Assembly (NCBI GenBank): GCA_041662525.1
Contig: JBAZSF010000001.1
Span: 41,383-105,382, forward strand
Length of the DNA: 64,000 nt
Source: Minisyncoccota bacterium
Lineage (GTDB): Bacteria; Patescibacteriota; Minisyncoccia; Phycocordibacterales; UBA9973
Reading direction: 5' to 3'
The first letter of the stretch is position 1; every line of letters begins with the position of its first letter. Below, in pieces: positions 1 through 64,000 of the stretch. The notes below the pieces were generated by a model. That model made no database searches. It saw nothing but the letters and a program-made list of their open reading frames with translations, and had not been told where the DNA came from. The translations under genes and the position numbers were made by a program.

Positions 1-1
1 G

Positions 2-919
2 CTTATTTTTATTATACTTTTATTTATTACTTTCTATTTGAAATTTAAATATCAAAATTGGAAAATCTCCCATCAGTATTTAGGTATTGTTTTATTTTTG
101 AGCGGACTGCATATGTTTTTTGTGCCTAGTGATATTTCAAATAATACTATTTTAAAATACTACATGCTGGGATTATTTATTTTAGGTGCGTACTCTTTTT
201 TCTACAGAACTATTTTTAGAGTTTATAAAAAAGAGGAATATAAATACAAATTAGAAGAAGTAAAAAAAGTAAATGACAATATTGCTGAATTGAGACTCTC
301 TCCTTTGTCTAAAAAGTTAGAATTTTTACCTGGACAATTTGTTTTTTTGAGATTTGAAAACAAGAATATTCTTTCCGAATCACATCCTTTTTCTATTACT
401 TCTTCCACTGAAGATGAAGAGTTACTTTTAAGCATAAAAATATTGGGTGATTATACGTCTATGATTTATTTATTAAAACCTGGAGCTATTTGTAATATCG
501 AAGGGCCTTTTGGAGCTTTTTCTTACCTTAAAGCAAATTCAAAAAGACAGATTTGGGTTGCTGGAGGTATAGGCATTACACCGTTTTTAAGCATGGCTAG
601 AGAGCTCAATTTGAACAAGATGAGTAATAATGACTATGTTGTAGATCTTTATCATGTTGTTAACAATAGTACCGAAGCTGTTTTTGTGAATGAATTAATG
701 GAGATTTCAAAAAATAATGCTAATTTTAAATTCCACCAGTATTTTTCTGATGATAGTGGACGTATTTCAGCTGATTTTATTTTTCAAAATAGTCAGAATA
801 TTAAAGATGCTGAAATATTTTTATGCGGACCGGTTGGTTTTATGAAAAGTTTAAGGGATCAATTTGTAAAGTTAGGTTTTATTAAAAGTAAAATTTATTC
901 AGAAGAATTTAGTCTTTAA
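2..919 (+). CDS. NOX/ferric-reductase-like FAD/NAD(P)-binding oxidoreductase, 5'-partial (reading frame open to the window edge; ORF-track start at 38 is a TTG)
   Basis: HPFSITS FAD-binding motif and GGIGITPF NAD(P)-binding Gly-rich motif, typical of ferredoxin-reductase-type FAD/NAD domains of FRE/NOX enzymes. The upstream in-frame codons are hydrophobic (LIFIILLFITFY) with no stop, consistent with a truncated transmembrane heme domain. Confidence 0.6.
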   Translation, partial: LIFIILLFITFYLKFKYQNWKISHQYLGIVLFLSGLHMFFVPSDISNNTILKYYMLGLFILGAYSFFYRTIFRVYKKEEYKYKLEEVKKVNDNIAELRLSPLSKKLEFLPGQFVFLRFENKNILSESHPFSITSSTEDEELLLSIKILGDYTSMIYLLKPGAICNIEGPFGAFSYLKANSKRQIWVAGGIGITPFLSMARELNLNKMSNNDYVVDLYHVVNNSTEAVFVNELMEISKNNANFKFHQYFSDDSGRISADFIFQNSQNIKDAEIFLCGPVGFMKSLRDQFVKLGFIKSKIYSEEFSL

Positions 920-936
920 GGTTTTATTAAAATAAT

Positions 937-1821
937 ATGAAAAAATATATCACTGTATCTTTATTTGTTTTCTGGGCTATCATCGTTGCGGTACTTGTGG
1001 CTGGTTTGATTTCCCGTAATGACAATCAAATATTACTAGAACCAGATGTTAATGGAACTAATCAACCTGATAATATCACTGGAGTTAGCCCCAATACTTC
1101 TCCCTTAGTATTATCTATGACCGAACTTGTGAAGCATAATTCTAGCCAAAGCTGTTGGCTCCTAATTTCTGGCAAAATTTATAATGTTACCACTTATTTA
1201 AATCAGCACCCAGGTAATGCCAGCACGATTTTACCGACTTGTGGTAAAGATGCTACTGTAGCATACGATACCAAGGGCAGGCCAAACGGTAGCCCACATT
1301 CCAATAATGCAGAGACCTTGCTCGCGAATTATTTTATAGGTAATTTAAATCAAACTTTAAAAACTGGAACGAATCCAAATACTTCAACAAATACAAATCC
1401 TACTACAAACAAACCAACTACTCCTGTAGTTACACCAACTCCTGTACCTGTCACTCCTGCTCCGACACCCAATCCGACACTTGCTCTCACTATGGCTGAA
1501 CTCGCCAAACATAACTCAAGACAAAGTTGTTGGCTTCTCGTTTCGGGTAAAATTTACGATGTTACTACTTATTTAAATCAGCATCCGGCTGGCGCTAGTA
1601 CGATCTTGCAGACATGTGGCACAGATGCAACAGTGGCGTATAGTACTAGAGGTGGTAATGGCACACACTCGTCTTCTGCCAATGCACTTCTAGCTAATTT
1701 CTTTATTGGCAATCTAAATCAAACAGTTACTACTAGTCCAAACAATCCAACTACTCCGCCCACATCAAATCCAAATCCGACTACATCTAATTCAAGGGAT
1801 GATGACGATGATGACGATTAG
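937..1821 (+). CDS. N-terminally membrane-anchored protein with two tandem cytochrome b5-like heme-binding domains, Thr/Pro-rich linkers and a poly-Asp C-terminus
   Basis: Two ~80-aa repeats (WLLISGKIYNVTTYLNQHPGNASTILPTCGKDATVAY and WLLVSGKIYDVTTYLNQHPAGASTILQTCGTDATVAY) match the b5 core W-x-I-I-x-G-K-V-Y-D-V-T-x-F-x-x-x-HPGG ... AGxDAT, with a second His after each. N-terminal hydrophobic helix; TNPTTNKPTTPVVTPTPVPVTPAPTPNPT linker; tail SRDDDDDDD. Confidence 0.6.
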   Translation: MKKYITVSLFVFWAIIVAVLVAGLISRNDNQILLEPDVNGTNQPDNITGVSPNTSPLVLSMTELVKHNSSQSCWLLISGKIYNVTTYLNQHPGNASTILPTCGKDATVAYDTKGRPNGSPHSNNAETLLANYFIGNLNQTLKTGTNPNTSTNTNPTTNKPTTPVVTPTPVPVTPAPTPNPTLALTMAELAKHNSRQSCWLLVSGKIYDVTTYLNQHPAGASTILQTCGTDATVAYSTRGGNGTHSSSANALLANFFIGNLNQTVTTSPNNPTTPPTSNPNPTTSNSRDDDDDDD

Positions 1822-1869
1822 TTAACTAAATTATTTTGAAAAAAAATTAGTACAGGGTATACTGAATTC

Positions 1870-2955
1870 ATGCATGATTTAGCTTTGTATCGTAAATATA
1901 GACCTAAAACTTTTGATGAAGTTTTAGGTCAAGACCATATTGTGAAAGTACTAGAAAGCTCTATAGAAACAGATAAAGTTTCTCATGCGTATCTTTTTGT
2001 CGGTTCACGTGGTACTGGTAAGACTTCTGTGGCTAGGATTTTTGCGACCAGTATTGGAGTATCTGTAAATGATCTTTATGAAATAGATGCAGCTTCTAAT
2101 AGGGGGATAGAGGATATGAAGGAATTACGTGATGGTGTGCGGGTATTACCTTTTGATTCAAAATATAAAATTTACATCATAGACGAGGTACACATGCTTT
2201 CCAAGGATGCTTGGGGTGCATTATTGAAAACTTTAGAAGAACCACCCAAACATGTTATTTTTATTTTAGCTACGACCGAACTTCACAAGGTTCCTGAAAC
2301 AATTATTTCTCGTTGTCAGGTTTTTACCTTTAAAAAAGCTTCTGAAGCAGTATGTAGGAAAATGTTGCTCGACGTCGCAAAGTCCGAAGGATTTGAATTA
2401 GACACTGGGGGTGCAGAACTTTTAGCTATTTTAGCTGATGGATCATTTAGAGATGCATTAGGAGAATTACAGAAAATTCTCAACTTTATAGGTAGAGATA
2501 AAAAAACCCGCCTAGACCCGCTTCGACGCGAGGCGAGCTCGGCGAGGCTGGTAAAAAGAGAAGATGTAGAAAAAATAACTGGCGCGCCGAAAACAACTCT
2601 GGTGAATGATTTTATTTCTGCGATTGCAGAGAAAAATTTAGAGAAAGGAATATCTACTGTACGAATTGCTTCAGAAATGAATTTAGATATGAAATTATAT
2701 TTCAAACTTATAATTCAAAAATTACGTATGGCGATAATTTTACGCTATGCACCTAAATTAGAAAAGGAGATGACAGGGAATTTAGGAGAGCCGGATTTAG
2801 AATTTTTGAAAGAATTAATTAAAAAAGACAAAGAGGGAATGCTCCGCTCAGGAACATTGGCTATCCTTTTGGAAGCTTATCAAGATATGGACAATGCATT
2901 TGTCACCGAATTACCGTTAGAACTTGCTTTAGTGGAGATAATAAATAAAGAGTAA
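1870..2955 (+). CDS. dnaX: DNA polymerase III subunit gamma/tau (short form)
   Basis: N-terminus YRPKTFDEVLGQDHIV...LFVGSRGTGKTS (Walker A) and DEVHMLS box are classic DnaX. Confidence 0.9.
   Translation: MHDLALYRKYRPKTFDEVLGQDHIVKVLESSIETDKVSHAYLFVGSRGTGKTSVARIFATSIGVSVNDLYEIDAASNRGIEDMKELRDGVRVLPFDSKYKIYIIDEVHMLSKDAWGALLKTLEEPPKHVIFILATTELHKVPETIISRCQVFTFKKASEAVCRKMLLDVAKSEGFELDTGGAELLAILADGSFRDALGELQKILNFIGRDKKTRLDPLRREASSARLVKREDVEKITGAPKTTLVNDFISAIAEKNLEKGISTVRIASEMNLDMKLYFKLIIQKLRMAIILRYAPKLEKEMTGNLGEPDLEFLKELIKKDKEGMLRSGTLAILLEAYQDMDNAFVTELPLELALVEIINKE
2506..2552. repeat. GC-rich palindromic element inserted in frame in dnaX
   Basis: 47-nt segment cccgcctagacccgcttcgacgcgaggcgagctcggcgaggctgg sits in otherwise ~30% GC coding sequence and encodes TRLDPLRREASSARLV. 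It shares AAACCCGCCT(A/C)GA and TCGACGCGAGGCG with the guaA element at 26404. Confidence 0.6.
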
Positions 2956-2961
2956 AATTTA

Positions 2962-3564
2962 TTATTGGTTGTTTTTGTATTTTCTAATTAAGAATAAAAT
3001 AATGGCCATTATTGAAGCCCCTATTACTGTCATTATCATGTCTTTTTGCCCGTCAAAAAGGTCTGTTGAGCCATAAAATGAAGCCGCCAGGACAGGATTG
3101 ACTGTCAGAGCAGCGATCAATTCAAAAATCTCATAAAGCCCTGAAAGCGCAAACATGGTGGAGAGGGTAATATAATAATTCCATCCGTTTTCTTTTTCAT
3201 AATTTTTATTGAAATGCGATACAATCTCTTGCATTGGGTAAAACACTAAAAAGCCAAAAGAAAAATGAACCAGTTTGTCATACATATTTATTGATGATCC
3301 GAACAGTCGCCCTATTTCATATCCGAAAGGCACCTGTGTCACTCCATAATGGGAGGTTATTAAGGGCAGCACAATATACACAAGCAAGAAAGTATAAGAA
3401 ATATTTGAGAGTTTTTTATAGCGTTCTAAAATAAAAAGTGCCACTATCGCCAATACTACTGGGATATTCTCCAGCGCCCAATAAGACAAAGATGGGGGAT
3501 TAATTCCCGACCAAATGAAAACTATAATAAAAATTACTAACAAAAATAATTTATATTTATTCAT
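2962..3564 (-). CDS. polytopic membrane protein, function unknown
   Basis: 200 aa with multiple hydrophobic helices; clean ORF convergent with dnaX. Confidence 0.5.
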   Translation of the reverse strand: MNKYKLFLLVIFIIVFIWSGINPPSLSYWALENIPVVLAIVALFILERYKKLSNISYTFLLVYIVLPLITSHYGVTQVPFGYEIGRLFGSSINMYDKLVHFSFGFLVFYPMQEIVSHFNKNYEKENGWNYYITLSTMFALSGLYEIFELIAALTVNPVLAASFYGSTDLFDGQKDMIMTVIGASIMAIILFLIRKYKNNQ

Positions 3565-3655
3565 ATCATTATTACCACGAAGTGCATAATATCTAATTAT
3601 ACTATGATTTTTAATTTTTTAAAAATGGCTTTAATGTCTGGTCTGGGTGCATAAT

Positions 3656-4111
3656 CTATCTGCCTACTATATATACTACTAGTAAAATAAGAGCTCCCCA
3701 CCATAAAATGTCGGATATGATAAAACTGATTATGATTTTATTTTGCCACGAAGAAGGTAAAAGTTCTTTTGAGCGTCCGTCTTTTTCGCGTTGCAGTAAA
3801 AATGGACTGACTTTAAAAGAAAGAAAATAGCCGTTGATTATTAACCCCAAAGCCATAAAAGCATGAATCATCGGTATGCCGGCAAACATAGAATCACGAT
3901 AAAGTATAATGCCACCAATAATTGCCAAAGTGACGCCTGTCCAAATTAAAGGCTTTGTCACTTTGTGGGTTCTTGTAGTCGCTTCCGTCCAATAAGAAGA
4001 TTTTCTCCCCAAGAAGCCATGAATATCTATTACAGTGACGGCCCCAAGACCAATAACAAAACCAGATATAAAAATAAATAATCCTAAAAAATCTAATGTT
4101 ATATATTCCAT
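3656..4111 (-). CDS. membrane protein, unknown function
   Basis: 151 aa with 4 predicted TM helices. Confidence 0.4.
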   Translation of the reverse strand: MEYITLDFLGLFIFISGFVIGLGAVTVIDIHGFLGRKSSYWTEATTRTHKVTKPLIWTGVTLAIIGGIILYRDSMFAGIPMIHAFMALGLIINGYFLSFKVSPFLLQREKDGRSKELLPSSWQNKIIISFIISDILWWGALILLVVYIVGR

Positions 4112-4136
4112 AGTTTATGAAAAGATTATATCATTT

Positions 4137-4385
4137 CTAACCCGTAGCGAGCACCACCCAAATAGCAACAAAGGCGAGAAAGACAACTGTGCCGATGACT
4201 ACTTGATATTTAGCAACTCGTCTTGTCACAAAAAGAATAGTAGTTGCCATGACTACCCAAAATACCCAAGCGAAGACGAATTCGTTCCAATTCCAATTCC
4301 AGCCTTCAACAAATTGATTTCCCAACAATGGAATAATTAGTGCTACTGTTGCCCAGCCCATAATTTTAAAAATCGAGTTCTTCAT
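4137..4385 (-). CDS. small membrane protein, unknown function
   Basis: 82 aa with 2-3 hydrophobic helices; follows the previous ORF on the same strand. Confidence 0.35.
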   Translation of the reverse strand: MKNSIFKIMGWATVALIIPLLGNQFVEGWNWNWNEFVFAWVFWVVMATTILFVTRRVAKYQVVIGTVVFLAFVAIWVVLATG

Positions 4386-4487
4386 ATATTTATTTTATCA
4401 TAGTAAGGGTTCTTTGAGTGATTTTAGTATAGCAAATTGAAGCGCCTCAGTCGCCCTAGTGCCGTAAACTGTAGAAGTTTGAACTTG

Positions 4488-4496
4488 TGATAGAAT
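4488..4496 (+). promoter_or_regulatory. extended -10 (TGaTAGAAT) ending 6 nt before the msrB ATG; likely leaderless transcript
   Basis: tgatagaat at 4488-4496, ATG at 4503, no Shine-Dalgarno sequence. Confidence 0.4.
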
Positions 4497-4502
4497 TTAA
4501 AT

Positions 4503-4860
4503 ATGAAAGAACTAACTGAGGAAGAAAAAAGAGTAATAATAAACAAAGGCACAGAAGTACCGTTTACAGGTGAGTATGTTAACAATAAAGCAACCGGCGT
4601 TTATGTTTGTCGACAATGCGGGAATCCACTTTATAATTCCAAGGATAAATTTGAATCCAATTGTGGCTGGCCTTCTTTTGATGATGAGATACCTGGAGCA
4701 GTGCATAAGACTTTGGATGCCGATGGGAGTACGCACAGAGATAACTTGCACAAACTGCGGAGCACATTTGGGGCATTTGTTTATTGGTGAGCATTTAACT
4801 CCTAAAAACAAAAGATACTGCGTGAACTCTATTTCAATGAAATTTATACCCGGAAAATAG
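4503..4860 (+). pseudogene. msrB: peptide-methionine (R)-S-oxide reductase MsrB, disrupted by a +1 frameshift near 4727
   Basis: Frame 1 encodes the MsrB N-terminal half (PFTGEY...CRQCGNPLY...[10 protein letters not shown]...KTLDADGS). Frame 2 encodes the C-terminal half ([33 protein letters not shown]). Joining them needs removal of one nucleotide around agtAcgc. Confidence 0.6.
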
Positions 4861-4882
4861 TTTAATAAATTATTTTAAAAAT

Positions 4883-5371
4883 ATGATTAAAAAAATAGTA
4901 TTGGCGGGAGGATGTTTCTGGGGTCTTCAAGACTTGATAAGAAAACAAGCAGGCGTGGTGAAAACGCAGGTGGGCTATACAGGAGGAAAAGTTAAAAATG
5001 CAACATATGAAAATCATGAGGGGCATGCCGAGGCGGTAGAGATAGAATATGATACCGAAAAAACTTCTTATAAAAAAATGCTAGATTTTTTCTTTCAAAT
5101 ACACAATCCTACGACTATAAATCAGCAAGGGAATGATCGAGGAACTTCGTATCGTTCAGCAATATTTTACGGCAATGAGGAAGAAAAAAAGAAAGCAGAA
5201 AATTTCATAGATATCGTAAATAAATCAAAACGTTGGAAAGACCCTGTGGTTACAACACTGGAACCACTCTCTGATTTTTATCAAGCAGAAGAATACCATC
5301 AAGATTATCTACAGAAAAACCCAGGTGGCTATACTTGTCATGCTATTTATTTTGATAGTTATTTAAAATAG
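4883..5371 (+). CDS. msrA: peptide-methionine (S)-S-oxide reductase MsrA
   Basis: GCFWG active-site motif at the N-terminus; typical MsrA length. Confidence 0.9.
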
Positions 5372-5407
5372 ATAAAACAATTAATAAAATAACAAAGAAA
5401 AAATATA

Positions 5408-5509
5408 TGAAAGACGAAGGCTATAAAAATACTTTCCCTCACATTCGTTCGGGACCTTCGTCACTAATATTCGGGCCGAAGGCCCTGAGGAGCCTTAAGG
5501 CGACGAAGG
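5408..5509. other. GC-rich structured region 3' of tRNA-Gln (minus strand): nested hairpins including GGGCC-UUCG-GCCC and three copies of the complementary 8-mers GACGAAGG/CCTTCGTC
   Basis: gacgaagg at 5411, ccttcgtc at ~5447, gacgaagg at ~5502, gggccgaaggccc at ~5470. On the minus strand this is followed by a T-run, so it probably acts as the tRNA terminator. Confidence 0.4.
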
Positions 5510-5581
5510 GCTGGGAGACTAGGAATCGAACCTAGATTAAAGGCTTCAAAGGCCTCTGTCCTACCGTTAGACGATCTCCCA
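5510..5581 (-). tRNA. tRNA-Gln (anticodon UUG)
   Basis: Reverse complement folds as a cloverleaf: acceptor TGGGAGA/TCTCCCA, D-arm GTC-TAACGGTAG-GAC, anticodon stem GAGGC/GCCTT with loop CTTTGAA (UUG), T-arm CTAGG-TTCGATT-CCTAG, discriminator G. Confidence 0.8.
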
Positions 5582-5597
5582 ATGTTTACGTTTTGAT

Positions 5598-5840
5598 CTA
5601 ATTAAACAGTTTTTTAAGAAATTTTCTTCCAGAAGCTGATTTTAAATACTTTTCACGCTTTCTGGCTTCTTTTAGACTATCATATTTTTCATTATATATC
5701 ATTGTCCAAGGACAATGACGTTTTGTGTAAAAACTCTTTCCAGAATTATGTTCTGCTAACCTACGATTTAAATTGTTTGTTATACCTACATAACTTTTCA
5801 AGGAAACTGTACTTTTTAATATATAAAGAAAATAATTCAT
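5598..5840 (-). CDS. GIY-YIG nuclease family protein (UPF0213/YhbQ-like)
   Basis: YILKS...YVGITNNLNRRLAEHN is the GIY-YIG motif; 80 aa. Confidence 0.8.
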   Translation of the reverse strand: MNYFLYILKSTVSLKSYVGITNNLNRRLAEHNSGKSFYTKRHCPWTMIYNEKYDSLKEARKREKYLKSASGRKFLKKLFN

Positions 5841-5854
5841 TACATAGAGTATTA

Positions 5855-5896
5855 GACGACCTGCCTCGCCTTGATGCGAGTCAAGGCGGGTCTCCC
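5855..5896. repeat. GC-rich hairpin (CGCCTTGA-tgcgag-TCAAGGCG core), a member of the GC-rich palindrome family
   Basis: gacgacctgcctcgccttgatgcgagtcaaggcgggtctccc lies in the AT-rich promoter region between the GIY-YIG and ogt genes. Confidence 0.5.
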
Positions 5897-5983
5897 AATA
5901 TCTTTAAAACACATAATTTATAACATAAATCTTAACAAAAATCTATATTATTTGGTATGATGACTGAGACTAAATAAATTATT

Positions 5984-6277
5984 ATGGAAAAAATTAATAT
6001 AGTAAAATTAAAAGGTACACCTTTTCAGAAAAAGGTTTGGGTAGCTTTAACAAAAATAAAAAAGGGAAGTACTATTACGTATAAAGAACTAGCAAAAAAG
6101 ATAGGCAGACCCAGAGCCGTAAGAGCAGTAGGGAATGCTGTTGGGAAGAATCCTATACTTGTTATTATTCCTTGCCATAGAGTAGTCCGAAGTGATGGAA
6201 CCCTTGGTGGATATTCCGGTAGTGGTGGTATTAAAACAAAACGCGCCTTGCTTATCAAAGAAGGAGTAAAATTATAG
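5984..6277 (+). CDS. ogt: methylated-DNA--protein-cysteine methyltransferase (MGMT/Ogt DNA-binding/active-site domain)
   Basis: PCHRVV active-site motif (Cys acceptor) and HTH region YKELAKKIGRPRAVRAVGNA. Confidence 0.85.
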   Translation: MEKINIVKLKGTPFQKKVWVALTKIKKGSTITYKELAKKIGRPRAVRAVGNAVGKNPILVIIPCHRVVRSDGTLGGYSGSGGIKTKRALLIKEGVKL

Positions 6278-6296
6278 CTTACAACACATAATAGTA

Positions 6297-6512
6297 ATGT
6301 GGTTAGCTGGTGATTATCATCATAAATGTTATAATTTCATTATGACTAAAACAATAATAAACAATCAGGATTTTTTGGGGACTTTGTGGATGATAGGGTG
6401 GCTTTTTTCTATAGGTTTCCTTCGGCTTTCTTTTTGGAAAGGCGTTCTAGCTTTAATAGTTTGGCCTTATTATCTTGGGGTAAAATTTAGAAAAGATCCT
6501 GAAATTAAATAA
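6297..6512 (+). CDS. small hypothetical membrane protein (true start possibly at the internal Met, 6345)
   Basis: 71-aa ORF with one or two hydrophobic segments; weak support. Confidence 0.25.
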   Translation: MWLAGDYHHKCYNFIMTKTIINNQDFLGTLWMIGWLFSIGFLRLSFWKGVLALIVWPYYLGVKFRKDPEIK

Positions 6513-6520
6513 AAAAATTT

Positions 6521-7111
6521 ATGGAACCAAAAAATACAGTACCTCATAAGGGGAAAAGATTAATTATAACCGGCATTCCAACTATTGGTAAAACAACCTT
6601 GGCAAAACGCCTAGCAGAAGCAACTGGAGGAATTTATGTTTCTGCAGACGATATTCGTCATGAACTTCGACCAGACCCAAAATATACTGACGCTACAAAT
6701 TTTTGGAAAAATAAAAATAAAAGAACCTATTATATAAAAACATCTTATAGTCAACAATGGAAAAATATTGTTTCTCAATCTGAAAAATTATGGGAGGGGA
6801 TGTTGAACAAAATAAATAGTTATAAAGATGAAGAAAAACCAGTTATTTTTGAAGGGGTTAGTTTTTTACCACATTTAGTACACAAAGATTTGAATATTCC
6901 TTGCATGGTGATAGCTGGAGCAACGCTTGAAGAAGTTGTAGAAAAAAATAAAGATAAACCAATTTGGGAAAATACAGAACTAGAATTACAATCCGCCGCT
7001 TTTTTCTTGGGCGACCAGCCATATTTTAAAGCAGAAGCTGAAAAATATAACTATCCCGTATTTACCAATAATGACATAGCTTTCAAGGAAGCTCTTAAAA
7101 TTTTAGAATAA
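6521..7111 (+). CDS. P-loop NTPase / small-molecule kinase-like protein
   Basis: Walker A GIPTIGKTTLAKRLAE near the N-terminus; 196 aa. Confidence 0.5.
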   Translation: MEPKNTVPHKGKRLIITGIPTIGKTTLAKRLAEATGGIYVSADDIRHELRPDPKYTDATNFWKNKNKRTYYIKTSYSQQWKNIVSQSEKLWEGMLNKINSYKDEEKPVIFEGVSFLPHLVHKDLNIPCMVIAGATLEEVVEKNKDKPIWENTELELQSAAFFLGDQPYFKAEAEKYNYPVFTNNDIAFKEALKILE

Positions 7112-7446
7112 TGGCAACCATAGAAGATTTTGAAAAATTAGACATTCGGGTTGGGAAAATTATTGAGGTAAATGATTACCCAGAAGCCAGAAAACCTGGA
7201 TATAAGTTGAAAATAGATTTTGGTCCTGATGTTGGAATCAAGAATTCATTTTCTCAAATAGCTATTTTTTATGATAAAGAAGAATTGATAGGGAAGCTTG
7301 TCTTGGGTATTTTAAATTTTCCTATTAGAAAAATTGGTCCTTTTGAATCAGAAGTGTTAACTCTCGGTGTGCCTGACGAAGAAGGCAAAGTTGTTTTATT
7401 GGTACCAGACAAGAATAATGCAGTTGTTGGCGGAAAGCTGTATTAG
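7111..7446 (+). CDS. csaA: tRNA-binding protein (CsaA / EMAP-II-like OB-fold domain)
   Basis: LDIRVGKIIEV...KPGYKLKIDFG matches the tRNA-binding domain consensus (DLRVGKI...KL...IDVG). Start codon overlaps the previous stop (ATAATGG). Confidence 0.8.
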   Translation: MATIEDFEKLDIRVGKIIEVNDYPEARKPGYKLKIDFGPDVGIKNSFSQIAIFYDKEELIGKLVLGILNFPIRKIGPFESEVLTLGVPDEEGKVVLLVPDKNNAVVGGKLY

Positions 7447-7463
7447 TTTTAATTAAAATAAAA

Positions 7464-7501
7464 AAGAGGCTGTTGGCGAAAAAATCCGCTAACAGCCTCT
7501 T
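7464..7501. terminator. bidirectional rho-independent terminator between csaA (+) and cysE (-)
   Basis: aagaggctgttggcg-aaaaaatc-cgctaacagcctctt hairpin flanked by A-run upstream and T-rich downstream. Confidence 0.7.
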
Positions 7502-7513
7502 GATTTGATTGTG

Positions 7514-8035
7514 CTACACCTCCTTTCTATTTTTTCCGACAATTCTATCCAGCACGCCAACTGTCGTTGAATCATCAAGAACGTTCTTTAGAACAACAGC
7601 ATTAGCTCCTATTTTTACGTTAGAGCCAATTTTGATATTACCAAGGATTTTTGCTCCGGCTCCAACTTCAACATTATTGCCAAGAGTAGGATGCCTTTTA
7701 CCCTTTTCCTTCCCAGTTCCACCAAGGGTCGCTCCTTGATAAAGAAGACAATTATCTCCTATCTCGGCGGTTTCTCCTATGACCACACCCATTCCGTGGT
7801 CAATTACAAGCCCAACGCCTATCTTTGCCGCAGGATGAATTTCTATCCCAGTAAAAAATCTAACTAACTGGGACAGAATTCTTGCGCTTAGCTTCCAGTT
7901 TTTCATCCAAAGCCAGTGTGCAACGCGATGCCCAAGTATCGCATGTAATCCTGGGTAACATAGCAATACTTCTAAAACCGTCCGAGCTGCTGGATCCCTC
8001 TCAAAAATTGCACTTATATCCTTTGGTAATCTCAT
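7514..8035 (-). CDS. cysE: serine O-acetyltransferase
   Basis: N-terminal SAT region ([22 protein letters not shown]) plus hexapeptide repeats with IHPAAKIG...[18 protein letters not shown]. Confidence 0.85.
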
Positions 8036-8308
8036 ACTCTTAGTCCTCCCTTTATTTATTTATCAATTTACAAATTATATTTCTTAAAAAGAAACACCAG
8101 TCTTTTTAAAAGGCTGGTGTTTGGATTGTAGTTTTTAGAGATTATATTTACAGTTCAAAAATCAGCCTTTTAAATTAAAAGCTGAACAACAACAAACAAA
8201 CATAGTTGTGGAAGAAAAACTCTTTTGTATTACTTCTTCATTCATGATCAATGTATAGCATTTATCAAATTATATGTAAAGTGTTTCTGTTGGTGTTATA
8301 ATTAATTT

Positions 8309-9523
8309 ATGGAAAATAATGATTATAATATATGGCTTGAAGGAATAGAACGCGTAAAATATCCGCGAGATGTTTTGCCTGATGAGATAGAGACTTTAAT
8401 CGTGGGCGGAGGTATTACTGGAATAACTTGCGCATATTTACTGGCCAAAGATGGAAGACAAGTAGTTTTACTAGAAAAAAGAAAATTGGGAGAATGGATA
8501 ACCTACTGCACTACAGGTTTTTTGACGCAAGTGATAGACACAGATCCAGTTAGATTAATAAAATTATTCGGGGAAGAAAAAGCTCGTCTCATTTTCGCCT
8601 CACATCTAGAGGCCATAAATAATATAGAGAATATAATAAAATCTGAAATGATTGAATGCGAATTTAAACGTTGCAGTGATTATGTTTATGCCAACAGTAA
8701 AAAAGAAGAGAAAAAGCTTATAAAAATGGCAGAAACCTTCAAAAAGTTGAACGTAAAATGCGAATATAAAAAAGATAATAATTTAAACTTCTCCAAGTTT
8801 GGTTATATTGAAATGCCCAACCAGGCAAAATTTCACGTGATGAAATATCTAACTGCTTTGGCTAAAATAGCGAACGAACATGGCGCGATAATAGCTGAAG
8901 ACACAGAAGTTTTGAGCTTAAATGATAAAAAGGATTTTGTGGAGGTTGTAGTAAAAGATGTCGGAACCATAAAAGCCCGAAAAGTTTTTTCAGCCACCCA
9001 TAACCCTTTTGGGAAGCCATCTCATCTAATACATAAAATAAATACATATCGCACCTATGTTCTAGAATATAATATTCCGGTAAATTCTATTGTTGAGGCC
9101 ACCTATGAGGACAGTTTAAAACCATATCATTATTTTAGAATTGACCCGAAAAATGGTTTTGATAGAATGATTATCGGCGGTGCAGATCACTTAAATGTGA
9201 TTCAGATGAACAGGGAATTAAATTTCGAGACAATGAGAAATTATGTAAAAGAAATATTCAGAAAGACGTTTGAATATTCAGGCCTTGAAGAGATGCGCCA
9301 TTGGTCCGGAGTTATATTAGAGCCAGTCGATGGAATTGCTTTTCTAGGGGAATTAAAAGATAGTAATATTTTCCAAGCTTTTGCTTTTTCAGGAAATGGG
9401 ATGACTTATAGTTACATCGCTAGTAAAATCTTTTTTGATAAACTAACTTCACAAAAAAATATTTATACAGAAATTTATGATATCAAACGTAAAATTTCAT
9501 GGAGAGCAAATATCTTTGGTTAA
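8309..9523 (+). CDS. FAD-dependent oxidoreductase (DAO / glycine-oxidase-like family)
   Basis: N-terminal dinucleotide fold LIVGGGITGITCAYLLAKDGRQVVLLEK; ~400 aa. Confidence 0.7.
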   Translation: MENNDYNIWLEGIERVKYPRDVLPDEIETLIVGGGITGITCAYLLAKDGRQVVLLEKRKLGEWITYCTTGFLTQVIDTDPVRLIKLFGEEKARLIFASHLEAINNIENIIKSEMIECEFKRCSDYVYANSKKEEKKLIKMAETFKKLNVKCEYKKDNNLNFSKFGYIEMPNQAKFHVMKYLTALAKIANEHGAIIAEDTEVLSLNDKKDFVEVVVKDVGTIKARKVFSATHNPFGKPSHLIHKINTYRTYVLEYNIPVNSIVEATYEDSLKPYHYFRIDPKNGFDRMIIGGADHLNVIQMNRELNFETMRNYVKEIFRKTFEYSGLEEMRHWSGVILEPVDGIAFLGELKDSNIFQAFAFSGNGMTYSYIASKIFFDKLTSQKNIYTEIYDIKRKISWRANIFG

Positions 9524-9540
9524 AATTACGAAACTTGTTG

Positions 9541-9825
9541 CAGGCGTACTTTTTAGAAAGCCTTGCGCAGGCGGACGCGCCGAGCAGTTCGCTGGCGAAG
9601 CTTCGCCAGATAGATTGCTTTATAAAAAGTTATGCCAAGAAAGAGTTTCGTAATTAGATCTGAATTAAGAAACATAAACTTTTCTTCGGTACAGATTTTT
9701 TGAAGCTTAAAAAATCCTGCACGCCCCGCCAAAGGCGAGGCTCCGCCCAAAGGCGGGCCGAGGGAAGTTCTCGGCTCGACAGCCTACGAAACCCCGCAAA
9801 AAGTTATGTTTCTTAATTCAGGATG
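9541..9825. repeat. composite GC-rich structured element: 18-bp perfect palindrome (9592-9609), 18-bp terminal inverted repeats CTGAATTAAGAAACATAA (9660-9677 / 9804-9821) enclosing GC-rich hairpins, and direct repeat AAAAAGTTATG (9624 / 9798)
   Basis: ctggcgaagcttcgccag is a perfect palindrome. gatctgaattaagaaacataa and its reverse complement (ttatgtttcttaattcagga) flank a core containing ccgcccaaaggcgg and ccgagggaagttctcgg hairpins. The local GC content is far above the genome background. Confidence 0.55.
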
Positions 9826-9838
9826 TTATACTTAAAAA

Positions 9839-10927
9839 ATGTTTTTCATAGACCCCATTCGTAATTTTTATGGCAGGTTTGAACGGCCCATTTCATCTAT
9901 ATCCCTTGTTGGGGGTTTCGTTTTTGATGCTCTCACGCTCAAGCGCTTGGATACCCTTTGGGAGAATTTATGGGTTTTAGGTCACCTTCTTATTGTTGGA
10001 ATTTTTATTACTTTAATTCATCTGCACGAAAACGAAGTTGGTGGTGAAAAAAATCCTCAAAAAGCGCATTTCTGGTATGTGAATATTTTACAGTTTTTCT
10101 TTGGGGGAATTCTCTCGACTTATTTAGTTTTCTATTTTCGTAGTGCCGATATCTTTGTCACTTGGCCTTTTATTGTTCTCCTTGTTGGTGCTTTTATCGC
10201 CAATGAATCTTTAAAACGACATTACATCAGGCTTAGTTTTCAAATAAGCTTATTTTTTCTTTCGATTTACTCATTTGCCATTTTTTTAGTACCTGTAATT
10301 TTACACAAGATTGGCACCTGGGTATTTCTACTTTCAGGATTTCTTAGTTTAATTTTTATTGTCCTATTTCTTAAAATCTTATTTCACTTTATCAAAGATA
10401 AATTTAAAGAGAGTAAAAGATTGATAATTTCTTTAATTTTGGGGATTTTTATTTTAATTAATTTTCTATATTTTACCAATTTAATTCCTCCGATTCCTTT
10501 GTCTTTAAAAGATGCGGGGATGTATCACTCAATCCAAAAAAATACAGAAGGGAACTACGATATTACTTTTGAAGATTATGGCTGGAAAGGATACTTCAAT
10601 TTATATCCAGGATTTAAACAAGTTTCTGGAGAGCCCGTTTATGCTTTTAGCGCTATTTTCTCTCCAAAAAAACTAAACCTCACAATCATTCACGAATGGC
10701 AACATTATGATGAAAATGAAAAGAACTGGGTGACTGAAAGAATAATAAATCTACCCGTCATAGGCGGGCGAGATGGTGGTTTCCGTACTTATTCTATGCG
10801 TTACAACTTAGCCCTAGGAAAATGGAGGGTAAATGTAAAAACCCAACAAGGTCAAACTATTGGGGTTTTAAGATTTAAAATTATAGAAGCAGATACAGAA
10901 CCTATGCTTACTGCTGGGGTAAAATAG
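9839..10927 (+). CDS. polytopic membrane protein with extracytoplasmic C-terminal domain, function unknown
   Basis: 362 aa; ~6 TM helices in the first 220 aa, then a soluble domain. Confidence 0.5.
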   Translation: MFFIDPIRNFYGRFERPISSISLVGGFVFDALTLKRLDTLWENLWVLGHLLIVGIFITLIHLHENEVGGEKNPQKAHFWYVNILQFFFGGILSTYLVFYFRSADIFVTWPFIVLLVGAFIANESLKRHYIRLSFQISLFFLSIYSFAIFLVPVILHKIGTWVFLLSGFLSLIFIVLFLKILFHFIKDKFKESKRLIISLILGIFILINFLYFTNLIPPIPLSLKDAGMYHSIQKNTEGNYDITFEDYGWKGYFNLYPGFKQVSGEPVYAFSAIFSPKKLNLTIIHEWQHYDENEKNWVTERIINLPVIGGRDGGFRTYSMRYNLALGKWRVNVKTQQGQTIGVLRFKIIEADTEPMLTAGVK

Positions 10928-10933
10928 AAAAAA

Positions 10934-11503
10934 TTATTTATTGATTTCTTCCAAAAGACTTTCGGTATTTTGTCCTACATAGAGAATCGTTTTAAGATTT
11001 GAACATTTTTGAGGATCAAGATTTTCAAAATGACGAGCTACATCATCAATAAAAATTACTTTCTCATTCTTGTTTTCTAAACATATTTTTTCTACAGCAT
11101 CTTTTTTACTTTCTCCTCTTATGTGAATTTCAGAAAATAAAGAAGCAAGTCCGCTTCTTTCTACTTTGTCTTTTTGATGTTCGTATCCTCCATAAGTTAC
11201 TAAATAACAATTTTCTTTTCCAAATTTTTGCACAAGATTCACCAATTCAGTATTAATAAAATTAGGACACTCGCTCATTATTTCTTCGTGTAATTCAACA
11301 GGATTAATATCTTTCTTATTTTCAAGATTTATTAGTTCAGATATAAAATCTTTTAAAGAAAATTCTCCACCTCGTACTTTTTTATAATATGCTTCTGCTG
11401 TGTCATAAGGTATGCCTGCTTTATCTAAGCAGGAATATATCCGCTTTTTTAGTTTTTCACTATTGTAAAATAACACGTCATCAAAATCAAAAATAAATTT
11501 CAT
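10934..11503 (-). CDS. HAD-superfamily-like hydrolase
   Basis: FDFDDVLF (motif I, DxDx[TV]) and VIFIDDV (motif IV). Confidence 0.5.
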   Translation of the reverse strand: MKFIFDFDDVLFYNSEKLKKRIYSCLDKAGIPYDTAEAYYKKVRGGEFSLKDFISELINLENKKDINPVELHEEIMSECPNFINTELVNLVQKFGKENCYLVTYGGYEHQKDKVERSGLASLFSEIHIRGESKKDAVEKICLENKNEKVIFIDDVARHFENLDPQKCSNLKTILYVGQNTESLLEEINK

Positions 11504-11589
11504 CCCAGTACTAAAATTTTAATTAATAATCTTTATCCTTATGTCCCATAATCAAAAATTTAGTACGGGACAGGTATATTTAATATAGC

Positions 11590-11640
11590 ACAAAAAAAAC
11601 AAGCCCACTTACAACAACATAGTCGTGTAAGCAGGCTTGT
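11590..11640 (-). terminator. rho-independent terminator after the pfkB-family gene
   Basis: Minus-strand hairpin acaagcctgcttac-loop-gtaagtgggcttgt followed by an 8-T run (plus strand caaaaaaaac). Confidence 0.7.
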
Positions 11641-11668
11641 GATATTAATGATATTTTGAATCTATATT

Positions 11669-12595
11669 TTACCTTAACTGATGGCGTGAAGGGCCATTCC
11701 CTCCGCCTGCCATTGTGATTTTCTTTCCCGCGACTCGTGCCGCGAAATTAATCACCCCCATAAATTGTTTTAACTGAATAGTCAAAACGGATTCTCTAAG
11801 CCTAACAAGCTCAGAGATCATTGCTCCGAGGAACCAATCCCCGGCACCTGTCTCAAATCTACCGCCTGAAAAACTGACGGGTTTAAACGAAATACGGTAA
11901 TTAGAGAAGGAAAATATGCCTCCTTCTTTGTCATGAGTTACCACAACAATCTTGGGGCCACATTTGTGTATTTGTGAGAACCCCATCCCTGTTTCTTCAA
12001 ACTCGCGCTTATTCAGCACAAGTAGATCCACCAAGGGCAGGATCTTTTTAAACTCTTTGTTTGCACAAAGAGTGTCTTTCGCGTTCAGAACACGAAAGCC
12101 TTTCTTTACCTTTGCCTGAGACAGAAGTGCCTTAGCAAATAGTATTTCTACAGCTCTGAGACCGGTAATGACGACGAAGGTCTGCGGACCAATACCTATT
12201 TCCGGTCCAGCAAGAATCCGTAATGCCTGAGGCAGCTCAGAGTGTACAATGTCTCCCTTTTTGCCCCAAACCTCGTCATTACTTTCCCCAATAACGGGAA
12301 TGATGGCGTGGTTGGTCTCACTGAGGATCGGAATTGCGGTGAAAGGCACTTTGCCTTTCAAGACAGCGCTTCTCAAAAGAACATCTGCAACATCTTCTTT
12401 TTCATAAGCTGAAACAAGACCAAGAAGATGAGGACATCCGCCTAAACACTTAATTGCTGTAGCTGTGTTGCCCGATGATCCACTCAGGCAACAAGTCATA
12501 CACTTCAAAACCTTCTTTGGTCCTGGTGTATTTTCAATCACCAGTTCCATCTCGGGATTTACCGAAACCCCAATCACTGCATCAAATTTTTTCAT
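11669..12595 (-). CDS. PfkB-family carbohydrate/nucleoside kinase (ribokinase-like)
   Basis: C-terminal TGAGDWFLGAM (PfkB signature 2). Start moved to the ATG at 12595, which is preceded by AAAGGAGG; the ORF-track start at 12619 is a TTG. Confidence 0.75.
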   Translation of the reverse strand: MKKFDAVIGVSVNPEMELVIENTPGPKKVLKCMTCCLSGSSGNTATAIKCLGGCPHLLGLVSAYEKEDVADVLLRSAVLKGKVPFTAIPILSETNHAIIPVIGESNDEVWGKKGDIVHSELPQALRILAGPEIGIGPQTFVVITGLRAVEILFAKALLSQAKVKKGFRVLNAKDTLCANKEFKKILPLVDLLVLNKREFEETGMGFSQIHKCGPKIVVVTHDKEGGIFSFSNYRISFKPVSFSGGRFETGAGDWFLGAMISELVRLRESVLTIQLKQFMGVINFAARVAGKKITMAGGGNGPSRHQLR

Positions 12596-12796
12596 AACCT
12601 TTCCTCCTTTATCTTTCAACCACCAAGGGTGGCCGTTTTTATTTTGTACTCAAGCAACAAGTATAGAAATCTAATTCTAGAATAATAAAAATACAATTAT
12701 CCTGTCAAATATGTAGAAAATTTACTTTAAATTTTAGTATAAAAACCTAATAAATAAAGGTTTTAAGTGATATATTAATAAACTGTAGATGAAAAA

Positions 12797-12825
12797 TTGA
12801 CAAATTAGTCATAAAAATATAGTAT
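12797..12825 (+). promoter_or_regulatory. sigma70-like promoter TTGACA-17-TAGTAT ending 8 nt before the trmB ATG (leaderless)
   Basis: ttgacaaattagtcataaaaatatagtat at 12797-12825; ATG at 12834, no SD. Confidence 0.5.
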
Positions 12826-12833
12826 TCAAATAT

Positions 12834-13595
12834 ATGCAAATTCAAGTTGTCTTAAAAAATTTTGGTCTTTCAGAAAAAGAAATAGCAGTGTATTTGGCTT
12901 TAATAGAGCTCGGGTCTTCTTCAGTGCGAACTATATCCCAAAAAGCAAAAATAAATCGTGGTACTACTTATGATATTTTAAAATCCTTGATCAATCTTGG
13001 TATCATTTCCTATTACAATAAAGAATCAAAACAATATTTTATCGCTGAACGGCCGGAGACCTTGCTCGCAGTGATAGATAAAAAACAAGAAGAATTAAAA
13101 GAGGTTAAAGAAAATATTGAAGAAAACCTGCCTCTTTTTAAAACCATCTTTGAAAAACAAGGAGGTAAGCCAGTGGTGAAATTGTATGAGGGATTGATAG
13201 GTATCAGGCATATCTTGGAGGATGTATTGAAAAGTATGGATAGAGTAAAAGATAAGACTTACTATGTCTATTCTTCTTCAACGGTAAGAAAAAATGTGCA
13301 TCAGGCGATGAAAGATTTTAGTAAAAAAAGAATAAGGAGAAAAATCAAGGTAAAGACTATTGCTCTAGGTGAAGGAGGCGATACGGTGGGTCTTGATGAA
13401 AGAAAATGGATGGAATTACCAAATATGAAAGGGCAAGAAAATTTACGCTCTACGTATGAAATAATTTATGGCGGGAATAAAGTAGCGCATATCAGCCTCG
13501 ACAATGCAGAAAATCCAGTCGGGGTAGTGATAGAAAATCAAGAAATTTATCATACGCAAAAATTAATCTTTGAATATAATTGGAAAAAGTTGTAA
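12834..13595 (+). CDS. TrmB-family transcriptional regulator
   Basis: N-terminal winged HTH (LSEKEIAVYLALIELGSSSVRTISQKAKINRGTTYDILKSL) plus C-terminal TrmB-type domain; 253 aa. Confidence 0.7.
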   Translation: MQIQVVLKNFGLSEKEIAVYLALIELGSSSVRTISQKAKINRGTTYDILKSLINLGIISYYNKESKQYFIAERPETLLAVIDKKQEELKEVKENIEENLPLFKTIFEKQGGKPVVKLYEGLIGIRHILEDVLKSMDRVKDKTYYVYSSSTVRKNVHQAMKDFSKKRIRRKIKVKTIALGEGGDTVGLDERKWMELPNMKGQENLRSTYEIIYGGNKVAHISLDNAENPVGVVIENQEIYHTQKLIFEYNWKKL

Positions 13596-13602
13596 AAAAA
13601 AA

Positions 13603-13627
13603 TTAGGGAAAGCAGAGCTCTCCCTAA
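13603..13627. terminator. terminator hairpin between convergent genes
   Basis: ttagggaaagcagagctctccctaa followed by cgagtatctttttt. Confidence 0.6.
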
Positions 13628-13644
13628 CGAGTATCTTTTTTCTA

Positions 13645-13899
13645 TTATTTTTTATTCTTTTTTTGCATTCTCTTCCATCGAGAAATTGCTCTTTGGGCCG
13701 CTGTTTCCTCAGAGAGGTAAACCGACCCCTCTGACTCCTTGTTTGTTTTAGGTACCAGGAAAGAAATCCTGACCCCTTTTATTGTCCTGGTTATTTTTAC
13801 TCCAGGTAGAACTCTCATAGCCTCCTTGGTTGCAGAACCCAATCTGAATAAATCTGTTTTCATAAAGAACCTCCTTCTAGATTTTTTAAAACCATACAA
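13645..13899 (-). CDS. small basic hypothetical protein
   Basis: 84-aa ORF with a K/R-rich C-terminus; no recognisable motif. Confidence 0.3.
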   Translation of the reverse strand: MYGFKKSRRRFFMKTDLFRLGSATKEAMRVLPGVKITRTIKGVRISFLVPKTNKESEGSVYLSEETAAQRAISRWKRMQKKNKK

Positions 13900-13979
13900 T
13901 AACTTTAAATAAAAAGCAATAGCTAATAAATTATTCGTATTTATTTGTATTTGATTTTCCTATAAGGTAATATGTATTT

Positions 13980-16967
13980 ATGATTTCCCGAATATATGTA
14001 GCGTCCAAAGGAAAAGCTGACTTTATTAACTCTTACTTAATTTCCCATAAGTTGGGGAATGACAAAATCCTGAAAATCGCGGAAGCTCTAACAAACCCTA
14101 TCCTTGAAGAATTTTCTATAAATAAATTCCCAGCGACAGCTAAATTTTCTTATGCCATAGAAATAGGTTTCAAGCCAGGAGTCACAGACAATGTCGGGCA
14201 TACTGTGGAGGAAACTATTATGGACTTATTGCATATTGCTCCGGACGTTGGACGTCGGGGATTCGGACGTCCAACGTCCGGAGCTGATTTAGCAGTTTAT
14301 ACTTCTAAAATTTATTTAGTTTCTAATTCTAAAACAGAAGAGGTTGAGAAGATAGCTCTCTCGCTACATAATCCTCTGATTGAGCGTTCACATATCATAA
14401 GTATTTCTGATTTAAAAAAGAAAGGTTTACCATTAGAAGTTCCTAAAGTCATTTTGAAAAAGGCTACCCCAGTCATAAATGTCTCTCTTGATGTATCTGA
14501 CGAAGAACTTATAAAAATCGGTAGTGGAGGAATAATGGATGATAAGACAAAAGAAAGACGCGGTCCTTTGGCTCTTGATTTAGCGTCAATGAAAGTAATC
14601 CAAGAACATTTCAAAAAATTGAAAAGGGAGCCGACTGATATTGAGCTAGAATCTTTGGCACAAACTTGGTCTGAGCATTGCAAACATACTATTTTTGCAA
14701 ATCCTATCGATGACATCAAAGACGGTTTATATAAAACATATATAAAAGGCGCAACGAATTTAATTCGCAAACAAAAAGGAGCAAAAGATTTTTGTGTTTC
14801 TGTATTTAGTGATAATTCTGGAGGAATTATTTTTGATAAGGATTATTTAATTACTCATAAAGTAGAAACACACAATAGTCCTTCAGCTCTAGATCCATTT
14901 GGTGGAGCCATCACTGGCATCGTAGGTGTAAACCGGGACACAATAGGCTTCGGACTAGGCGCTAAACCGGTAGCTAATCTTTATGGTTTTTGCTTCGGTA
15001 ACCCTGAAGATAAAAGATCACTCTTTCGTGATAAAAATCTAACTCAAAAAATGCTTTCACCGAAAAGAATTATGGAGGGTGTAGTAAAAGGAATAAATGT
15101 TGGTGGAAATTGTTCTGGTATACCGACTCTTTCTGGTTTCGTTCGTTATGATGATAGATATAGAGGAAAGCCTTTGGTTTTTGCTGGTACGGTAGGGTTG
15201 ATTCCAAGAAATTTACCAGCCTCACCGAGTCTAGGCGGGCCCACCTTGGAAGGAAAAAAAAGGCTTTCACATCTCAAAAAAGCGCAAAACGGAGATTATG
15301 TCGTAGTTGTCGGAGGGAGAGTAGGTCTAGATGGTATTCATGGGGCGACTTTTTCTTCAGTGGTGATGGATTCAAGTTCTCCGGCGACTGCAGTGCAAAT
15401 CGGTGACCCAATAACTCAGAAAAAATTAAGTGATGCATTAATCAAAGAAGCGCGAGATCTGAATTTATATAACAGCATCACAGACAATGGCGCTGGAGGA
15501 ATTTCTTGTTCAGTTGCTGAAATGGCAAAAGAATGTGGCGGTGCAAAAGTTTCTTTAGAAAAAGTTCCATTAAAATACCCCGATCTTCGTCCATGGGAAA
15601 TTTGGATTTCAGAATCACAGGAACGTATGACTTTATCTGTGCCAAAGAAAAAATGGAATTTATTTAAAGAATTAATGGAAAAGAGAGGAGTAGAAGCTAC
15701 TATCATTGGAGAATTCACAAATTCTGGTAAATGTATTGTGGAATATTCTAATAAAAAAATCATGGATATTCCTATGGATTTTTTGCATGATGGTTTGCCG
15801 GAACAGCATTTATATACAAAACCCATTCAATTCACCTCTCCCCAAACCCCTCTCCATTATTTAGATAATGGAGAGGGGAAAGCAAGGGGTGAGGATTATA
15901 CGAAAGCCTTAGAAAAATTACTCGGTAGTAAAAATATCAGTGGATTTTCTTTTATTTCAGAGCAGTATGATCACGAAGTTCAAGGATCTTCTGTTTTAAA
16001 ACCACTCTCTGGACGAGGTCGTATCAATACCGATGCACAAGTTTTTCAGCCTGTTTTAAATTCAAACAAAGGAGTCATTCTATCTTCGAGCACTTATCCT
16101 TCATATGGAGACATTAGTACTTATCATATGGCCGCCTGCGCTATCGATAATGCTATTAGAAATACTCTTTGCGCTGGTGGAACACTTACACACTTAGCAA
16201 TTTTGGACAATTTCTGCTGGTGTTCATCCTATGATCAAACACGTTTAGCACAGCTCGTAGATTCAGTAAAAGCTTGTTACGACTATGCCGTCGGTTATGG
16301 AACACCCTTTATTTCTGGTAAGGATAGTATGTTTAATGACTTTAGGGGTTACGATAGTGACGGTAACCATGTGACTGTTTCTATCCCACCGACACTTCTT
16401 ATTTCAACGATTAGTGTTATGCCCGATTTAAATAAAACTGTTTCTCCAGAATTTAAAAATATAGGTGATATAATTTATTTATTAGGAGAAACAAATGATG
16501 AACTCGGAGGAGGAGAATATCTTAAAATGCTTGGAGCTATTGGCAACATTGTGCCCAAAGTAAATTTAAAAAAGAATATCAAAACTTATCGCGCCCTAGA
16601 AAAAGCAATTCAAAAAGAATTAATAGTTTCGGCAATGTCTGTTAATTCTGGCGGGCTGGCTATAGCACTCGCCAAAGCATGCGTAGGAGGAATGGTTGGA
16701 TGTAATGTTTCCCTTGACCCCATAGGCAAGATCTATGGGGTAGATGTAAAACTTTTCTCTGAAAGTCAGGGAAGGATTTTAGTTTCTGTAAATCCTAAAA
16801 ATATTTTAGGATTTGAAAAATTAATGAAGAATATTTTTTATGCCAAGTTGGGCAAAGTGGCCAAAGATAGTAAATTTGTTATTACGGATGGAAATAAAAA
16901 GATAATTGAAACAAGTGTAAAAAAATTGCACGATGCTTATCATAAATTTTCTAACTCACAAAAATGA
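13980..16967 (+). CDS. purL: phosphoribosylformylglycinamidine synthase subunit PurL with ~180-aa N-terminal (PurS-like) extension
   Basis: REPTDIELESLAQTWSEHCKHTIF and THNSPSALDPFGGAITGIVGVNRD motifs. The FGAM-synthetase core starts at about residue 215. No glutaminase domain (a separate purQ follows). Confidence 0.9.
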   Translation: MISRIYVASKGKADFINSYLISHKLGNDKILKIAEALTNPILEEFSINKFPATAKFSYAIEIGFKPGVTDNVGHTVEETIMDLLHIAPDVGRRGFGRPTSGADLAVYTSKIYLVSNSKTEEVEKIALSLHNPLIERSHIISISDLKKKGLPLEVPKVILKKATPVINVSLDVSDEELIKIGSGGIMDDKTKERRGPLALDLASMKVIQEHFKKLKREPTDIELESLAQTWSEHCKHTIFANPIDDIKDGLYKTYIKGATNLIRKQKGAKDFCVSVFSDNSGGIIFDKDYLITHKVETHNSPSALDPFGGAITGIVGVNRDTIGFGLGAKPVANLYGFCFGNPEDKRSLFRDKNLTQKMLSPKRIMEGVVKGINVGGNCSGIPTLSGFVRYDDRYRGKPLVFAGTVGLIPRNLPASPSLGGPTLEGKKRLSHLKKAQNGDYVVVVGGRVGLDGIHGATFSSVVMDSSSPATAVQIGDPITQKKLSDALIKEARDLNLYNSITDNGAGGISCSVAEMAKECGGAKVSLEKVPLKYPDLRPWEIWISESQERMTLSVPKKKWNLFKELMEKRGVEATIIGEFTNSGKCIVEYSNKKIMDIPMDFLHDGLPEQHLYTKPIQFTSPQTPLHYLDNGEGKARGEDYTKALEKLLGSKNISGFSFISEQYDHEVQGSSVLKPLSGRGRINTDAQVFQPVLNSNKGVILSSSTYPSYGDISTYHMAACAIDNAIRNTLCAGGTLTHLAILDNFCWCSSYDQTRLAQLVDSVKACYDYAVGYGTPFISGKDSMFNDFRGYDSDGNHVTVSIPPTLLISTISVMPDLNKTVSPEFKNIGDIIYLLGETNDELGGGEYLKMLGAIGNIVPKVNLKKNIKTYRALEKAIQKELIVSAMSVNSGGLAIALAKACVGGMVGCNVSLDPIGKIYGVDVKLFSESQGRILVSVNPKNILGFEKLMKNIFYAKLGKVAKDSKFVITDGNKKIIETSVKKLHDAYHKFSNSQK
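14238..14284. repeat. 47-nt perfect GC-rich palindrome inserted in frame in purL
   Basis: gctccggacgttggacgtc-ggggattcg-gacgtccaacgtccggagc has a 19-bp perfect stem and encodes APDVGRRGFGRPTSGA within the N-terminal domain. Confidence 0.7.
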
Positions 16968-18748
16968 AAACAGAAACTAAACCACATTCGACAGGCTCAG
17001 TGTCTACAACCTGCCAAAACTGTAAAGAAGACTTCGTTATTGAACCGGAGGATTTTAATTTCTACGAAAAAATGAAAGTTCCAGCTCCGACTTTTTGCCC
17101 TCTTTGTCGAGCAGAGAGGAGGTTTGCTTTTAGAAACGAACGTAAACTTTTTAAGGTAAAAGATACTTTTACTGGTAAAGAAATTTTTTCATTATACCCA
17201 GAAGAAAGTGGCAGAAAAATTATTACTCAAGAAGAGTGGTATGGGGATGGCTGGGATGCGATGGAATATGCCCGCGAATATGATTTTTCTCGACCGTTTT
17301 TCGAGCAATTTTTTGAACTTCAAAGAGAAGTGCCTATTTACAATCTAAATGTACAAAGAATGATTAATAGTCCATATTCTGGAAACGCTACAGCGTTAAA
17401 AAACTGTTACCTCTGTTTTCATTCTAATTATACTGAAGATAGTATGTATGGCAGTGCGAATGATCATTGCAAAGATTGCGTGGATAATTCTCACATTCAA
17501 TATTCAGAACGATGTTATGAATGTTTTTGGTTAGAAAAATGTTATCAATGTTATTTTTCTATAATGTGTGGAGAATCACACAATCTTTTTTTATGTCGTA
17601 ATTGTTTAGGATGCAATGATTGTTTTGGCTGCGCAAATTTACGCAAATCCTCTTACTGTATTTTCAATAAGCAATATTCTAAAGAAAATTATTTTAAAGA
17701 AATAGAAAGTATGAAATTGAATACTATTTTCGGCTTAAAAAAAATGCGAGGTAAAGCTAGAGCCTTTTGGTTAACTCAGCCAACAAAATCTCAACATGGT
17801 CTTAAAAATTTAAATTCAACAGGTTCTCATGTTACACATTGTAAAAATGTGAATGATAGTTTTTTGATCAGAGGAAGTGAAAATATGCGTTACTGCCAAC
17901 ATATGCAAGTACCTGCGAATAAAGATTGCTATGATGTTTCTAATTGGGGAGAAAATACAGAACTTTCTTATGAGACTTTAGTGTGTGGTGAAAATGCCTA
18001 CAACATGAAATTTAGTTTCAATTGCTGGCCGACATGCACGGACAGTGAATACTGCATGGATCTCTTTAGTTGCTCAGATTGTTTTGGCTGTGTGGGTTTA
18101 AAGAAAAAACAATATTGTATTTTCAATAAACAATATACTAAAGAAGAATACTATCAGATAATAGAAAAAATTAAAAAACAAATGGATGATATTCCTTATA
18201 CTGACAAGCAAGGTCTTATTTATAAGTACGGAGAATTTTTCCCAATAGAATTTTCTCAGTCTGGATATAATAATACTGTCGCAATTCAACATTTCCCACT
18301 TACGAAAACAGAAGCAGAAAAAAAGGGATACCTATGGGTAGAAGCGCCCCAGAGTGAATATAGAATTACTATTAAATCATCCGAACTTCCGAATTCTATT
18401 CCTGAAGAAAATGAAATTTTAAAAGAAATTATAGAATGCGAGAATTGTAAAAAAGCTTATCGGATAATGGAAAATGAATTAATTTTTTTGCGTAAAGAAA
18501 ATCTGCCTCTGCCTGATTTGTGTCATGATTGCAGATATGATAGAAGAATAAAGGATAGACTATCGATCAGATCGTATGACCAATCTTGCATGTGCGGAGG
18601 AACTTTAGACGAAACTGGAATTTATAAAAATACCGTTAAACATCTCCATGCAGATGAACCGTGCGGAGAGAAATTTAAAACTGGACACGCTCCAGAAAAT
18701 AAAGAGATAGTTTATTGTGAAAAATGTTATCAACAAGAAGTTTACTAG
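16964..18748 (+). CDS. cysteine-rich multi-zinc-ribbon-like protein of unknown function (594 aa); paralog of 47951..49681
   Basis: ATGA start/stop overlap with purL. About 50 Cys arranged mostly as CxxC pairs. N- and C-terminal C-x2-C...CP-x-CR ribbons; two internal ~170-aa repeats ending YCIFNKQY(S/T)KEEY; CRNCLGCNDCFGC run. Confidence 0.75.
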   Translation: MKTETKPHSTGSVSTTCQNCKEDFVIEPEDFNFYEKMKVPAPTFCPLCRAERRFAFRNERKLFKVKDTFTGKEIFSLYPEESGRKIITQEEWYGDGWDAMEYAREYDFSRPFFEQFFELQREVPIYNLNVQRMINSPYSGNATALKNCYLCFHSNYTEDSMYGSANDHCKDCVDNSHIQYSERCYECFWLEKCYQCYFSIMCGESHNLFLCRNCLGCNDCFGCANLRKSSYCIFNKQYSKENYFKEIESMKLNTIFGLKKMRGKARAFWLTQPTKSQHGLKNLNSTGSHVTHCKNVNDSFLIRGSENMRYCQHMQVPANKDCYDVSNWGENTELSYETLVCGENAYNMKFSFNCWPTCTDSEYCMDLFSCSDCFGCVGLKKKQYCIFNKQYTKEEYYQIIEKIKKQMDDIPYTDKQGLIYKYGEFFPIEFSQSGYNNTVAIQHFPLTKTEAEKKGYLWVEAPQSEYRITIKSSELPNSIPEENEILKEIIECENCKKAYRIMENELIFLRKENLPLPDLCHDCRYDRRIKDRLSIRSYDQSCMCGGTLDETGIYKNTVKHLHADEPCGEKFKTGHAPENKEIVYCEKCYQQEVY

Positions 18749-18795
18749 CGTCGCGCTTTGATGGACGATTGCGCGACATGATTTCGTAAAATCAA
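18749..18795. repeat. conserved hairpin element GTCGCGC-(14)-GCGCGAC + CATGATTTCGTAAAATCAA immediately 5' of the purQ ATG; homolog at 33583
   Basis: Near-identical 45-nt element also precedes mrdA, with a compensatory T-A to C-G change in the stem. Confidence 0.65.
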
Positions 18796-19551
18796 ATGAA
18801 AAAAATAAAACCAAAAATAATAATAATGTCGGGATATGGACTTAATTGTGAAGAAGAAACAAAGTTTGCTTTTGAAAAAGTCGGAGGGCTTGCAGACATT
18901 GTACACATTAATGACTTAATTACTAAACCTAAAATACTTTCGGAATATAAAATATTAGTTTTCCCAGGGGGATTTTCTTTTGGAGATGATACTGGTAGTG
19001 GAAAAGCGTATGCAAATAAATTTAAAAATCATTTAGCGAAAGAATTAACTGAATTTCTATCACGTGATACTCTTACTATTGGAATCTGTAATGGATTTCA
19101 AATAATAACTAATCTAGGAATTTTACCCGGAGGGCTTACTTATAATAAAAATGGGCAATATATAGATAGATGGGTTGACTTAGAAGCAAAAGGAAACAGT
19201 CCTTGGCTCCAAGGGGTTAAAAAAATATCACTACCTATAGCGCACGGTGAAGGACACTACGTAATTTCTCAAAAAGAATACCTAAAAATGAAACAAAATA
19301 AGGAAATTGCTTTTATTTATACAAATGGAGAAATATGTAAGTTTCAAAACCTCGAGAAAAATCCAAACGGATCAGAACATGACATTGCGGGAGTTTTAGC
19401 ATATAATGGCAGAGTGCTCGGCATGATGCCACATCCAGAAAGAGCCATGTTTTCACATCAAAGTCCTACGTGGCAACTAAATAAAAAGGTTTCAAAAGAT
19501 GGAGTAGGATTACAGATTTTTAAAAACGGTATTAATTATTTTAAAAAATAA
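18796..19551 (+). CDS. purQ: phosphoribosylformylglycinamidine synthase subunit PurQ (glutaminase)
   Basis: GICNGFQI catalytic Cys; HGEGHY...MMPHPER triad region. Confidence 0.9.
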   Translation: MKKIKPKIIIMSGYGLNCEEETKFAFEKVGGLADIVHINDLITKPKILSEYKILVFPGGFSFGDDTGSGKAYANKFKNHLAKELTEFLSRDTLTIGICNGFQIITNLGILPGGLTYNKNGQYIDRWVDLEAKGNSPWLQGVKKISLPIAHGEGHYVISQKEYLKMKQNKEIAFIYTNGEICKFQNLEKNPNGSEHDIAGVLAYNGRVLGMMPHPERAMFSHQSPTWQLNKKVSKDGVGLQIFKNGINYFKK

Positions 19552-19553
19552 AA

Positions 19554-20951
19554 ATGAGTGAGCTAAAAGAAAAATGTGGGATCGTAGGAATATACGGCAA
19601 GAATTTGCCTATTTCCAGATTGGCATTTTTTGCTTTATTTGCACTACAACATAGGGGGCAAGAAGCATCAGGAATTACTACAAATGATGGTAAAAAATTT
19701 CGTACCCACAAAGGCGCAGGACTCGTATCTCAGGTGTACACAGAAAAAACAATAAAAAAATTGACGGGACATATCGCTATTGGGCACAACAGATATTCTA
19801 CTTCAAAAGGCGGAGCCTTAAATCACGCTCAACCAGTTGTAAATAACGATAAATCTTTTGCCCTAGCGCACAATGGTAATTTACCAAGCACAAAAGCATT
19901 AGAAAATTTTCTTTCTTCAAAAAAAGTATTGAAAAAAGACCGTAATGATTCGGAACTCATGGCTGATGCGATTGATTTTTATATCAAAGAAGGTAATTCA
20001 ATTTCAAAATCTGTAGAAAAATCTTTTCCTTTATTTACTGGGGCTTTTTCATTAGTAATGATGACTAAGGATACCTTGGTCGCTGTGCGTGATGCTTATG
20101 GAATGCGCCCACTTGCCATAGGCAAGCTGGAAAAAGGTTATGTTGTTGCTTCAGAAACATGCGCTCTACAAACTGTCGGTGCAATATTTTTGAGAGAAGT
20201 AAAACCCGGAGAAATGATTGTTATAAATAAGAATGGTCTAAAAAGTATCCAATTAGCACCACCCAATCCGAAGCACGACATATTTGAATATGTTTATTTC
20301 GCTAGACCGGACAGTGTACTAAATGGTAAATTGATTTATGAAGTAAGGAGAAATTTTGGGAAAGTTCTCGCTCAAGAATTTAAGAAGAAAGTTGATATTA
20401 TCGTACCTGTCCCTGATACAGCTATGCCGGTAGCTATAGGATATAGTCAGACTTCAGGTATTCCAATGGAAATGGCTTTAGTGAAAAATCGCTATGTCCA
20501 TAGAACTTTTATCGAACCTGATCAAAAATCCAGGCGGAATAGTGTGGCGCTCAAACTCATACCTCTACCTCAAATTTTGAAAGGTAAAAAAATAATAGTA
20601 ATAGATGATTCTATTGTAAGGGGACACACTTGCAGAAAATTAGTTAAAACACTTTTTAAATCAGGCGCCAAAGAAGTGCATCTTTTGATTTCTTCTCCAC
20701 CAGTCCGCTTTCCAGATTTTTACGGTATGGATACTCCAAATCAAGATGAATTAATTGCGTCTTATAAAACTATAGAAGAAGTTCGTAAATTCATGGGTGC
20801 TACATCACTGCACTATCTTTCACTCGATGGATTGATAAAGGCCATTGGTCTACCAAAAGATAAATTATCTACTTCCTGCTTTACAGGTATTTATCCTATA
20901 GATTTAAAAGAACGCAGAGAGGAAGTGGATTATAATATTTCAAAGGAATAA
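19554..20951 (+). CDS. purF: amidophosphoribosyltransferase
   Basis: N-terminal MxxxCGIVGIYG (Ntn Cys) and PRTase domain; 465 aa. Confidence 0.9.
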   Translation: MSELKEKCGIVGIYGKNLPISRLAFFALFALQHRGQEASGITTNDGKKFRTHKGAGLVSQVYTEKTIKKLTGHIAIGHNRYSTSKGGALNHAQPVVNNDKSFALAHNGNLPSTKALENFLSSKKVLKKDRNDSELMADAIDFYIKEGNSISKSVEKSFPLFTGAFSLVMMTKDTLVAVRDAYGMRPLAIGKLEKGYVVASETCALQTVGAIFLREVKPGEMIVINKNGLKSIQLAPPNPKHDIFEYVYFARPDSVLNGKLIYEVRRNFGKVLAQEFKKKVDIIVPVPDTAMPVAIGYSQTSGIPMEMALVKNRYVHRTFIEPDQKSRRNSVALKLIPLPQILKGKKIIVIDDSIVRGHTCRKLVKTLFKSGAKEVHLLISSPPVRFPDFYGMDTPNQDELIASYKTIEEVRKFMGATSLHYLSLDGLIKAIGLPKDKLSTSCFTGIYPIDLKERREEVDYNISKE

Positions 20952-20964
20952 AAATAGTATCAGC

Positions 20965-21585
20965 ATGAAAAAAAAATTAGCAATATTAATTTCGAATGCT
21001 GGTACCGGCACTAACCTAAAAGCCATTATCGATGGAATTAATTCTGGGGTAATTAATGCCGAAATTTGCGCAGTTATTTCAGATACTGTAAATGCAAAAG
21101 GTCTAGAACACGCTAGAGCAAATAATTTAAAAGTCGAAATTTGTGAAAATAAAGAAAACCTATTGCCACTTTTGCAAAAATTAAATCCCAGTGAAGACTT
21201 AATGTATATTTGTTTAGCAGGTTGGAAACAAATTATCACAGATGAGGTGATTCTTGCTTTTCCAAATAAGATTTTAAACCTACACCCTGGATTAATCCCT
21301 GATACAACTAATGAAAATGTTAAAAATCCAGACGGAACGGAAGCCCTGTGGAATAAAGGCATGATGACCAATAAAGCAATTAAAAATTTCTTTGATCTAA
21401 AAGCTACTTTTGCTGGTTCAAGTATTCATTTTTTAACCTTAAATTTTGATTTTGGGCTAGTTTTAGGAAGAACTTTTGAGAAAATTGAAGAGGATGACGA
21501 TGTTGAGTCATTGTATTCAAGATTAAAGGCAAAAGAGAATCATTTGTATATAGAAGTTTTAGAAAAATTGTGTCAAAATGAATAA
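20965..21585 (+). CDS. purN: phosphoribosylglycinamide formyltransferase
   Basis: LAILISNAGTGTNLKAII ... NLHPGLIPD motif. Confidence 0.85.
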   Translation: MKKKLAILISNAGTGTNLKAIIDGINSGVINAEICAVISDTVNAKGLEHARANNLKVEICENKENLLPLLQKLNPSEDLMYICLAGWKQIITDEVILAFPNKILNLHPGLIPDTTNENVKNPDGTEALWNKGMMTNKAIKNFFDLKATFAGSSIHFLTLNFDFGLVLGRTFEKIEEDDDVESLYSRLKAKENHLYIEVLEKLCQNE

Positions 21586-22870
21586 CATGCAAAAAATATT
21601 AATAATTGGGGCTGGAGGAAGAGAGCATGCAATCGGATGGAAAGTAGCACAATCGCGGAACGCTGGGCAGATTTTTTTTGCTCCTGGAAATGGTGGCACA
21701 AGTAATATTGGAATTAATGTAGACCTAAAGGCAACTGATATTTCAGGGCTGTTAGAATTTGCCAAAAAAGAAAAAATTGATTTAACCTTGGCTTTACCCG
21801 ATGATCCGCTTGCTCTTGGTATCGTGGATGAATTTAAAAAAAATAATTTGCGTATTTTCGGTCCGACAAAACAAGCTAGTAAAATCGAATGGTCAAAAGC
21901 TTTTTCAAAAGATTTTATGCATCGACATAATTTGCCGACAGCGAAATTTGAAATATTTGATAATTTTGAAAAAGCAAAAGAATATGTTTCAAAACAATCT
22001 TTACCTATAGTTATCAAAGCAAGCGGTTTAGCTTTAGGTAAAGGTGTAATAATTTGCCAAAACTTAGAGGAAGCAAATGAGGCCCTAGAAAATATGTTTA
22101 TAAAAAAAGTTTTTGGGGATGCTGGTAATGAGGTGGTGGTAGAAGAGTTCCTCATTGGTCCAGAAATTTCTATTCATGCATTTTCAGATGAGAAAAATTA
22201 TAAAATGTTTCCGACTTCTCAGGATCATAAAAAGATAGGGGAAAATGATACTGGACTGAATACTGGCGGAATGGGTACGATAGCCCCACTTCCTTTTGTA
22301 ACAAATGAACTTTTAGAAAAGATTGAAAAAGATATTGTTGTTCCGACCGTGCATTCAATGGAGAAAGACGGAAATCCTTTTTTAGGTGTGATATACCCAG
22401 GACTAATACTCACAAAAGATGGTCCTAAGATTCTTGAATATAATGCGCGTTTTGGTGATCCAGAAACTCAAACTTATATGAGACTTTTAGATACAGATAT
22501 TTTGGATATTTTCAATTCATGTATTGATGGAAAACTTGATCAAATAGAAATAAATTGGAGCAAAAAATCTGCTTGCACCATAGTATTAGCTTCTGGAGGG
22601 TATCCAGAAAATTACGATAAAGGGAAGATAATTTCAGGAATTTCTGAAGCAGAAATGCAACCTGATATCGTTGTTTTTCATGCTGGTACAAAAATAAAAA
22701 ATGACGAACTTGTCACTAGTGGCGGGCGAGTACTAGGAATTACCGCCACAGGAGATACCCTAGAAGAAGCCCTTGCAAAAGCTTATAAAGCCATAGAAAA
22801 AATTTCATTTGAAGGAATGCAATATAGAAAAGACATCGGCCAGGGTGCATTAAAAATAAAAAATATTTAA
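21578..22870 (+). CDS. purD: phosphoribosylamine--glycine ligase
   Basis: ILIIGAGGREHAIGWKVAQS N-terminus and ATP-grasp core; 8-nt overlap with purN. Confidence 0.9.
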   Translation: MNNMQKILIIGAGGREHAIGWKVAQSRNAGQIFFAPGNGGTSNIGINVDLKATDISGLLEFAKKEKIDLTLALPDDPLALGIVDEFKKNNLRIFGPTKQASKIEWSKAFSKDFMHRHNLPTAKFEIFDNFEKAKEYVSKQSLPIVIKASGLALGKGVIICQNLEEANEALENMFIKKVFGDAGNEVVVEEFLIGPEISIHAFSDEKNYKMFPTSQDHKKIGENDTGLNTGGMGTIAPLPFVTNELLEKIEKDIVVPTVHSMEKDGNPFLGVIYPGLILTKDGPKILEYNARFGDPETQTYMRLLDTDILDIFNSCIDGKLDQIEINWSKKSACTIVLASGGYPENYDKGKIISGISEAEMQPDIVVFHAGTKIKNDELVTSGGRVLGITATGDTLEEALAKAYKAIEKISFEGMQYRKDIGQGALKIKNI

Positions 22871-24204
22871 TTATCCCAATTGAAGAATTGCTCTCTGTCT
22901 GGGCCGGTGCCGACGGAGATAATTTTTACATTCAGATCAGAGAGTTTATTTTTAATGTATTTTAAATAAGAAACAAGCTCTTTGGAAACTTTCTTTTTGT
23001 TATTTACTCCAGAATTTTTTTCTCCCCAACCATGAATATTTTCGGTCATCACATCTGTAACTTCATTTAAGTAAAGTGGAAATTCTTTTAGAATTTTTGT
23101 TTTGTTTTTCTCTTTAACTTTATACCCAGTCACTACTTTTATTTTATCACTCAAGCAAATATCAGCTTTATTAATGAAAATTCTATTGGCCCCCGATAGG
23201 GTAATAGCGTAACGCAAAGCAAATAAATCAAGCCAACCGCACATTCGTGGTCGTCCAGTCGTCGCTCCAAATTCTTGTCCTGCGTCTTGGAAAAGTTTTT
23301 CCAGAGCCGGATCTTTTATTCTAGCAGGAAAGCTTCCACCGCCTACTTTTGTCGTATAAGCTTTTATTACGCCATATATATTCCGTAAATAAGTATGAGG
23401 TACACCCAAGCCCAAGCAAACATTGGCTGGTAGGGTATTACTACTGGTGACATTAGGATAATCACCAAAATCAATATCCAGCATCACCGCCTGCGCACCT
23501 TCCGCTAAAATGTTTTTTCCTTCTTTTAATCTTTTTTGTATCAAAGATGCTAAGTCACAAATCTTCAATTTTTTAATTTCTTTTACTGCATTCAACCATT
23601 TTTCTTTAGCTTCTTTTATTTTTTTTATATCAATTTCAAAACCATATTTTTCTTTATACATATTTAAAAGATTCATATGAAATTCTGACAAAATAAACTC
23701 TTTCTTTTCAAAATCTGACAACAATATATCACCGATTAAAAACCCTCTCCTGTTTCGCACATCACCATAAGCAGGACCTATACCCCTAGATGTCGTACCT
23801 ACCTTGGTCCCCAGCTTGCCTCGGCGATGTTCTTCTGCTTGATCTAAAAAAGGATGTAAGTATGAAACTAACTTTGCCCGATTGGAAATAAAAAGACGGG
23901 GGGAGACATTGAACCCTAAATTTTTTAATTGCGATATTTCTGAAACTAAAGACAGGGCATCAACTACGACACCATTGCCAATATATAATTCTATATTTTT
24001 ATGAAGACAACCAGAAGGGATAATATGTCCGATAAAAGTGGTATTGCCTAATTTTAAAGTATGTCCTGCATTGGCTCCTCCTTGAAAACGTGCAACTCCA
24101 GAATAAATACCGTGGGATAAAAGTTGATCTATGTTTTTACCTTTTCCTTCATCTCCCCACTGAAGACCCACGACAACATCAATAAAACCATTTTTTTTAT
24201 TCAT
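22867..24204 (-). CDS. purA: adenylosuccinate synthetase
   Basis: VVVGLQWGDEGKGK P-loop and GNTTFIGHIIP motifs. Confidence 0.9.
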   Translation of the reverse strand: MNKKNGFIDVVVGLQWGDEGKGKNIDQLLSHGIYSGVARFQGGANAGHTLKLGNTTFIGHIIPSGCLHKNIELYIGNGVVVDALSLVSEISQLKNLGFNVSPRLFISNRAKLVSYLHPFLDQAEEHRRGKLGTKVGTTSRGIGPAYGDVRNRRGFLIGDILLSDFEKKEFILSEFHMNLLNMYKEKYGFEIDIKKIKEAKEKWLNAVKEIKKLKICDLASLIQKRLKEGKNILAEGAQAVMLDIDFGDYPNVTSSNTLPANVCLGLGVPHTYLRNIYGVIKAYTTKVGGGSFPARIKDPALEKLFQDAGQEFGATTGRPRMCGWLDLFALRYAITLSGANRIFINKADICLSDKIKVVTGYKVKEKNKTKILKEFPLYLNEVTDVMTENIHGWGEKNSGVNNKKKVSKELVSYLKYIKNKLSDLNVKIISVGTGPDREQFFNWDN

Positions 24205-24215
24205 AAAAAAATAAA

Positions 24216-25730
24216 TTACTGTCCAATACTATAGTTAGGGGACTCTTTAGTAATTGCAACATCATGAGGATGGCTTTCTTTTATGCCGGAATTAGTAATT
24301 TTAACAAATCTTGCATTATCTTGAAGAGTTTTTATGTTGGGTGTTCCACAATACCCCATACCAGCTCGAAGACCTCCGACGAGCTGATAAATCACTTCTG
24401 ATAAAACACCCTTAAAAGAAACTCTACCGACTATCCCTTCCGGTACAAGTTTTTTAATATCTTCTTCCATGTCTTGAAAATATCTGTCTTTAGAGCCGAG
24501 CTGCATAGCTTCAATAGAACCCATACCACGATAAGTTTTATATTTTCTAGATTCAAAAATAATTATTTCACCAGGAGATTCTTCAACTCCAGCAAAGAGG
24601 GAACCAGCCATTACAGAACTAGCTCCGGCGGCTATAGCTTTAGTAATATCTCCCGTATATCTAATACCTCCATCAGCAATAATAGGTACGCCAGAACCTT
24701 TTATGGCTTCCGCCACCTCATACACTGCAGAAAATTGAGGATAACCTACGCCAGTGATTATTCGAGTAGTACAAATCGATCCTGGCCCAATACCGACTTT
24801 TACGGCATCTGCTCCAGCTTTCACTAAAGCCAAAGCTGCATCTGCTGTAGCAATATTTCCCGCGATTACTTCTAATTGAGGAAATACTTTTTTTATTTTT
24901 TTTAACATTTCGATCACCCCTTTTGAATGACCATGAGCAGTATCAATAGCCACCACATCTACTCCATTTTGCACTAATGCTTGGACTCTTTCCAAGGTGT
25001 CATTTGATATCCCAACTGCCGCACCCACACGCAGACGACCTAAATTATCTCTAGAAGATTTCGGACGAGATTTTACTTTCATAATATCTTTGTAGGTAAT
25101 GAGACCGATAAGTTTATTTTTACTATCAACTAGTGGTAATTTTTCAACTTTGTATTCTGTTAATATCTTTTCAGCTTCTTTTAGATCGGTACGAATATTT
25201 CCAGTTATTAAATTTTCTTTAGTCATTATTTCACCTACCGAAAGTTCTAAATTTTTCTGAAATCGAAGATCCCGATTAGTTAAAATTCCTTTTAATTCCA
25301 TATTTTCATCAACAATTGGAATTCCACCGATCTTATTTTCTTCCATAATAGAAAGAGCTTCGCTCAATAAAGATTCTTCTGTTAGGGTTATGGGGTCATG
25401 GATCATTCCACTTTCGGAACGCTTAACCTTACGCACCTCGGCTGCCTGTTTTTCAATATTCATATTCTTATGAATAATTCCTATGCCTCCTTCTTGGGCC
25501 ATCGCTATAGCCATCGCACTTTCAGTGACCATATCCATGGCGGCAGAGACAAGAGGAACACTAAGTGTTATTTTTTTAGTCAGCTTTGAAGAAATATCAA
25601 CGTCACGAGGTAAAGTTTCGGAGTATTGTGGCACAAGCAAGACATCATCATAAGCCAAACCTTCTTTGAAGTTTTCGTTAAATTTTTTATTTCTATTTAT
25701 TACTTTATTTATTTTTACTTTCAAAGCCAT
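24216..25730 (-). CDS. guaB: IMP dehydrogenase
   Basis: [11 protein letters not shown], tandem CBS domains, catalytic loop [11 protein letters not shown]. Confidence 0.9.
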
Positions 25731-25746
25731 AATATATCGTGTATAC

Positions 25747-27321
25747 TACCATATTATGAATGATATACAAATACTTGTTGTGGACTATGGGTCGCAATAT
25801 ACACTAGTTATCGGCAGAACTCTACGCGAGCTTGGTGTGCGAAGCATAATATTACCTCCAAATAAAGCAGACCAGTGGCTAAAAAATAATACTCCAAAGG
25901 CAGTTATCCTCTCTGGTAGTAATTGGAGCGTACACAACGAAGGAGCACCAAGTATTCCTCAGGCACTCGATACTACTGGTAGAAAATATTTAATTTTAGG
26001 AATTTGTTATGGTATGCAACTTCTAGCGCACAAGAATGGTGGCAAAGTAGAACGACCACTCGATCATCGTGAATATGGACCAGCCATGGTTACCTTAAAC
26101 ACCTTGCATCCGCTTTTTAAGGGAATTTCTAAAAAAACCCAAGTCTGGGCAAGTCACGGGGATACTGTAACCAAGCTTCCAAAAGATTTTGTTTCCATAG
26201 CTACGTCCGGCGGAAATGCTGCCATGAGCGACAAAACTAATAGTGTTCTAGGAATTCAATTTCATCCAGAAGTTGTGGACACCAATGAAGGTAAAAAAAT
26301 ATTACAGAATTTTTTGAATATGGCTAATTGTAAAAAAGATTGGAATCCCATAAATTTGATTCACGAAATTCAAAAAGAAGTTTTAGAAATTGTAGGAGAA
26401 AAACCCGCCTCGACTCGCGGAGGCTCGTCGACGCGAGGCGGGGATAAAGTTATTTTAGGAGTTTCAGGCGGAGTGGATTCTACTACTTTAGCTGCTGTCT
26501 TGGCTCCAGTCTTAGGGAGTAGGCTCGTTTGTGTGGCTATAGACACTGGAGGATTAAGACAAAATGAATTAGTAGAATTAAAAAATAATAGTAAAAACGC
26601 TGGCATAAAAAATCTTATAATAATTTCTGCTGAAACTGAATTTATAAAAAATATTGAAAAAACTATTGACGGAGAAGAGAAGAGAGCAAAATTTCGTACT
26701 GTTTATAAAAAAATATTTGAAGAACAAATAAAAAAAACGGGTGCAAAGTTTATAGTGCAAGGTACTTTGGCAACAGATATCATTGAAAGCGGTAAAGCAG
26801 GAGAGTCAGCCATGATAAAAACTCACCACAACGTAGGCCTTAACTGGAAAGTAGAGGATTTACATCCTTTTCGCAACTTATTTAAATATGAAGTTCGAGA
26901 ACTTGCTCGTGCACTCAAACTTCCAAAAGCTATCTCTGAGCGGAATCCTTTTCCAGGTCCTGGTTTATTTTTAAGAATTGTTGGTACACCGGTCTCAAAA
27001 GAAAAACTGGACCTCGTACGAGAAGCAGACAAAACCGTAGCGAATATATTAAAAAAATATGATGTTGCTAAAGACATTTCCCAACTCATCGTCGCCCTTC
27101 TCGGTGTCAATTCTGTCGGCGTAAAAGGTGATGAACGGGTTTATGGTCACTCCTTGGCTATCCGTGCCGTACAAACAGTAGATTTTATGACAGCTAAAGG
27201 TTATTATTTTTCGGAAGAAATTATAAATGAAATCACCAACTCTCTCACAAAACACAAAAACATAGTTCGTGTATTTTTTGATATGACTCCAAAACCTCCG
27301 GCCACAACAGAGTTTGAGTAA
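25747..27321 (+). CDS. guaA: GMP synthase (glutamine-hydrolysing)
   Basis: ILVVDYGSQYT GATase start, SGGVDSTTLA PP-loop. Start chosen at Met 25747 rather than the ORF-track 25666, which would overlap guaB. Confidence 0.9.
   Translation, partial: YHIMNDIQILVVDYGSQYTLVIGRTLRELGVRSIILPPNKADQWLKNNTPKAVILSGSNWSVHNEGAPSIPQALDTTGRKYLILGICYGMQLLAHKNGGKVERPLDHREYGPAMVTLNTLHPLFKGISKKTQVWASHGDTVTKLPKDFVSIATSGGNAAMSDKTNSVLGIQFHPEVVDTNEGKKILQNFLNMANCKKDWNPINLIHEIQKEVLEIVGEKPASTRGGSSTRGGDKVILGVSGGVDSTTLAAVLAPVLGSRLVCVAIDTGGLRQNELVELKNNSKNAGIKNLIIISAETEFIKNIEKTIDGEEKRAKFRTVYKKIFEEQIKKTGAKFIVQGTLATDIIESGKAGESAMIKTHHNVGLNWKVEDLHPFRNLFKYEVRELARALKLPKAISERNPFPGPGLFLRIVGTPVSKEKLDLVREADKTVANILKKYDVAKDISQLIVALLGVNSVGVKGDERVYGHSLAIRAVQTVDFMTAKGYYFSEEIINEITNSLTKHKNIVRVFFDMTPKPPATTEFE
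26404..26442. repeat. GC-rich palindromic element inserted in frame in guaA
   Basis: cccgcctcg-actcgcggaggctcgtcgacg-cgaggcggg (9-bp outer stem) encoding KPASTRGGSSTRGGDK. It lies between the GATase and ATP-PPase domains and is related to the dnaX element. Confidence 0.65.
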
Positions 27322-27352
27322 TATGCTATAATTTCTTTTCAAATATAAATTC

Positions 27353-28852
27353 ATGAATAAAAAAATAACAAAAAAAATTCAAAGTGCACTTATTTCAGTT
27401 TTTAATAAAGATGGGCTTGAAGAAATCATTAAACTTCTTGCTAAACATAATGTAAAAATTATTTCTACCGGTGGTACTGCAGAATTTATTCGTAAACTTA
27501 ACGTATCAGTGACTGAAGTAGAAGAAATCACAAATTACCCTGCTTTATTTGGAGGTAGAGTAAAAACACTTCAACCGCAAATTTTCGGTGGGATTTTAAA
27601 TCGCCGAGATAATATAAATGATCAGAAAGAAAAAGCAGAACACAAAATAGAAGACATAGATTTAGTAATCGTAGATCTATATCCATTTGAAGAAACCCTT
27701 GCAAGTGGTGCAAGTGAAGAAGAAATTATCGAAAAAATAGATATCGGTGGAATATCTTTAATCCGCGCGGCTGCCAAAAATTTTAATGATGTTGTAGTTA
27801 TTCCTTCAAAGAATCAATATAAGGAGCTTAAGCAGATATTAAAGAATGGTAATGAAACTAGTTTAGAAGAACGCAAAAAATTTGCCGGTGATGCATTTGA
27901 AATTACAAGTATTTACGACAAAGCTATTCGCGGATATTTTCAGGGGACAAAATTGCGTTATGGAGAAAATCCACATCAAAAAGCAGAATTTATAGGGATT
28001 TTAGAGGAAAGCTTCACCCAACTTCATGGCAAAGAACTTTCTTATAATAATCTCATAGATACAGAATCAGCTATCATGGCCGTATATGATTTTAAAGATC
28101 CGGCTTTCGCTATTGTGAAGCATATGAATACTTGCGGTCTGGCTGTTAGAGAAGAAGGCCATTTATTCGAGGCATACGAGGCAGCTTATAATGCAGACCC
28201 GCTCTCAGCTTTTGGTGGGATACTCGCAGCCAATAGAATCATCGAAGAAGATATTGCGAAACTTATAAAAGAACAAAAACTTTTTGTAGAAGTGATCATT
28301 GCGCCAGACTTTTCAAAAGAAGCTCTAAGTATATTAATGGAGAAAAAAGATTGTAGAATTTTAAAATGGAAAAATCCAATACTTTCACAAAAACAAAACC
28401 GCACTTGTTTTACAGGAATTCTTTCACAAGACCGAGACACTCACATAGAAACTGAAACAGATCTTAAAGTAGTCACTAAACGTGAACCAACAGAACAAGA
28501 AAAAAAAGATTTACTCATGGCCGCGGTAGTGACTAAGCATTTAAAATCTAATTCTATAGCTTTAGTTAAAGATGAAACACTTATCTCTATGGGTTGCGGG
28601 CAAACATCTCGTATTGATGCATTGACACAAGCTGTAGACAAAGCCAAAAAATTTAATTTTTCCTTAAAAGGTGCAGTGATGTCCTCAGAAGCATTTTTTC
28701 CTTTTCCTGATTGTATAGAGTTGGCGGGAGAAGAGGGTATAACTGCGGTAATTCATCCTGGAGGTTCAAAAAACGACCAAACTTCGATAGATATGGCTGA
28801 TAAATATAATATAGCAATGGCAACAACTGGTTTTCGGCATTTTAAACATTAA
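27353..28852 (+). CDS. purH: bifunctional AICAR transformylase / IMP cyclohydrolase
   Basis: N-terminal MGS-like domain (ALISVFNKDGL...ISTGGTA) plus AICARFT domain; 499 aa. Confidence 0.9.
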   Translation: MNKKITKKIQSALISVFNKDGLEEIIKLLAKHNVKIISTGGTAEFIRKLNVSVTEVEEITNYPALFGGRVKTLQPQIFGGILNRRDNINDQKEKAEHKIEDIDLVIVDLYPFEETLASGASEEEIIEKIDIGGISLIRAAAKNFNDVVVIPSKNQYKELKQILKNGNETSLEERKKFAGDAFEITSIYDKAIRGYFQGTKLRYGENPHQKAEFIGILEESFTQLHGKELSYNNLIDTESAIMAVYDFKDPAFAIVKHMNTCGLAVREEGHLFEAYEAAYNADPLSAFGGILAANRIIEEDIAKLIKEQKLFVEVIIAPDFSKEALSILMEKKDCRILKWKNPILSQKQNRTCFTGILSQDRDTHIETETDLKVVTKREPTEQEKKDLLMAAVVTKHLKSNSIALVKDETLISMGCGQTSRIDALTQAVDKAKKFNFSLKGAVMSSEAFFPFPDCIELAGEEGITAVIHPGGSKNDQTSIDMADKYNIAMATTGFRHFKH

Positions 28853-28863
28853 TTATTGTAAGA

Positions 28864-28892
28864 TTGACAGTTTATTCTAGGATATGTATATT
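28864..28892 (+). promoter_or_regulatory. near-consensus sigma70 promoter TTGACA-17-TATATT
   Basis: ttgacagtttattctaggatatgtatatt upstream of ORF 28978, which has the strong SD AGGGAGG. Confidence 0.5.
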
Positions 28893-28977
28893 GTAAATGA
28901 ATACATTAAGGGTACATTGCTGGGGTTTGCTAAAACAAATCCTTTTGACAAACAATATTTAACCAGGGAGGTTTCAG

Positions 28978-29358
28978 ATGAAAGATCAGATGGAAAATGA
29001 AGGTTATTCTTATTTTAAGCATACCTCAATACGTGAGTTATGCAATTTACTGGCAGTAAACGATGAAATGCCGATTCTCGACAAATCTTTGATGATACTA
29101 TTTTCTTCAGTATCAACGAGTAGCCTAGATTCGGATTTTGGAATACTCCTTAACCTTCACAAAAAATGCAAAAAGCATTTTGAAAAACTTTTAGGAATGA
29201 GAGGATCATTCTTCGAAGGTTTTATTTTGTTTATCAAATCAGAAAAGGAGGGAATGCTCGTCGGCATAGGAACCGATGAGAGGTTCTATGCTATTGCAGC
29301 ATGGGATAGCTATGAGTGTGATCTCTGGGAACCAGAAGAGATCATACACTATAATTAA
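28978..29358 (+). CDS. hypothetical protein (126 aa)
   Basis: Own promoter and SD, and terminated by a hairpin; no recognisable motif. Confidence 0.45.
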   Translation: MKDQMENEGYSYFKHTSIRELCNLLAVNDEMPILDKSLMILFSSVSTSSLDSDFGILLNLHKKCKKHFEKLLGMRGSFFEGFILFIKSEKEGMLVGIGTDERFYAIAAWDSYECDLWEPEEIIHYN

Positions 29359-29378
29359 TAACAGGTGAGACTATCGAA

Positions 29379-29424
29379 AGGCCAGCATGCTCCGGGAGGA
29401 AGTGTGCTGGCCTAATTTGTTTTA
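29379..29424 (+). terminator. rho-independent terminator
   Basis: aggccagca-(17)-tgctggcct followed by aatttgtttta. Confidence 0.6.
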
Positions 29425-29449
29425 TATTAAAAAAATGATAAGATAAAAT

Positions 29450-29968
29450 ATGGAAAAAAAATCTATTGTCGGCATAGTGATGGGGTCAGACTCAGATTTG
29501 GAGGTAATGGCAGAAACAGCGAAAGTTCTCGAAGAATTTAATGTACCCTATGAAATGACTGTGGCTTCTGCACACCGCAGCCCTGAATTAGTGCACAAAT
29601 ACACAACTAGTGCAAAAGCTCGAGGACTCAAAATGATCATAGCTGGAGCAGGAGGGGCAGCACATCTAGCAGGGGTTATTGCATCCCTCACAACCCTGCC
29701 TGTTGTTGGTGTACCTATTAAAACAAAAAATTTAGACGGCCTTGATTCAATTCTTTCTACTATCAATATGCCTCCAGGAATTCCAGTCGCAACCGTAGGG
29801 ATTAATTCTGCCAAAAATGCTGGGTTGTTAGCTGTTACCATCCTTGCCCTAAATGATAAAAATTTAGAAAAGAAATTAGTTACCTATAAAAATAAAATGA
29901 AGATTGAGGTTAAAATAAAAGGAGAAAAACTTTTAAAAATTGGATATAAAAAATATTTAAATAAATAA
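29450..29968 (+). CDS. purE: 5-(carboxyamino)imidazole ribonucleotide mutase
   Basis: VGIVMGSDSDL...ASAHRSPE...IAGAGGAAHLAG. Confidence 0.9.
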   Translation: MEKKSIVGIVMGSDSDLEVMAETAKVLEEFNVPYEMTVASAHRSPELVHKYTTSAKARGLKMIIAGAGGAAHLAGVIASLTTLPVVGVPIKTKNLDGLDSILSTINMPPGIPVATVGINSAKNAGLLAVTILALNDKNLEKKLVTYKNKMKIEVKIKGEKLLKIGYKKYLNK

Positions 29969-29969
29969 A

Positions 29970-31010
29970 ATGAGTGACTTGTATAAACAAGCTGGTGTAG
30001 ATATTGAAGCTGGTAATGAAGTCGTAAAACGAATAAAAAAAAGTGTGGCAAGCACTCACACTGATGCAGTGCTTACAAATATTGGGCACTTCGGTGGACT
30101 CTATGATTTAGGAGAAATTTTAAAGAATTACAAACACCCAATTTTAGTACAAAGTATTGACGGTGTAGGAACAAAACTCTTGATAGCTAAAATGGCCAAT
30201 AGATATGACTCCGTAGGGGAAGATATCGTCGGACACAGTTGTGGAGACATCTTAGCTATGGGTGCAAAGCCCATCACATTTTTAGACTATGTTGCTAATG
30301 AAAAACTCATTCCTGAAGAAATGGAGCAAATGGTTTCTGGCATGGCAAAAGCTTGCAGAGAAGCTGGAATAGCGATTATCGGCGGCGAAACCGCTGAAAT
30401 GCCAGGAGTGTATATGAAAGGAGAGCACGATATCGCTGGATGTATTACTGGCATAGTAGAAAAAGATAAAATAATAACTGGAGAAAAAATTAAAGAGGGA
30501 AATGTTATTCTCGGTCTTGCTTCATCAGGATTACACACAAATGGATTTTCATTAGCGAGAAAATTAATTTTTGAAAAAGCAGGACATTCTGTAGACGAAA
30601 AAATTCCTGAACTTGATATGACAGTAGGAGAGGCGCTTCTGCAAGTTCATACTAACTACACAAAACCAATACTAGAAATACTCGATTCGGGAATTGAAAT
30701 AAGGGGCATTGCGCACATAACCGGTGGAGGATTCATCGAAAATATTCCCCGCATTCTTCCTAACAGCTTGGACGCAGAAATAAAAAAAGATTCATGGCCC
30801 ATACTTCCAATTTTCTCTTTTATGCAAAGAATTGATAATATTAGTGAGCAAGAAATGTATACAGCATTCAACATGGGAATCGGAATGGTTTTGGTTTCTC
30901 CAATGTTAGAAAAAACAAAAATTGAAGAAATTTTTAAAAAATATCCAGATTTTAAAATTTACGAAATTGGTAAAATTATTAAAGGGGAAGGCAAGGTACA
31001 ATTAATATAA
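29970..31010 (+). CDS. purM: phosphoribosylformylglycinamidine cyclo-ligase (AIR synthetase)
   Basis: YKQAGVDIEAGNEVVKRIK N-terminus; PurM fold length. Confidence 0.9.
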   Translation: MSDLYKQAGVDIEAGNEVVKRIKKSVASTHTDAVLTNIGHFGGLYDLGEILKNYKHPILVQSIDGVGTKLLIAKMANRYDSVGEDIVGHSCGDILAMGAKPITFLDYVANEKLIPEEMEQMVSGMAKACREAGIAIIGGETAEMPGVYMKGEHDIAGCITGIVEKDKIITGEKIKEGNVILGLASSGLHTNGFSLARKLIFEKAGHSVDEKIPELDMTVGEALLQVHTNYTKPILEILDSGIEIRGIAHITGGGFIENIPRILPNSLDAEIKKDSWPILPIFSFMQRIDNISEQEMYTAFNMGIGMVLVSPMLEKTKIEEIFKKYPDFKIYEIGKIIKGEGKVQLI

Positions 31011-31024
31011 TTATTTTTAATAAA

Positions 31025-31960
31025 ATGAATATTTTAGAAAAAACAGATTTTAAAAATTTAGGTGAAAAATATATTGGCAAAGTCAGAGACGTATATACTC
31101 AAGATGATAAGGTTATTTTAATTTCTACTGACAGGTATTCGGCTTTTGATCGCAACTTGGCACTTATACCTTGTAAGGGGCAAGTACTTACACAAGTAAG
31201 TAAATTTTGGTTTGAAAATACGAAAGATATTGTGAAAAATCATGTTCTAGATTTCCCTGATCCAAATGTGGTTGTGGGTAAAAAATGTAAAGCAATTCCA
31301 GTAGAATTTGTAGTGCGAGGTTATATCACAGGGGTTACAAGTACATCTCTTTGGACGCATTACATGGAAGGTAAAAGAGATTTTGGTAATTTTGTCTTAC
31401 CTGATGGACTTAAAAAAAATCAAAAGCTAGAAGAACCTGTTTTTACCCCGACAACAAAAGATGAACATGATAGACCGATAACTCCAAAAGAAATTGTAGC
31501 TGAAGGGATACTTTCAGAAAAAATGATAGTGGAATTAGAAAGAATTGCTAAAGCTTTATTCAATCGAGGACAAGAAGTTGCTCTTGCTCACGGACTCATT
31601 TTAGTAGATACAAAATATGAATTCGGCTTAGATGAAAATAATGAAATAATATTGATAGATGAAATCCATACTCCAGATTCTTCTAGATATTGGCAAGCAG
31701 ATTCTTATCAAACTAAAATAGACCAAGGATTGGAACCAGAAAATTTTGATAAAGAATTTTTACGATTATGGTTTAAGAAAAATTGCGACCCTTATAAAGA
31801 CAAAGTCCTACCAGAAGCGCCAATTGATATGGTAAAAGAATTGTCTAGCCGATATATCCGAATTTGCGAACAAATTACTGGTATTCCTTTTAAAGTTGAA
31901 ATAGGAAACATAGAAAAAAGAATAGAAAATAATATTAAAAAATATAATTATGATAAATAA
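31025..31960 (+). CDS. purC: phosphoribosylaminoimidazole-succinocarboxamide synthase (long form)
   Basis: GKVRDVY...STDRYSAFDR SAICAR synthetase motifs; 311 aa. Confidence 0.85.
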   Translation: MNILEKTDFKNLGEKYIGKVRDVYTQDDKVILISTDRYSAFDRNLALIPCKGQVLTQVSKFWFENTKDIVKNHVLDFPDPNVVVGKKCKAIPVEFVVRGYITGVTSTSLWTHYMEGKRDFGNFVLPDGLKKNQKLEEPVFTPTTKDEHDRPITPKEIVAEGILSEKMIVELERIAKALFNRGQEVALAHGLILVDTKYEFGLDENNEIILIDEIHTPDSSRYWQADSYQTKIDQGLEPENFDKEFLRLWFKKNCDPYKDKVLPEAPIDMVKELSSRYIRICEQITGIPFKVEIGNIEKRIENNIKKYNYDK

Positions 31961-33311
31961 CGCAATAAACCCATTAGACGGAAGATACTTTGATAAAACT
32001 CGAGCTATCGCTCAATATTTTTCTGAGGAAGCTTTAATGAAATACAGAGTAATGGTGGAAGTTGAATATTTGATTGCTTTGTCAGAAAAAAAAATATTCC
32101 GCAAATTTACCCCAAGTGAAATAAAAATAATAAAAAATCTTTATGAAAAATTTGACGAAGTCTCCTATGGTGAAATTAAAAAAATAGAGACAACAACTAA
32201 TCATGACGTCAAAGCAGTTGAATATTTTATTAAGGAAAAGTTATCAGAAACATCTCTAAAAGATAGTATTGAGTGGGTGCATTTTGCTTTAACCTCAGAA
32301 GATACAAATAATTTGGCTTATGGATTGATTCTAAGTGAAGTTACTGCAAATATTTTGACGCCTAAATTAAAAGAAGTCAATCATGAGCTGAAGCTTTTAG
32401 TTAAACGTTATAAGGATTTACCTATGCTCGCACGCACCCACGGACAACCAGCCAGCCCTACGACTTTCGGTAAAGAAATGAATGTGTTTGCTTGTAGACT
32501 TGAACGAGGATTAGATCATTTACTCGGACAAAAAATTATGGTTAAACTTAATGGTGCTTCTGGAAATTATAACGCACACATAGTGGCTTTTCCTAAAATT
32601 GACTGGTTAAAATTTTCTAAAAATTTTGTTATTAATTTAAATAAAAATTTAATATTCAAATTAGAATTAAATGAAGCAACAACCCAAATCGAACCCCATG
32701 ACTCTTATATTGAACTCTTTGATCGTTTTAAAAGGATGAATAATATGCTCATTGATCTCAATCAAGACATGTGGAGATATATTTCTGATAATTGGATAAC
32801 TCAAAAAGCAAAGGAAGGAGAGGTAGGTTCTTCTACTATGCCACATAAAATAAATCCAATCGATTTTGAAAACAGCGAAGGAAACCTTGGTCTAGCAAAC
32901 GCACTTTTTGAATTTTTTGCTAGAAAATTGCCGATTTCACGTCTTCAACGAGACCTTTCGGATTCTACTGTAGAACGCGCTTTTGGCACGGCTTTCGGAC
33001 ATTCATATCTAGCTTACACTTCACTTCTTAAGGGATTAAGTAAAATTAGTGTGAATGAAATAAAGATAAAAGAAGATTTAAATAATCATCCAGAAGTAAT
33101 TGCTGAAGCTATCCAAACCATTTTGCGACGAGAAAAAGTAACTATGCCATATGAAAAATTAAAAGAATTGACTCGTGACAAACAAGTAACATTAATAGAC
33201 ATTCACAACTTTATAAAATCTCTAAACGTAGATGACAAAATAAAAAAGGAATTATTGACAATCACTCCAGAAAATTATATCGGTCTTGCTTCAAAACTCG
33301 CTTCCAAGTAA
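31950..33311 (+). CDS. purB: adenylosuccinate lyase
   Basis: PLDGRYFDKT N-terminus; fumarase/ASL signature-region GSSTMPHKINPIDFEN. Confidence 0.9.
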   Translation: MINNAINPLDGRYFDKTRAIAQYFSEEALMKYRVMVEVEYLIALSEKKIFRKFTPSEIKIIKNLYEKFDEVSYGEIKKIETTTNHDVKAVEYFIKEKLSETSLKDSIEWVHFALTSEDTNNLAYGLILSEVTANILTPKLKEVNHELKLLVKRYKDLPMLARTHGQPASPTTFGKEMNVFACRLERGLDHLLGQKIMVKLNGASGNYNAHIVAFPKIDWLKFSKNFVINLNKNLIFKLELNEATTQIEPHDSYIELFDRFKRMNNMLIDLNQDMWRYISDNWITQKAKEGEVGSSTMPHKINPIDFENSEGNLGLANALFEFFARKLPISRLQRDLSDSTVERAFGTAFGHSYLAYTSLLKGLSKISVNEIKIKEDLNNHPEVIAEAIQTILRREKVTMPYEKLKELTRDKQVTLIDIHNFIKSLNVDDKIKKELLTITPENYIGLASKLASK

Positions 33312-33320
33312 GATAGGGGG

Positions 33321-33593
33321 ATGGTATACCGTATATTAGCTTCCGTTTTACTTTTATTTTCAATACTTTTTATGCCTTTATGGGTGTCAGCTATTTTGGC
33401 ACTTGGAGGTATGGTTTATTTTAATATTTTTTGGGAAGCAGTCCCGCTATTTCTTTTGTCAGACTTACTTTATGGGGTAAAAGAAATAAAATTTAATAAT
33501 ATAATTTTTATTTCTTTTATTGCATCAATTATTATCCTAATAATCATAGAAATTATAAAAAAGAAACTTAAATTTTACCCAAGCCGCGCTTAA
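33321..33593 (+). CDS. small membrane protein, unknown
   Basis: 90 aa with 3 hydrophobic helices. Confidence 0.35.
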   Translation: MVYRILASVLLLFSILFMPLWVSAILALGGMVYFNIFWEAVPLFLLSDLLYGVKEIKFNNIIFISFIASIIILIIIEIIKKKLKFYPSRA

Positions 33594-33628
33594 AGGACGA
33601 TTGCGCGGCATGATTTCGCTAAATCAAC
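33583..33628. repeat. conserved hairpin element GCCGCGC-(13)-GCGCGGC + CATGATTTCGCTAAATCAA immediately 5' of the mrdA ATG; homolog of 18749
   Basis: Left arm overlaps the last codons and stop of the upstream ORF; the 3' tail is identical to the purQ copy apart from 2 nt. Confidence 0.65.
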
Positions 33629-35356
33629 ATGATAACAAGAATAATTAAAAAGAATAAATTAAAACACAAGAATTCCTTTGTAGAGCCCGATGAAATTTTT
33701 CTGGATTCAAAAAATTTACAAAATTTTGATCGTCAGCAATTTGAAGGAAGAATCGAACGCCCAATTTTAAAAAAAACTATTCTGATGTTGGGTATTTTGT
33801 TTTTATTTTTTACTGGAATTTTCGGGGCTCGTCTTGCTTATCTTCAAATTCAAAAAGGCCAAGCATATTTCAACCGAAGCCAAAATAATATGTTAGAAAA
33901 AACTATTATATTTACTGGTAGAGGTATTATTTACGACCGGAATAAAAAAGAACTAGTGTGGAATAAAAAAGAAAACCCAGGAACTGATGTGCTCAGAGAG
34001 AGTTCAGTTTCTCGTCCTCCCACTCGTGCATATTTATCACCAGGATTCTCACATCTTTTGGGTTATGTGAGTTATCCATCAAAAGACGATTCAGGTAACT
34101 ATTGGCAAGGTGAATTCATAGGCAAAGATGGATTAGAGAAAGAATATAATGATTTACTTAAAGGAGAAAACGGAGCAAAAATAATTGAAACAGATGCCTT
34201 AAAAAAAATATATTCAGAAAATATTGTAAATGCTCCGAAGCAGGGAAATGATCTAGTGACGACGATTGATGCCCGGGTGCAAGGAGAATTATTTAATCTT
34301 ATTAAAAATCTTTCAACTGATAGAACTTTTAATGGTGGGGGAGGAGTAATAATGGATGCTACAAATGGAGAGATAATAACTACTACGAGTTTTCCTGAAT
34401 ATAATTCCGAAATTCTTTCATTTGGAAAAGATGTATCGACTATTAATAGCTATCTCACTGACAAAAGAAAAGTTTTTGTAGATAAAAATATTTCAGGACT
34501 TTATACTCCTGGATCAATCGTAAAGCCCTTTTTTGCTTTAGGGGCTCTGACAGAAGGTGTAATTGATCCCTATAAAAAAATACTTTCTACAGGTTCTATT
34601 TCTATTCCTAACCCTTACTTAAAAGATCAAAAAACTATTTTTAAAGATTGGCAAGTAAATGGCTGGACAAATATGATGGAGGCAATAGCAGTATCTTCAG
34701 ATATTTATTTTTATGAAATTGGAGGAGGATTTGAAGACCAAAAAGGACTTGGTATAGCAAATATAGAAAAATATGCCAAACTTTTTGGCTTTGGAGATAA
34801 AACTGGAGTTGACCTTCCCGACGAAAAAAAGGGAACAATCCCAAGCCCAGAATGGAAAGCGTTAAACTTTAAAAATGATCCTTGGCGTGTTGGGGACACT
34901 TATCATACTGCCATCGGACAATATGGTTTCCAAGTAACTCCAATGGAAATGGCTCGAGCGGTAGGAGCTATTGCAAACAATGGAAAATTATTAACTCCAC
35001 ACTTGATATTAAATGATACTGTAAAAGAAAATCAAAATACTATAATAAATTTAAATAAAGAATATTTTGACACTATCCACCTTGGTATGAGAATGGCTGT
35101 AACTTCTGGAACTGCTGTCTCACTAAATATACCCTATGTACAAGTCGCTGCTAAAACTGGTACAGCCCAAGTTGGTCTAGCAAAAAATAAAGTGAACTCT
35201 TGGGTCATCGGTTTTTTCCCATACGATAATCCTAAATACGCTTTTGCAATAATGATGGAAGCAGGACCATCTTCTACTGGAACTGGTGCAGCTGCTTCTA
35301 TTATGCGTCAACTTTTAGATTGGATGTTCATCAATACTCCAGAGTACTTTAAATAA
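33629..35356 (+). CDS. mrdA: penicillin-binding protein 2 (peptidoglycan D,D-transpeptidase)
   Basis: SIVKPF (SxxK), SSD (SxN) and KTGTAQV (KTG) motifs; N-terminal TM anchor. Confidence 0.85.
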   Translation: MITRIIKKNKLKHKNSFVEPDEIFLDSKNLQNFDRQQFEGRIERPILKKTILMLGILFLFFTGIFGARLAYLQIQKGQAYFNRSQNNMLEKTIIFTGRGIIYDRNKKELVWNKKENPGTDVLRESSVSRPPTRAYLSPGFSHLLGYVSYPSKDDSGNYWQGEFIGKDGLEKEYNDLLKGENGAKIIETDALKKIYSENIVNAPKQGNDLVTTIDARVQGELFNLIKNLSTDRTFNGGGGVIMDATNGEIITTTSFPEYNSEILSFGKDVSTINSYLTDKRKVFVDKNISGLYTPGSIVKPFFALGALTEGVIDPYKKILSTGSISIPNPYLKDQKTIFKDWQVNGWTNMMEAIAVSSDIYFYEIGGGFEDQKGLGIANIEKYAKLFGFGDKTGVDLPDEKKGTIPSPEWKALNFKNDPWRVGDTYHTAIGQYGFQVTPMEMARAVGAIANNGKLLTPHLILNDTVKENQNTIINLNKEYFDTIHLGMRMAVTSGTAVSLNIPYVQVAAKTGTAQVGLAKNKVNSWVIGFFPYDNPKYAFAIMMEAGPSSTGTGAAASIMRQLLDWMFINTPEYFK

Positions 35357-35391
35357 TTAGATTTTTCATAGTTTATTGTTATAATATAACA

Positions 35392-36411
35392 ATGTTCTCT
35401 TGGCTTAAAAAACACTTCATTCCACACGAAGGAAATGAACATCGTCCACATATTTTGCGTAGCGGTAGTATTCGCAATATCGTTATTGTTATTATTTTCT
35501 TAGAAATAATAACTTTTCTTTTACCGACATTTACTCATTTAAATACAACTGTAAATATGGCGGCTGTTTTGCCAGCAGTCTTGGCTGATCTTACTAATAC
35601 TGAACGACAATCCCAAAATCTTCCAACTCTTACCGTTAACCCGGTCTTAAACAAAGCGGCAGAAATGAAAGCGACAGACATGGCAACAAAGAGTTACTTT
35701 GCTCACACTAGCCCGGAAGGAAAAACTCCTTGGTATTGGCTCACTCAAGTGGAATATAAATACCAATACGCTGGTGAAAATCTAGCTATTAATTTTAGTG
35801 ATTCAAAAGATGTGACAAATGCTTGGATGGCAAGTCCTACCCATAAAGCAAATATCGTGAAAGGAAACTATACAGAAATAGGCACCGGTATTGCTAGAGG
35901 TATCTATGAAGGTAGGGAAACAATATTTGTAGCACAAGTGTATGCAAATCCTTTACCTGTATCTAACGTAGTAGCGCAAATTGAACCTGAAAAAATAATA
36001 ACTAAGCCTGTGAATACAACACCCAAGGTCGTCGTCACAAAAGAACCAGAAAATGTTCTTGGAGTAGAGATCACCACCCCTAGCGAAACCCCAGCAAAAA
36101 CAGGGGAAGTAACTAATACAGAAAATATCCAAAACATTCCTTCTAACCCAATTCAAAATCCTACCTTCTGGCAAAAATTGATTTCTTCTCCTCGAAACAA
36201 TATGAACATAATTCTTTATATTATTTTTGGAATAGTTTTTATTGCTTTGCTTTTCTATATTCTTCTAAAAATAAAAAATTATCATATTGACCTAATAACA
36301 AATGGATTAATAGTTTTGTCTATCATTGGAGTAATTTTTATTTTTAATTATTATTTAACCCATCACAATATGGTCATCACTCAAAGTTTAGATTATTCAA
36401 GTGAGTCTTAG
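35392..36411 (+). CDS. CAP (SCP/PR-1-like) domain protein with N- and C-terminal TM segments
   Basis: YFAHTSPEG...GENLAINFSD...NAWMASPTHKANI...GNYTEIG resembles CAP signatures; hydrophobic segments at both ends. Confidence 0.6.
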   Translation: MFSWLKKHFIPHEGNEHRPHILRSGSIRNIVIVIIFLEIITFLLPTFTHLNTTVNMAAVLPAVLADLTNTERQSQNLPTLTVNPVLNKAAEMKATDMATKSYFAHTSPEGKTPWYWLTQVEYKYQYAGENLAINFSDSKDVTNAWMASPTHKANIVKGNYTEIGTGIARGIYEGRETIFVAQVYANPLPVSNVVAQIEPEKIITKPVNTTPKVVVTKEPENVLGVEITTPSETPAKTGEVTNTENIQNIPSNPIQNPTFWQKLISSPRNNMNIILYIIFGIVFIALLFYILLKIKNYHIDLITNGLIVLSIIGVIFIFNYYLTHHNMVITQSLDYSSES

Positions 36412-36437
36412 AGATTATTGTGATATAATTAATATAA

Positions 36438-37214
36438 ATGAAGAAATATATCATTACATTATTTATTCTTTTTGTTTTACTGGTCTTATCTTTGTTTTTT
36501 TACTACAAATTTGACCCATCTTTGTTCACAAGGCTTTCTTTTTATATGAGTCTGGCGAATCCTTCTATGCGCATAGTGAAGGTCCAAGAGGGTCTGCGTA
36601 AAGAAGAAGTAGCGCAAGTAATAGCGAACAAGCTCAACTGGGATGTACAAGAAAAAGAGGATTTTATAAATAACGCAAGTGTAGAAGGGTATTATTTTCC
36701 AAAAACTTACTTAATTTATAAAGATGATGATCCTTCTGCAGTCAAAGCGACTATGCTTGATGAATTTAACAAACAAGTAAATACAATAAAAAAACCAAAA
36801 TCAAAACAGATAATAAATGAAGATACTGCTATTAAAATTGCTTCCATTATTCAGCGTGAAGCAGCCGGTAAAAAAGATATGAATTTAATTTCAGGAATAA
36901 TTTGGAATCGTATTTTTAATGGAATGAAATTGCAAATAGACGCAACTCTTCAATACGCTAAAGGAAGTGAAGAAGATGGTTGGTGGCAACGAGTTAATTC
37001 TGAAGATAAAAAAATAGAATCTACTTATAACACTTACCTTTATGCTGGATTACCGCCTGGGCCTATCGCAAACCCCGGACTAGCTGCTATCTCTGCCGCT
37101 TATAATCCACAAAAAACAAAGTGCCTTTTTTACTTGCATGACAAAAAAAGAAAGATCCACTGTGCAGCGACCTACGAGGAACACAAAAAAAATATAGAGA
37201 TTTATCTCAAATAA
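36438..37214 (+). CDS. mltG: endolytic murein transglycosylase MltG (YceG-like)
   Basis: ASIIQREA...YNTYLYAGLPPGPIANPG; N-terminal TM. Confidence 0.85.
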   Translation: MKKYIITLFILFVLLVLSLFFYYKFDPSLFTRLSFYMSLANPSMRIVKVQEGLRKEEVAQVIANKLNWDVQEKEDFINNASVEGYYFPKTYLIYKDDDPSAVKATMLDEFNKQVNTIKKPKSKQIINEDTAIKIASIIQREAAGKKDMNLISGIIWNRIFNGMKLQIDATLQYAKGSEEDGWWQRVNSEDKKIESTYNTYLYAGLPPGPIANPGLAAISAAYNPQKTKCLFYLHDKKRKIHCAATYEEHKKNIEIYLK

Positions 37215-37268
37215 AAGATAAGGTAACTAAACTTGCATATATCCGTCTTTTATTGATACAATATACCT

Positions 37269-37508
37269 ATGCAAAAAGCACGTATATTTTTAGTTTTGGG
37301 TATTTGGATAGCAGTATTGCCATATTTAGGTTTCCCATATTCTTGGAAAGATGTTTTGACAACTCTTTCCGGAATTGGACTTATTTGTGCAAGCTATATG
37401 ATGTACAAAGAATCTAAACTAAAGGAAGTTCAAAAAGAAAAAACTTTTGATAATTTTAGAGAGAATGATTTCAAAGAAGAACCTGAAGAAGAAAAATATA
37501 ACACATAA
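37269..37508 (+). CDS. small membrane protein, unknown
   Basis: 79 aa with 2 TM helices and an acidic tail. Confidence 0.3.
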   Translation: MQKARIFLVLGIWIAVLPYLGFPYSWKDVLTTLSGIGLICASYMMYKESKLKEVQKEKTFDNFRENDFKEEPEEEKYNT

Positions 37509-37512
37509 TCTA

Positions 37513-38751
37513 ATGCAAAAATTTTCTGATTTTTTAAACACAAAACGTATCGCTGCTACTATTTTGATAGTTTTTTTATTTATTGCTACTTTTATCGGAG
37601 GTGTGTACGTTGGTGATTCTAATCGACCCGAGATAGATAAAGTTTTAGGTATTTCAAATAAAGAAACACAAGTTATAACAACAACAGATTTTTCTCCATT
37701 TTGGAAAGTTTGGAATACCATTAATGAGAAAAATCCGTCTGCAAGCGGGGTAACTGACCAAGACAGGGTATATGGAGCTATCGAAGGGCTTGTAAGCTCA
37801 TTAAACGACCCGTATAGCGTATTTTTTAACCCAGACGAGACGAAGTCTTTCGAAGAAGAAATATCCGGCAATTTTGACGGTATTGGTATGGAGGTCGGAA
37901 TAAAAGACAAAATCCTTACTGTTATCGCTTCACTCAAAGATACTCCGGCTTATCGAGCAAATATAAAATCTGGTGATAAAATTCTTAAAATTGATACTAC
38001 TGTCACCACAGACTTAAGTATTGAAAAAGCAATTAAGTTAATACGTGGACCAAAAGGAACGACTGTCACACTTACAATTTTTAGAGAGGGAAGTCAAAAG
38101 CCAGAAGAAATAAAAATAGTACGAGACACTATAAATATACCGACATTAGATACGGAATTGAGAAAAGATGGAATTTTTGTAATTAAACTCTATAGTTTTT
38201 CTGCTAATTCTGCTAATCTTTTTCGTAATGCGATGAAGCAATTTGCAGAATCTGGATCTGATAAACTTTTACTTGATTTGAGAGGGAATCCTGGAGGCTA
38301 CTTGGATGCATCTGTGGATATGGCAAGCTGGTTCTTACCAGAAGGAAAGACAGTCGTAACTGAAGACTATGGTAATAGTAAAAAAGAAAAAATATTTAGA
38401 AGTAAGGGTTATAATATTTTTAATGATAAATTAAAATTTGTCATTTTAATTGATGATGGTTCCGCTTCAGCTTCTGAAATTCTCGCAGGTGCCATGCAAG
38501 ACAACGAGAAGGCAAAATTAGTAGGAAGCCAAAGTTTCGGTAAAGGATCAGTACAGGAAGTCATCGACATAACTCCAGATACGATTTTAAAAATAACAGT
38601 AGCAAAATGGCTAACACCTAACGGAAATTCTATTTCCGAAAAAGGATTAACACCAGATTATCCTGTAGAAATTACTCAAAAAGATTTAGATGCAAAAACA
38701 GATCCACAATTAAACAAAGCAGTAGAATTATTACTAGCACCTATCAACTAG
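37513..38751 (+). CDS. ctpA: carboxyl-terminal processing protease (S41)
   Basis: PDZ region plus LDLRGNPGGYL and ILIDDGSASASEI motifs. Start set at Met 37513 rather than 37447, which overlaps the previous ORF. Confidence 0.85.
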   Translation: MQKFSDFLNTKRIAATILIVFLFIATFIGGVYVGDSNRPEIDKVLGISNKETQVITTTDFSPFWKVWNTINEKNPSASGVTDQDRVYGAIEGLVSSLNDPYSVFFNPDETKSFEEEISGNFDGIGMEVGIKDKILTVIASLKDTPAYRANIKSGDKILKIDTTVTTDLSIEKAIKLIRGPKGTTVTLTIFREGSQKPEEIKIVRDTINIPTLDTELRKDGIFVIKLYSFSANSANLFRNAMKQFAESGSDKLLLDLRGNPGGYLDASVDMASWFLPEGKTVVTEDYGNSKKEKIFRSKGYNIFNDKLKFVILIDDGSASASEILAGAMQDNEKAKLVGSQSFGKGSVQEVIDITPDTILKITVAKWLTPNGNSISEKGLTPDYPVEITQKDLDAKTDPQLNKAVELLLAPIN

Positions 38752-38764
38752 AAACTGATTATCT

Positions 38765-39208
38765 ATGAAAGTTATATTTTTAAAAGATGTGCCTAGGGTA
38801 GGGAAAAGACACGATACAAAAGAAGTAAACGACGGCTATGCCCTCAATTTTCTAATTCCTAGAAAGTTTGCTGAAATGGCGACTCCAAATGCTCTTGCCT
38901 TACTAGAAACAAAAAAGAAAAATATTAAAATAGAAAGAGAAATGCAAGAAGATCTTTTGCTAAAAAATTTGGAAAATATAAAAGAAAAAATCGTCACAAT
39001 AAAAGCCAAAGCAGATGAAAAAGGACATTTATTCTCTGGGATAAAAAATAAAGAGATTATAAAAGAGATGAAAGCTCAACACAATGCTGAAATCAGTGAA
39101 GAATCTATTGTTTTAGAAAAACCAATTAAAGAAATAGGGGAGTTTGAAATCCAAATTTCCATGAAAGACAAAAAATCTTCTTTTAAGCTAAAAGTAGAGA
39201 GAGCTTAA
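38765..39208 (+). CDS. rplI: 50S ribosomal protein L9
   Basis: [33 protein letters not shown]-terminus. Confidence 0.9.
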
Positions 39209-39480
39209 ATTACTACATTTACAACCTTTTTAACTGCTGTTTTGCCGTTAAAAGATGTTTTTCGTTTAGAGCCGAATTTAACTATGCCGTCTTTGAGAGC
39301 AAAAAGAGTGTGGTCTTTACCAGCAGAAACATTTGTACCAGCCATAATAGCTGTGCCACGCTGACGAACGATAATAGAGCCAGATTGAGCCTTTTGGCCG
39401 TCAGTAAGCTTTATTCCAAGGTATTGTGGATTAGAATCTCTTAAGTTTTTCGCGGTTCCACCCGCCTTTCTATGTGCCAT
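39205..39480 (-). CDS. rpmA: 50S ribosomal protein L27
   Basis: [24 protein letters not shown]...IIVRQRGT. Confidence 0.9.
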
Positions 39481-39546
39481 TTGATGTTATTTTATTTAAT
39501 GCTAAAATTCATTTGTAATTGAATTACCACAAGTATATATAATTTT

Positions 39547-39915
39547 ATGGAAAAAATCAAGCAATTTATAAATGAAACAATTCAAAGTGAAAAAGGAAAG
39601 GATGTTTTAGTAGTTATTATTGTTATTTTAGTTGGCTTGATATCATTTGAACTAGGTAGACTATCTAAGGAAAATGACCAAGGGGGCCTTAAAATCGAAT
39701 ATACAGACCCAAATCTCACTCAAACGGCTAATATAATCTCTACGGTTACTAATAACAAAACAGGAAAAAATTTCTTTGCCTCCAGTAAGGGAAGTAAATA
39801 TTATTCTCTAGGATGCTCTGCTGGTAAAACTATTAAACAAGAAAACAGAGTTTACTTTGCAACAGGGGAAGAAGCAGAAGTGGCTGGATATACACTTTCT
39901 AGCTCGTGTAGGTAA
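39547..39915 (+). CDS. membrane-anchored protein with Ada-N-terminal-like (metal-binding-domain-like) fold lacking two of the four Cys
   Basis: YYSLGCSAGKTIKQENRVYFATGEEAEVAGYTLSSSCR resembles the Ada_Zn_binding pattern (C...ENRVFF...EA..AGYRPC.C) but only 2 Cys are present. Confidence 0.35.
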   Translation: MEKIKQFINETIQSEKGKDVLVVIIVILVGLISFELGRLSKENDQGGLKIEYTDPNLTQTANIISTVTNNKTGKNFFASSKGSKYYSLGCSAGKTIKQENRVYFATGEEAEVAGYTLSSSCR

Positions 39916-39952
39916 TATATATGAGTGTCGCACAATATATGTTTGGGTAGTA

Positions 39953-40153
39953 TTACTTAACACTATTAAAGAGATCCTTGAACCAATTTAATGCTTCCTT
40001 AAGCCAATTGATAATTTCAATCCAAGTAAGATTAAAATAACTTAAAATACCAGTTATTGTAAGATTAAAATATCTCATTAAAAGTAAAGCTAAAACAATA
40101 AGAATAATAATTTGCAAAAATCCACTTTGTTTATTTTTTATTTCATTTTTCAT
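39953..40153 (-). CDS. small membrane protein, unknown
   Basis: 66 aa with 2 TM helices. Confidence 0.3.
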   Translation of the reverse strand: MKNEIKNKQSGFLQIIILIVLALLLMRYFNLTITGILSYFNLTWIEIINWLKEALNWFKDLFNSVK

Positions 40154-40176
40154 ACTTATATTTTACCACACTAAAT

Positions 40177-41478
40177 TTATTTAAACATACTTGAATTCGT
40201 TGGTGGTAAATAATACATCGGGTCAAGATAAGCATTTATAGGTGCTAAGGGTTGAGTCAATGATTTTCCAGGGCAAGACTTGCTAGGAAGGTTCTTTACT
40301 TCGGCTGCATTAGGAGCATAAACAGACACATGCAAATGTGGACCTGTGGAATAACCTGTATTGCCACTATAAGCCACTACTGTGCCTCTCTCTACTCTTT
40401 CCCCCACTCTCGCTTTAACTAAAGACAAATGCCCAAAAGCACCAGAAAGACCATTATCATATTTAATAAAAACAAATTTTCCAAAAGAAGCACCCGGGCA
40501 TTGAACATCAGTATCTCCTACGCCAGCCACAATACCAGAAGCCATAGCTTTAACCGGTGTACCTACTGAGGCGCGAAAATCTACTCCACCATGAGAGCCA
40601 GATACATAAAGTCTTTTGGAATCCACTGTTTTGCCAAAAAGTTGAGTTATCAATACGTAATCAAGTGGCCAAGAAAATACTCCGGCATCAGGTAATTTCG
40701 AGGGATCTAAAATATATTTTAATTGAGATTCATAATCTCGAAGCTCTTTTTCAATTGCATTCTTTTGGGCAAGTCTATCTTTTAAAAGTTTTTGATAATT
40801 AGCTTCATTATTTTTTGTTTGTGATAAAAGTTTATTCTTTTCTTTTGTATTTTGCGCCACTATTTTTTGCTGATCAGAAAGTTGTATTTTGAGTTTTGAA
40901 AGTTCATTTTTTGTATCGATAGTCACCTTCCTTGTATCCTCTAAAACACCTTTTGTCTGTTTTAGTATAATTATATCTGCCCTCATTCTTTCACGAACAG
41001 TAATTATGTTATCTACATCATCCCAAACCACAGCTAAATCATTATTGGATAATATGTTTTCTATTAAACTGGTCTGCTCAATTTCATTCATGTTTTCAAT
41101 TTCAAGTTTAATAGATTCTATGTTATTTGTTATAGAATCTTCTTTATTGTTTATATCTGAACTTAAATTTTGTATTGTAAAATTTGTTTTATCGATTTTT
41201 TTTTGAGTAATAGTGATGTCTGCATCTAATTTTTTTTTAGTTAAATCAAGCGCTTTCAAAGAACCATTTAAGGAACTTTTTTGTTGCCCTAAACTATTAA
41301 GCTGTACTTGATAGTTAGCTATTTCTTTTTCTAATTGTAGAATATCAGCATTTTTTTGACTTATTTGGTTTTGAATTTCAGTAGCTGTTTGCGCATAAGA
41401 AAAAGCAAAAGGAGCTAAAAGCAAAATTATTAACAACAGTGTACTAAGCTGCTTTTTGTAATCGTGATATGGTTTCAT
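40177..41478 (-). CDS. M23 family metallopeptidase with N-terminal coiled-coil (EnvC/NlpD-like)
   Basis: Long coiled-coil then LytM motifs HGGVDF...GHLS...GNTGYSTGPHLH. Confidence 0.8.
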   Translation of the reverse strand: MKPYHDYKKQLSTLLLIILLLAPFAFSYAQTATEIQNQISQKNADILQLEKEIANYQVQLNSLGQQKSSLNGSLKALDLTKKKLDADITITQKKIDKTNFTIQNLSSDINNKEDSITNNIESIKLEIENMNEIEQTSLIENILSNNDLAVVWDDVDNIITVRERMRADIIILKQTKGVLEDTRKVTIDTKNELSKLKIQLSDQQKIVAQNTKEKNKLLSQTKNNEANYQKLLKDRLAQKNAIEKELRDYESQLKYILDPSKLPDAGVFSWPLDYVLITQLFGKTVDSKRLYVSGSHGGVDFRASVGTPVKAMASGIVAGVGDTDVQCPGASFGKFVFIKYDNGLSGAFGHLSLVKARVGERVERGTVVAYSGNTGYSTGPHLHVSVYAPNAAEVKNLPSKSCPGKSLTQPLAPINAYLDPMYYLPPTNSSMFK

Positions 41479-42889
41479 TTTTTCCTAAAATTTCCGCTAT
41501 GATAAATGGATCTGGTGATTTATCTAATCCTGACAAGGCAAAACGCACAGGGTGCAATAACTCTCCCCTGCTGTCTAATTTATCGGCTATTAACATTAAA
41601 GCATTTTTAATATTTTCTATTTTAAAATCTTTTTCAGTCAATCCGTCTAGCGTTTTTATTGCTAGCTGTAAATTTTCAGATATTTTTTCAGGCGAAGTAT
41701 TTTTAAAAATTAGTTTTTCTTTAGGGTAACTTGGCTGTTTAAAGAATAAATCTAGCTCCCCTCTCGTAGCCATGTCTTTTACATCCCCCCATTTTGAAAT
41801 TCGTTCTAAAATAATAGGAACGAGTTTTGGATTACGCATTTCTTTAGGTAGCCATTCTAGAATATTTTTTTCTACTTCATCGTAAGAAAGTAATTTTATA
41901 TGCTCTTTATTTAGCCAATTTAATTTATCATCACTCCATTGCGCTCCAGAACGCTGAATTTTAGTTAGATCAAAGATATTAATTAATTCTTCTCTTGTAT
42001 ACACTTCTTTTTCTCCACCTGGATTAAAACCAAGAAATGCTAAATAATTTATCATTGCATCAGGTAAATATCCTTCTTTTTCATAATCTAAAACATCTTT
42101 CGCGCCGTCACGTTTGCCGAGTTTTTTGTTTCCATCCGCACCCATTATCGGAGGAGTCGTCACGAAATATGGAGGGGTAACACCGAGTGCTTCATAAACA
42201 GACAAAAACTTCGGGGTTGAAGATATAAATTCTTGTCCTCGTACCACATGAGTCACCTTCATTTCTATGTCATCCACAATATGCGCGAAGTTGTACGTAG
42301 GATATCCATCGCTTTTTATTAAAATAAAATCATCTAATGCTTCTGGTCCAGCAGAGAGCTCTCCCCATACAATATCATTCCAAATTGTTTGTTTTAGTTC
42401 TACTACCTTGAATCGAAGTGGCGTAGACCCATCCCACACAGATGGATTTTCTGGCCCGCCTAGACTCGCACTAGTCGAGGCTGGTCTATGCTCTCGATAC
42501 AAAAATGGTTTTTTATCCGCCTCAGCTTCTTGCCTAAATTTTCCTATTTCCTCTTCTGTATAAGGATCTGCATATGCCAAGCCTTTTTTTATTAAAATTT
42601 CAGCATATTTTTTATATAATTCTAATCTCTCTGATTGAATATAAGGCGCACAAGGTCCACCGATATCTGGTCCTTGATCCCAATTCAAACCAAGCCATTT
42701 TAATGATTTTTGAATATGCTCTATAGAGCCTGCCACTTCCCTTTCCTTATCAGTGTCCTCGATTCGTAAGATAAATTGACCATTGTTTTTTCTAGCCAAA
42801 AGCCACGCATAAAGCGCAGTTCTTACTCCCCCCACATGCATAAAACCTGTCGGGCTAGGCGCAAATCTTGTTACTACTTTCTTTTCCAT
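41444..42889 (-). CDS. gltX: glutamate--tRNA ligase
   Basis: VVTRFAPSPTGFMHVGGVRTALYAW (HIGH region). Confidence 0.9.
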   Translation of the reverse strand: MEKKVVTRFAPSPTGFMHVGGVRTALYAWLLARKNNGQFILRIEDTDKEREVAGSIEHIQKSLKWLGLNWDQGPDIGGPCAPYIQSERLELYKKYAEILIKKGLAYADPYTEEEIGKFRQEAEADKKPFLYREHRPASTSASLGGPENPSVWDGSTPLRFKVVELKQTIWNDIVWGELSAGPEALDDFILIKSDGYPTYNFAHIVDDIEMKVTHVVRGQEFISSTPKFLSVYEALGVTPPYFVTTPPIMGADGNKKLGKRDGAKDVLDYEKEGYLPDAMINYLAFLGFNPGGEKEVYTREELINIFDLTKIQRSGAQWSDDKLNWLNKEHIKLLSYDEVEKNILEWLPKEMRNPKLVPIILERISKWGDVKDMATRGELDLFFKQPSYPKEKLIFKNTSPEKISENLQLAIKTLDGLTEKDFKIENIKNALMLIADKLDSRGELLHPVRFALSGLDKSPDPFIIAEILGKNETISRLQKAA

Positions 42890-42905
42890 TACTGTATTTT
42901 AACAT

Positions 42906-44036
42906 CTATTCCTCATGACTCAAAGCTATATCCACTAGTTCTCGAGCTATTTTTTCAGCAGCGCCTTCTTTGTTGAAAGCTTTTGCATTTTGTGTCATTT
43001 TTTCATAACTTACCTTGTCTTCTATTATTCTTTCAATTTCTAAACTTAAAATATTAGCTGTCATATTATCTTCTTCAATAACACTACAAGCTCCAGCTCG
43101 TGCATAACTAAAAGCATTTTTTCTTGAGTGATCAGCATTTGAATTCTTAAAAGGAACTAAGATTGACGGCACACCCCAAGAAGCTATTTCAAATAAAGTT
43201 GATCCAGCACGAGAAACAATAATAGTAGCAACACCTGCCGTCATTTTCATTTGTAAAGAATTTAAAAATGGAAAAGGTAAATATCTTGCCTTGTTCTTAT
43301 TCTCTGCTAATATAACTTCCGCTTCTCCAGAAACTGTTTTAAATTTTTGAACTCCAGTTTGGTGAACAATTTGATAATTTTTTATTAATATTGGTAATGC
43401 ATCCAAAACAACATTATTTATAAGTTCTGCTCCTTGAGAGCCACCAAGTATAACAATAATAGGTATTTCTTCTTCTAATTTTAAATATTTTAATGCTTCT
43501 TTTTGTGGTGATTTATGCTCTATTTCAGTCCTTATGGGTTGTCCTGTCCAAGCGACAATTTCCTTTGGAAAAAAAACAGCAGCCTCAGCAAAAGACACAG
43601 CAACTTTTTTAGCAAAATGTCCTGCCCAAAGATTCACTCGTCCAGGAGCAGAATCTGATTCATGAATTAAAACAGGGATACGTAAAATTCTAGCTGCGAA
43701 AATCGTCGGAAAAGAGGCATATCCTCCTTTGCCAAAAACAACATCTGGATAAATTGAAAATAATTTAAAAATTGCATTAATAATACCAAAAAAAATTTTG
43801 AAAATATCAATAAAATTTTGAAATGAAAAATAAGTACGCATTTTCCCAGATACTATTTTTTCATACAAAAGTTCATTTTCAACAAGTATTTTTTTATCAT
43901 AAGGACTATCAGAAAAATAATAAAGTTTCGCTCCTACGATATGTTCCTGGTCTATTATTTTATTAACTTTTTGGGCAATAGCAATAAGTGGATAAAAATG
44001 TCCACCCGTCCCACCACCCGTAAAAACTATTTTCAT
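42906..44036 (-). CDS. murG: UDP-N-acetylglucosamine--N-acetylmuramyl-(pentapeptide) pyrophosphoryl-undecaprenol N-acetylglucosamine transferase
   Basis: MKIVFTGGGTGGHFYP N-terminus. Confidence 0.9.
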   Translation of the reverse strand: MKIVFTGGGTGGHFYPLIAIAQKVNKIIDQEHIVGAKLYYFSDSPYDKKILVENELLYEKIVSGKMRTYFSFQNFIDIFKIFFGIINAIFKLFSIYPDVVFGKGGYASFPTIFAARILRIPVLIHESDSAPGRVNLWAGHFAKKVAVSFAEAAVFFPKEIVAWTGQPIRTEIEHKSPQKEALKYLKLEEEIPIIVILGGSQGAELINNVVLDALPILIKNYQIVHQTGVQKFKTVSGEAEVILAENKNKARYLPFPFLNSLQMKMTAGVATIIVSRAGSTLFEIASWGVPSILVPFKNSNADHSRKNAFSYARAGACSVIEEDNMTANILSLEIERIIEDKVSYEKMTQNAKAFNKEGAAEKIARELVDIALSHEE

Positions 44037-44155
44037 CCCGTTAGAAGCAGATCGCGATCAACTCGCGTATCTGATGTTTTAAGTTATTAATTTTTTCTAT
44101 GTTTAATTTCATGTTTTGTTTATTTTTAAATTGCGATCGCGGCTTCTAACGGGAT
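44035..44155. repeat. 121-nt inverted-repeat element (termini ATCCCGTTAGAAGC ... GCTTCTAACGGGAT) exactly filling the ftsW-stop/murG-start junction
   Basis: Imperfect ~23-bp terminal inverted repeat around a ~75-nt AT-rich interior. Outer bases include the murG start codon and abut the ftsW stop. Confidence 0.7.
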
Positions 44156-45258
44156 TAATTATTTTTACGCTGAAATCTAGATATATTAAGCACAATACCC
44201 ATTGCCATCATGAAAACCATAAGTGAAGTACCTCCTTGACTCATGAAAACTAACGGCACTCCTGTCAATGGAAAAACACCAATTACAGAAGCGATATGCA
44301 TAAATGATTGTGCTGTAATTAGTATAACAATTCCATAAACTAAAAGTCCACTAAAAGCATCTGGAGAGCGATTAGCGATACGAAAACCACGTAAAATAAA
44401 AAACAAATAAAGAAATATTGTAATTATTGACCCAACAAAGCCCAATTCTTCACCCAAGACAGCAAAAATAGAGTCACCTTGTGGCTCAGGAAGATAACTA
44501 AATTTTTGAATACTTTGACCAAATCCACGTCCAAAAATACCACCTGATCCCAAAGCAATAAGCGATTGTTGAATTTGATAAGAAGACCCTTGCGCATCTC
44601 CCGATGGATTAATAAAAGTTTTTACTCTTTCTTGTAAGTATGGCTTAAAAAAAACTAGAGTTCCGAGTAGTAGAACTACTCCAAAGATTGTACCAAAAAT
44701 ATACTTTAAGGGAACACTAGAAATAAAAAGCATCGAGATTCCAGTAATAGAAATAAGAATAAAACTTTTTGTATCTGGTTGTTTTAATAAAACAAAAGCA
44801 ATAACTGTAATCATTATTAAAAATGGTAAAATTCCAAATCTAAAATCCTGCACTTTATTTTTTACCCACGACAACCAAGCTGCAAAATAAATAATAAAGC
44901 CAAATTTTAAAAATTCTACTGGTTGAAATTGAAAGGTTCCGATTTGTATCCACCTAGACGCTCCTCCATGACTCCATCCAAGAGTTGGAATAAAAACCGC
45001 GGCAGTTAATAATATGGACCCTAAAAAAAATAAAAAGGAAAATTTACGCCAAAATTTATAATTTATTTTAGAACAAAAATACATACCTAAAAATCCAAGA
45101 CCAAGACCGAGGACCAATTGACTAAAAAGCACTGAATAAAATATTTTTTCATTTTTTGCCAAAATTCCCAAAGAGGCCGAAATAAACATAGCCACTCCAA
45201 GGGCTAATAAAATAAATATAATTATAAGAAAAAATTTATCTACTTTTTTTTCTTTCAT
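44155..45258 (-). CDS. ftsW: SEDS-family peptidoglycan glycosyltransferase FtsW/RodA
   Basis: 10-TM SEDS topology with conserved SQGGTS motif. Confidence 0.85.
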   Translation of the reverse strand: MKEKKVDKFFLIIIFILLALGVAMFISASLGILAKNEKIFYSVLFSQLVLGLGLGFLGMYFCSKINYKFWRKFSFLFFLGSILLTAAVFIPTLGWSHGGASRWIQIGTFQFQPVEFLKFGFIIYFAAWLSWVKNKVQDFRFGILPFLIMITVIAFVLLKQPDTKSFILISITGISMLFISSVPLKYIFGTIFGVVLLLGTLVFFKPYLQERVKTFINPSGDAQGSSYQIQQSLIALGSGGIFGRGFGQSIQKFSYLPEPQGDSIFAVLGEELGFVGSIITIFLYLFFILRGFRIANRSPDAFSGLLVYGIVILITAQSFMHIASVIGVFPLTGVPLVFMSQGGTSLMVFMMAMGIVLNISRFQRKNN

Positions 45259-45379
45259 CCCGTTAGAGGTAGGAAATGCTCTGCATTTCCGTAGTTATAT
45301 TACTTATAATTAAAATTTTCAACATTAATTGTTTTTCTATATTATTTAAAATAATAAACTATACAACCTCTAACGGGAT
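45257..45379. repeat. 123-nt inverted-repeat element (termini ATCCCGTTAGAGGT ... ACCTCTAACGGGAT, 14-bp perfect) filling the mraY-stop/ftsW-start junction; second copy of the 44035 family
   Basis: Shares the 11-nt terminus ATCCCGTTAGA with the 44035 element. Contains an inner 8-bp hairpin ggaaatgc-tct-gcatttcc. The right arm ends at the AT of the ftsW start codon. Confidence 0.7.
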
Positions 45380-45382
45380 TCA

Positions 45383-46438
45383 TTACCTACTCACTATTGC
45401 TAAAATCACACCTACAATAGCAAATACAATTGAAAGAATCCAAAAACGCATTGTCACTTTATAAGATGGCCAACCAAGTGCTTCAAAATGATGATGAATA
45501 GGTGCTAATTTAAACAATCGTTTTCCTCCCCTTATTTTTTTTGAACATATCTGTAAAACGACAGAACCAGATGAAATCACAAGAGGTAGGGCAATAATGG
45601 GAAGAATTAAAACTGAATCAGTTAAAAATGCAAATGTCGCCAAAGTAATAGTTAGACCCATAATACCAGTCTCTCCCATATAAAATCTAGCAGGCGGAAT
45701 ATTAAACCAAAGAAATGCAAGAATCGCTCCAGTGATAACTCCTGAAAAAGCAGCGAGATCTATTTGATTATTGGCAAAAGCTATCGCCGAATAAGCGGCA
45801 AAAATGGACGCAAGTACTCCCCCTGAAAGTCCGTCTATACCATCGATTACTCCGCCAGAAAAAGTCGCTACTGCCACTATTATAAAAAATGGAATTATAA
45901 AAATACCTAAGTAAATATTTCCTGCAAACGGGATATGAATCGATGTCATACCTAGTTTATAAAAAAACCAAAACCCTATAAAAAGAGAAATAAGAGTCAC
46001 AAGAAAAACTTTCCATTTGCGCCATGATTTATCATCCCGAGCAAATTTTCCCGCACCATAAATTTGAATAAGATCATCCCAAAGCCCTAGCAATGAGCCT
46101 AAAAGGAGTGTAAAAAAAGGTATTAGAGTTTGGTTACGACTCAAGAAAGTCATTTTTTCTGTACTAATTGATGGAAAAAAATTTGATGCTAGAAAAAAAA
46201 GGATTGTAGTAAAAAGAACAGAAACCCAGATTATTATTCCACCAACACGGGGTGTTTTTAATTCTTCTTTTTCATTATGTACTTTATGAAAATCAGATGC
46301 AGACGTACCAATATTCCTAGAATATTTTTTCCACATTTTATATTTATAAAAAAAATGAGTAGCAAATGGAGTAAGCAAAAGACCTAAGAAAAAAGCAAAT
46401 GTTGTCGGCACAAAAATTTTAACTAAATTTAAAAGCAT
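45383..46438 (-). CDS. mraY: phospho-N-acetylmuramoyl-pentapeptide transferase
   Basis: LLGLWDDL and polytopic MraY topology. Confidence 0.9.
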   Translation of the reverse strand: MLLNLVKIFVPTTFAFFLGLLLTPFATHFFYKYKMWKKYSRNIGTSASDFHKVHNEKEELKTPRVGGIIIWVSVLFTTILFFLASNFFPSISTEKMTFLSRNQTLIPFFTLLLGSLLGLWDDLIQIYGAGKFARDDKSWRKWKVFLVTLISLFIGFWFFYKLGMTSIHIPFAGNIYLGIFIIPFFIIVAVATFSGGVIDGIDGLSGGVLASIFAAYSAIAFANNQIDLAAFSGVITGAILAFLWFNIPPARFYMGETGIMGLTITLATFAFLTDSVLILPIIALPLVISSGSVVLQICSKKIRGGKRLFKLAPIHHHFEALGWPSYKVTMRFWILSIVFAIVGVILAIVSR

Positions 46439-46473
46439 TGATTTATTATAGCAATAAATGCTATCGTTCTCAA

Positions 46474-47310
46474 ATGAACAGAATCAATTTGAAACTTATA
46501 TTTGCCTTAATTTTATTGGTTTTTGTATCTCTACCAATATTCACCTCCTCTCTCTTAAATTTTGAAAAAGAAAGAATAAAAGAATTAAATTATCAAAAAC
46601 TTTTACAAGAAGAATTGGTTCGAAAGGAAGCTCAAGAAAAAATAGAAGAAAAAAATTATTTAATGGGTAATTTTGATCCTAGCACTAGAAAAGATTTTGT
46701 TTTAATACCCATAGAATACACGACCAATAAAAGTAAGATGTATTTAAGAAAAGAAACCTTGGAAGCCTTTTTAAAAATGCGAGATGCCGCTCTAAAAGAT
46801 AAGATAGATTTAAAAATAGCTTCCGCGACTAGGAATTTTGATTATCAAAAAGATTTTTGGAATAAAATATGGACTGGGGCCATATTTTTAAATAAAGAAA
46901 ATTTATCAAAAAGCATACCCAACAATCAAGAAAGATTTAAAAAAATATTAGAGTATGTCGCTGTTCCGGGTACATCTCGTCATCACTTCGGCACAGATAT
47001 AGACCTAAATGGTGGAAATATTTATTATTTTAATTCTGAAGTAGGTAAAAAAGAATATGCATGGCTTGTAAAAAATGCCCCGCTTTTTGGCTTTTGTCAA
47101 CCATATAATTTAAAAGAAAATAATAGGATAACAGGTTTTAATGAAGAAAAATGGCATTGGTCTTATCTACCTCTTGCAAAAAAATTTATGGAAGAATATA
47201 AAGATCTAGTGAAAAATGAAGATATAGAAGGATTTTTAGGAGATGAAAATGTATCTGGAGAGGATCTAATAAATAATTATGTGCTCAGTATAAATCCTAT
47301 CTGTCTTTAA
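46474..47310 (+). CDS. D-alanyl-D-alanine carboxypeptidase-like (peptidase M15B/VanY family), secreted
   Basis: VPGTSRHHFGTDIDL...WHWSY (LAS metallopeptidase H-x-D / EWWH-like motifs). Start moved to Met 46474 (signal peptide MNRINLKLIFALILLVFVS) to avoid overlap with the mraY start. Confidence 0.7.
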   Translation: MNRINLKLIFALILLVFVSLPIFTSSLLNFEKERIKELNYQKLLQEELVRKEAQEKIEEKNYLMGNFDPSTRKDFVLIPIEYTTNKSKMYLRKETLEAFLKMRDAALKDKIDLKIASATRNFDYQKDFWNKIWTGAIFLNKENLSKSIPNNQERFKKILEYVAVPGTSRHHFGTDIDLNGGNIYYFNSEVGKKEYAWLVKNAPLFGFCQPYNLKENNRITGFNEEKWHWSYLPLAKKFMEEYKDLVKNEDIEGFLGDENVSGEDLINNYVLSINPICL

Positions 47311-47924
47311 CTTTTAAAATATTTTTTATAAAGACCATACTCTGACAATACCTCTCGCAAAGTTAAAGTTACTACAATAGAAATAATTATAGCTAAATTT
47401 ATGTTTACAAACATAAGAAAATAGAACGTAACAGCGCCTGCAAAAACTGCCATAATATAACCAGATTTTTTATGAAAAGCGAAAGGCGCATCCCCCATCA
47501 CCGCATCCCGAAGAACCCCACCACCAAAACCAGTAATCATCCCCATAAAAATACAAGCGAGAGTAGTCATAATTCCATAACCGTTATTATGAAATAAATA
47601 ATTATAAGTTATGGAAGTTCCAATAATCGCAAAAGCGGCCAAACCGACTGAATCCAGAAAACGAAAAAAAGTAAACCATCTTTTAAAAACATGCGGTACC
47701 AAATAAGTCGCAATTCCACCGGCTATCGCAAGCAAAAGATAATTTGGATCTTTGAGATAAAAAAGTGGTGTACGCCCGATGACTAAATCACGAAAGGTTC
47801 CCCCGCCCACCGCCGTAATCACACCCAAAAGCACTACCCCAAAAACATTTAGCTCCCGTCCTCGCGCTTTAAATGCTCCCGCCACCGCAAAAGCTAATGT
47901 TCCAATGAGATCAAGAATATACAT
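47307..47924 (-). CDS. UPF0126 / TRIC-like membrane protein (YadS/YicG family)
   Basis: Two internal repeats each with GGGxxRD (AVGGGTFRDL, GFGGGVLRDA). Confidence 0.7.
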   Translation of the reverse strand: MYILDLIGTLAFAVAGAFKARGRELNVFGVVLLGVITAVGGGTFRDLVIGRTPLFYLKDPNYLLLAIAGGIATYLVPHVFKRWFTFFRFLDSVGLAAFAIIGTSITYNYLFHNNGYGIMTTLACIFMGMITGFGGGVLRDAVMGDAPFAFHKKSGYIMAVFAGAVTFYFLMFVNINLAIIISIVVTLTLREVLSEYGLYKKYFKS

Positions 47925-47950
47925 AAATTTATTTTAACACATTGTATAAA

Positions 47951-49681
47951 TTAATAAACTTCTTGTTGGTAACACTTCTCGCAATAAACAATCTCTGGCC
48001 TTTCTGGGGCATAACTGGTCTCAAATTCTACTTCACATTTTTTGGTGCCGTGCGTATGATTTTCTTTATTGCACATACACTCTCTGCGCCAGAGTTTGCT
48101 GGGTCCTCTATTTTTAAAACGTTTAAGATGACGGCACTCAGGACAGTTACGTGGTATTGGTATTTGCATTCTTTTATAAAAAGCTAACTCATCTACAATA
48201 ACTCGATAATTTTTATTGCATTCCATGCATGCAAAAACCTCCTTATTTACATCAAAATCAGAAGATAATTCTAAAATGGAATCTGGGAAAGTTTTCCAAT
48301 CAATAGTTTCCTTGCCATATGTCCCACGCGGAGTATCTTCCCATTTGAAACCCTGCGCTAATGCTTCTTCTTTTGTTAGTGGAAATTCGTCCATAACCGA
48401 AGACTCATTATAGCCAAACGGAGATAATTCTTTTGGAAAAAAATCTCCGTAAATCCCCTCTTGTTTCATTTTTTCTACAATTTCTGCTTGGAGTTTTTCA
48501 TATTCTTCTTTAGAATACTGTTTATTTAAAATACAATAAGAACCTTTTATTAAACCAACACATCCAAAACAATTATTAGAATTCGGGCAATTTAAACAAT
48601 ATTCCATAAATTGTGAGCCCCAGCAATATTGAGAGCAAGTAACATTTGATGCTTCAAGCCCGGTATTTAGAGTATTATAAATCAATTCTGCCGTGCGCCC
48701 TGCAGTATTGCAATCCATACAATCTTTTGCCCCGCGCCAAACATGCATGGAATAAGCATTGTCTTCTGCGTCATAAGAATGAAAACACTGACGATTATTT
48801 TTGACGTTCGTCATATAATTTCCCGTAGAATTTACGGCATTAAAAATTTCAGCAAATTTTCTAGGTTTGTCTTTTATAAAATTTTGAAATTCTTTTTTAA
48901 AATTTTTCATACCCGAATGTGTGTCTAATTTAAAAGATTTTAATTTATTTTCATATTCTTCTTTGGTGTATGGTTCATCAAAAATACAATACTTTTGTCC
49001 CCGTAAATTTATACAACCCAAACAATTTGAGCAATTTCGGCAATCAAGAAGAAAGGAACTGTCAAGACAGCTATGGCATCCTTTGGAAAATCGTAAATTA
49101 TTACAGTCATAACAATCATCAACTTCGTACGATAGTTCTACTTTATTCGTAAAAGAACAATCGACTAGATCTTTTGAAAGCTGAATCCAATAACAATTGA
49201 TGCAATTCTCATTATTTGAGCTTTCTATGATCACATAACAGTTTTTATTATCAGCCGTATAATTTAAGTAATAACAATTTACATTTCTTAAGCCAGTCAA
49301 AGCTGGTTTTGGAACTTTTTTCCAAAGTTCACTAAACTGCTTAAAGAAAGATTCATTAGAATTATAATTTTGAGCATATTTATTAGCATTTAGGTCATCA
49401 CCATACCAACAATTAGAACACCAACTAGGGTAAGTTTTATTTGGACTAAAAATTGAAATTGTATCTTTTTTACAATTATCACAAATACGCTTGTAAAAAC
49501 ATCTTTCATTTTTAAAACAAAGTCGAAGTTGCATTCGACATTCTGGACAATTTTTAGGTGGCAATACTCCAATCTTTTCATAAAATCCAAAATCATCCGG
49601 CTCAATCGTGAAGTTTTTTTGACAACTTTGGCAAGTAGTAGGCACTGAGTCTTGCGAATGTGTTTTAGTTTGTACTTCCAT
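47951..49681 (-). CDS. cysteine-rich multi-zinc-ribbon-like protein of unknown function (576 aa); paralog of 16964..18748
   Basis: Same architecture as 16964..18748 and an identical C-terminal EIVYCEKCYQQEVY; 17-nt overlap with scpB. Confidence 0.75.
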   Translation of the reverse strand: MEVQTKTHSQDSVPTTCQSCQKNFTIEPDDFGFYEKIGVLPPKNCPECRMQLRLCFKNERCFYKRICDNCKKDTISIFSPNKTYPSWCSNCWYGDDLNANKYAQNYNSNESFFKQFSELWKKVPKPALTGLRNVNCYYLNYTADNKNCYVIIESSNNENCINCYWIQLSKDLVDCSFTNKVELSYEVDDCYDCNNLRFSKGCHSCLDSSFLLDCRNCSNCLGCINLRGQKYCIFDEPYTKEEYENKLKSFKLDTHSGMKNFKKEFQNFIKDKPRKFAEIFNAVNSTGNYMTNVKNNRQCFHSYDAEDNAYSMHVWRGAKDCMDCNTAGRTAELIYNTLNTGLEASNVTCSQYCWGSQFMEYCLNCPNSNNCFGCVGLIKGSYCILNKQYSKEEYEKLQAEIVEKMKQEGIYGDFFPKELSPFGYNESSVMDEFPLTKEEALAQGFKWEDTPRGTYGKETIDWKTFPDSILELSSDFDVNKEVFACMECNKNYRVIVDELAFYKRMQIPIPRNCPECRHLKRFKNRGPSKLWRRECMCNKENHTHGTKKCEVEFETSYAPERPEIVYCEKCYQQEVY

Positions 49682-50258
49682 TTTCTTCTTTTAATTCCCC
49701 CACCTCCGCAGATAAATCTTCTAAATTTTTAGCTGCAATATTAATAGAGTTATTAACTTCATCATAGCCTGGCAATTCTTCCACTGATCTTACTCCCATA
49801 AAAGATAGCAACTCAAAACTTGGTTTATAAATAAATTTCCGACTATCTTTCATATCTGTTGTTTTCTCTACAAGCCCTCGAATAGACAAAGCGCGTAAAG
49901 TGAAACTGGAATTTACCCCTCTTATATAATCAATCTCCGCTCTACTTACGCCATTTTTATAAAGAATAATAGAAAGTGTTTCCAAGCTCGCTTTAGAAAG
50001 CTCTTTATTCAACTCTTCTTTTTGCAAGTTTTCTATAAGTTCACTACATTCTGGAGCCGTGCCAAGCATAACATCATCTTCTTTCTCTATCACAACCACA
50101 CCTCTTTCTTTAAAACTTTCTTTCAATTTTTCTATTGCCTCGTTTATTTCTATCTGTCCCACTTTAAAAACTTCAGAAAGTTTCTTTCGTGACATTGGTT
50201 CTCCTTTCCAAAATAATATTGCTTCTATTTTCGATTCTAAATTTTTGTCTAAATTCAT
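49665..50258 (-). CDS. scpB: segregation and condensation protein B
   Basis: IEAILFWKGEPMSRKKL N-terminal winged-helix; 4-nt overlap with scpA. Confidence 0.85.
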   Translation of the reverse strand: MNLDKNLESKIEAILFWKGEPMSRKKLSEVFKVGQIEINEAIEKLKESFKERGVVVIEKEDDVMLGTAPECSELIENLQKEELNKELSKASLETLSIILYKNGVSRAEIDYIRGVNSSFTLRALSIRGLVEKTTDMKDSRKFIYKPSFELLSFMGVRSVEELPGYDEVNNSINIAAKNLEDLSAEVGELKEENGSTN

Positions 50259-50983
50259 AAAATTTGTTTTTCCATAATAATATCCCCTCCATCAGTTTCT
50301 TGGATTGCATCAAGTATCCCTTTCCTCACAAGTTCTAGCATAGCAAGAAAACCAACAATGACAATTACTTTTTCTTCACGGGTGACTTGTTTTCCACCAC
50401 CTGTAAAATCTTTAAAATTCATCTTAATAGAATTTTGTATCCTCTCTGTTAATTTATCTATCATTTCTTCGAGACTAATAACTTTTCGTACTTCTACTTT
50501 TGGTAAAAATACCTTTTGAGGCATGGCACCTACAACATCTCGAGCAAAAACCATCATAGAATCCTTAGTGATTTGTTCGTCCGGTAAAAATACTAAAACA
50601 TTATTTTTCTTCTCTAGTGGCGCGAAAATTATTTTCTGACCAAAATTATCTTTTATATTTCCGCCAAGTTTTGTAAAAAGCTCATAAAGACGAAGTCTCT
50701 CTTCTAGATTTTTTATATCTCCCTCTTCTTCATTTGTCAGATCTAAATTTGGCAATAATGATTTTGATTTGATTAAAAGTAAAGTAGATGCCACAACAAC
50801 AAAACTTGAAATATCTGAATAATGCAATCCACCTAATTTATTCATATAATTCAAATAATCTTCAGTCACTGCAGAAAGAGACACATCACTTATATGGAGT
50901 TTTCTTTTTTCGATTAATGTTAAAAGTAAACCAAATGGCCCCTCAAAACCAGTCATTTTTATTGTATAATTTTCTGTTCCCAC
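50255..50983 (-). CDS. scpA: segregation and condensation protein A
   Basis: FEGPFGLLLTLIEKRKLHISDVSLSAVTEDYL N-terminus. Confidence 0.85.
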   Translation of the reverse strand: MGTENYTIKMTGFEGPFGLLLTLIEKRKLHISDVSLSAVTEDYLNYMNKLGGLHYSDISSFVVVASTLLLIKSKSLLPNLDLTNEEEGDIKNLEERLRLYELFTKLGGNIKDNFGQKIIFAPLEKKNNVLVFLPDEQITKDSMMVFARDVVGAMPQKVFLPKVEVRKVISLEEMIDKLTERIQNSIKMNFKDFTGGGKQVTREEKVIVIVGFLAMLELVRKGILDAIQETDGGDIIMEKQIL

Positions 50984-51020
50984 CTTTATATAATATAACT
51001 ATTTTTAAATTTTAGCTAAT

Positions 51021-51884
51021 TTAAGCAATTTTAATCGTTAAAAGCATTAAGCCAATAATAATAAAAATAAATGAAATAATTTTGATTAACAAATGCTTCT
51101 CGTGAAAATATTTATTTCCTGAAATAATTGCTAATAAAACAGAAAAAGCTCTTTTTCCACTGGTAATTATAGAAGCAGGAGCATAAGCATATGCAATACC
51201 TAAAATAGCTCCCCCGGCTGCATTTGAAATCGATTGAATAAAAAAATTTTTCTTCAGAAGATAAATCAGTGGATTTTCTTTAAATTTCCACATAGACATA
51301 ATAAATAAAAAAATAATTAGAAAAATATGAGTGATGATCTGTTGGGCTTCGACAGAGTTATAATGTGTAATACAGTATTTATAAATAGAGATAGTTGCCA
51401 CAGCATTAATTGTAGAAAAAATAACATATCCAATTCCTTTTTTATTGATACCATGATTAAAAAGTAAAATAATGAGACCTAAAATTATTACTGAAATTCC
51501 AAATAAATTAAAAAAGTTTATCTCATATCCTAGAATAGTGTCTACTACGAGCAAAAGTGGTATTGTGCCGATCATTAAAAATCCAAAAGTACTACGATCA
51601 GCCTCAACTATCGCATGTAATGTACTATAAGTTTGCATAATTTCTAAAATTATTAATAAGGAAAGAATTGGTATTGACGCAGGATTAAATATAAAACTAT
51701 TTTTTATAATAGCGAGAATAATAAATATAAATAAAACCCAAAAAGAATTTAAAAAACCAAAAGTATAAATATTTTCTTTTTTGTTTAAAACTTCCCACTT
51801 TCCAAAAGATGAAGATATTTCATTCAAAAAAGTCCCTACAGCAGTTAAAATTATGCCGATCATATTAGGAAATATATTCCTCAA
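51021..51884 (-). CDS. 10-TM membrane protein (DMT-superfamily-like), unknown substrate
   Basis: 287 aa with about 10 hydrophobic helices in two halves. Confidence 0.45.
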   Translation of the reverse strand: MRNIFPNMIGIILTAVGTFLNEISSSFGKWEVLNKKENIYTFGFLNSFWVLFIFIILAIIKNSFIFNPASIPILSLLIILEIMQTYSTLHAIVEADRSTFGFLMIGTIPLLLVVDTILGYEINFFNLFGISVIILGLIILLFNHGINKKGIGYVIFSTINAVATISIYKYCITHYNSVEAQQIITHIFLIIFLFIMSMWKFKENPLIYLLKKNFFIQSISNAAGGAILGIAYAYAPASIITSGKRAFSVLLAIISGNKYFHEKHLLIKIISFIFIIIGLMLLTIKIA

Positions 51885-53292
51885 TAAATTTATATAAAAG
51901 TCTTACTGGGGTACCGAGGGCGCCCGTAGCTAGATTTTCCCCTGCCATAGGTGTCATCCTTGGAGCGATGTCTAAGTGCGCCCATTTTGGTATTTTCCCC
52001 TCTTCTTTTTTATTTTTAATAAATTGATATAAGAAAATTGCTCCGTAAATCGCTCCGCCGTAACGAGAATCTTTATTATGAACATTTGTGAAGTCTCCCA
52101 AAGATCCCTTTATCTCATTTTCATATTCTTCCCACATAGGTAAACGCCAAACATAATCTCCAGTTTTTTCTCCTGTTTCTTCAAGTTTTTTTGCCAATCC
52201 ATCATCATTTGTAAAAATAGCTGAAGCTCTCTCTCCGAGCGCTACTGCAGCGGCCCCAGTCAAAGTCGCAATATCTATTATCACTTCTCCATTATATTTC
52301 TCAGCATAAGTCAATGCATCTGCGAGAATCACCCTTCCTTCTGCATCAGTATTCAAAACTTCAATTGTAATGCCTGACATTGAACGAATCACATCCCCTG
52401 GTCTATAACTTTTTCCTGACGTCATATTTTCTACAGCAGGAATAAGACCAATCACATTCTTTTTTAATTTCATTTTTGCAACTAAAGCAATCGTGTGAAT
52501 CACCGCACTTCCACCGGACATATCCATATTCATACCAAGAAGTGAAGATGAAGGTTTCAAATTTATTCCCCCCGCATCAAAAGTCACTCCTTTACCGACA
52601 AGCACAATCGGCTTTTCACCTTTCTTGCCACCCCAATATTCCATAATAATAAATTTTGATTCTTCGTCTGACCCTCGTCCGACGGAAAGAATGGCTTGCA
52701 TTTTTAGATGCTCCATTTCTTTTTCCCCTAGCACAGTAACTTTGACGGGAAAATTTTTTACTGCTTCCTTCGCTTCTTTGGCTAAAATTTGTGGAGTCAT
52801 ATCACCGCCAGGCATATTGGAAAGAGAACGTGTTTTATTTACCACTTCAGCTATTACACTGCCTTTTAGAATAGCTTTTTCTGTTTCCTTACTAGCACCA
52901 GAAATAATAACTTCTTTTATAAGATTAAATCCTTCTTTTGGTGCCGTCTTGTAATAATTAAATTCATAATTGGCAAAATCAAGCTGAGAACCAATTATTT
53001 CTCCTAATTCTACATTAGAAAGTTTTATATTTTTAAATACAAGATCATTAAAATTAAAAGCTATTTTTTCTGTTTTGACGTTTTTTGCCATTACAATTAT
53101 CTTGCGTACAAGCAAAAAAAGCTTCCGTAAATTCATTTTTTCCTCCTTGTCGCATTTTAAATAAAGAGTTTTTACTCCGTTTTCCTTCACTATTTCATCT
53201 TTATTTTTAGAATGAATAGAAACAAAAAGAACCTCCCCTTTTATGTCTTTTACGTTATCTTTAAAAGTAATTTTCATTGATATATTATACAC
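51865..53292 (-). CDS. pepA: leucyl aminopeptidase (M17)
   Basis: NTDAEGRVILADALTYA signature. Confidence 0.9.
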   Translation of the reverse strand: MYNISMKITFKDNVKDIKGEVLFVSIHSKNKDEIVKENGVKTLYLKCDKEEKMNLRKLFLLVRKIIVMAKNVKTEKIAFNFNDLVFKNIKLSNVELGEIIGSQLDFANYEFNYYKTAPKEGFNLIKEVIISGASKETEKAILKGSVIAEVVNKTRSLSNMPGGDMTPQILAKEAKEAVKNFPVKVTVLGEKEMEHLKMQAILSVGRGSDEESKFIIMEYWGGKKGEKPIVLVGKGVTFDAGGINLKPSSSLLGMNMDMSGGSAVIHTIALVAKMKLKKNVIGLIPAVENMTSGKSYRPGDVIRSMSGITIEVLNTDAEGRVILADALTYAEKYNGEVIIDIATLTGAAAVALGERASAIFTNDDGLAKKLEETGEKTGDYVWRLPMWEEYENEIKGSLGDFTNVHNKDSRYGGAIYGAIFLYQFIKNKKEEGKIPKWAHLDIAPRMTPMAGENLATGALGTPVRLLYKFIEEYIS

Positions 53293-53375
53293 TTTTTACA
53301 GAAAAATTCAAAAAACTACTTTACGCCGAGCTTGCTCTAGCATGAAGTTATCCACATCCATATTCTCTACTTTAC

Positions 53376-53404
53376 TTGACTAAAGTACTTTACTTTGATA
53401 AAGT
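53376..53404 (+). promoter_or_regulatory. promoter TTGACT-17-TAAAGT with a 10-bp palindrome AAAGTACTTT in the spacer and flanking ACTTTAC/GTAAAGT inverted repeats (candidate autoregulatory operator)
   Basis: ctactttacttgactaaagtactttactttgataaagtag; -10 ends 6 nt before the ATG of the TrpR-like gene (leaderless). Confidence 0.45.
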
Positions 53405-53410
53405 AGCTGT

Positions 53411-53806
53411 ATGAGTAAAGGAATGAATAAAAATACATCAATCAATACAGTTAAACTAATCCAAGAAATTGGACCAAAAATGAATTGGGGTGACAAAAAA
53501 AATAGGCAATTTGTTGAAGCTATTTTAACTTTAAAAAACACAAATGAAACTGAGCGTTTTCTGCGTGACTTGATGACTGAAAGTGAAATAAAAGAATTTG
53601 CTAATCGCCTAGAAGCTGCTCGCCTGCTCTCAATAGATATTCAATATAATGCAATTATTGAGAGCACTGGTCTTTCTTCTGCGACTATCGCTCGAATAGC
53701 AAAATGGTTAAAAGGTTCACTAGGTGGATATCGTTTAATTTTATCTCGTTTATCAAATCACCATCACAACTCTTCCAAACTTAGGAAAGGGTTGCTTTTA
53801 AGCTGA
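53411..53806 (+). CDS. TrpR-like protein, YerC/YecD family
   Basis: FLRDLMTESEIKEFANRLEAARLL...STGLSSATIARIAKWLKGSLGGY matches the YerC/YecD (Trp-repressor-like) fold family. Confidence 0.75.
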   Translation: MSKGMNKNTSINTVKLIQEIGPKMNWGDKKNRQFVEAILTLKNTNETERFLRDLMTESEIKEFANRLEAARLLSIDIQYNAIIESTGLSSATIARIAKWLKGSLGGYRLILSRLSNHHHNSSKLRKGLLLS

Positions 53807-53836
53807 TAATATTTTTGTAAATTATTTTTTGAAACT

Positions 53837-53878
53837 AACCCCTTCCTAAGTTTGTTTAGGAAGGGGTTTTGCGTTTTC
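53837..53878 (+). terminator. rho-independent terminator
   Basis: aaccccttcctaa-gtttgt-ttaggaaggggtt then ttgcgtttt. Confidence 0.8.
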
Positions 53879-53939
53879 CTTTGAAACGCCATGGTTGCCC
53901 TCCATTAGGGGTAAATTTGTTCTTTGAAAGGAGAAAATT

Positions 53940-54113
53940 ATGGATGGTCGTATTTGGTGTCCTAATTGTCGTAAGTTGAATTTCGTTAAAATTTTAAAAC
54001 GAATGACAACAGAAGAAGGTGAAGAAATTTTTATTTTTAAAACAAAAACAATTAAAACAAAATACAAATGCACTACGTGTAAACACAAATGGACTGACAT
54101 AGAAAAATTTTAG
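53940..54113 (+). CDS. small zinc-ribbon protein (57 aa), not on the ORF track
   Basis: SD GGAG 8 nt upstream; MDGRIWCPNCRKL...KYKCTTCKHKWTD has two CxxC pairs; own terminator downstream. Confidence 0.45.
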   Translation: MDGRIWCPNCRKLNFVKILKRMTTEEGEEIFIFKTKTIKTKYKCTTCKHKWTDIEKF

Positions 54114-54137
54114 CATCGCGTCTCATAAGCGCAACAA

Positions 54138-54177
54138 AAGGGCTGCTCGTAAACGAGCAGCCCTTTACTATTTTTAT
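54138..54177. terminator. terminator hairpin (bidirectional position)
   Basis: aaagggctgctcg-taaa-cgagcagcccttt followed by actattttta. Confidence 0.75.
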
Positions 54178-55097
54178 TAAATTACGTTTTCCTGACTTTC
54201 TCGGAGTCTCGCAATTTTATAAATACTAAAGACGAGGATAATGGCAGCGAGCCATTGGGTAAAGGAAAGTACAGTATGGTTTACAATAAAATCCAATAGG
54301 ATAGCTACGAAAGGAAAAGTTAATTCTAAAATAGTAGAAATATGAACTGGGGTTTTTGCTAATCCTTTATAATAAATAAGCAAGGCAACCATACCCGTAG
54401 AAACAGCTATAAGTGCTAAAAGACTGAATTGAGAGAGGGTTGGTACCGCCAAAACGCCACCACTTCGGCCAAACAAAATCAGCAAAGGCAGAGCAATAAT
54501 TAATGTAAATAAAAATCTATAAAAAGTACTGACTTTAAAGTCTACTTTTCCTAAAAGCATTTTGGAAAATGTGGTAGAAGAGCCCCAAGCGAATGCTGCG
54601 CCTAGCGCATATAGTGCAGCAATTATTGTCCCCTCTCCAGTTTGTAAATTTACAACACCATTAGAAAAGGTAACGAAGTATGCAGAAATTATTGCGAGCA
54701 ATGCCCACTTTATATATCTTTTATCAAATTTTTCTTTCAAGAAAATCGTAGCGGTAGTGATAGCAAATATTGGCTGAAGTTTTTGCAAAAGAAATACTAC
54801 GGAGATGGTGATGAAATGGACCTTCCCCAGAGCTGTCGTAAACCAAAGCGTGCCTAAGAGTCCACTCAAAAATGCTATTAAAACAATGAGCCACCATTCT
54901 CGTGAGGTGAGCTTGGTTTGTAAAATATATTTAAAAACAAATGGAGATAGAATAATCAAACCAATCAAATGCTCGAAGAAAATAATAGTAATCGGTGGCA
55001 GAGAATACAAATGCTGGCGGATAAGCCCGTCAAAAGCCCACAAGGTCGCAGCAATAAGAATAAAAACAGGACCGCTATATTTAAAATCTTTTAACAT
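54177..55097 (-). CDS. EamA/DMT-family transporter
   Basis: 10 TM helices in two EamA-like halves; 306 aa. Confidence 0.7.
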   Translation of the reverse strand: MLKDFKYSGPVFILIAATLWAFDGLIRQHLYSLPPITIIFFEHLIGLIILSPFVFKYILQTKLTSREWWLIVLIAFLSGLLGTLWFTTALGKVHFITISVVFLLQKLQPIFAITTATIFLKEKFDKRYIKWALLAIISAYFVTFSNGVVNLQTGEGTIIAALYALGAAFAWGSSTTFSKMLLGKVDFKVSTFYRFLFTLIIALPLLILFGRSGGVLAVPTLSQFSLLALIAVSTGMVALLIYYKGLAKTPVHISTILELTFPFVAILLDFIVNHTVLSFTQWLAAIILVFSIYKIARLRESQENVI

Positions 55098-55420
55098 AAA
55101 TTTATATCTTTTTTTATTTGATTAATTAATTCTTCTTCCGTATCAAAATGTTTATATTCTCTCAAAAATTTTTTAATTATGAGTTTTACCTCTTTCCCAT
55201 AAGCATCTCCATCATAACCTATTAAATGTGCGTCAATTTTATTATTAGGTCCTATTGCAATGCCAGCTCGGTATAAAACATTATCTAAAAACGCTTCACC
55301 AGCATATACCCCAACTGGTGGAAATTCTTTTAATTGTGTTTCTAGGTTCACTGTTGGGAAACCAAGCTTCTTTCCATACCCATCACCTTTGATTACTTTT
55401 CCGGAAATTATATATTGCAT
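55091..55420 (-). CDS. riboflavin kinase (monofunctional, RibF C-terminal-domain-like)
   Basis: GKVIKGDGYGKKLGFPTVNL matches the riboflavin kinase G-x-V-x-x-G-x-x-x-G-R-x-LGFPTAN motif. Confidence 0.75.
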   Translation of the reverse strand: MQYIISGKVIKGDGYGKKLGFPTVNLETQLKEFPPVGVYAGEAFLDNVLYRAGIAIGPNNKIDAHLIGYDGDAYGKEVKLIIKKFLREYKHFDTEEELINQIKKDINLC

Positions 55421-55433
55421 TAAATTTTATTTT

Positions 55434-56783
55434 TTAAAATCCTTCTTCGTTCAACCTTTCATCTATTCTATTCATGTCTCTAGGAAACATACATGCTTCA
55501 CGAATATTTTTAAGTCCCAAAAGTTGCATAGTTATGCGCTCTGCTCCAAAAGAAAATCCTCCTTCTGGTGGAACCCCATATTTAAAAGCTTCAAGAAACA
55601 TTTTAATTTTATTTGGATCCATTTCCCAAAGTTTTACATGTTCGACAAGTTGTTCATAATTATTTATTCTGCGTCCACCAGAGAGCCATTCCACTCCACG
55701 ACATATCAGATCCATGCCTTCATTGTATTCTGGTTCGTCTGGATTTGGATAAACATAAAATGGTTTTTTGCGCGTAGGATATCCATAAATAAAAACGAAA
55801 TCGGAACCTGTCTCTTCTTTAATTATTTCAGAAATTTCTCTTTCATCTTGCGGATTGGTATCTTTTTCTCCTCGAACATCGCGACCAGATTTTTCAAAAA
55901 TTTTCTGTTGGACTTCTCTCAAAGAGAGAGACGGGGTTTTATCTAACATTATTGGAAGTGTAACATTCAATAATTTCAAATGTTCAGCATTTTTTATCTC
56001 TACTTGTTTTAAAATATATTTAAAAGTTTCTTCCGCCACGTCGCGTACATCAGTCCATGATTCTATAAAACCCATTTCAGCGTCTAGGCAAACAATCTCT
56101 GTCAAATGTCTGGTGGTCGATGAAGGCTCCGCGCGAAAAACCTTATTTACTGTAAAGCATCTCTCAAAAGCGGACATCACAATTTGCTTATAAAGTTGCG
56201 GGGATTGAGACAAATAAGCTTTCTTTCCGAAATAATCAAACTGAAAAACTTCTGCCCCACCCTCAGCCGCCGCCGGAGTGATGGAAGGCGCTTGAAATTC
56301 AAAAAACATATTTTGTTTCATAAATTCTCTAAAAGAATCAATAATCGTTTCTTGGATTTTAAAAATTGCTTGCACTTTTGGCTGTCTTAAAACCAATGCT
56401 CTATTGTCTAATTCGGTGGTAAGTTCTAAGTTATATCCATCAAGCGACATATCAAAAGGAAGCGCTTCTGCTTTTGCTAATACTTCAATCCCTACCACTT
56501 CCATCTCTACTTCCCCATTCAAAACTCCCGCTTTTATATTTTTTTCTGGACGTTTATTTACAATACCGGTAATTTTTAAAACCCATTCAGGACGAATTGT
56601 TTTTGCTACTTCTATCGCCTCAATATGGTTTGGTAAAGTAACACACTGCACTCGTCCAGTCATGTCTCGCATATCAAAAAAAACCATCTTCCCTTGATCC
56701 CGCCTGACATCTACCCAGCCGGCAATAATTATTTCCTTGCCAATATGATCTTTTAAATCTTTAATATATACTCGATTTTGCAT
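55434..56783 (-). CDS. aspS: class IIb aspartyl/asparaginyl-tRNA synthetase (archaeal/eukaryal-type AspRS or AsnRS)
   Basis: OB-fold N-terminus, motif 2 FRAEPSSTTRHLTE, motif 3 GGFSFGAERI; 449 aa. Confidence 0.85.
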   Translation of the reverse strand: MQNRVYIKDLKDHIGKEIIIAGWVDVRRDQGKMVFFDMRDMTGRVQCVTLPNHIEAIEVAKTIRPEWVLKITGIVNKRPEKNIKAGVLNGEVEMEVVGIEVLAKAEALPFDMSLDGYNLELTTELDNRALVLRQPKVQAIFKIQETIIDSFREFMKQNMFFEFQAPSITPAAAEGGAEVFQFDYFGKKAYLSQSPQLYKQIVMSAFERCFTVNKVFRAEPSSTTRHLTEIVCLDAEMGFIESWTDVRDVAEETFKYILKQVEIKNAEHLKLLNVTLPIMLDKTPSLSLREVQQKIFEKSGRDVRGEKDTNPQDEREISEIIKEETGSDFVFIYGYPTRKKPFYVYPNPDEPEYNEGMDLICRGVEWLSGGRRINNYEQLVEHVKLWEMDPNKIKMFLEAFKYGVPPEGGFSFGAERITMQLLGLKNIREACMFPRDMNRIDERLNEEGF

Positions 56784-56808
56784 AAAATTATTCTAACATA
56801 AATGACTT

Positions 56809-57828
56809 CTATTTCCCATTATGCCAAAGCTCGGTGACAGAATTGCCATTGTGTAAATTATCTATTACTTGCGCAATTAATTTCGCCGTAGAAATTACTT
56901 CCAAATTTTTTATTTTTTTTCGTACCTCTTCTCCTAGACAAGAATCCGTAAACCAAATACCAGAAAAATCTGCTTTGTTTAAATTCTCTATCGCATTACC
57001 AGAAAGCACAGCATGAGTGGTTGTAAAATAAACATCTTTTGCTCCGTTTTCTTTTAAAGTTTTGAGGGCTTTGATAGCTGTCCCACAAGTATCAGCCATA
57101 TCGTCCGGCATGATTATATTATATCCCCTCGGGTCCCCAATCACTTCCATGATTTCATTATGATTAGCTTTTTTAGGATCGCGAAATTTATTTATAATTA
57201 CAATATTGCCCGGAATTCCGAGTTGTTGCGCTAATCTTCTACAAGAAGGTGCCGCTCCTAAATCAGGCGCAACAATTTTAAATTTCTTCAAATCAAATTT
57301 CTTTGAACGAATGTGATTTAAAATAAGCGAATCTGTATTCACGTCCACCATAGGAATGGTTAGGGCGTGAGCGTTGTAGCTCGAAGGATTATGTAATTTC
57401 AAAACTACTATTCTGTGTGCCCCCGCCATCTGAAACCGCATTGGAATTTTTTGGGAAAGTACTGGCTCTCTGTGATTAGAAGATTCATCTTGTCTGGCAT
57501 AAGGCAAACATGGCATGACTACTGTTACTCGAAAAGGTTCGCCTTGTTTTAGAGCGAGAATCAAAGACTCGCATTCATCTAAATCATAAGAAAGTTTTTC
57601 TTTCTCGCCAAAACGAGGCTGGGAAATTATATAGACATCTCTATCTCGGACGGACTCTGTGTGATGCACTAAAAATTCTCCATTGCTGAATATTTTGTAA
57701 AAAAAGGGGTCTAATTTAGTTTTTAATAATTTAGCGACTTTTAAGGCAAGATCTTGATGGGTACCGCTAGCGTTTCCAAATAATTTTAAAGGGTAAGGGT
57801 TAAGGTTTGTCTGTTTTTGATTTTTCAT
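56809..57828 (-). CDS. prs: ribose-phosphate pyrophosphokinase
   Basis: PRPP-binding loop DDMADTCGTAIKA and N-terminal FSNGEF...VRDRDVYII. Confidence 0.85.
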   Translation of the reverse strand: MKNQKQTNLNPYPLKLFGNASGTHQDLALKVAKLLKTKLDPFFYKIFSNGEFLVHHTESVRDRDVYIISQPRFGEKEKLSYDLDECESLILALKQGEPFRVTVVMPCLPYARQDESSNHREPVLSQKIPMRFQMAGAHRIVVLKLHNPSSYNAHALTIPMVDVNTDSLILNHIRSKKFDLKKFKIVAPDLGAAPSCRRLAQQLGIPGNIVIINKFRDPKKANHNEIMEVIGDPRGYNIIMPDDMADTCGTAIKALKTLKENGAKDVYFTTTHAVLSGNAIENLNKADFSGIWFTDSCLGEEVRKKIKNLEVISTAKLIAQVIDNLHNGNSVTELWHNGK

Positions 57829-57893
57829 TACAAAAGTATTTTATCATAAGGATAAATAAAACAAAAACTTGCAAAAATACCGACGAGGACTTG

Positions 57894-57919
57894 ACCCCGT
57901 CGCTCGCGAGCGATGGGGT
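57894..57919. repeat. 26-nt GC-rich palindrome ACCCCGTCGCTCG-CGAGCGATGGGGT upstream of prs
   Basis: 13-bp stem with one G-U position; abuts a TTGACT -35 box. Confidence 0.5.
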
Positions 57920-58104
57920 TGACTTAAAAAAATTTTCATATATTATATTCTTAATGCAATCAAATATAGGTTTTAACAATTATTTCTTCTTTTTTAGCTT
58001 CTGGACCAAAGGTTCCAGAGTTCATTTCTGATATTGTTAAAATCATTCTAAACAAACATAACAATACAAGAAACGAGCCCTGGAACGGGCTCGTTTCTCT
58101 TTTC
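57919..58104 (+). promoter_or_regulatory. candidate promoter (TTGACT-16-TATTAT), ~150-nt leader with internal hairpin, and intrinsic terminator (58071-58104) upstream of the tandem paralog genes: attenuator-like leader or small RNA
   Basis: Terminator aaacgagccc-tggaa-cgggctcgttt + ctctttt. Upstream GGTTCCAG (58011) can pair with the CTGGAAC in the terminator (possible antiterminator). Confidence 0.35.
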
Positions 58105-58184
58105 AAGAGGAAATTTTCTTTGAAATCAAAATAAAAACAGCTATCTTTGATAGTTGAAAAGATAGAGAGAAAGGAGAAAGGAAA

Positions 58185-58613
58185 ATGACTCAAAAAGAAA
58201 AACAAAAAATAGTTTTTCGTAGTCTTCATGTGAATTTTGGCGACATGGTCGTCACTATTCACGAAATGAGTAGAGGGGGTGTCCTCTACTATTTTTTCAA
58301 CAATTTCGGAAGGTTTAAAGAAATATCTTTTCCGTCAGAAGAAGAGGTAGAGGAATTTTGTCAGGAACACCCTGATAAATTAGCTCCTAAGCTTTTTTCA
58401 ACCTTTTTTCTGTGCAAAAGAGAAAAAAGGTTTATCGTTATTAGGGTGGTAGTAAAAGATTTCCAAAAAATTGATCTGGAGGAGATTTCTCTAAGATCAA
58501 AGGAAGAATGGAGCCCTTGGCATAGGGTGGTAGTAGTGGTGCCACCAAAGAAATCTACAAAACAACAAACAGCTGTATTAGTAGCTACAAAAAACAAAGG
58601 GGGTAGTAAATAA
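58185..58613 (+). CDS. hypothetical protein (142 aa), tandem paralog A
   Basis: Strong SD AAAGGAG; shares FC-x-(E/D)HP(D/N)KLA, FFLCK and EWSP(W/L)H(R/W)VVVV(V/L)PP with the next gene. Confidence 0.5.
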   Translation: MTQKEKQKIVFRSLHVNFGDMVVTIHEMSRGGVLYYFFNNFGRFKEISFPSEEEVEEFCQEHPDKLAPKLFSTFFLCKREKRFIVIRVVVKDFQKIDLEEISLRSKEEWSPWHRVVVVVPPKKSTKQQTAVLVATKNKGGSK

Positions 58614-58614
58614 A

Positions 58615-59061
58615 ATGAAGAAAAAAGATAATTTTTATTTTTCAAAGGTAGGGTCGTTACTTGCAGTTAGAAAAAATAGCGTGCTTCGTAAAGCATACGA
58701 GAATTTATTCAACAGAAGTCCGCAAGTTATTTTTCGTGACCAGCATGTAGCTGGTTACGAAATGAGAGAAAGAGGCACTCTCGAAAATTTTTTCTCTAGC
58801 CTTGATCTCGGAAAAATTGAAAACCTTTGTTTCGAATTACGAAGCGAGATTGACGATTTTTGTCGAGACCACCCCAACAAATTGGCGAGGAATCGTCGTT
58901 ACACTTTTTTCCTCTGCAAAGAGGGGGGAAGTATAACAGTCATTCGCATCTGCGTGAATGACTACTCAGAACTCATTATTGATGAGTTTCCTATAAATTA
59001 TGGACTTGAGTGGAGTCCGTTGCATTGGGTGGTTGTTGTATTACCGCCCGAAAAGAAATAG
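58615..59061 (+). CDS. hypothetical protein (148 aa), tandem paralog B
   Basis: Starts 1 nt after the paralog A stop; same motif set. Confidence 0.5.
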   Translation: MKKKDNFYFSKVGSLLAVRKNSVLRKAYENLFNRSPQVIFRDQHVAGYEMRERGTLENFFSSLDLGKIENLCFELRSEIDDFCRDHPNKLARNRRYTFFLCKEGGSITVIRICVNDYSELIIDEFPINYGLEWSPLHWVVVVLPPEKK

Positions 59062-59080
59062 AAATATCGCTTTATCAATC

Positions 59081-59126
59081 ATGCCGCCCAGAGGTCTTCG
59101 ACCAAAAGGCGGCATTCTTATTTTAT
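59081..59126. terminator. terminator between the convergent paralog pair and trpA
   Basis: atgccgcc-(19)-ggcggcat followed by tcttatttta. Confidence 0.6.
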
Positions 59127-59909
59127 AACTTTATACATAAATTTATTAGCCTCTGATACGATTTCAGAATTTTTACTTTTTCTTATAACATCAATTATTG
59201 CACTTCCAATAATTCCTATTTCTGAATATCTTTTTATTAATTTTAAATCTTTTGATGAAGAAATACCAAAACCAACAGCAAGTGGAATTGAGGACCCACC
59301 TCTTACTCGCTCCAAATATAAACTAATATCTTTTGCAAATTTTTTACCTGTTCCTGTGGTTCCTTGCCTCGATGTGCAATAAATAAAACCACTCGCCAAT
59401 TTTTTAATTTCTTGAAGTCGATTATCTTCTATTGCCGGAGAAATTACATAAATAAGATGCACTCTTGCTTTTGTGGCATAATTTTGTAATGTTTTACACT
59501 CTTCTGTGTCATAAGGAAGGTCGGGAACAATCAGCCCAGAAACTCCAGAATCTTTACAAGCAACACAAAAACGCTCAATACCCATATGAATTAAAATATT
59601 TGCGTATGTCATTAAAACTACAGGTGTTTTAAGATTTTTACTCACAAATTTTGCCAACTCAAAACTATCTTTAATTCTTGTACCCGCATCAAGAGATTTC
59701 TGGCAAGCCTCAACGATTAATGTGCCGTCAGCCATTGGATCAGAAAAAGGGATTTGAATTTCTATAATATTTGCCCCGCCTTTTACTAAAGCTTTAGCAA
59801 TTCTTTTTGAAAGTGAAAATGTTGGGTAACCCGTCACCAAATGTGCCATTACTCCAATTCTTTTTCTCTCTTTAATTTTTTCTATAACGATATCAATTTT
59901 ATTTTTCAT
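59118..59909 (-). CDS. trpA: tryptophan synthase alpha chain
   Basis: TIM-barrel TrpA with conserved YxNP-like region (YANILIH...GVSGLIVPDLP) and C-terminal GFGISS. Confidence 0.85.
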   Translation of the reverse strand: MKNKIDIVIEKIKERKRIGVMAHLVTGYPTFSLSKRIAKALVKGGANIIEIQIPFSDPMADGTLIVEACQKSLDAGTRIKDSFELAKFVSKNLKTPVVLMTYANILIHMGIERFCVACKDSGVSGLIVPDLPYDTEECKTLQNYATKARVHLIYVISPAIEDNRLQEIKKLASGFIYCTSRQGTTGTGKKFAKDISLYLERVRGGSSIPLAVGFGISSSKDLKLIKRYSEIGIIGSAIIDVIRKSKNSEIVSEANKFMYKVIK

Positions 59910-61131
59910 ATCTTTTTATTTCTTCAACGAGAAACTTTTTAAATTCTTTATTATTAATAAAACGAGTAATGTTAAAAAGATCTTTATCTCCTCTTCCTGA
60001 CACATTCACAACCACAATTTTCTTTTTTGATAATGTTGGTAAAATTTTAAAAGCAGAAGCAAGTGCATGGGAAGACTCAAGAGCTGGAATAATTCCTTCA
60101 TATTTAGCCGTTATTTGAAAAGCTTCTATGGCTTCCTTGTCAGATGCAGATTGAAGCTCTATCCTTTTGTTTTTATAAAATTCTACAAGTTCAGGGCCCA
60201 TCCCTGGATAATCAAGACCAGCTGCAATACTATCTGTCGGAGCAATGTGTCCTTCTTTCGTTTGAAGAAACAATGATTTATATCCTTGAAAAATCCCCAA
60301 ACTTCCATTTTCTTTTCTTATTGCATTTTCTCCTATCTTTTTCCCAACTCCCCCTGCTTCTACACCAACAAGCCTGACATTTCTATTTTTTATAAAATCA
60401 TAAAATGCTCCAATCGCATTACTACCACCACCCACACAAGCAAATACAAAATCTGGAAGTTTTTGTTCTTTTTTTTCTAACTGTTTTTTAATTTCTTTTC
60501 CAATAATTGACTGAAAAGTTCGATTCATAATAGGATATGGGTGAGGACCAAGCACAGAACCAATCACATAATAACTTTCATCAGAATTTCCCATCCAATA
60601 TTTAAGCGCCTCATTTACAGCATCTTTTAAAGTCTTACTACCCGAAGAAACACTTATTACTTCAGCTCCCAATTGCTCCATCCAAAAAACATTTGGTCTT
60701 TGACGAGCAATGTCTTTTTCGCCCATAAAAATTTTACATTTAAAACCAAATTTTGCTGCAATAGTCGCAGTAGCTACTCCATGTTGGCCAGCACCTGTTT
60801 CTGCAATAAGTTCTTTTTTGCCAAGTCTTTTAGCAATAAGCGCCTGTCCAATACAATGAGTAATCTTGTGAGCACCTGTATGATTTGCTCCCTCATTTTT
60901 AAAATATAATTTTGCCCCTCCAAAATGTTTTGTAAGATTTTCTGCATAAATCAGAGGGGTGGGGCGCCCACTATATGAATCTAGAAGTTCAAAAAATTCT
61001 TTCTGAAATTTTTTATCTTTCATAGCTTTTTTAAATTCAGTTTCTATTTCCTTAAGCGCATGAACAAGCATTTCTGGTATGTAAGCTCCACCATATTGAC
61101 CAAAGTATCCATTTTTTGTTTTTGTTTTCAT
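59899..61131 (-). CDS. trpB: tryptophan synthase beta chain
   Basis: GQYGGAYIPE, HTGAHKI (PLP Lys), GAGQHGVATA motifs. Confidence 0.9.
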   Translation of the reverse strand: MKTKTKNGYFGQYGGAYIPEMLVHALKEIETEFKKAMKDKKFQKEFFELLDSYSGRPTPLIYAENLTKHFGGAKLYFKNEGANHTGAHKITHCIGQALIAKRLGKKELIAETGAGQHGVATATIAAKFGFKCKIFMGEKDIARQRPNVFWMEQLGAEVISVSSGSKTLKDAVNEALKYWMGNSDESYYVIGSVLGPHPYPIMNRTFQSIIGKEIKKQLEKKEQKLPDFVFACVGGGSNAIGAFYDFIKNRNVRLVGVEAGGVGKKIGENAIRKENGSLGIFQGYKSLFLQTKEGHIAPTDSIAAGLDYPGMGPELVEFYKNKRIELQSASDKEAIEAFQITAKYEGIIPALESSHALASAFKILPTLSKKKIVVVNVSGRGDKDLFNITRFINNKEFKKFLVEEIKRYEK

Positions 61132-61190
61132 ATTAAAAATTAGTTATTAATAATTTAAGCCAGCAGTGGTCCTCTCGGGCACTGCTGGCT
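61132..61190 (-). terminator. intrinsic terminator / attenuator hairpin immediately upstream of trpB
   Basis: Minus-strand agccagcagtg-(11)-cactgctggct, an 11-bp perfect stem, followed by a U-rich tract (ttaaattattaataactaattttt). Confidence 0.65.
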
Positions 61191-61198
61191 AACATCGA

Positions 61199-61414
61199 TC
61201 ACAACCCTATTATGCTACCCCAGCCATCTCTGGGACGCTCTATTGTCATACGAGTCTGTGGTTCTTTGTCCAAAGATTCACGTATGACCAAAGAGATATT
61301 GCATGTTTTGCAAAAACCCAACCAAACCTTAGGCATATCCTCAATAAAGACAACTCTGCTCTTACATTTTGGACATATTTTTACCGGAAGTTGAATTCTT
61401 TCTTCAAGCAACAT
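61199..61414 (-). CDS. small zinc-ribbon protein (71 aa) encoded in the trpB leader
   Basis: SD AAAGGAGG; ICPKCKSR...FCKTCNIS has two CxxC pairs. Confidence 0.45.
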   Translation of the reverse strand: MLLEERIQLPVKICPKCKSRVVFIEDMPKVWLGFCKTCNISLVIRESLDKEPQTRMTIERPRDGWGSIIGL

Positions 61415-61665
61415 AAAGACCTCCTTTCAAAGAACAAAATCAGCGCTTTTTATTGCGCTGTTTAATGGATTGCTTTTTTAGATTATATATAAAAGAAATC
61501 AACAGAATAGCGCAAAAACGTTTACCTTTGCGCCCCACCAAGAATTTAATTTATAAATTTCTTGTTTTTTATTTTGTTGATTTTTACTCAATATCATCAT
61601 ACTAGTATGCTAGTATATATAAAAAATAAAAGCAAGTATATAAATAATATAACTGTGGAAAACTT
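61415..61665 (-). promoter_or_regulatory. trp leader region: candidate promoter overlapped by palindrome ATACTAGTAT-gc-TAGTATAT (61598-61618), then two hairpins with U-rich tails before the leader ORF
   Basis: ACTAGT core as in the E. coli trp operator; hairpins gcgcaaa-(10)-tttgcgc and cagcgc-aataaaaa-gcgctg on the minus strand. Confidence 0.45.
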
Positions 61666-61962
61666 TTATTTCAAAACTTTTAAAGCTCGTCTGAGCCCTC
61701 CTTCTTTTTTGCGCATTTCACGAGATCCACGAGTAACTGTTGCTACTCCTAAATGTAAAGCTTCAGCGATAGCCTGATGATGCTCCCCTTCTGCTAGGCG
61801 CTTTACTATTTGCCACCTTACTCCAATATTATCGAACTCTCTCGGTGTTAAAATATCTTTCACAAAATCACCCAAAAGAGCTTTATCTTTGGAGATTTTA
61901 TGAATCACTTCAATTACTTCTTTTTTATATTGTTCTGAATTATTTTTCATACTAGTATACAT
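61666..61962 (-). CDS. TrpR-like protein, YerC/YecD family (second copy)
   Basis: ILTPREFDNIGVRWQIVKRLAEGEHHQAIAEALHLGVATVTRGSRE: HTH of the YerC/YecD family. The start overlaps the trpS end, and that overlap contains ATACTAGTATAC. Confidence 0.75.
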   Translation of the reverse strand: MYTSMKNNSEQYKKEVIEVIHKISKDKALLGDFVKDILTPREFDNIGVRWQIVKRLAEGEHHQAIAEALHLGVATVTRGSREMRKKEGGLRRALKVLK

Positions 61963-62923
61963 TCACCCCGATCTTTTCTCGCACTTCGGTCATTTTTTTA
62001 GAAGCGACGATTTTTGCTTTTTCGCCACCAGCTTTTAAGATTTCAAGGGCTTTAGGTATATCTTTTTCAAATTCTTTTCTCTTCTCTCGAAGTGGTGCTA
62101 TAAATTTTTCTAAATCTTCTATCAGCATTTCTTTCAGTTCCTTATACTTACCAGCTTTTTCTGCGTAAATCTTTTTTAGCTCTTCTTCTGAACGAAAGAG
62201 TTTGTGAATAGCATAAACATTTTGTGGAATTCCCCCACTAGAATCCGTCACAATGCTCATCACGCATTTTTTTATTTCTTCATATTCTGCAAAAAGCGGA
62301 ATGGTGTTACCATAACTTTTACTCATCTTTCTGCCATCTGTTCCAGGCACAATTGCTACTTCTTTCATAATCATTGGCTCTGGCAATTTGAAAGTCTGAC
62401 TTTCTGTCTGATTCCCTTCCCCATAAATATTATTAAATTTCTCGGCTATATCACGAGCAATCTCTACATGCTGTTTTTGATCAGCTCCCACCGGTACAAG
62501 ATCAGGACTATACATCAAAATATCAGCCGCCATTAAAACCGGATAATTAAAAGTACCTACATCGATTTCTTTATTCTTTGCCTCTGCATCTTTAAAAGCA
62601 TGCGCTCGCATTAGAAATGGCATGGTGGTAATGGTGTCGAAAATCCAGGCAAGCTCTGTGTGTTCAGAAATATCACTTTGCTTGAAAAATGTCACTTTTT
62701 TGGGATCAAGACCAATGGTTAAATAATCAAGCAAAACATTTTTTATATTTTCCTTCATTTCCTTAGGATTACGAAGAGAATGCAAAGCATGATAATCGGC
62801 TATAAAAACAAAGCCGTCATGCTCATTTTGCAGGTCCACGAATTGCTTCATCGCCCCAAAATAGTTGCCAATATGTGGCTTTCCTGAAGGCTGAACTCCT
62901 GATAAGAATATTTTTTTAGACAT
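61952..62923 (-). CDS. trpS: tryptophan--tRNA ligase
   Basis: GVQPSGKPHIGNYFGA (HIGH-like) and KMSKS. Confidence 0.9.
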   Translation of the reverse strand: MSKKIFLSGVQPSGKPHIGNYFGAMKQFVDLQNEHDGFVFIADYHALHSLRNPKEMKENIKNVLLDYLTIGLDPKKVTFFKQSDISEHTELAWIFDTITTMPFLMRAHAFKDAEAKNKEIDVGTFNYPVLMAADILMYSPDLVPVGADQKQHVEIARDIAEKFNNIYGEGNQTESQTFKLPEPMIMKEVAIVPGTDGRKMSKSYGNTIPLFAEYEEIKKCVMSIVTDSSGGIPQNVYAIHKLFRSEEELKKIYAEKAGKYKELKEMLIEDLEKFIAPLREKRKEFEKDIPKALEILKAGGEKAKIVASKKMTEVREKIGVNVY

Positions 62924-62980
62924 ATTTATATATTATCATAATTGTCCACATTTTAATAACATCTTTGCTAACTTTTAGGC

Positions 62981-63008
62981 TTTGCTATTCATTCAATTGT
63001 GCTAGAAT
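62981..63008 (+). promoter_or_regulatory. promoter TTTGCT-16-TGcTAGAAT (extended -10) ending 6 nt before the dnaB ATG (leaderless)
   Basis: tttgctattcattcaattgtgctagaat; ATG at 63015. Confidence 0.4.
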
Positions 63009-63014
63009 GACGTA

Positions 63015-64000
63015 ATGGTTAAGGTAATAAAAAATAATAATCTACGCATCCCCCCACAAAGCATCCCTTCTGAACAGGCAGTTCTCGGTTCTATAATGCT
63101 CCGCAAAGATGCGATGCATGAAGTAGAAGACATGGTCACACCGGACTCTTTTTATGTTGAAAAACATAAAAAAATTTTTCAGGCGATGCTTGATTTGTCG
63201 GCAAAAAATGAACCGATCGACATGCTTTCCCTCTCTACAAAATTAAAAGAACAAAAACTCCTCGAAGGAGTCGGTGGTAACCAATATTTAGCTGAAATTG
63301 TAAACGTTGTTCCTTCGAGTACTAACATCAAACATTATGCTGATATTGTCCAAAAAAAATATGTTCTGCGAAGTTTGATAGAGGCAGCAGACTATGTATC
63401 TGAACTTGCTTTTGAAGAAGGAGATGACCACATGGATGACATTTTAGATATGGCGGAAAAGAGAATTTTCGGTGTAGTTTCATCTCCGAAAAATCAAAAA
63501 TATGTGAACTTAAAAGATGCCTTGCCAGAAGCCTATGAGCGTTTGGAAAAATTACACGAAACTAAAGGTATGCTTCGAGGGTTAGCCACTGGATTTAAAG
63601 ATTTAGACAGCATGCTCTCTGGGTTGCAAAAATCAGACTTGGTTATCTTGGCAGCTAGACCAAGTATGGGTAAGACTACTCTCGCCTTAGACATAGCCCG
63701 CATGTCTGGAGTATTACATGAAAAATCTATTTTAATATTTTCCTTAGAAATGTCTTCTCAACAATTAGTGGACAGAATGCTCTCTGCTGAAAGCCGAGTG
63801 AATGCTTGGAATCTGCGTACAGGGCATTTGTCTTCTGATCGAGATTTTTCTCAATTGCGAGACTCGTTAGATAAACTCGCTAAAGCAAAAATCTATATTG
63901 ATGATCAACCTGGAAATTCTATTGTTAAAATGAAAGCTCTTTCTCGCAGACTCAAAGCAGAAAAAGGACTCGATCTCATTGTGGTGGATTATTTACAGCT
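63015..64000 (+). CDS. dnaB: replicative DNA helicase, 3'-partial (runs off the window end)
   Basis: N-terminal PPQSIPSEQAVLGSIML, then Walker A ILAARPSMGKTTLALD and LFSLEMS. Confidence 0.9.
   Translation, partial: MVKVIKNNNLRIPPQSIPSEQAVLGSIMLRKDAMHEVEDMVTPDSFYVEKHKKIFQAMLDLSAKNEPIDMLSLSTKLKEQKLLEGVGGNQYLAEIVNVVPSSTNIKHYADIVQKKYVLRSLIEAADYVSELAFEEGDDHMDDILDMAEKRIFGVVSSPKNQKYVNLKDALPEAYERLEKLHETKGMLRGLATGFKDLDSMLSGLQKSDLVILAARPSMGKTTLALDIARMSGVLHEKSILIFSLEMSSQQLVDRMLSAESRVNAWNLRTGHLSSDRDFSQLRDSLDKLAKAKIYIDDQPGNSIVKMKALSRRLKAEKGLDLIVVDYLQ

Follow-up and report, generated by a model that had tools for sequence, protein, structure and literature searches.

Our analysis indicated that positions 57919-58104 of the window (the whole stretch of DNA analyzed here, 64 kb in length) probably constitute a ribosome-mediated, leader-peptide transcription attenuator, which would sense the supply of phenylalanyl-tRNA or, more widely, of aromatic aminoacyl-tRNA. 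The segment contains a short leader open reading frame (ORF), a cluster of Phe codons within it, and a terminator placed before the first of two tandem paralogous genes. In silico folding of this leader yielded mutually exclusive structures, with the position of the ribosome selecting read-through or termination. A known link between the downstream gene and the sensed amino acid is absent in the window and present in two related loci (L044 and L042), in which a DAHP synthase gene follows the leader. The putative cargo in the window is without a known connection to phenylalanine, against the usual match between the sensed amino acid and the regulated pathway. Paceibacterota are ultra-small, uncultured, host-dependent bacteria, and the genomes of Patescibacteria, which do not grow by themselves, are reduced.

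The features of the locus are compiled in Table 1. The promoter had been proposed in a sequence-only reading of this stretch, together with a leader hairpin (57999-58020), an intrinsic terminator, and a Shine-Dalgarno (SD) sequence, AAAGGAG, ahead of the first gene; all of these were recovered in place, and the small ORF within the leader had been overlooked. The promoter-like site was the best-scoring one between 56500 and 60000, where such matches as a class are not enriched (12 vs 11.2 expected), and its TTGACT element and -10 box recur with unchanged spacing in 8/8 loci of the comparison set described below. Terminator-like sites numbered 8, against 1.9 expected from shuffles. Because the -10 box ends 7-8 nt before the leader ATG, the leader ORF is probably leaderless, with a transcript that would start at the AUG or 1 nt before it, and inspection of the sequence showed no room for an SD between the two. 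The attenuator model consequently requires leaderless initiation, of which we know no documented case in these organisms. A weak promoter-like match is also found between the terminator and the gene pair (58120-58147); as a candidate internal promoter it was dropped, the match not being conserved in relatives. An invertible promoter or repeat was likewise dropped as the reason why contigs break at 58057-58084; the breaks arise because two co-occurring strains have an identical stretch in common.

Table 1. Observed and predicted features of the leader and the gene pair, in window coordinates
Feature	Coordinates	Strand	Details
Putative sigma-70-like promoter, TTGACT-16-TATTAT	57919-57946	+	10/12 consensus positions
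Leader ORF, 25 codons, MQSNIGFNNYFFFFSFWTKGSRVHF, stop TGA 58029-58031	57954-58031	+	Conserved in 8 loci
Region 1, bipartite 5' strand of the 1:2 anti-antiterminator, spanning the Phe codons	57969-58007 (57969-57984 + 57996-58007)	+	Minimum free energy (MFE) structure, free leader
Candidate regulatory codon run, Y-F-F-F-F-S-F-W	57981-58004	+	Four consecutive Phe codons, 57984-57995
Region 2, pairing with region 1 or region 3, holding the leader stop codon	58011-58044	+	Folding, complementarity
Region 3, antiterminator with 58012-58039, or terminator 5' arm and loop	58059-58086	+	Folding, complementarity
Predicted intrinsic terminator (3:4), loop UGGAAC, then CUUUUC	58069-58104	+	-21.6 kcal/mol
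8-bp hairpin between terminator and SD (CAGCUAUC-UUU-GAUAGUUG)	58138-58156	+	Conserved; single occurrence in window
Gene 1, 142 aa, SD AAAGGAG 58170-58176, ATG 58185	58185-58613	+	Family member
Gene 2, 148 aa, tandem paralog, own SD-like AAGGGGG upstream	58615-59061	+	1 nt after gene 1 stop
Hairpin with U-rich tail, predicted to end the pair, facing convergent trpA	59081-59125		RNAfold -19.3 kcal/mol

The conservation of the leader was assessed in eight loci from at least seven genomes, every one located beside prs and all belonging to a single narrow clade, in which prs has 83-94% nucleotide identity. Searching metagenome contigs with a conserved 23-mer of the leader returned matches, whereas an earlier, longer pattern returned 0. 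The length, frame, start, and stop of the leader ORF are identical in all eight loci (the window and seven related Paceibacterota), and the ORF is free of indels in an alignment that has them immediately 3' of it. Across the loci, the codon run reads (Y/F)FFFFS(F/Y)(W/R). Codons 10-16 differ only by TTC/TTT, TAT/TAC, or F/Y and are always aromatic save for Ser codon 15, itself invariant; at codon 17, five loci have Trp, whereas L044 and L045 have Arg. In the 64-kb window, this is the sole ATG-started ORF of 10-40 codons containing FFFF, and four successive TTY triplets occur just 4 times per strand. When the back-translated motif NYFFFFxFW was searched over genome contigs, 25 of the 26 matches were without a comparable leader ORF, most of them having no upstream ATG and none resembling the leader in the window; the single real match (L031) lies on the same contig as L005.

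The leader folds with a free energy of -40.8 kcal/mol (z = -5.07), a stability reached by 0 of 200 shuffles. Of the 7 full-length leaders, 6 showed the 1:2 fold and one, L046, had the inner hairpin alone. A pairing between GGTTCCAG and CTGGAAC had been put forward as an alternative to the terminator; it is real, but it forms only the end of a 28-nt antiterminator pairing, 82% complementary, between 58012-58039 and 58059-58086. The terminator has a perfect 12-bp stem (58069-58080/58087-58098) followed by a short U-tract. With the window leader taken through 58110, the unmasked RNA adopted 1:2 together with the terminator (-40.8 kcal/mol), placing a ribosome at the stop codon left the terminator alone (-21.6 kcal/mol), and masking the 5' end up to 58010 made the antiterminator the MFE structure (-29.4 kcal/mol) with loss of the terminator. 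When the leaders were cut at the U-tract, the terminator formed in 7/7 when the stop codon was occupied by a ribosome, and the antiterminator was the MFE structure in 5/7 when the ribosome occupied the Phe run. The exceptions were L044 and the window itself, where partial 2:3 pairing plus the terminator was slightly more stable (in the window, -28.6 kcal/mol vs about -26 kcal/mol for the antiterminator). Since the two outcomes are near iso-energetic at equilibrium in these 2/7 leaders, the decision would have to be kinetic.

In the mechanism that we propose, transcription would begin at or beside the AUG, so that the mRNA would be leaderless and translation of the 25-codon ORF would start at its very 5' end. 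Under a shortage of charged tRNA-Phe, a ribosome would stall in YFFFFSF(W) and cover region 1, so that the 2:3 antiterminator would form in place of the terminator and RNA polymerase would read through into both genes, which may be co-transcribed. When Phe is plentiful, the ribosome would reach the stop codon in region 2, the 3:4 terminator would form, and transcription would end at about 58104. Termination would also be expected without translation, through the form that combines 1:2 and 3:4. Leader-peptide attenuation of this kind requires a ribosome closely behind RNA polymerase. Beyond the terminator, the 8-bp hairpin ahead of the first SD had 95.7% of its cells paired, with 3/8 pairs changing on both sides (6 copies from 5 loci); sliding controls were 13-55% paired, and 29/500 shuffles attained the observed values.

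The distribution of variable columns follows the predicted structures. Among 7 loci, such columns numbered 1/32 in region 2 and 2/27 in region 3 (both at the loop edge), and the corresponding counts were 14/17 in the spacer, 13/22 in region 4 plus the loop, and 7/27 in the N-terminal codons. Near-invariance of regions 2 and 3 is the pattern expected where each must serve two pairings, and as a consequence of it no compensatory changes were seen there. The 3' arm of the terminator differs among loci with its pairing kept by means of G-U pairing, a bulged C, and loops of differing length, and the terminator is retained with such pair-preserving changes in 7 loci. An RNA that binds a ligand or a protein could show the same conservation of regions 2 and 3. 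It could thus be argued that a metabolite, protein, or tRNA binds these regions in a translation-independent RNA switch and that the small ORF is incidental, a view with which the lack of covariation and the lack of an SD before the ORF agree. We consider this very unlikely, because the start, stop, frame, and length of the ORF are kept free of indels in 8 loci, with indels lying just downstream, the changes in codons 10-16 all preserve Phe/Tyr, the stop codon falls exactly in region 2, and neither a conserved aptamer-like multi-helix junction nor an Rfam family match was found. An Rfam scan of the whole window at the gathering threshold returned one tRNA only. In a permissive Rfam 15 scan of 57800-58250, all matches were far below thresholds, the best on the plus strand being the ylbH leader (20.9 bits vs a gathering score of 50), confined to the terminator part. 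The sequence-only reading had left the choice between a riboswitch and an attenuator; its second option fits and can be specified as the Phe/aromatic leader-peptide type, whereas the first is unsupported, with no Rfam match and with a conserved, translated-looking ORF that accounts for the anatomy.

The leader is better conserved than the coding DNA flanking it. Between the window and L005, it is identical at 148/151 positions (98%), compared with 86.6% for prs and 87.4% for aspS at the nucleotide level, and the three substitutions fit the predicted structure. The proteins encoded downstream are only about 37-44% identical in the same comparison, and at this locus their family diverges far faster than the neighboring genes. 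The gene that follows the leader varies by genome, being a member of this family, a DAHP synthase, or a small Cys-rich ORF. Family genes follow it in the window and in two relatives (L005 and L046). In L044, DAHP synthase comes directly after the leader (PF00793, E = 1.3e-59), and in L042 a 55-codon ORF intervenes between them (E = 5.9e-12); the 64-kb window contains no DAHP synthase. In L043, a 29-aa fragment looks similar to the N-terminal part of prephenate dehydratase, although the searches did not confirm it as that enzyme. The presence of the same leader before DAHP synthase in two relatives suggests that it was ancestrally an aromatic amino-acid attenuator. Because L005 and L046 carry one gene copy at the equivalent position, the duplication appears specific to the lineage of the window. 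In this lineage, the ancestral DAHP synthase attenuator has probably come to precede one gene of the fast-evolving family, tandemly duplicated here.

That the leader outlasts changes in the genes behind it could also mean that the attenuator is genuine but decoupled, left over from an aromatic operon that has since been lost, with the pair transcribed from its own start site, for which the weak match at 58120-58147 would be a candidate. In this case, the terminated leader RNA of about 150 nt or the 25-aa peptide would act alone, for example in trans, for which rnTrpL, an sRNA derived from an attenuator, offers a precedent (PMC6614838). We regard such decoupling as unlikely, given that the internal promoter-like match is not conserved in relatives, that the order of leader and family gene is kept in three lineages whose prs differ by 13-16%, that an antiterminator is pointless without a downstream target for read-through, and that no target is known for a trans-acting RNA. 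A related suggestion of the sequence-only reading, in which a small RNA gene precedes the pair, may describe an added role of the terminated leader, yet it leaves the ORF and the mutually exclusive structures unexplained. Attenuation of the downstream pair is the reading that we prefer.

The two genes are indeed adjacent paralogs separated by 1 nt, as had been noted (BLASTP, 38% identity over 125 aa, E = 8e-29), and the motifs quoted for them correspond to invariant columns of their alignment. A profile built from the pair matched 116 cluster representatives, and every match with a named source was a hypothetical protein of the Patescibacteria group. Pfam scans of 89 members gave 3 weak, isolated matches and no recurring family. 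Searches of Pfam, NCBIfam, PADLOC, and PDB sequences with both proteins and the family profile gave no useful match, PHROGs gave marginal ones only, to families without an assigned function (E = 0.014 and 0.2), and word-indexed protein searches with the single proteins returned self-matches only. The AlphaFold2 model of gene 1 had a mean pLDDT of 85.8. A Foldseek comparison with PDB and BFVD yielded nothing significant, the sole, non-significant similarities being to C-type-lectin-like domains, and a small RNA- or nucleotide-binding fold, which had been raised as a possibility, is unsupported.

What had been described as proteins of unknown function can be placed, on sequence comparison, in a family restricted to Patescibacteria, the longer members of which have been verified as variable proteins of diversity-generating retroelements (DGRs). 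In BLASTP against P0177, gene 1 and gene 2 gave E values of 3.9e-9 and 3.9e-8, the profile search linked the pair as well, and P0003 matched P0118 with E = 1e-11. The VR/TR mismatches of P0177 and P0118 fall at TR adenines (22/22 and 15/17), with bAvd and RVT_1 coming after the VR/TR repeats, and RT and Avd adjoin family homologs in four loci (L033-L036). Over their C-terminal 40 residues, both proteins of the pair can be aligned to the VR of the verified variable proteins. Compared with the Patescibacteria variable proteins of DGR clade 2 (PMC8144416), the pair is homologous to proteins with a verified C-terminal VR, accompanied by a TR, bAvd, and a reverse transcriptase; the window proteins are shorter than the 212-aa DGR targets and are without their N-terminal region.

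This homology, the alignment with the VR, and the extreme divergence at the locus could be taken to mean that the pair are active targets of a DGR encoded elsewhere in the genome, their variability stemming from DGR mutagenesis. Such a scenario seems highly improbable. Apart from the paralog, the 64-kb window contains no TR-like repeat of the 3' part of either gene, and a YxDD scan of its ORFs of at least 100 aa found DnaB only and no reverse transcriptase. Contigs from three independent samples carry the two genes with 100% identity, and the divergence among orthologs is spread over the whole protein and not confined to the VR-equivalent part. The family member P0171 likewise has no RT or Avd within 4 kb. 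The absence of TR and RT from the window, combined with the identity of the pair in three samples, suggests that the two genes are probably not being diversified.

The proposed attenuator resembles the pheL-pheA leader of gamma-proteobacteria (RF01859, Phe_leader; PMC3082878) in its short ORF with a Phe run and in its choice between terminator and antiterminator. The control of aromatic biosynthesis genes by pheL-pheA is shared only by the relatives with DAHP synthase after the leader. The two share neither sequence nor covariance-model similarity (RF01859, 17.7 bits on the minus, or wrong, strand; gathering score 55). Unlike pheL, the ORF in the window has 25 codons, is apparently leaderless, belongs to Patescibacteria, and precedes a non-biosynthetic cargo. 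The textbook E. coli trpL shares with the window its regions 1-4 and their alternative pairings (1:2, 2:3, and 3:4), the location of the regulatory codons within region 1, and a stop codon at which a ribosome that has not stalled would mask region 2, whereas in the window the codons are Phe/Tyr instead of Trp, region 1 is bipartite, and no SD is present. Separately, a probable second leader, of the Trp type, was noticed in the window (candidate 61600-61441, minus strand). The leaderless poly-Cys short ORFs of mycobacteria, described as Cys-responsive attenuators in bioRxiv 10.1101/834739, are similar in outline, in that translation of a leaderless short ORF heading an operon senses one amino acid; they occur in Actinobacteria and use Cys codons. 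The leader-peptide attenuators of Actinobacteria (PMC1262725) are also comparative-genomics predictions outside Proteobacteria, from another phylum and with unrelated sequences. Relative to the textbook cases, the apparently leaderless ORF, the lack of similarity to the pheL family, and the fast-evolving gene family as cargo appear to be new. The literature that we searched held no paper uniting leader peptide, attenuation, and Patescibacteria, and the locus would represent leader-peptide attenuation, with an unusual cargo, in a phylum unreported for it.

A conserved attenuator in Patescibacteria would show that sensing based on the coupling of transcription and translation operates there, and the leader would report, from sequence, which amino acid these organisms monitor. 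It is conceivable, though doubtful, that an ancestral Phe attenuator has been re-used such that amino-acid hunger, detected through ribosomes stalled on the leaderless ORF, switches on a fast-evolving ligand-binding protein of the DGR-variable-protein family. If true, such re-use would tie starvation directly to a function in host or partner interaction and not to biosynthesis. The leader would also provide the first regulatory clue for a large, unannotated Patescibacteria family that is hypermutated by DGRs in other genomes.

The pair of paralogous genes is a tandemly duplicated member of a family of diversity-generating retroelement (DGR) variable proteins, quite probably preceded by a leader-peptide attenuator of the phenylalanine or aromatic type. 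All elements listed in the sequence-only reading were found at the locus, and its proposal of attenuator control was kept, refined to the leader-peptide type by a short ORF that it had not seen. The hairpin and the intrinsic terminator were confirmed, and the suggested pairing of GGTTCCAG with CTGGAAC is real, forming the end of a longer 28-nt, 82% complementary pairing. The proposed TTGACT-16-TATTAT promoter was the best local promoter-like match, but such matches were not locally enriched. The check for a known RNA family gave a negative answer, with the leader falling outside Phe_leader and every other Rfam family.

Coordinates of the features in the window and in related loci (L-handles), with the proportion of variable alignment columns
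Feature	Locus	Position	Strand	Variable columns	Remark
prs	window	56809-57828	minus		divergent from leader
GC-rich palindrome	window	57885-57919			arms 57894-57906, 57907-57919
Palindrome at equivalent spot	L044	4120-4157
Palindrome at equivalent spot	L046	5922-5950
Leader ORF	window	ATG 57954, stop 58029-58031	plus		25 codons, MQSNIGFNNYFFFFSFWTKGSRVHF
Region 1	window	57969-58007			pairs with region 2
Four Phe codons	window	57984-57995	plus		within region 1, 5′ strand of 1:2
Hairpin	window	57999-58020
Region 2	window	58011-58044		1/32	holds leader stop codon
Spacer				14/17
2:3 pairing	window	58012-58039 with 58059-58086
Region 3	window	58059-58086		2/27
Assembly breaks	window	58057-58084			starts of L001, L002, L003
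Terminator	window	58069-58098 + U-tract
Loop, region 4 and tail				13/22
Weak promoter-like site	window	58120-58147			past terminator
Short hairpin	window	58138-58156
Short hairpin	L042	1877-1897, 2115-2133
Short hairpin	L043	1936-1990
Gene 1	window	58185-58613
Gene 2	window	58615-59061
Cys-rich small ORF	window	61199-61414	minus
Cys-rich small ORF	L046	6959-7264
Candidate Trp attenuator	window	61441-61600	minus
Trp leader ORF	window	61600-61499	minus		33 codons, MMILSKNQQNKKQEIYKLNSWWGAKVNVFALFC
Tandem Trp codons	window	61540-61535	minus		immediately 5′ of 1:2 hairpin
Trp leader 1:2 hairpin	window	61534-61509	minus
Trp leader terminator	window	61460-61441 + U-run	minus		second hairpin
DGR cassette	L033	4001-6487
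DGR cassette	L035	4001-6464

The proposed mechanism of the leader corresponds to the trpL/pheL model. Its 1:2 pairing is long and bipartite, and the leader folded far better than shuffled sequences (z = -5.07). When a ribosome footprint was simulated on the window leader, folded up to 58110, the three textbook states emerged: the free RNA formed 1:2 plus the terminator (-40.8 kcal/mol), masking of the 5′ part to 58010 made the 2:3 antiterminator the minimum free energy (MFE) structure with loss of the terminator (-29.4), and a ribosome placed at the stop codon left the terminator alone (-21.6). Four consecutive TTY triplets have just four occurrences per strand of the window, where the leader ORF is the sole small ATG ORF with FFFF. 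Its ATG lies 7-8 nt past the -10 box; a Shine-Dalgarno (SD) sequence cannot fit before it, so that the mRNA would be leaderless or nearly so if this promoter is used. The GC-rich palindrome immediately 5′ of the -35 box, and overlapping it, is an insertion missing from the syntenic locus L005, and the palindromes at the equivalent spot in L044 and L046 are unrelated, each with TTGAC-like motifs.

The closest protein relative (P0003) pointed to L005, which lies in another Paceibacterota MAG (same contig as L031) and carries EamA, flavokinase, aspS and prs together on a single strand, followed by the same leader, a single family gene and trpS. Between the window and L005, the leader is identical at 148/151 positions, with all three substitutions compatible with the structure, compared with nucleotide identities of 86.6% for prs and 87.4% for aspS and just 37-44% for the downstream protein. 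Loci L041-L046 were found via the further relatives P0008 and P0011 and then by a 23-mer scan, the comparative loci all being drawn from a single narrow clade. The promoter, ATG, stop codon, ORF length and frame were kept in 8/8 loci, with the peptide consensus M(Q/K/R)S(N/Y)(I/M/T)(G/S/N)FNN(Y/F)FFFFS(F/Y)(W/R)(T/S/N)(K/Q)GSRVHF. Variation in the aromatic run (codons 10-16) was limited to TTC/TTT, TAT/TAC or Phe/Tyr, codon 17 was a Trp codon in five loci and an Arg codon in L044 and L045, and indels were absent from the ORF, with several directly after it. The variability of the alignment columns is as expected for a double role of regions 2 and 3, each taking part in two alternative pairings; what these regions show is conservation, not covariation. 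Changes in region 4 (a G-U pair, a bulged C, an altered loop length) preserve the stem, and with changes in region 1, for example from GGACCAAAGG to GGAACCAAGG, the 1:2 hairpin shifts its register yet is kept. In leaders folded and cut at the U-tract, a ribosome at the stop codon gave the terminator in 7/7, and a ribosome on the Phe run made the antiterminator the MFE in 5/7, the window and L044 being nearly iso-energetic.

The genes that follow the leader differ among loci. A DAHP synthase stands directly after it in L044 (PF00793, E 1.3e-59) and after an intervening 55-codon ORF in L042 (E 5.9e-12), and L043 has a fragment, MEKITYLGPSGATFSELAY, that we presume to resemble a prephenate dehydratase N-terminus. 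Judged by this gene context, the element would in its natural setting be an attenuator of the aromatic amino-acid type. In the window, L005 and L046, a family gene follows instead; no DAHP synthase was found in the window. In L041-L043, the family gene lies 5′ of the leader with its own promoter and terminator, and in L045 the leader is followed by a small Cys-rich ORF. Since L041 and L046 share 94% identity in prs but have opposite arrangements, the prs-trpS segment is a rearrangement hot spot. Gene content and order vary across this interval (window, L005, L041-L046), with trpBA in the window only and aroG or pheA-like genes in others; its family genes share just 25-51% protein identity, against 83-99% nucleotide identity for prs and a protein identity of about 95% between the Prs of the window and that of L005.

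In the window, the leader and promoter sit in the 356-nt gap beyond the divergent prs, and 3′ of the pair, a block transcribed convergently from the minus strand comprises trpA, trpB, a Cys-rich small ORF, a Trp-repressor-like gene and trpS. The Cys-rich ORF (CxxC...CxxC) adjoins the Trp-repressor-like gene in both the window and L046, and neither copy had a Pfam match. The simplest source of mRNA for the pair would be read-through from the leader promoter; the weak promoter-like site past the terminator is not conserved in relatives. A short hairpin with flanking A-runs recurs before genes 3′ of the leader, with compensatory changes among its copies; it is unique within the window and, read on the minus strand, would form a hairpin plus U-run. 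It might act in mRNA processing or stability, or as an antisense terminator. Three independent assemblies are broken at the terminator hairpin, likely reflecting two co-occurring strains with an identical leader stretch in common. Sample SRR18595301 yields both gene types (contigs L002 and L006); in ERZ27249449, L001 and the prs-side contig L004 overlap over ~61 nt.

The two genes, whose products are listed as hypothetical proteins (WC671_00550, WC671_00555) in a Candidatus Paceibacterota MAG, are paralogous as proposed (38% identity, E 8e-29), with the quoted motifs as invariant columns of their alignment. Searches of both proteins against Pfam, NCBIfam, PADLOC and PDB sequences gave no match, and PHROGs merely marginal ones (E 0.014, 0.2) to families of unknown function. 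A profile built from the pair retrieved 116 cluster representatives and a wider profile 181 proteins; all matches with a source name were hypothetical proteins of the Patescibacteria group, and a Pfam scan of 89 members found no recurring family. P0177 and P0118, typical members of 212-214 aa, are encoded directly 5′ of bAvd and a reverse transcriptase, and their C-terminal 118-127 nt have a second copy ~430 nt downstream. Mismatches fall at adenines of the downstream copy in 22/22 (P0177) and 15/17 (P0118) cases; judged by sequence, these repeats are bona fide DGR variable/template repeat (VR/TR) pairs. Complete cassettes occur in L033 and L035, from other Paceibacterota, where a target gene carrying a C-terminal VR is accompanied by the TR ~430 nt downstream, a reverse transcriptase, and bAvd in opposite orientation.

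The window proteins show significant similarity to P0177 and P0118 (E 4e-9 to 4e-8), whose VR aligns with the last ~40 residues of the window proteins (FIVIRVVV...EWSPWHRVVVVVPP). An AlphaFold2 model was confident (mean pLDDT 85.8); Foldseek found nothing significant in two structure libraries, the highest-probability matches in both being C-type-lectin-like. This agreement with the fold reported for DGR targets (PMC11661182) is only suggestive. Neither a TR-like repeat nor a reverse transcriptase motif was found in the window, both genes are 100% identical among contigs of three samples, and ortholog divergence is spread over the entire protein, and so we regard the pair as fast-evolving, apparently not diversified members of a family of DGR targets. 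The duplication is lineage-specific, given the single copies in L005 and L046.

A candidate Trp leader-peptide attenuator lies on the minus strand 5′ of the Cys-rich small ORF, trpB and trpA. Masked folding followed the logic of the Phe leader, with a ribosome on the WW codons giving 2:3 and one at the stop codon the terminator. It lacks an SD and, with a possible TTGCTT/TAGCAT promoter, would likewise be leaderless. Known from one sequence and not backed by comparison, the candidate suggests that the same device serves for Trp in this organism. Predictions of leader peptides exist for Actinobacteria (PMC1262725), and a preprint describes leaderless amino-acid-sensing short ORFs in mycobacteria (bioRxiv 10.1101/834739). 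Within the literature library searched, no paper joined the terms leader peptide, attenuation and Patescibacteria, which is absence of evidence only. What is unusual about the Phe leader is its phylum, its putatively leaderless ORF and its cargo.

Follow-up and report, generated by a model that had tools for sequence, protein, structure and literature searches.

A predicted two-layer tryptophan switch, combining TrpR-type repression with leader-peptide attenuation, upstream of trpBA in a Candidatus Nomurabacteria genome

How does a bacterium with a minimal genome decide when to express its tryptophan genes? The question is raised by a 64,000-nucleotide stretch of DNA, the window in the following, from Candidatus Nomurabacteria, a lineage of the CPR/Patescibacteria with a tiny genome. 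On its minus strand, trpS, a gene of the TrpR family, an open reading frame for a 71-residue CxxC...CxxC protein, trpB and trpA follow one another in this order, and the spacer behind the TrpR-family gene is rich in candidate regulatory elements. The CPR/Patescibacteria have minimal genomes and are uncultivated, and to our knowledge almost nothing is known about their gene regulation; a full-text literature search found no paper on TrpR, trp attenuation or indole salvage in this group. From a comparative sequence analysis of this locus and its relatives, we consider it very likely that the operon formed by the 71-residue zinc-ribbon gene, trpB and trpA is controlled by a two-layer tryptophan switch, in which TrpR repression is combined with ribosome-mediated attenuation. 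This switch would be a new compact CPR variant, probably leaderless, of the classical arrangement.

The identity of the flanking genes was computed directly. Tryptophan--tRNA ligase is encoded by trpS (61952-62923, minus strand, 323 residues; Pfam tRNA-synt_1b, 8.8e-63; TIGR00233, 285 bits against a cutoff of 176.75). It overlaps the TrpR-family gene (61666-61950, minus strand), which encodes 94 residues when read from the ATG at 61950, and 98 residues in the version of the ORF finder, which starts at 61962. The zinc-ribbon gene (61199-61414, minus strand) is preceded at a distance of 6 nt by the Shine-Dalgarno (SD) sequence AAAGGAGG at 61427-61420. The β subunit of tryptophan synthase follows with trpB (59899-61131, minus strand, 410 residues; TIGR00263, 570 bits against a cutoff of 392), and the α subunit with trpA (59118-59909, minus strand, 263 residues; Pfam Trp_syntA, 6e-66; TIGR00262, 214.6 bits against a cutoff of 102), the two genes overlapping by 11 nt. 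The gene order given in a first-pass annotation of this DNA, including the SD sequence, is thus borne out by the ORF calls and by Pfam and NCBIfam. By themselves, trpB and trpA would permit only the salvage of indole plus serine.

What kind of regulator is encoded behind trpS? Its product scores 52.7 bits with the Pfam family Trp_repressor (PF01371; gathering cutoff 27), covering positions 5-86 of the 88 in the profile. It had been labeled a YerC/YecD protein, which is not the best description: among the NCBIfam models, TrpR (TIGR01321) scores highest with 43.3 bits, compared to 19.6 bits for YerC/YecD (TIGR02531). The protein stays below the TrpR equivalog cutoff of 67.25 and also below the YerC/YecD cutoff of 42.2, the latter match covering only residues 26-83. 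Its top matches in the PDB are E. coli TrpR. In that protein, the roles of T44, R54, R69, S88 and the segment I79-A80-T81-x-T83-R84-G85-S86 in co-repressor binding and DNA reading are established by crystallography. According to the alignment, the window protein keeps T44 (in LTP), the equivalent of R54 and the helix-E motif ATxTRGS, so that the DNA-reading helix is VATVTRGS, compared to IATITRGS in E. coli. Neither R69 nor S88 is kept, the former standing opposite a one-residue gap and the latter being replaced by E. The protein has 406 homologs, most of which are Nomurabacteria proteins of 94-97 residues.

Its putative target lies in the adjoining spacer. There, we find a predicted tandem TrpR operator, ATACTAGCATACTAGTAT (61599-61616), with two CTAG centers 8 bp apart, which overlaps both the -10 element of a promoter and the start codon of a leader ORF. 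It is made of the 10-mer ATACTAGTAT at 61599-61608 and of an overlapping copy with one mismatch at 61607-61616. The exact 10-mer occurs just twice in the window, the second time at 61949-61958, where 0.08 copies are expected, and two copies were reached in one of 100 shuffles; only the 10-mer is enriched, as ACTAGT by itself has 12 matches against 9.2 expected. CTAG-centered palindromes, arranged in tandem at 8-bp spacing over a promoter, are what one looks for in a TrpR-type operator, and CTAG-N4-CTAG is also the spacing of the E. coli trp operator, ACTAGTTAACTAGT, the sequence of which we verified. Furthermore, the operator ATACTAGCATACTAGTATG is found directly downstream of trpR in all 30 related Nomurabacteria loci that we compared, and CTAG-N4-CTAG occurs essentially nowhere else in these loci (about 8 kb each). 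It has the tandem form in 25 of them, at a distance of 40-130 nt 3' of trpR, and the form of a single palindrome in the remaining five. The motif also adjoins distant TrpR homologs (30-54% identity) in metagenomes. A palindrome beside a promoter, its resemblance to the E. coli operator, its recurrence at the overlap of trpS with the following gene and its expected presence in the trp loci of close relatives had all been part of the first-pass annotation, which proposed the TrpR-fold neighbor as the repressor. These points hold, with the overlapping one-mismatch copy as an addition, and motif conservation, spacing and the reading helix jointly argue that the neighboring TrpR-fold protein most probably binds the promoter-overlapping ACTAGT palindrome.

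The second exact copy of ATACTAGTAT (61949-61958) is a single site at the stop of trpS and the start of trpR; it shares the 12-mer TCATACTAGTAT with the operator, and the trpS stop codon TAG falls within its ACTAGT. At this place, the stretch separating trpS from trpR in relatives contains a CAGCRTACTAGTATGSTG palindrome, and a single palindrome is found upstream of trpR in about 17 relatives. As a conserved feature, the junction site was rejected, since it is missing in the closest relative (L119, TrpR 94% identical) and in all other loci with overlapping trpS and trpR. Because L119 lacks ATACTAGTAT at this place, we read the window as having a 6-nt insertion there. It is possible that it represents an autoregulatory TrpR half-operator.

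The promoter itself, which had been noted previously as a TTGCTT-17-TAGCAT sequence, can be read from the minus strand at 61607-61635. It comprises a -35 element, TTGCTT (61635-61630), a 17-nt spacer and a -10 element, TAGCAT (61612-61607), with a gap of 6 nt between the -10 element and the leader ATG. The geometry of -35, 17-nt spacer, -10, 6-nt gap and ATG is kept in 22 of 22 related loci, with TTGCTT (12), TTGACT (7) or another variant (3) as the -35 element and TAGCAT (19) or TAGTAT (3) as the -10 element. The 6-nt gap leads us to predict a leaderless transcript: judging from promoter geometry, transcription probably starts at or next to the leader AUG. In the window, a DnaA-box-like 9-mer, TTTTCCACA (61654-61662, minus strand), precedes the -35 element by about 18 nt. 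A perfect TTATCCACA occupies the matching place in 15 of 22 related loci, where it falls within the 75 nt before the leader ATG; the window and L022 carry the TTTTCCACA variant instead. In 16 of the 17 loci with either form, the start of the box lies between -61 and -63. Neither TTCCACAG nor the DnaA-box consensus is enriched in the window, and both were rejected as genome-wide promoter features.

If this promoter is used as predicted, the first codon on the transcript belongs to a trpL-like leader ORF of 33 codons (61499-61600, minus strand), the ATG of which abuts the operator and which translates to MMILSKNQQNKKQEIYKLNSWWGAKVNVFALFC before its stop codon. It contains tandem tryptophan codons, TGG TGG, at 61540-61535, directly 5' of the first hairpin of the spacer, and is thus, as in known attenuators, a small ORF ahead of the structural genes in which codons for the sensed amino acid stand side by side. 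The leader does have tandem tryptophan codons, contrary to what had been stated; the 71-residue ORF had been taken for the leader, and the 33-codon ORF had been overlooked. Homologous WW leaders occur in the relatives; of the 26 distinct leaders, 22 carry TGG TGG and four have just a single tryptophan codon at the WW position. In two loci, a racemase-family gene begins at the very ATG of the leader, which supports the operator ATG as a working start codon.

No SD sequence precedes the leader AUG in the window, so that translation of the leader would depend on the predicted leaderless start. This lends some appeal to a model of repression only, in which the WW ORF is untranslated, the hairpins at 61534-61441 are constitutive terminators of trpS-trpR, and trpBA is expressed by read-through or from another promoter. 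It is also in line with this model that the stretch from trpR to the leader contains no terminator, which leaves these hairpins as the place where trpR transcripts have to end in any case. Yet, the conservation of the ORF speaks against it. In all 26 distinct leaders of the relatives, the tryptophan codons share the frame of the operator ATG, despite a distance between the two that ranges from 36 to 81 nt and is always a multiple of three. The ATG frame has no stops at all across these leaders, compared to 103 and 65 in the other two frames, and region 1 is always directly preceded by the tryptophan codons. Likewise, the conserved promoter is positioned such that the AUG is the predicted +1, and the RNA downstream contains a conserved antiterminator with three-way covariation (see below). 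With this evidence, we regard repression without attenuation as quite improbable.

We therefore return to the attenuator, which, as far as can be read from sequence, is formed by the operator-abutting WW ORF and three alternative helices on the minus strand at 61534-61441. Two hairpins with U-rich tails had been recognized here before, and are confirmed at 61534-61509 and 61460-61441 with T-rich tails. Hairpin 1:2 (GGCGCAAAGG/TTTTTGCGCT, 61509-61534), the putative anti-antiterminator or pause hairpin, starts right after the tryptophan codons; in an alignment of 19 sequences, 95% of its cells are paired, compared to 41-61% after sliding of the partner columns, and three pairs carry compensatory changes. 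The antiterminator 2:3 (61450-61518) is an inverted repeat in which the 3' arm of hairpin 1 together with TTCTGTTGATTTCTT pairs with AAGCAATCCATTAAACAGCGC, the 5' arm of the terminator. It is the consensus structure returned by RNAalifold, has 96% of its cells paired (36-52% when slid), and includes a column pair (50:128) that is CG in 7, UA in 5 and UG in 5 sequences. Lastly, the terminator 3:4 (61431-61460), CAGCGC-AATAAAAA-GCGCTG followed by ATTTTGTTCT, is called by the terminator scan, with its stem at 61460-61441. It was aligned separately, the MAFFT alignment of the leaders having put its 3' arm out of register, and 91% of its cells are paired (23-68% when slid). Both sides have changed in 18 of its cells, which was matched by none of 500 shuffles in a control that ignores phylogeny, and its column pair 5:24 is CG in 11 and UA in 11 sequences. 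Given the high sequence conservation of the attenuator, all this covariation rests on few positions.

Helices 2:3 and 3:4 are mutually exclusive, and in silico the choice between them depends on the position of the ribosome. When a ribosome was placed at WW, every terminator pair was lost and an antiterminator of 15-23 bp was gained in 22 of 25 sequences, the terminator being kept in the other three; shuffled controls lost the terminator in 67 of 1000 cases (6.7%). In the free RNA, the terminator was present in 23 of the 25 sequences, and with the ribosome at the stop codon it forms by construction of the folding test. The leader region has a folding z-score of -3.85. As in trpL-type attenuators, a GC-rich stem with a U tract stands before the first structural gene. 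An attenuation-like second layer of control had been suggested earlier, and such a layer is indeed indicated, with the 33-codon ORF in place of the 71-residue ORF as its leader, and with hairpin 3:4 in place of a hairpin next to trpB as its terminator. Now that a complete WW attenuator has been found, classical ribosome stalling, which the first-pass annotation did not consider obvious, becomes the obvious reading.

A strongly conserved and structured RNA might also be a sensor of a ligand or protein, i.e. a tryptophan riboswitch, a T-box responding to tRNA-Trp, or a target of the TRAP type. However, a search of positions 58000-64000 against Rfam returned no T-box, Trp leader or riboswitch, neither at the gathering threshold nor with E-values up to 10, where only chance-level matches appeared. 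By inspection, the sequence also shows neither a T-box leader with a specifier loop nor an array of (G/U)AG repeats, and the in-frame WW ORF accounts for the pattern of conservation, which makes a sensor of this type extremely improbable. As Rfam offers no match, the leader RNA is either an analog of the Rfam Trp leader or too diverged from it to be detected.

Taken together as a two-layer switch, these elements would work as follows. In the first layer, the tryptophan-bound TrpR-family protein, encoded just upstream, would bind the tandem operator and, because this overlaps both TAGCAT, the -10 element, and the start codon of the leader, block initiation. In the second layer, those transcripts that do start would have their 5' end at the leader AUG or beside it. 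With charged tRNA-Trp in plentiful supply, the ribosome would pass the tandem tryptophan codons and reach the stop codon, which lies inside region 2; hairpin 3:4 with its U tract could then form, and transcription would end before the zinc-ribbon gene. When tryptophan is scarce, the ribosome would stall on TGG TGG and cover region 1, regions 2 and 3 would pair as the antiterminator, and RNA polymerase would continue into the zinc-ribbon gene, trpB and trpA. In transcripts that read through from trpS-trpR, the leader AUG would lack an SD sequence, and the default fold of 1:2 and 3:4 would double as the terminator of trpS-trpR.

What, then, is the 71-residue ORF? We conclude that it is not a leader peptide but the first cargo gene of the module. 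It has no match in Pfam or NCBIfam, and a word-indexed protein search retrieved only the ORF itself, which suggested an orphan or non-gene. This was overturned by an exhaustive HMMER search, in which 12 homologs were found, the best with 58% identity (E 6e-16). They share the motif CPxC...FIED.P.VW.GYC..C, with C14, C17, D26, W31, C35 and C38 invariant, and an AF2 model predicts a core of four strands at residues 11-45 (block pLDDT 80-91). When this model was compared with the PDB by Foldseek, nothing significant came up; generic zinc ribbons appeared at E-values of at least 0.2, with the Rpb9 zinc ribbon as the best of them (E 0.2). In every homolog context with readable DNA, a TrpR operator and/or a tryptophan attenuator is found directly upstream or adjacent. 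A tblastn search of the 30 related genome loci with the ORF yielded nothing; these loci carry other, unrelated small ORFs after the conserved SD sequence.

Between the zinc-ribbon gene and trpB, the minus strand contains a further hairpin, AGCCAGCAGTG-(11 nt)-CACTGCTGGCT (61158-61190). Its description as an 11-bp terminator with a U-rich tail stands as far as the perfect 11-bp stem is concerned; the tail (TTAAATTATTAATAAC) is A/T-rich with no U run, and the terminator scan does not call the hairpin. It is nearly identical in L026, and non-homologous hairpins are found at the matching position in L009, L013, L020 and L154. The hairpin might terminate weakly or partially, serve as a processing site or act as a stability element. 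The two-layer switch does not account for this strong hairpin. A scan of 61131-61200 found no minus-strand promoter before trpB.

The earlier model had assigned this hairpin the role of the regulated terminator, with the 71-residue ORF as the leader peptide and a YerC/YecD-type protein as the repressor. The strong SD sequence of the ORF, the position of a strong hairpin 8 nt after the ORF, and the hairpins at the matching position in several relatives speak for it. Against it, the ORF lacks tandem tryptophan codons and belongs to a conserved protein family that has invariant Cys, Asp and Trp positions and a zinc-ribbon core modeled with confidence. Moreover, no alternative pairing was found for the hairpin, its tail and the terminator scan do not suggest termination, a complete WW attenuator is already present upstream, and YerC/YecD scores far below its cutoff. 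We thus consider the earlier model very improbable, and keep to TrpR repression with attenuation at the WW leader.

The regulatory unit recurs in front of varied cargo, namely trpBA, trpB, trpE-trpG, a racemase-family gene, the zinc-ribbon gene and uncharacterized genes. A far-reaching idea, which we regard as speculative and rather unlikely, is that the undescribed zinc-ribbon family is a dedicated member of a TrpR/Trp-attenuator regulon in Nomurabacteria-like CPR, made only upon tryptophan starvation and acting on the pathway, and that the DnaA-box-like site together with the promoter-operator-leader-attenuator-SD unit is a portable cassette before varied tryptophan-related cargo. By analogy with B. 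subtilis anti-TRAP, the protein would be an anti-repressor that titrates holo-TrpR; alternatively, TrpB or the co-occurring Asp/Glu-family racemase would need it as an obligatory partner.

The locus suggests that CPR bacteria use a complete E. coli-style repressor and ribosome-sensed attenuator, compressed such that operator, -10 element and leader start codon overlap. A defined DNA motif with a predicted cognate regulator makes in vitro work possible without cultivating the organism, and the locus further offers a predicted leaderless leader peptide as well as a new family of small proteins tied to tryptophan control. It also suggests that some Nomurabacteria may rely on indole from a neighbor or host, like genital Chlamydia.

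Among known systems, the E. coli trp operon follows the same two-layer logic, with a TrpR operator at the promoter and trpL attenuation. In both, the CTAG centers are 8 bp apart and the -10 element is overlapped (ACTAGTTAACTAGT in E. coli, ACTAGCATACTAGT in the window), adjacent tryptophan codons stand just upstream of region 1 in the leader peptide, and the RNA has alternative hairpins 1:2, 2:3 and 3:4 and a U-tract terminator. The window differs by its CPR lineage and by a leader that has no SD sequence, an AUG abutting the operator with a predicted leaderless start, 33 instead of 14 codons and no detectable homology to the Rfam Trp leader. Moreover, its cargo is limited to the zinc-ribbon gene and trpBA in place of trpEDCBA, its trpR lies immediately upstream, after trpS, and a DnaA-box-like element precedes its promoter.

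Leaderless short-ORF attenuators reportedly include the polycysteine uORFs of mycobacteria and leaderless leader peptides of Deinococcus. As in the window, the prediction is that the 5' end of the transcript coincides with the start of the sensing uORF and that no SD sequence precedes it; for the window, the leaderless status is read from promoter geometry. The sensed amino acid and the lineage are different, and the start codon of the window leader is embedded in a repressor operator. For the zinc-ribbon gene only, a parallel may be drawn to B. subtilis anti-TRAP (rtpA), a small Cys4 zinc-binding protein with an expression tied to the translation of tryptophan codons and the charging of tRNA-Trp. 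Both would be Cys4 proteins of about 50-70 residues coupled to tryptophan-codon translation. However, there is no match in sequence or family, with zero hits in Pfam and NCBIfam and only generic zinc ribbons in Foldseek, and the partner in the window would be TrpR or an enzyme rather than TRAP.

In gene order, the window resembles trpRBA of Chlamydia trachomatis, an organism with a reduced genome that salvages indole only and in which trpR, encoding a tryptophan-dependent repressor, is followed by an intergenic regulatory region, trpB and trpA (PMC7755916). The TrpR operator of Chlamydia lies at the trpR promoter, whereas the main tandem operator of the window is found 3' of trpR at a separate promoter. 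Finally, the chlamydial TrpL, a peptide of 59 residues without consecutive tryptophan codons, is considered a poor or non-functional attenuator, and attenuation is instead supplied in trans by YtgR (PMC7755916); the window, by contrast, has a predicted attenuator of the canonical WW type in cis, which is conserved.

Five genes are encoded on the minus strand of the window between 62923 and 59118: trpS (TIGR00233, 285 bits), a TrpR-family protein of 94-98 aa (Pfam Trp_repressor, 52.7 bits), a 71-aa ORF with paired CxxC motifs and no family match, trpB (TIGR00263, 570 bits) and trpA (TIGR00262, 215 bits). Homologs of the regulator, 80-94% identical, occur in metagenome-assembled genomes of Candidatus Nomurabacteria and Patescibacteria; as most of them have 94-97 aa, ATG 61950 is its likely start. 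The first-pass annotation had assigned this protein to the YerC/YecD family. Judged by its sequence, it is TrpR-like rather than YerC-like, because the NCBIfam model for TrpR outscores that for YerC/YecD (43.3 vs 19.6 bits, each under its own cutoff), its nearest relative among solved structures is Escherichia coli TrpR, and it shares with the latter the LTP motif, the equivalent of R54 and the helix-E motif VATVTRGS (IATITRGS in E. coli).

The palindromic motif noted earlier beside the promoter and at the trpS/trpR overlap, ATACTAGTAT, is present exactly twice in the 64 kb, at 61599-61608 and 61949-61958, against an expected 0.08 copies, and a copy with one mismatch at 61607-61616 renders the first site tandem; ACTAGT by itself is not enriched in the window. 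We compared 30 related loci from species-representative genomes, which have trpS-trpR in common. In 25 of these, trpR is followed at a distance of 40-130 nt by a tandem site with the consensus ATACTAGCATACTAGTATG, and the remaining five carry a single palindrome, TATCATACTAGTATGATG, at the operator position. Absence of the palindrome from close relatives would have spoken against the first-pass reading; instead, all 30 loci have a tandem or single site. Within the roughly 8 kb of each of the 25 loci with the tandem site, there is no other CTAG-N4-CTAG, save one further tandem copy in L003. A metagenome scan with the 18-mer returned 119 loci, of which roughly 22 are of the Nomurabacteria type with trpS-trpR upstream, while roughly 22 more adjoin distant TrpR homologs (30-60% identity). 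Moreover, the E. coli trp operator ACTAGTTAACTAGT, present in 5422 of 5426 E. coli genomes, has the same 8-bp CTAG-to-CTAG spacing and the same overlap with the -10 element. Given the conserved position beside trpR, the distant-homolog contexts and the match to the E. coli operator, we strongly infer that TrpR binds the tandem operator.

Further sites may concern the control of trpR itself. About 17 loci have an extra single palindrome, CAGCRTACTAGTATGSTG, between trpS and trpR, an arrangement that fits autoregulation. The junction copy of ATACTAGTAT is specific to this genome; the closest relative, L119, has GAATGTGTATGAAA where the window has GAATGTATACTAGTATGAAA. This copy may restore trpR autoregulation. 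In four metagenome loci from more distant lineages (L040, L073, L094 and L116), TrpR-family genes begin at an ATG abutting the ACTAGT of the operator, which suggests leaderless, autoregulated genes. The same arrangement is seen at the window's own trpR start, ACTAGTATGAAAAAT.

The promoter-like sequence noted in the first pass, TTGCTT-17-TAGCAT, is present, and its layout (-35, 17 nt, -10, 6 nt, ATG) recurs in 22/22 loci, with TTGCTT (12) or TTGACT (7) among the -35 variants and TAGCAT (19) or TAGTAT (3) at -10. The predicted +1 is thus the A of the leader AUG or its neighbor. Since there is also no Shine-Dalgarno (SD) sequence ahead of this AUG, the leader mRNA is probably leaderless; precedents for leaderless sensing uORFs reportedly exist. 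Upstream of the promoter, at a fixed distance, lies a DnaA-box-like 9-mer (61654-61662, minus strand). It is perfect (TTATCCACA) in 15/22 related loci and reads TTTTCCACA in the window and L022; in 16 of the 17 loci carrying either form, its start falls between -61 and -63 relative to the leader ATG (about -62 in L005-L030). The motif shows no enrichment in the rest of the window; it also occurs in two modules with homologs of the 71-aa ORF, L154 and L156.

The leader was said to lack tandem Trp codons, which overlooked a 33-codon ORF, MMILSKNQQNKKQEIYKLNSWWGAKVNVFALFC, that opens with ATG 61600 directly after the second ACTAGT. It carries TGG TGG at 61540-61535, immediately 5' of hairpin 1, and its stop codon (61501-61499) lies just beyond the 3' arm of this hairpin: the classical anatomy of a trp leader peptide. 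The Trp codons share the reading frame of the operator ATG in all 26 distinct leaders, at distances of 36 to 81 nt that are always multiples of 3; frame 0 has no stops, as opposed to 103 in frame 1 and 65 in frame 2, and 22 of the leaders contain TGG TGG. The operator ATG is further supported as a start codon by L012 and L015, where a racemase-family gene begins at it. In L022, the conserved SD behind the first attenuator is followed by a second mini-ORF (4587-4616; MWWPWFWWI, with 5 Trp among its 9 codons) and then a hairpin, which together resemble another Trp-sensing attenuator in series.

The two hairpins with T-rich tails seen in the first pass upstream of the 71-aa ORF are found at 61534-61509 and 61460-61441. 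The leader region folds better than shuffled sequences (z = -3.85), and the RNAalifold consensus of 19 sequences is the antiterminator, i.e. the pairing of regions 2 and 3 among four regions that alternatively form hairpins 1:2, 2:3 and 3:4. We masked ribosome positions in ViennaRNA for 25 distinct sequences, with the terminator defined by a ribosome at the stop codon. In the free RNA, the terminator and hairpin 1:2 form together in 23/25; with the ribosome placed at the tandem Trp codons and +10 nt masked, 22/25 lose all terminator pairs and gain a 2:3 helix of 15-23 bp. With region 2 shuffled, the switch appears in just 67/1000 cases. All three helices keep their pairing across the sequences, which are, however, close relatives of one another, and the shuffle control takes no account of phylogeny. 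For antiterminator 2:3, 96% of cells are paired, compared with 36-52% when the partner columns are slid (column pair 50:128 has CG 7, UA 5 and UG 5); for hairpin 1:2, the values are 95% and 41-61%, with both sides changed in 3 pairs; and for terminator 3:4, they are 91% and 23-68%, with both sides changed in 18 cells (column pair 5:24, CG 11 and UA 11), a number reached in 0/500 shuffles. The nucleotide beside the GCGC core shows three-way covariation, involving regions 2 and 4, the pattern expected if selection acts on both alternative pairings.

Genes following the conserved SD, TTTGAAAGGAGG, differ by locus: trpBA, trpB alone, trpE-trpG, a racemase-family gene, unrelated small ORFs or, in L119, a 482-aa uncharacterized protein (960-2408, oriented extract of the reverse strand); further downstream usually lies aspS. 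The promoter-operator-leader-attenuator-SD unit behaves like a portable cassette. The TrpR of L119 is 94% identical to that of the window, and the same operator, leader and attenuator precede the 482-aa protein in place of zinc-ribbon-trpBA, which shows rapid cargo turnover; other uncharacterized proteins occupy the equivalent position in L007, L021, L025 and L029. An Asp/Glu-racemase-family gene (PF01177) recurs as cargo (L012 4416-5135, L015 4337-5065, L014 4755-5534, L153 4022-4783, L154 4268-4963, L155 627-1319) and may serve the salvage of D-Trp or other D-amino acids. Convergent on trpA in the window are two tandem paralogous ORFs of 142 and 148 aa (58185-58613 and 58615-59061, plus strand), with no Pfam match and common C-terminal '...EWSP.H.VVVV.PP' motifs; the pair recurs in a second contig, L150.

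The 71-aa ORF and its SD, noted in the first pass as part of the leader, are present; the ORF belongs to a conserved protein family. While a word-indexed protein search matched only the ORF itself, an exhaustive HMMER search yielded 12 homologs (best 58% identity, E 6e-16), with C14, C17, D26, W31, C35 and C38 invariant. Its AF2 model has a four-strand zinc-ribbon core (block pLDDT 80-91), for which Foldseek returned only generic zinc ribbons and no significant match. Every homolog with readable DNA has a TrpR or attenuator context. In L153 and L154, a second leader/attenuator with tandem Trp codons follows trpBA and precedes zinc-ribbon and Asp/Glu racemase genes; L155 has operator, leader, attenuator, zinc-ribbon and racemase; L157 tandem operator, tandem-Trp leader, attenuator and zinc-ribbon; L158 attenuator terminator, SD and zinc-ribbon; L151 and L152 TrpR, operator, an ORF and zinc-ribbon; and in L159 and L160, the zinc-ribbon gene is immediately followed by an operator-type site. 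L156 (434-625 and 823-2806) has trpR, DnaA box, promoter, operator and zinc-ribbon, without an attenuator. From these homologs, invariant residues and contexts, we conclude that the ORF encodes a genuine small protein that recurs as the module's first cargo, and is not a leader peptide. The closest homolog (P0122, 58% identity) is that of L156, where DAHP synthase and prephenate dehydratase genes adjoin on the opposite strand, so that the TrpR regulon there neighbors general aromatic amino-acid genes. In L159 (40-237) and L160 (upstream of 354), a 65-aa Cys-rich ORF with several CxxC directly precedes and overlaps homolog P0129.

Of the 11-bp perfect-stem terminator proposed before trpB, the stem stands (61190-61158), but the U-rich tail does not: the sequence is A/T-rich with no U run, and the scan calls no terminator. 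The hairpin is near-identical in L026, and strong non-homologous hairpins occupy its position in L009, L013, L020 and L154; our analysis detected neither an alternative pairing nor a U tract or promoter at this position. The hairpin could terminate weakly, mark a processing site or act as a stability element.

The mechanism of the locus is ordinary, namely that of E. coli trp control. Rfam gave no homology of the leader to the enterobacterial Trp leader. The gene order resembles that of Chlamydia trachomatis trpRBA, where, by contrast, attenuation in cis is regarded as degenerate and YtgR works in trans (PMC7755916). Our literature search returned nothing on TrpR or on attenuation of trp genes in CPR bacteria; what is new is this lineage, the fusion of operator, -10 element and start codon, the cassette-like behavior, the associated zinc-ribbon family and the conserved DnaA-box-like element.
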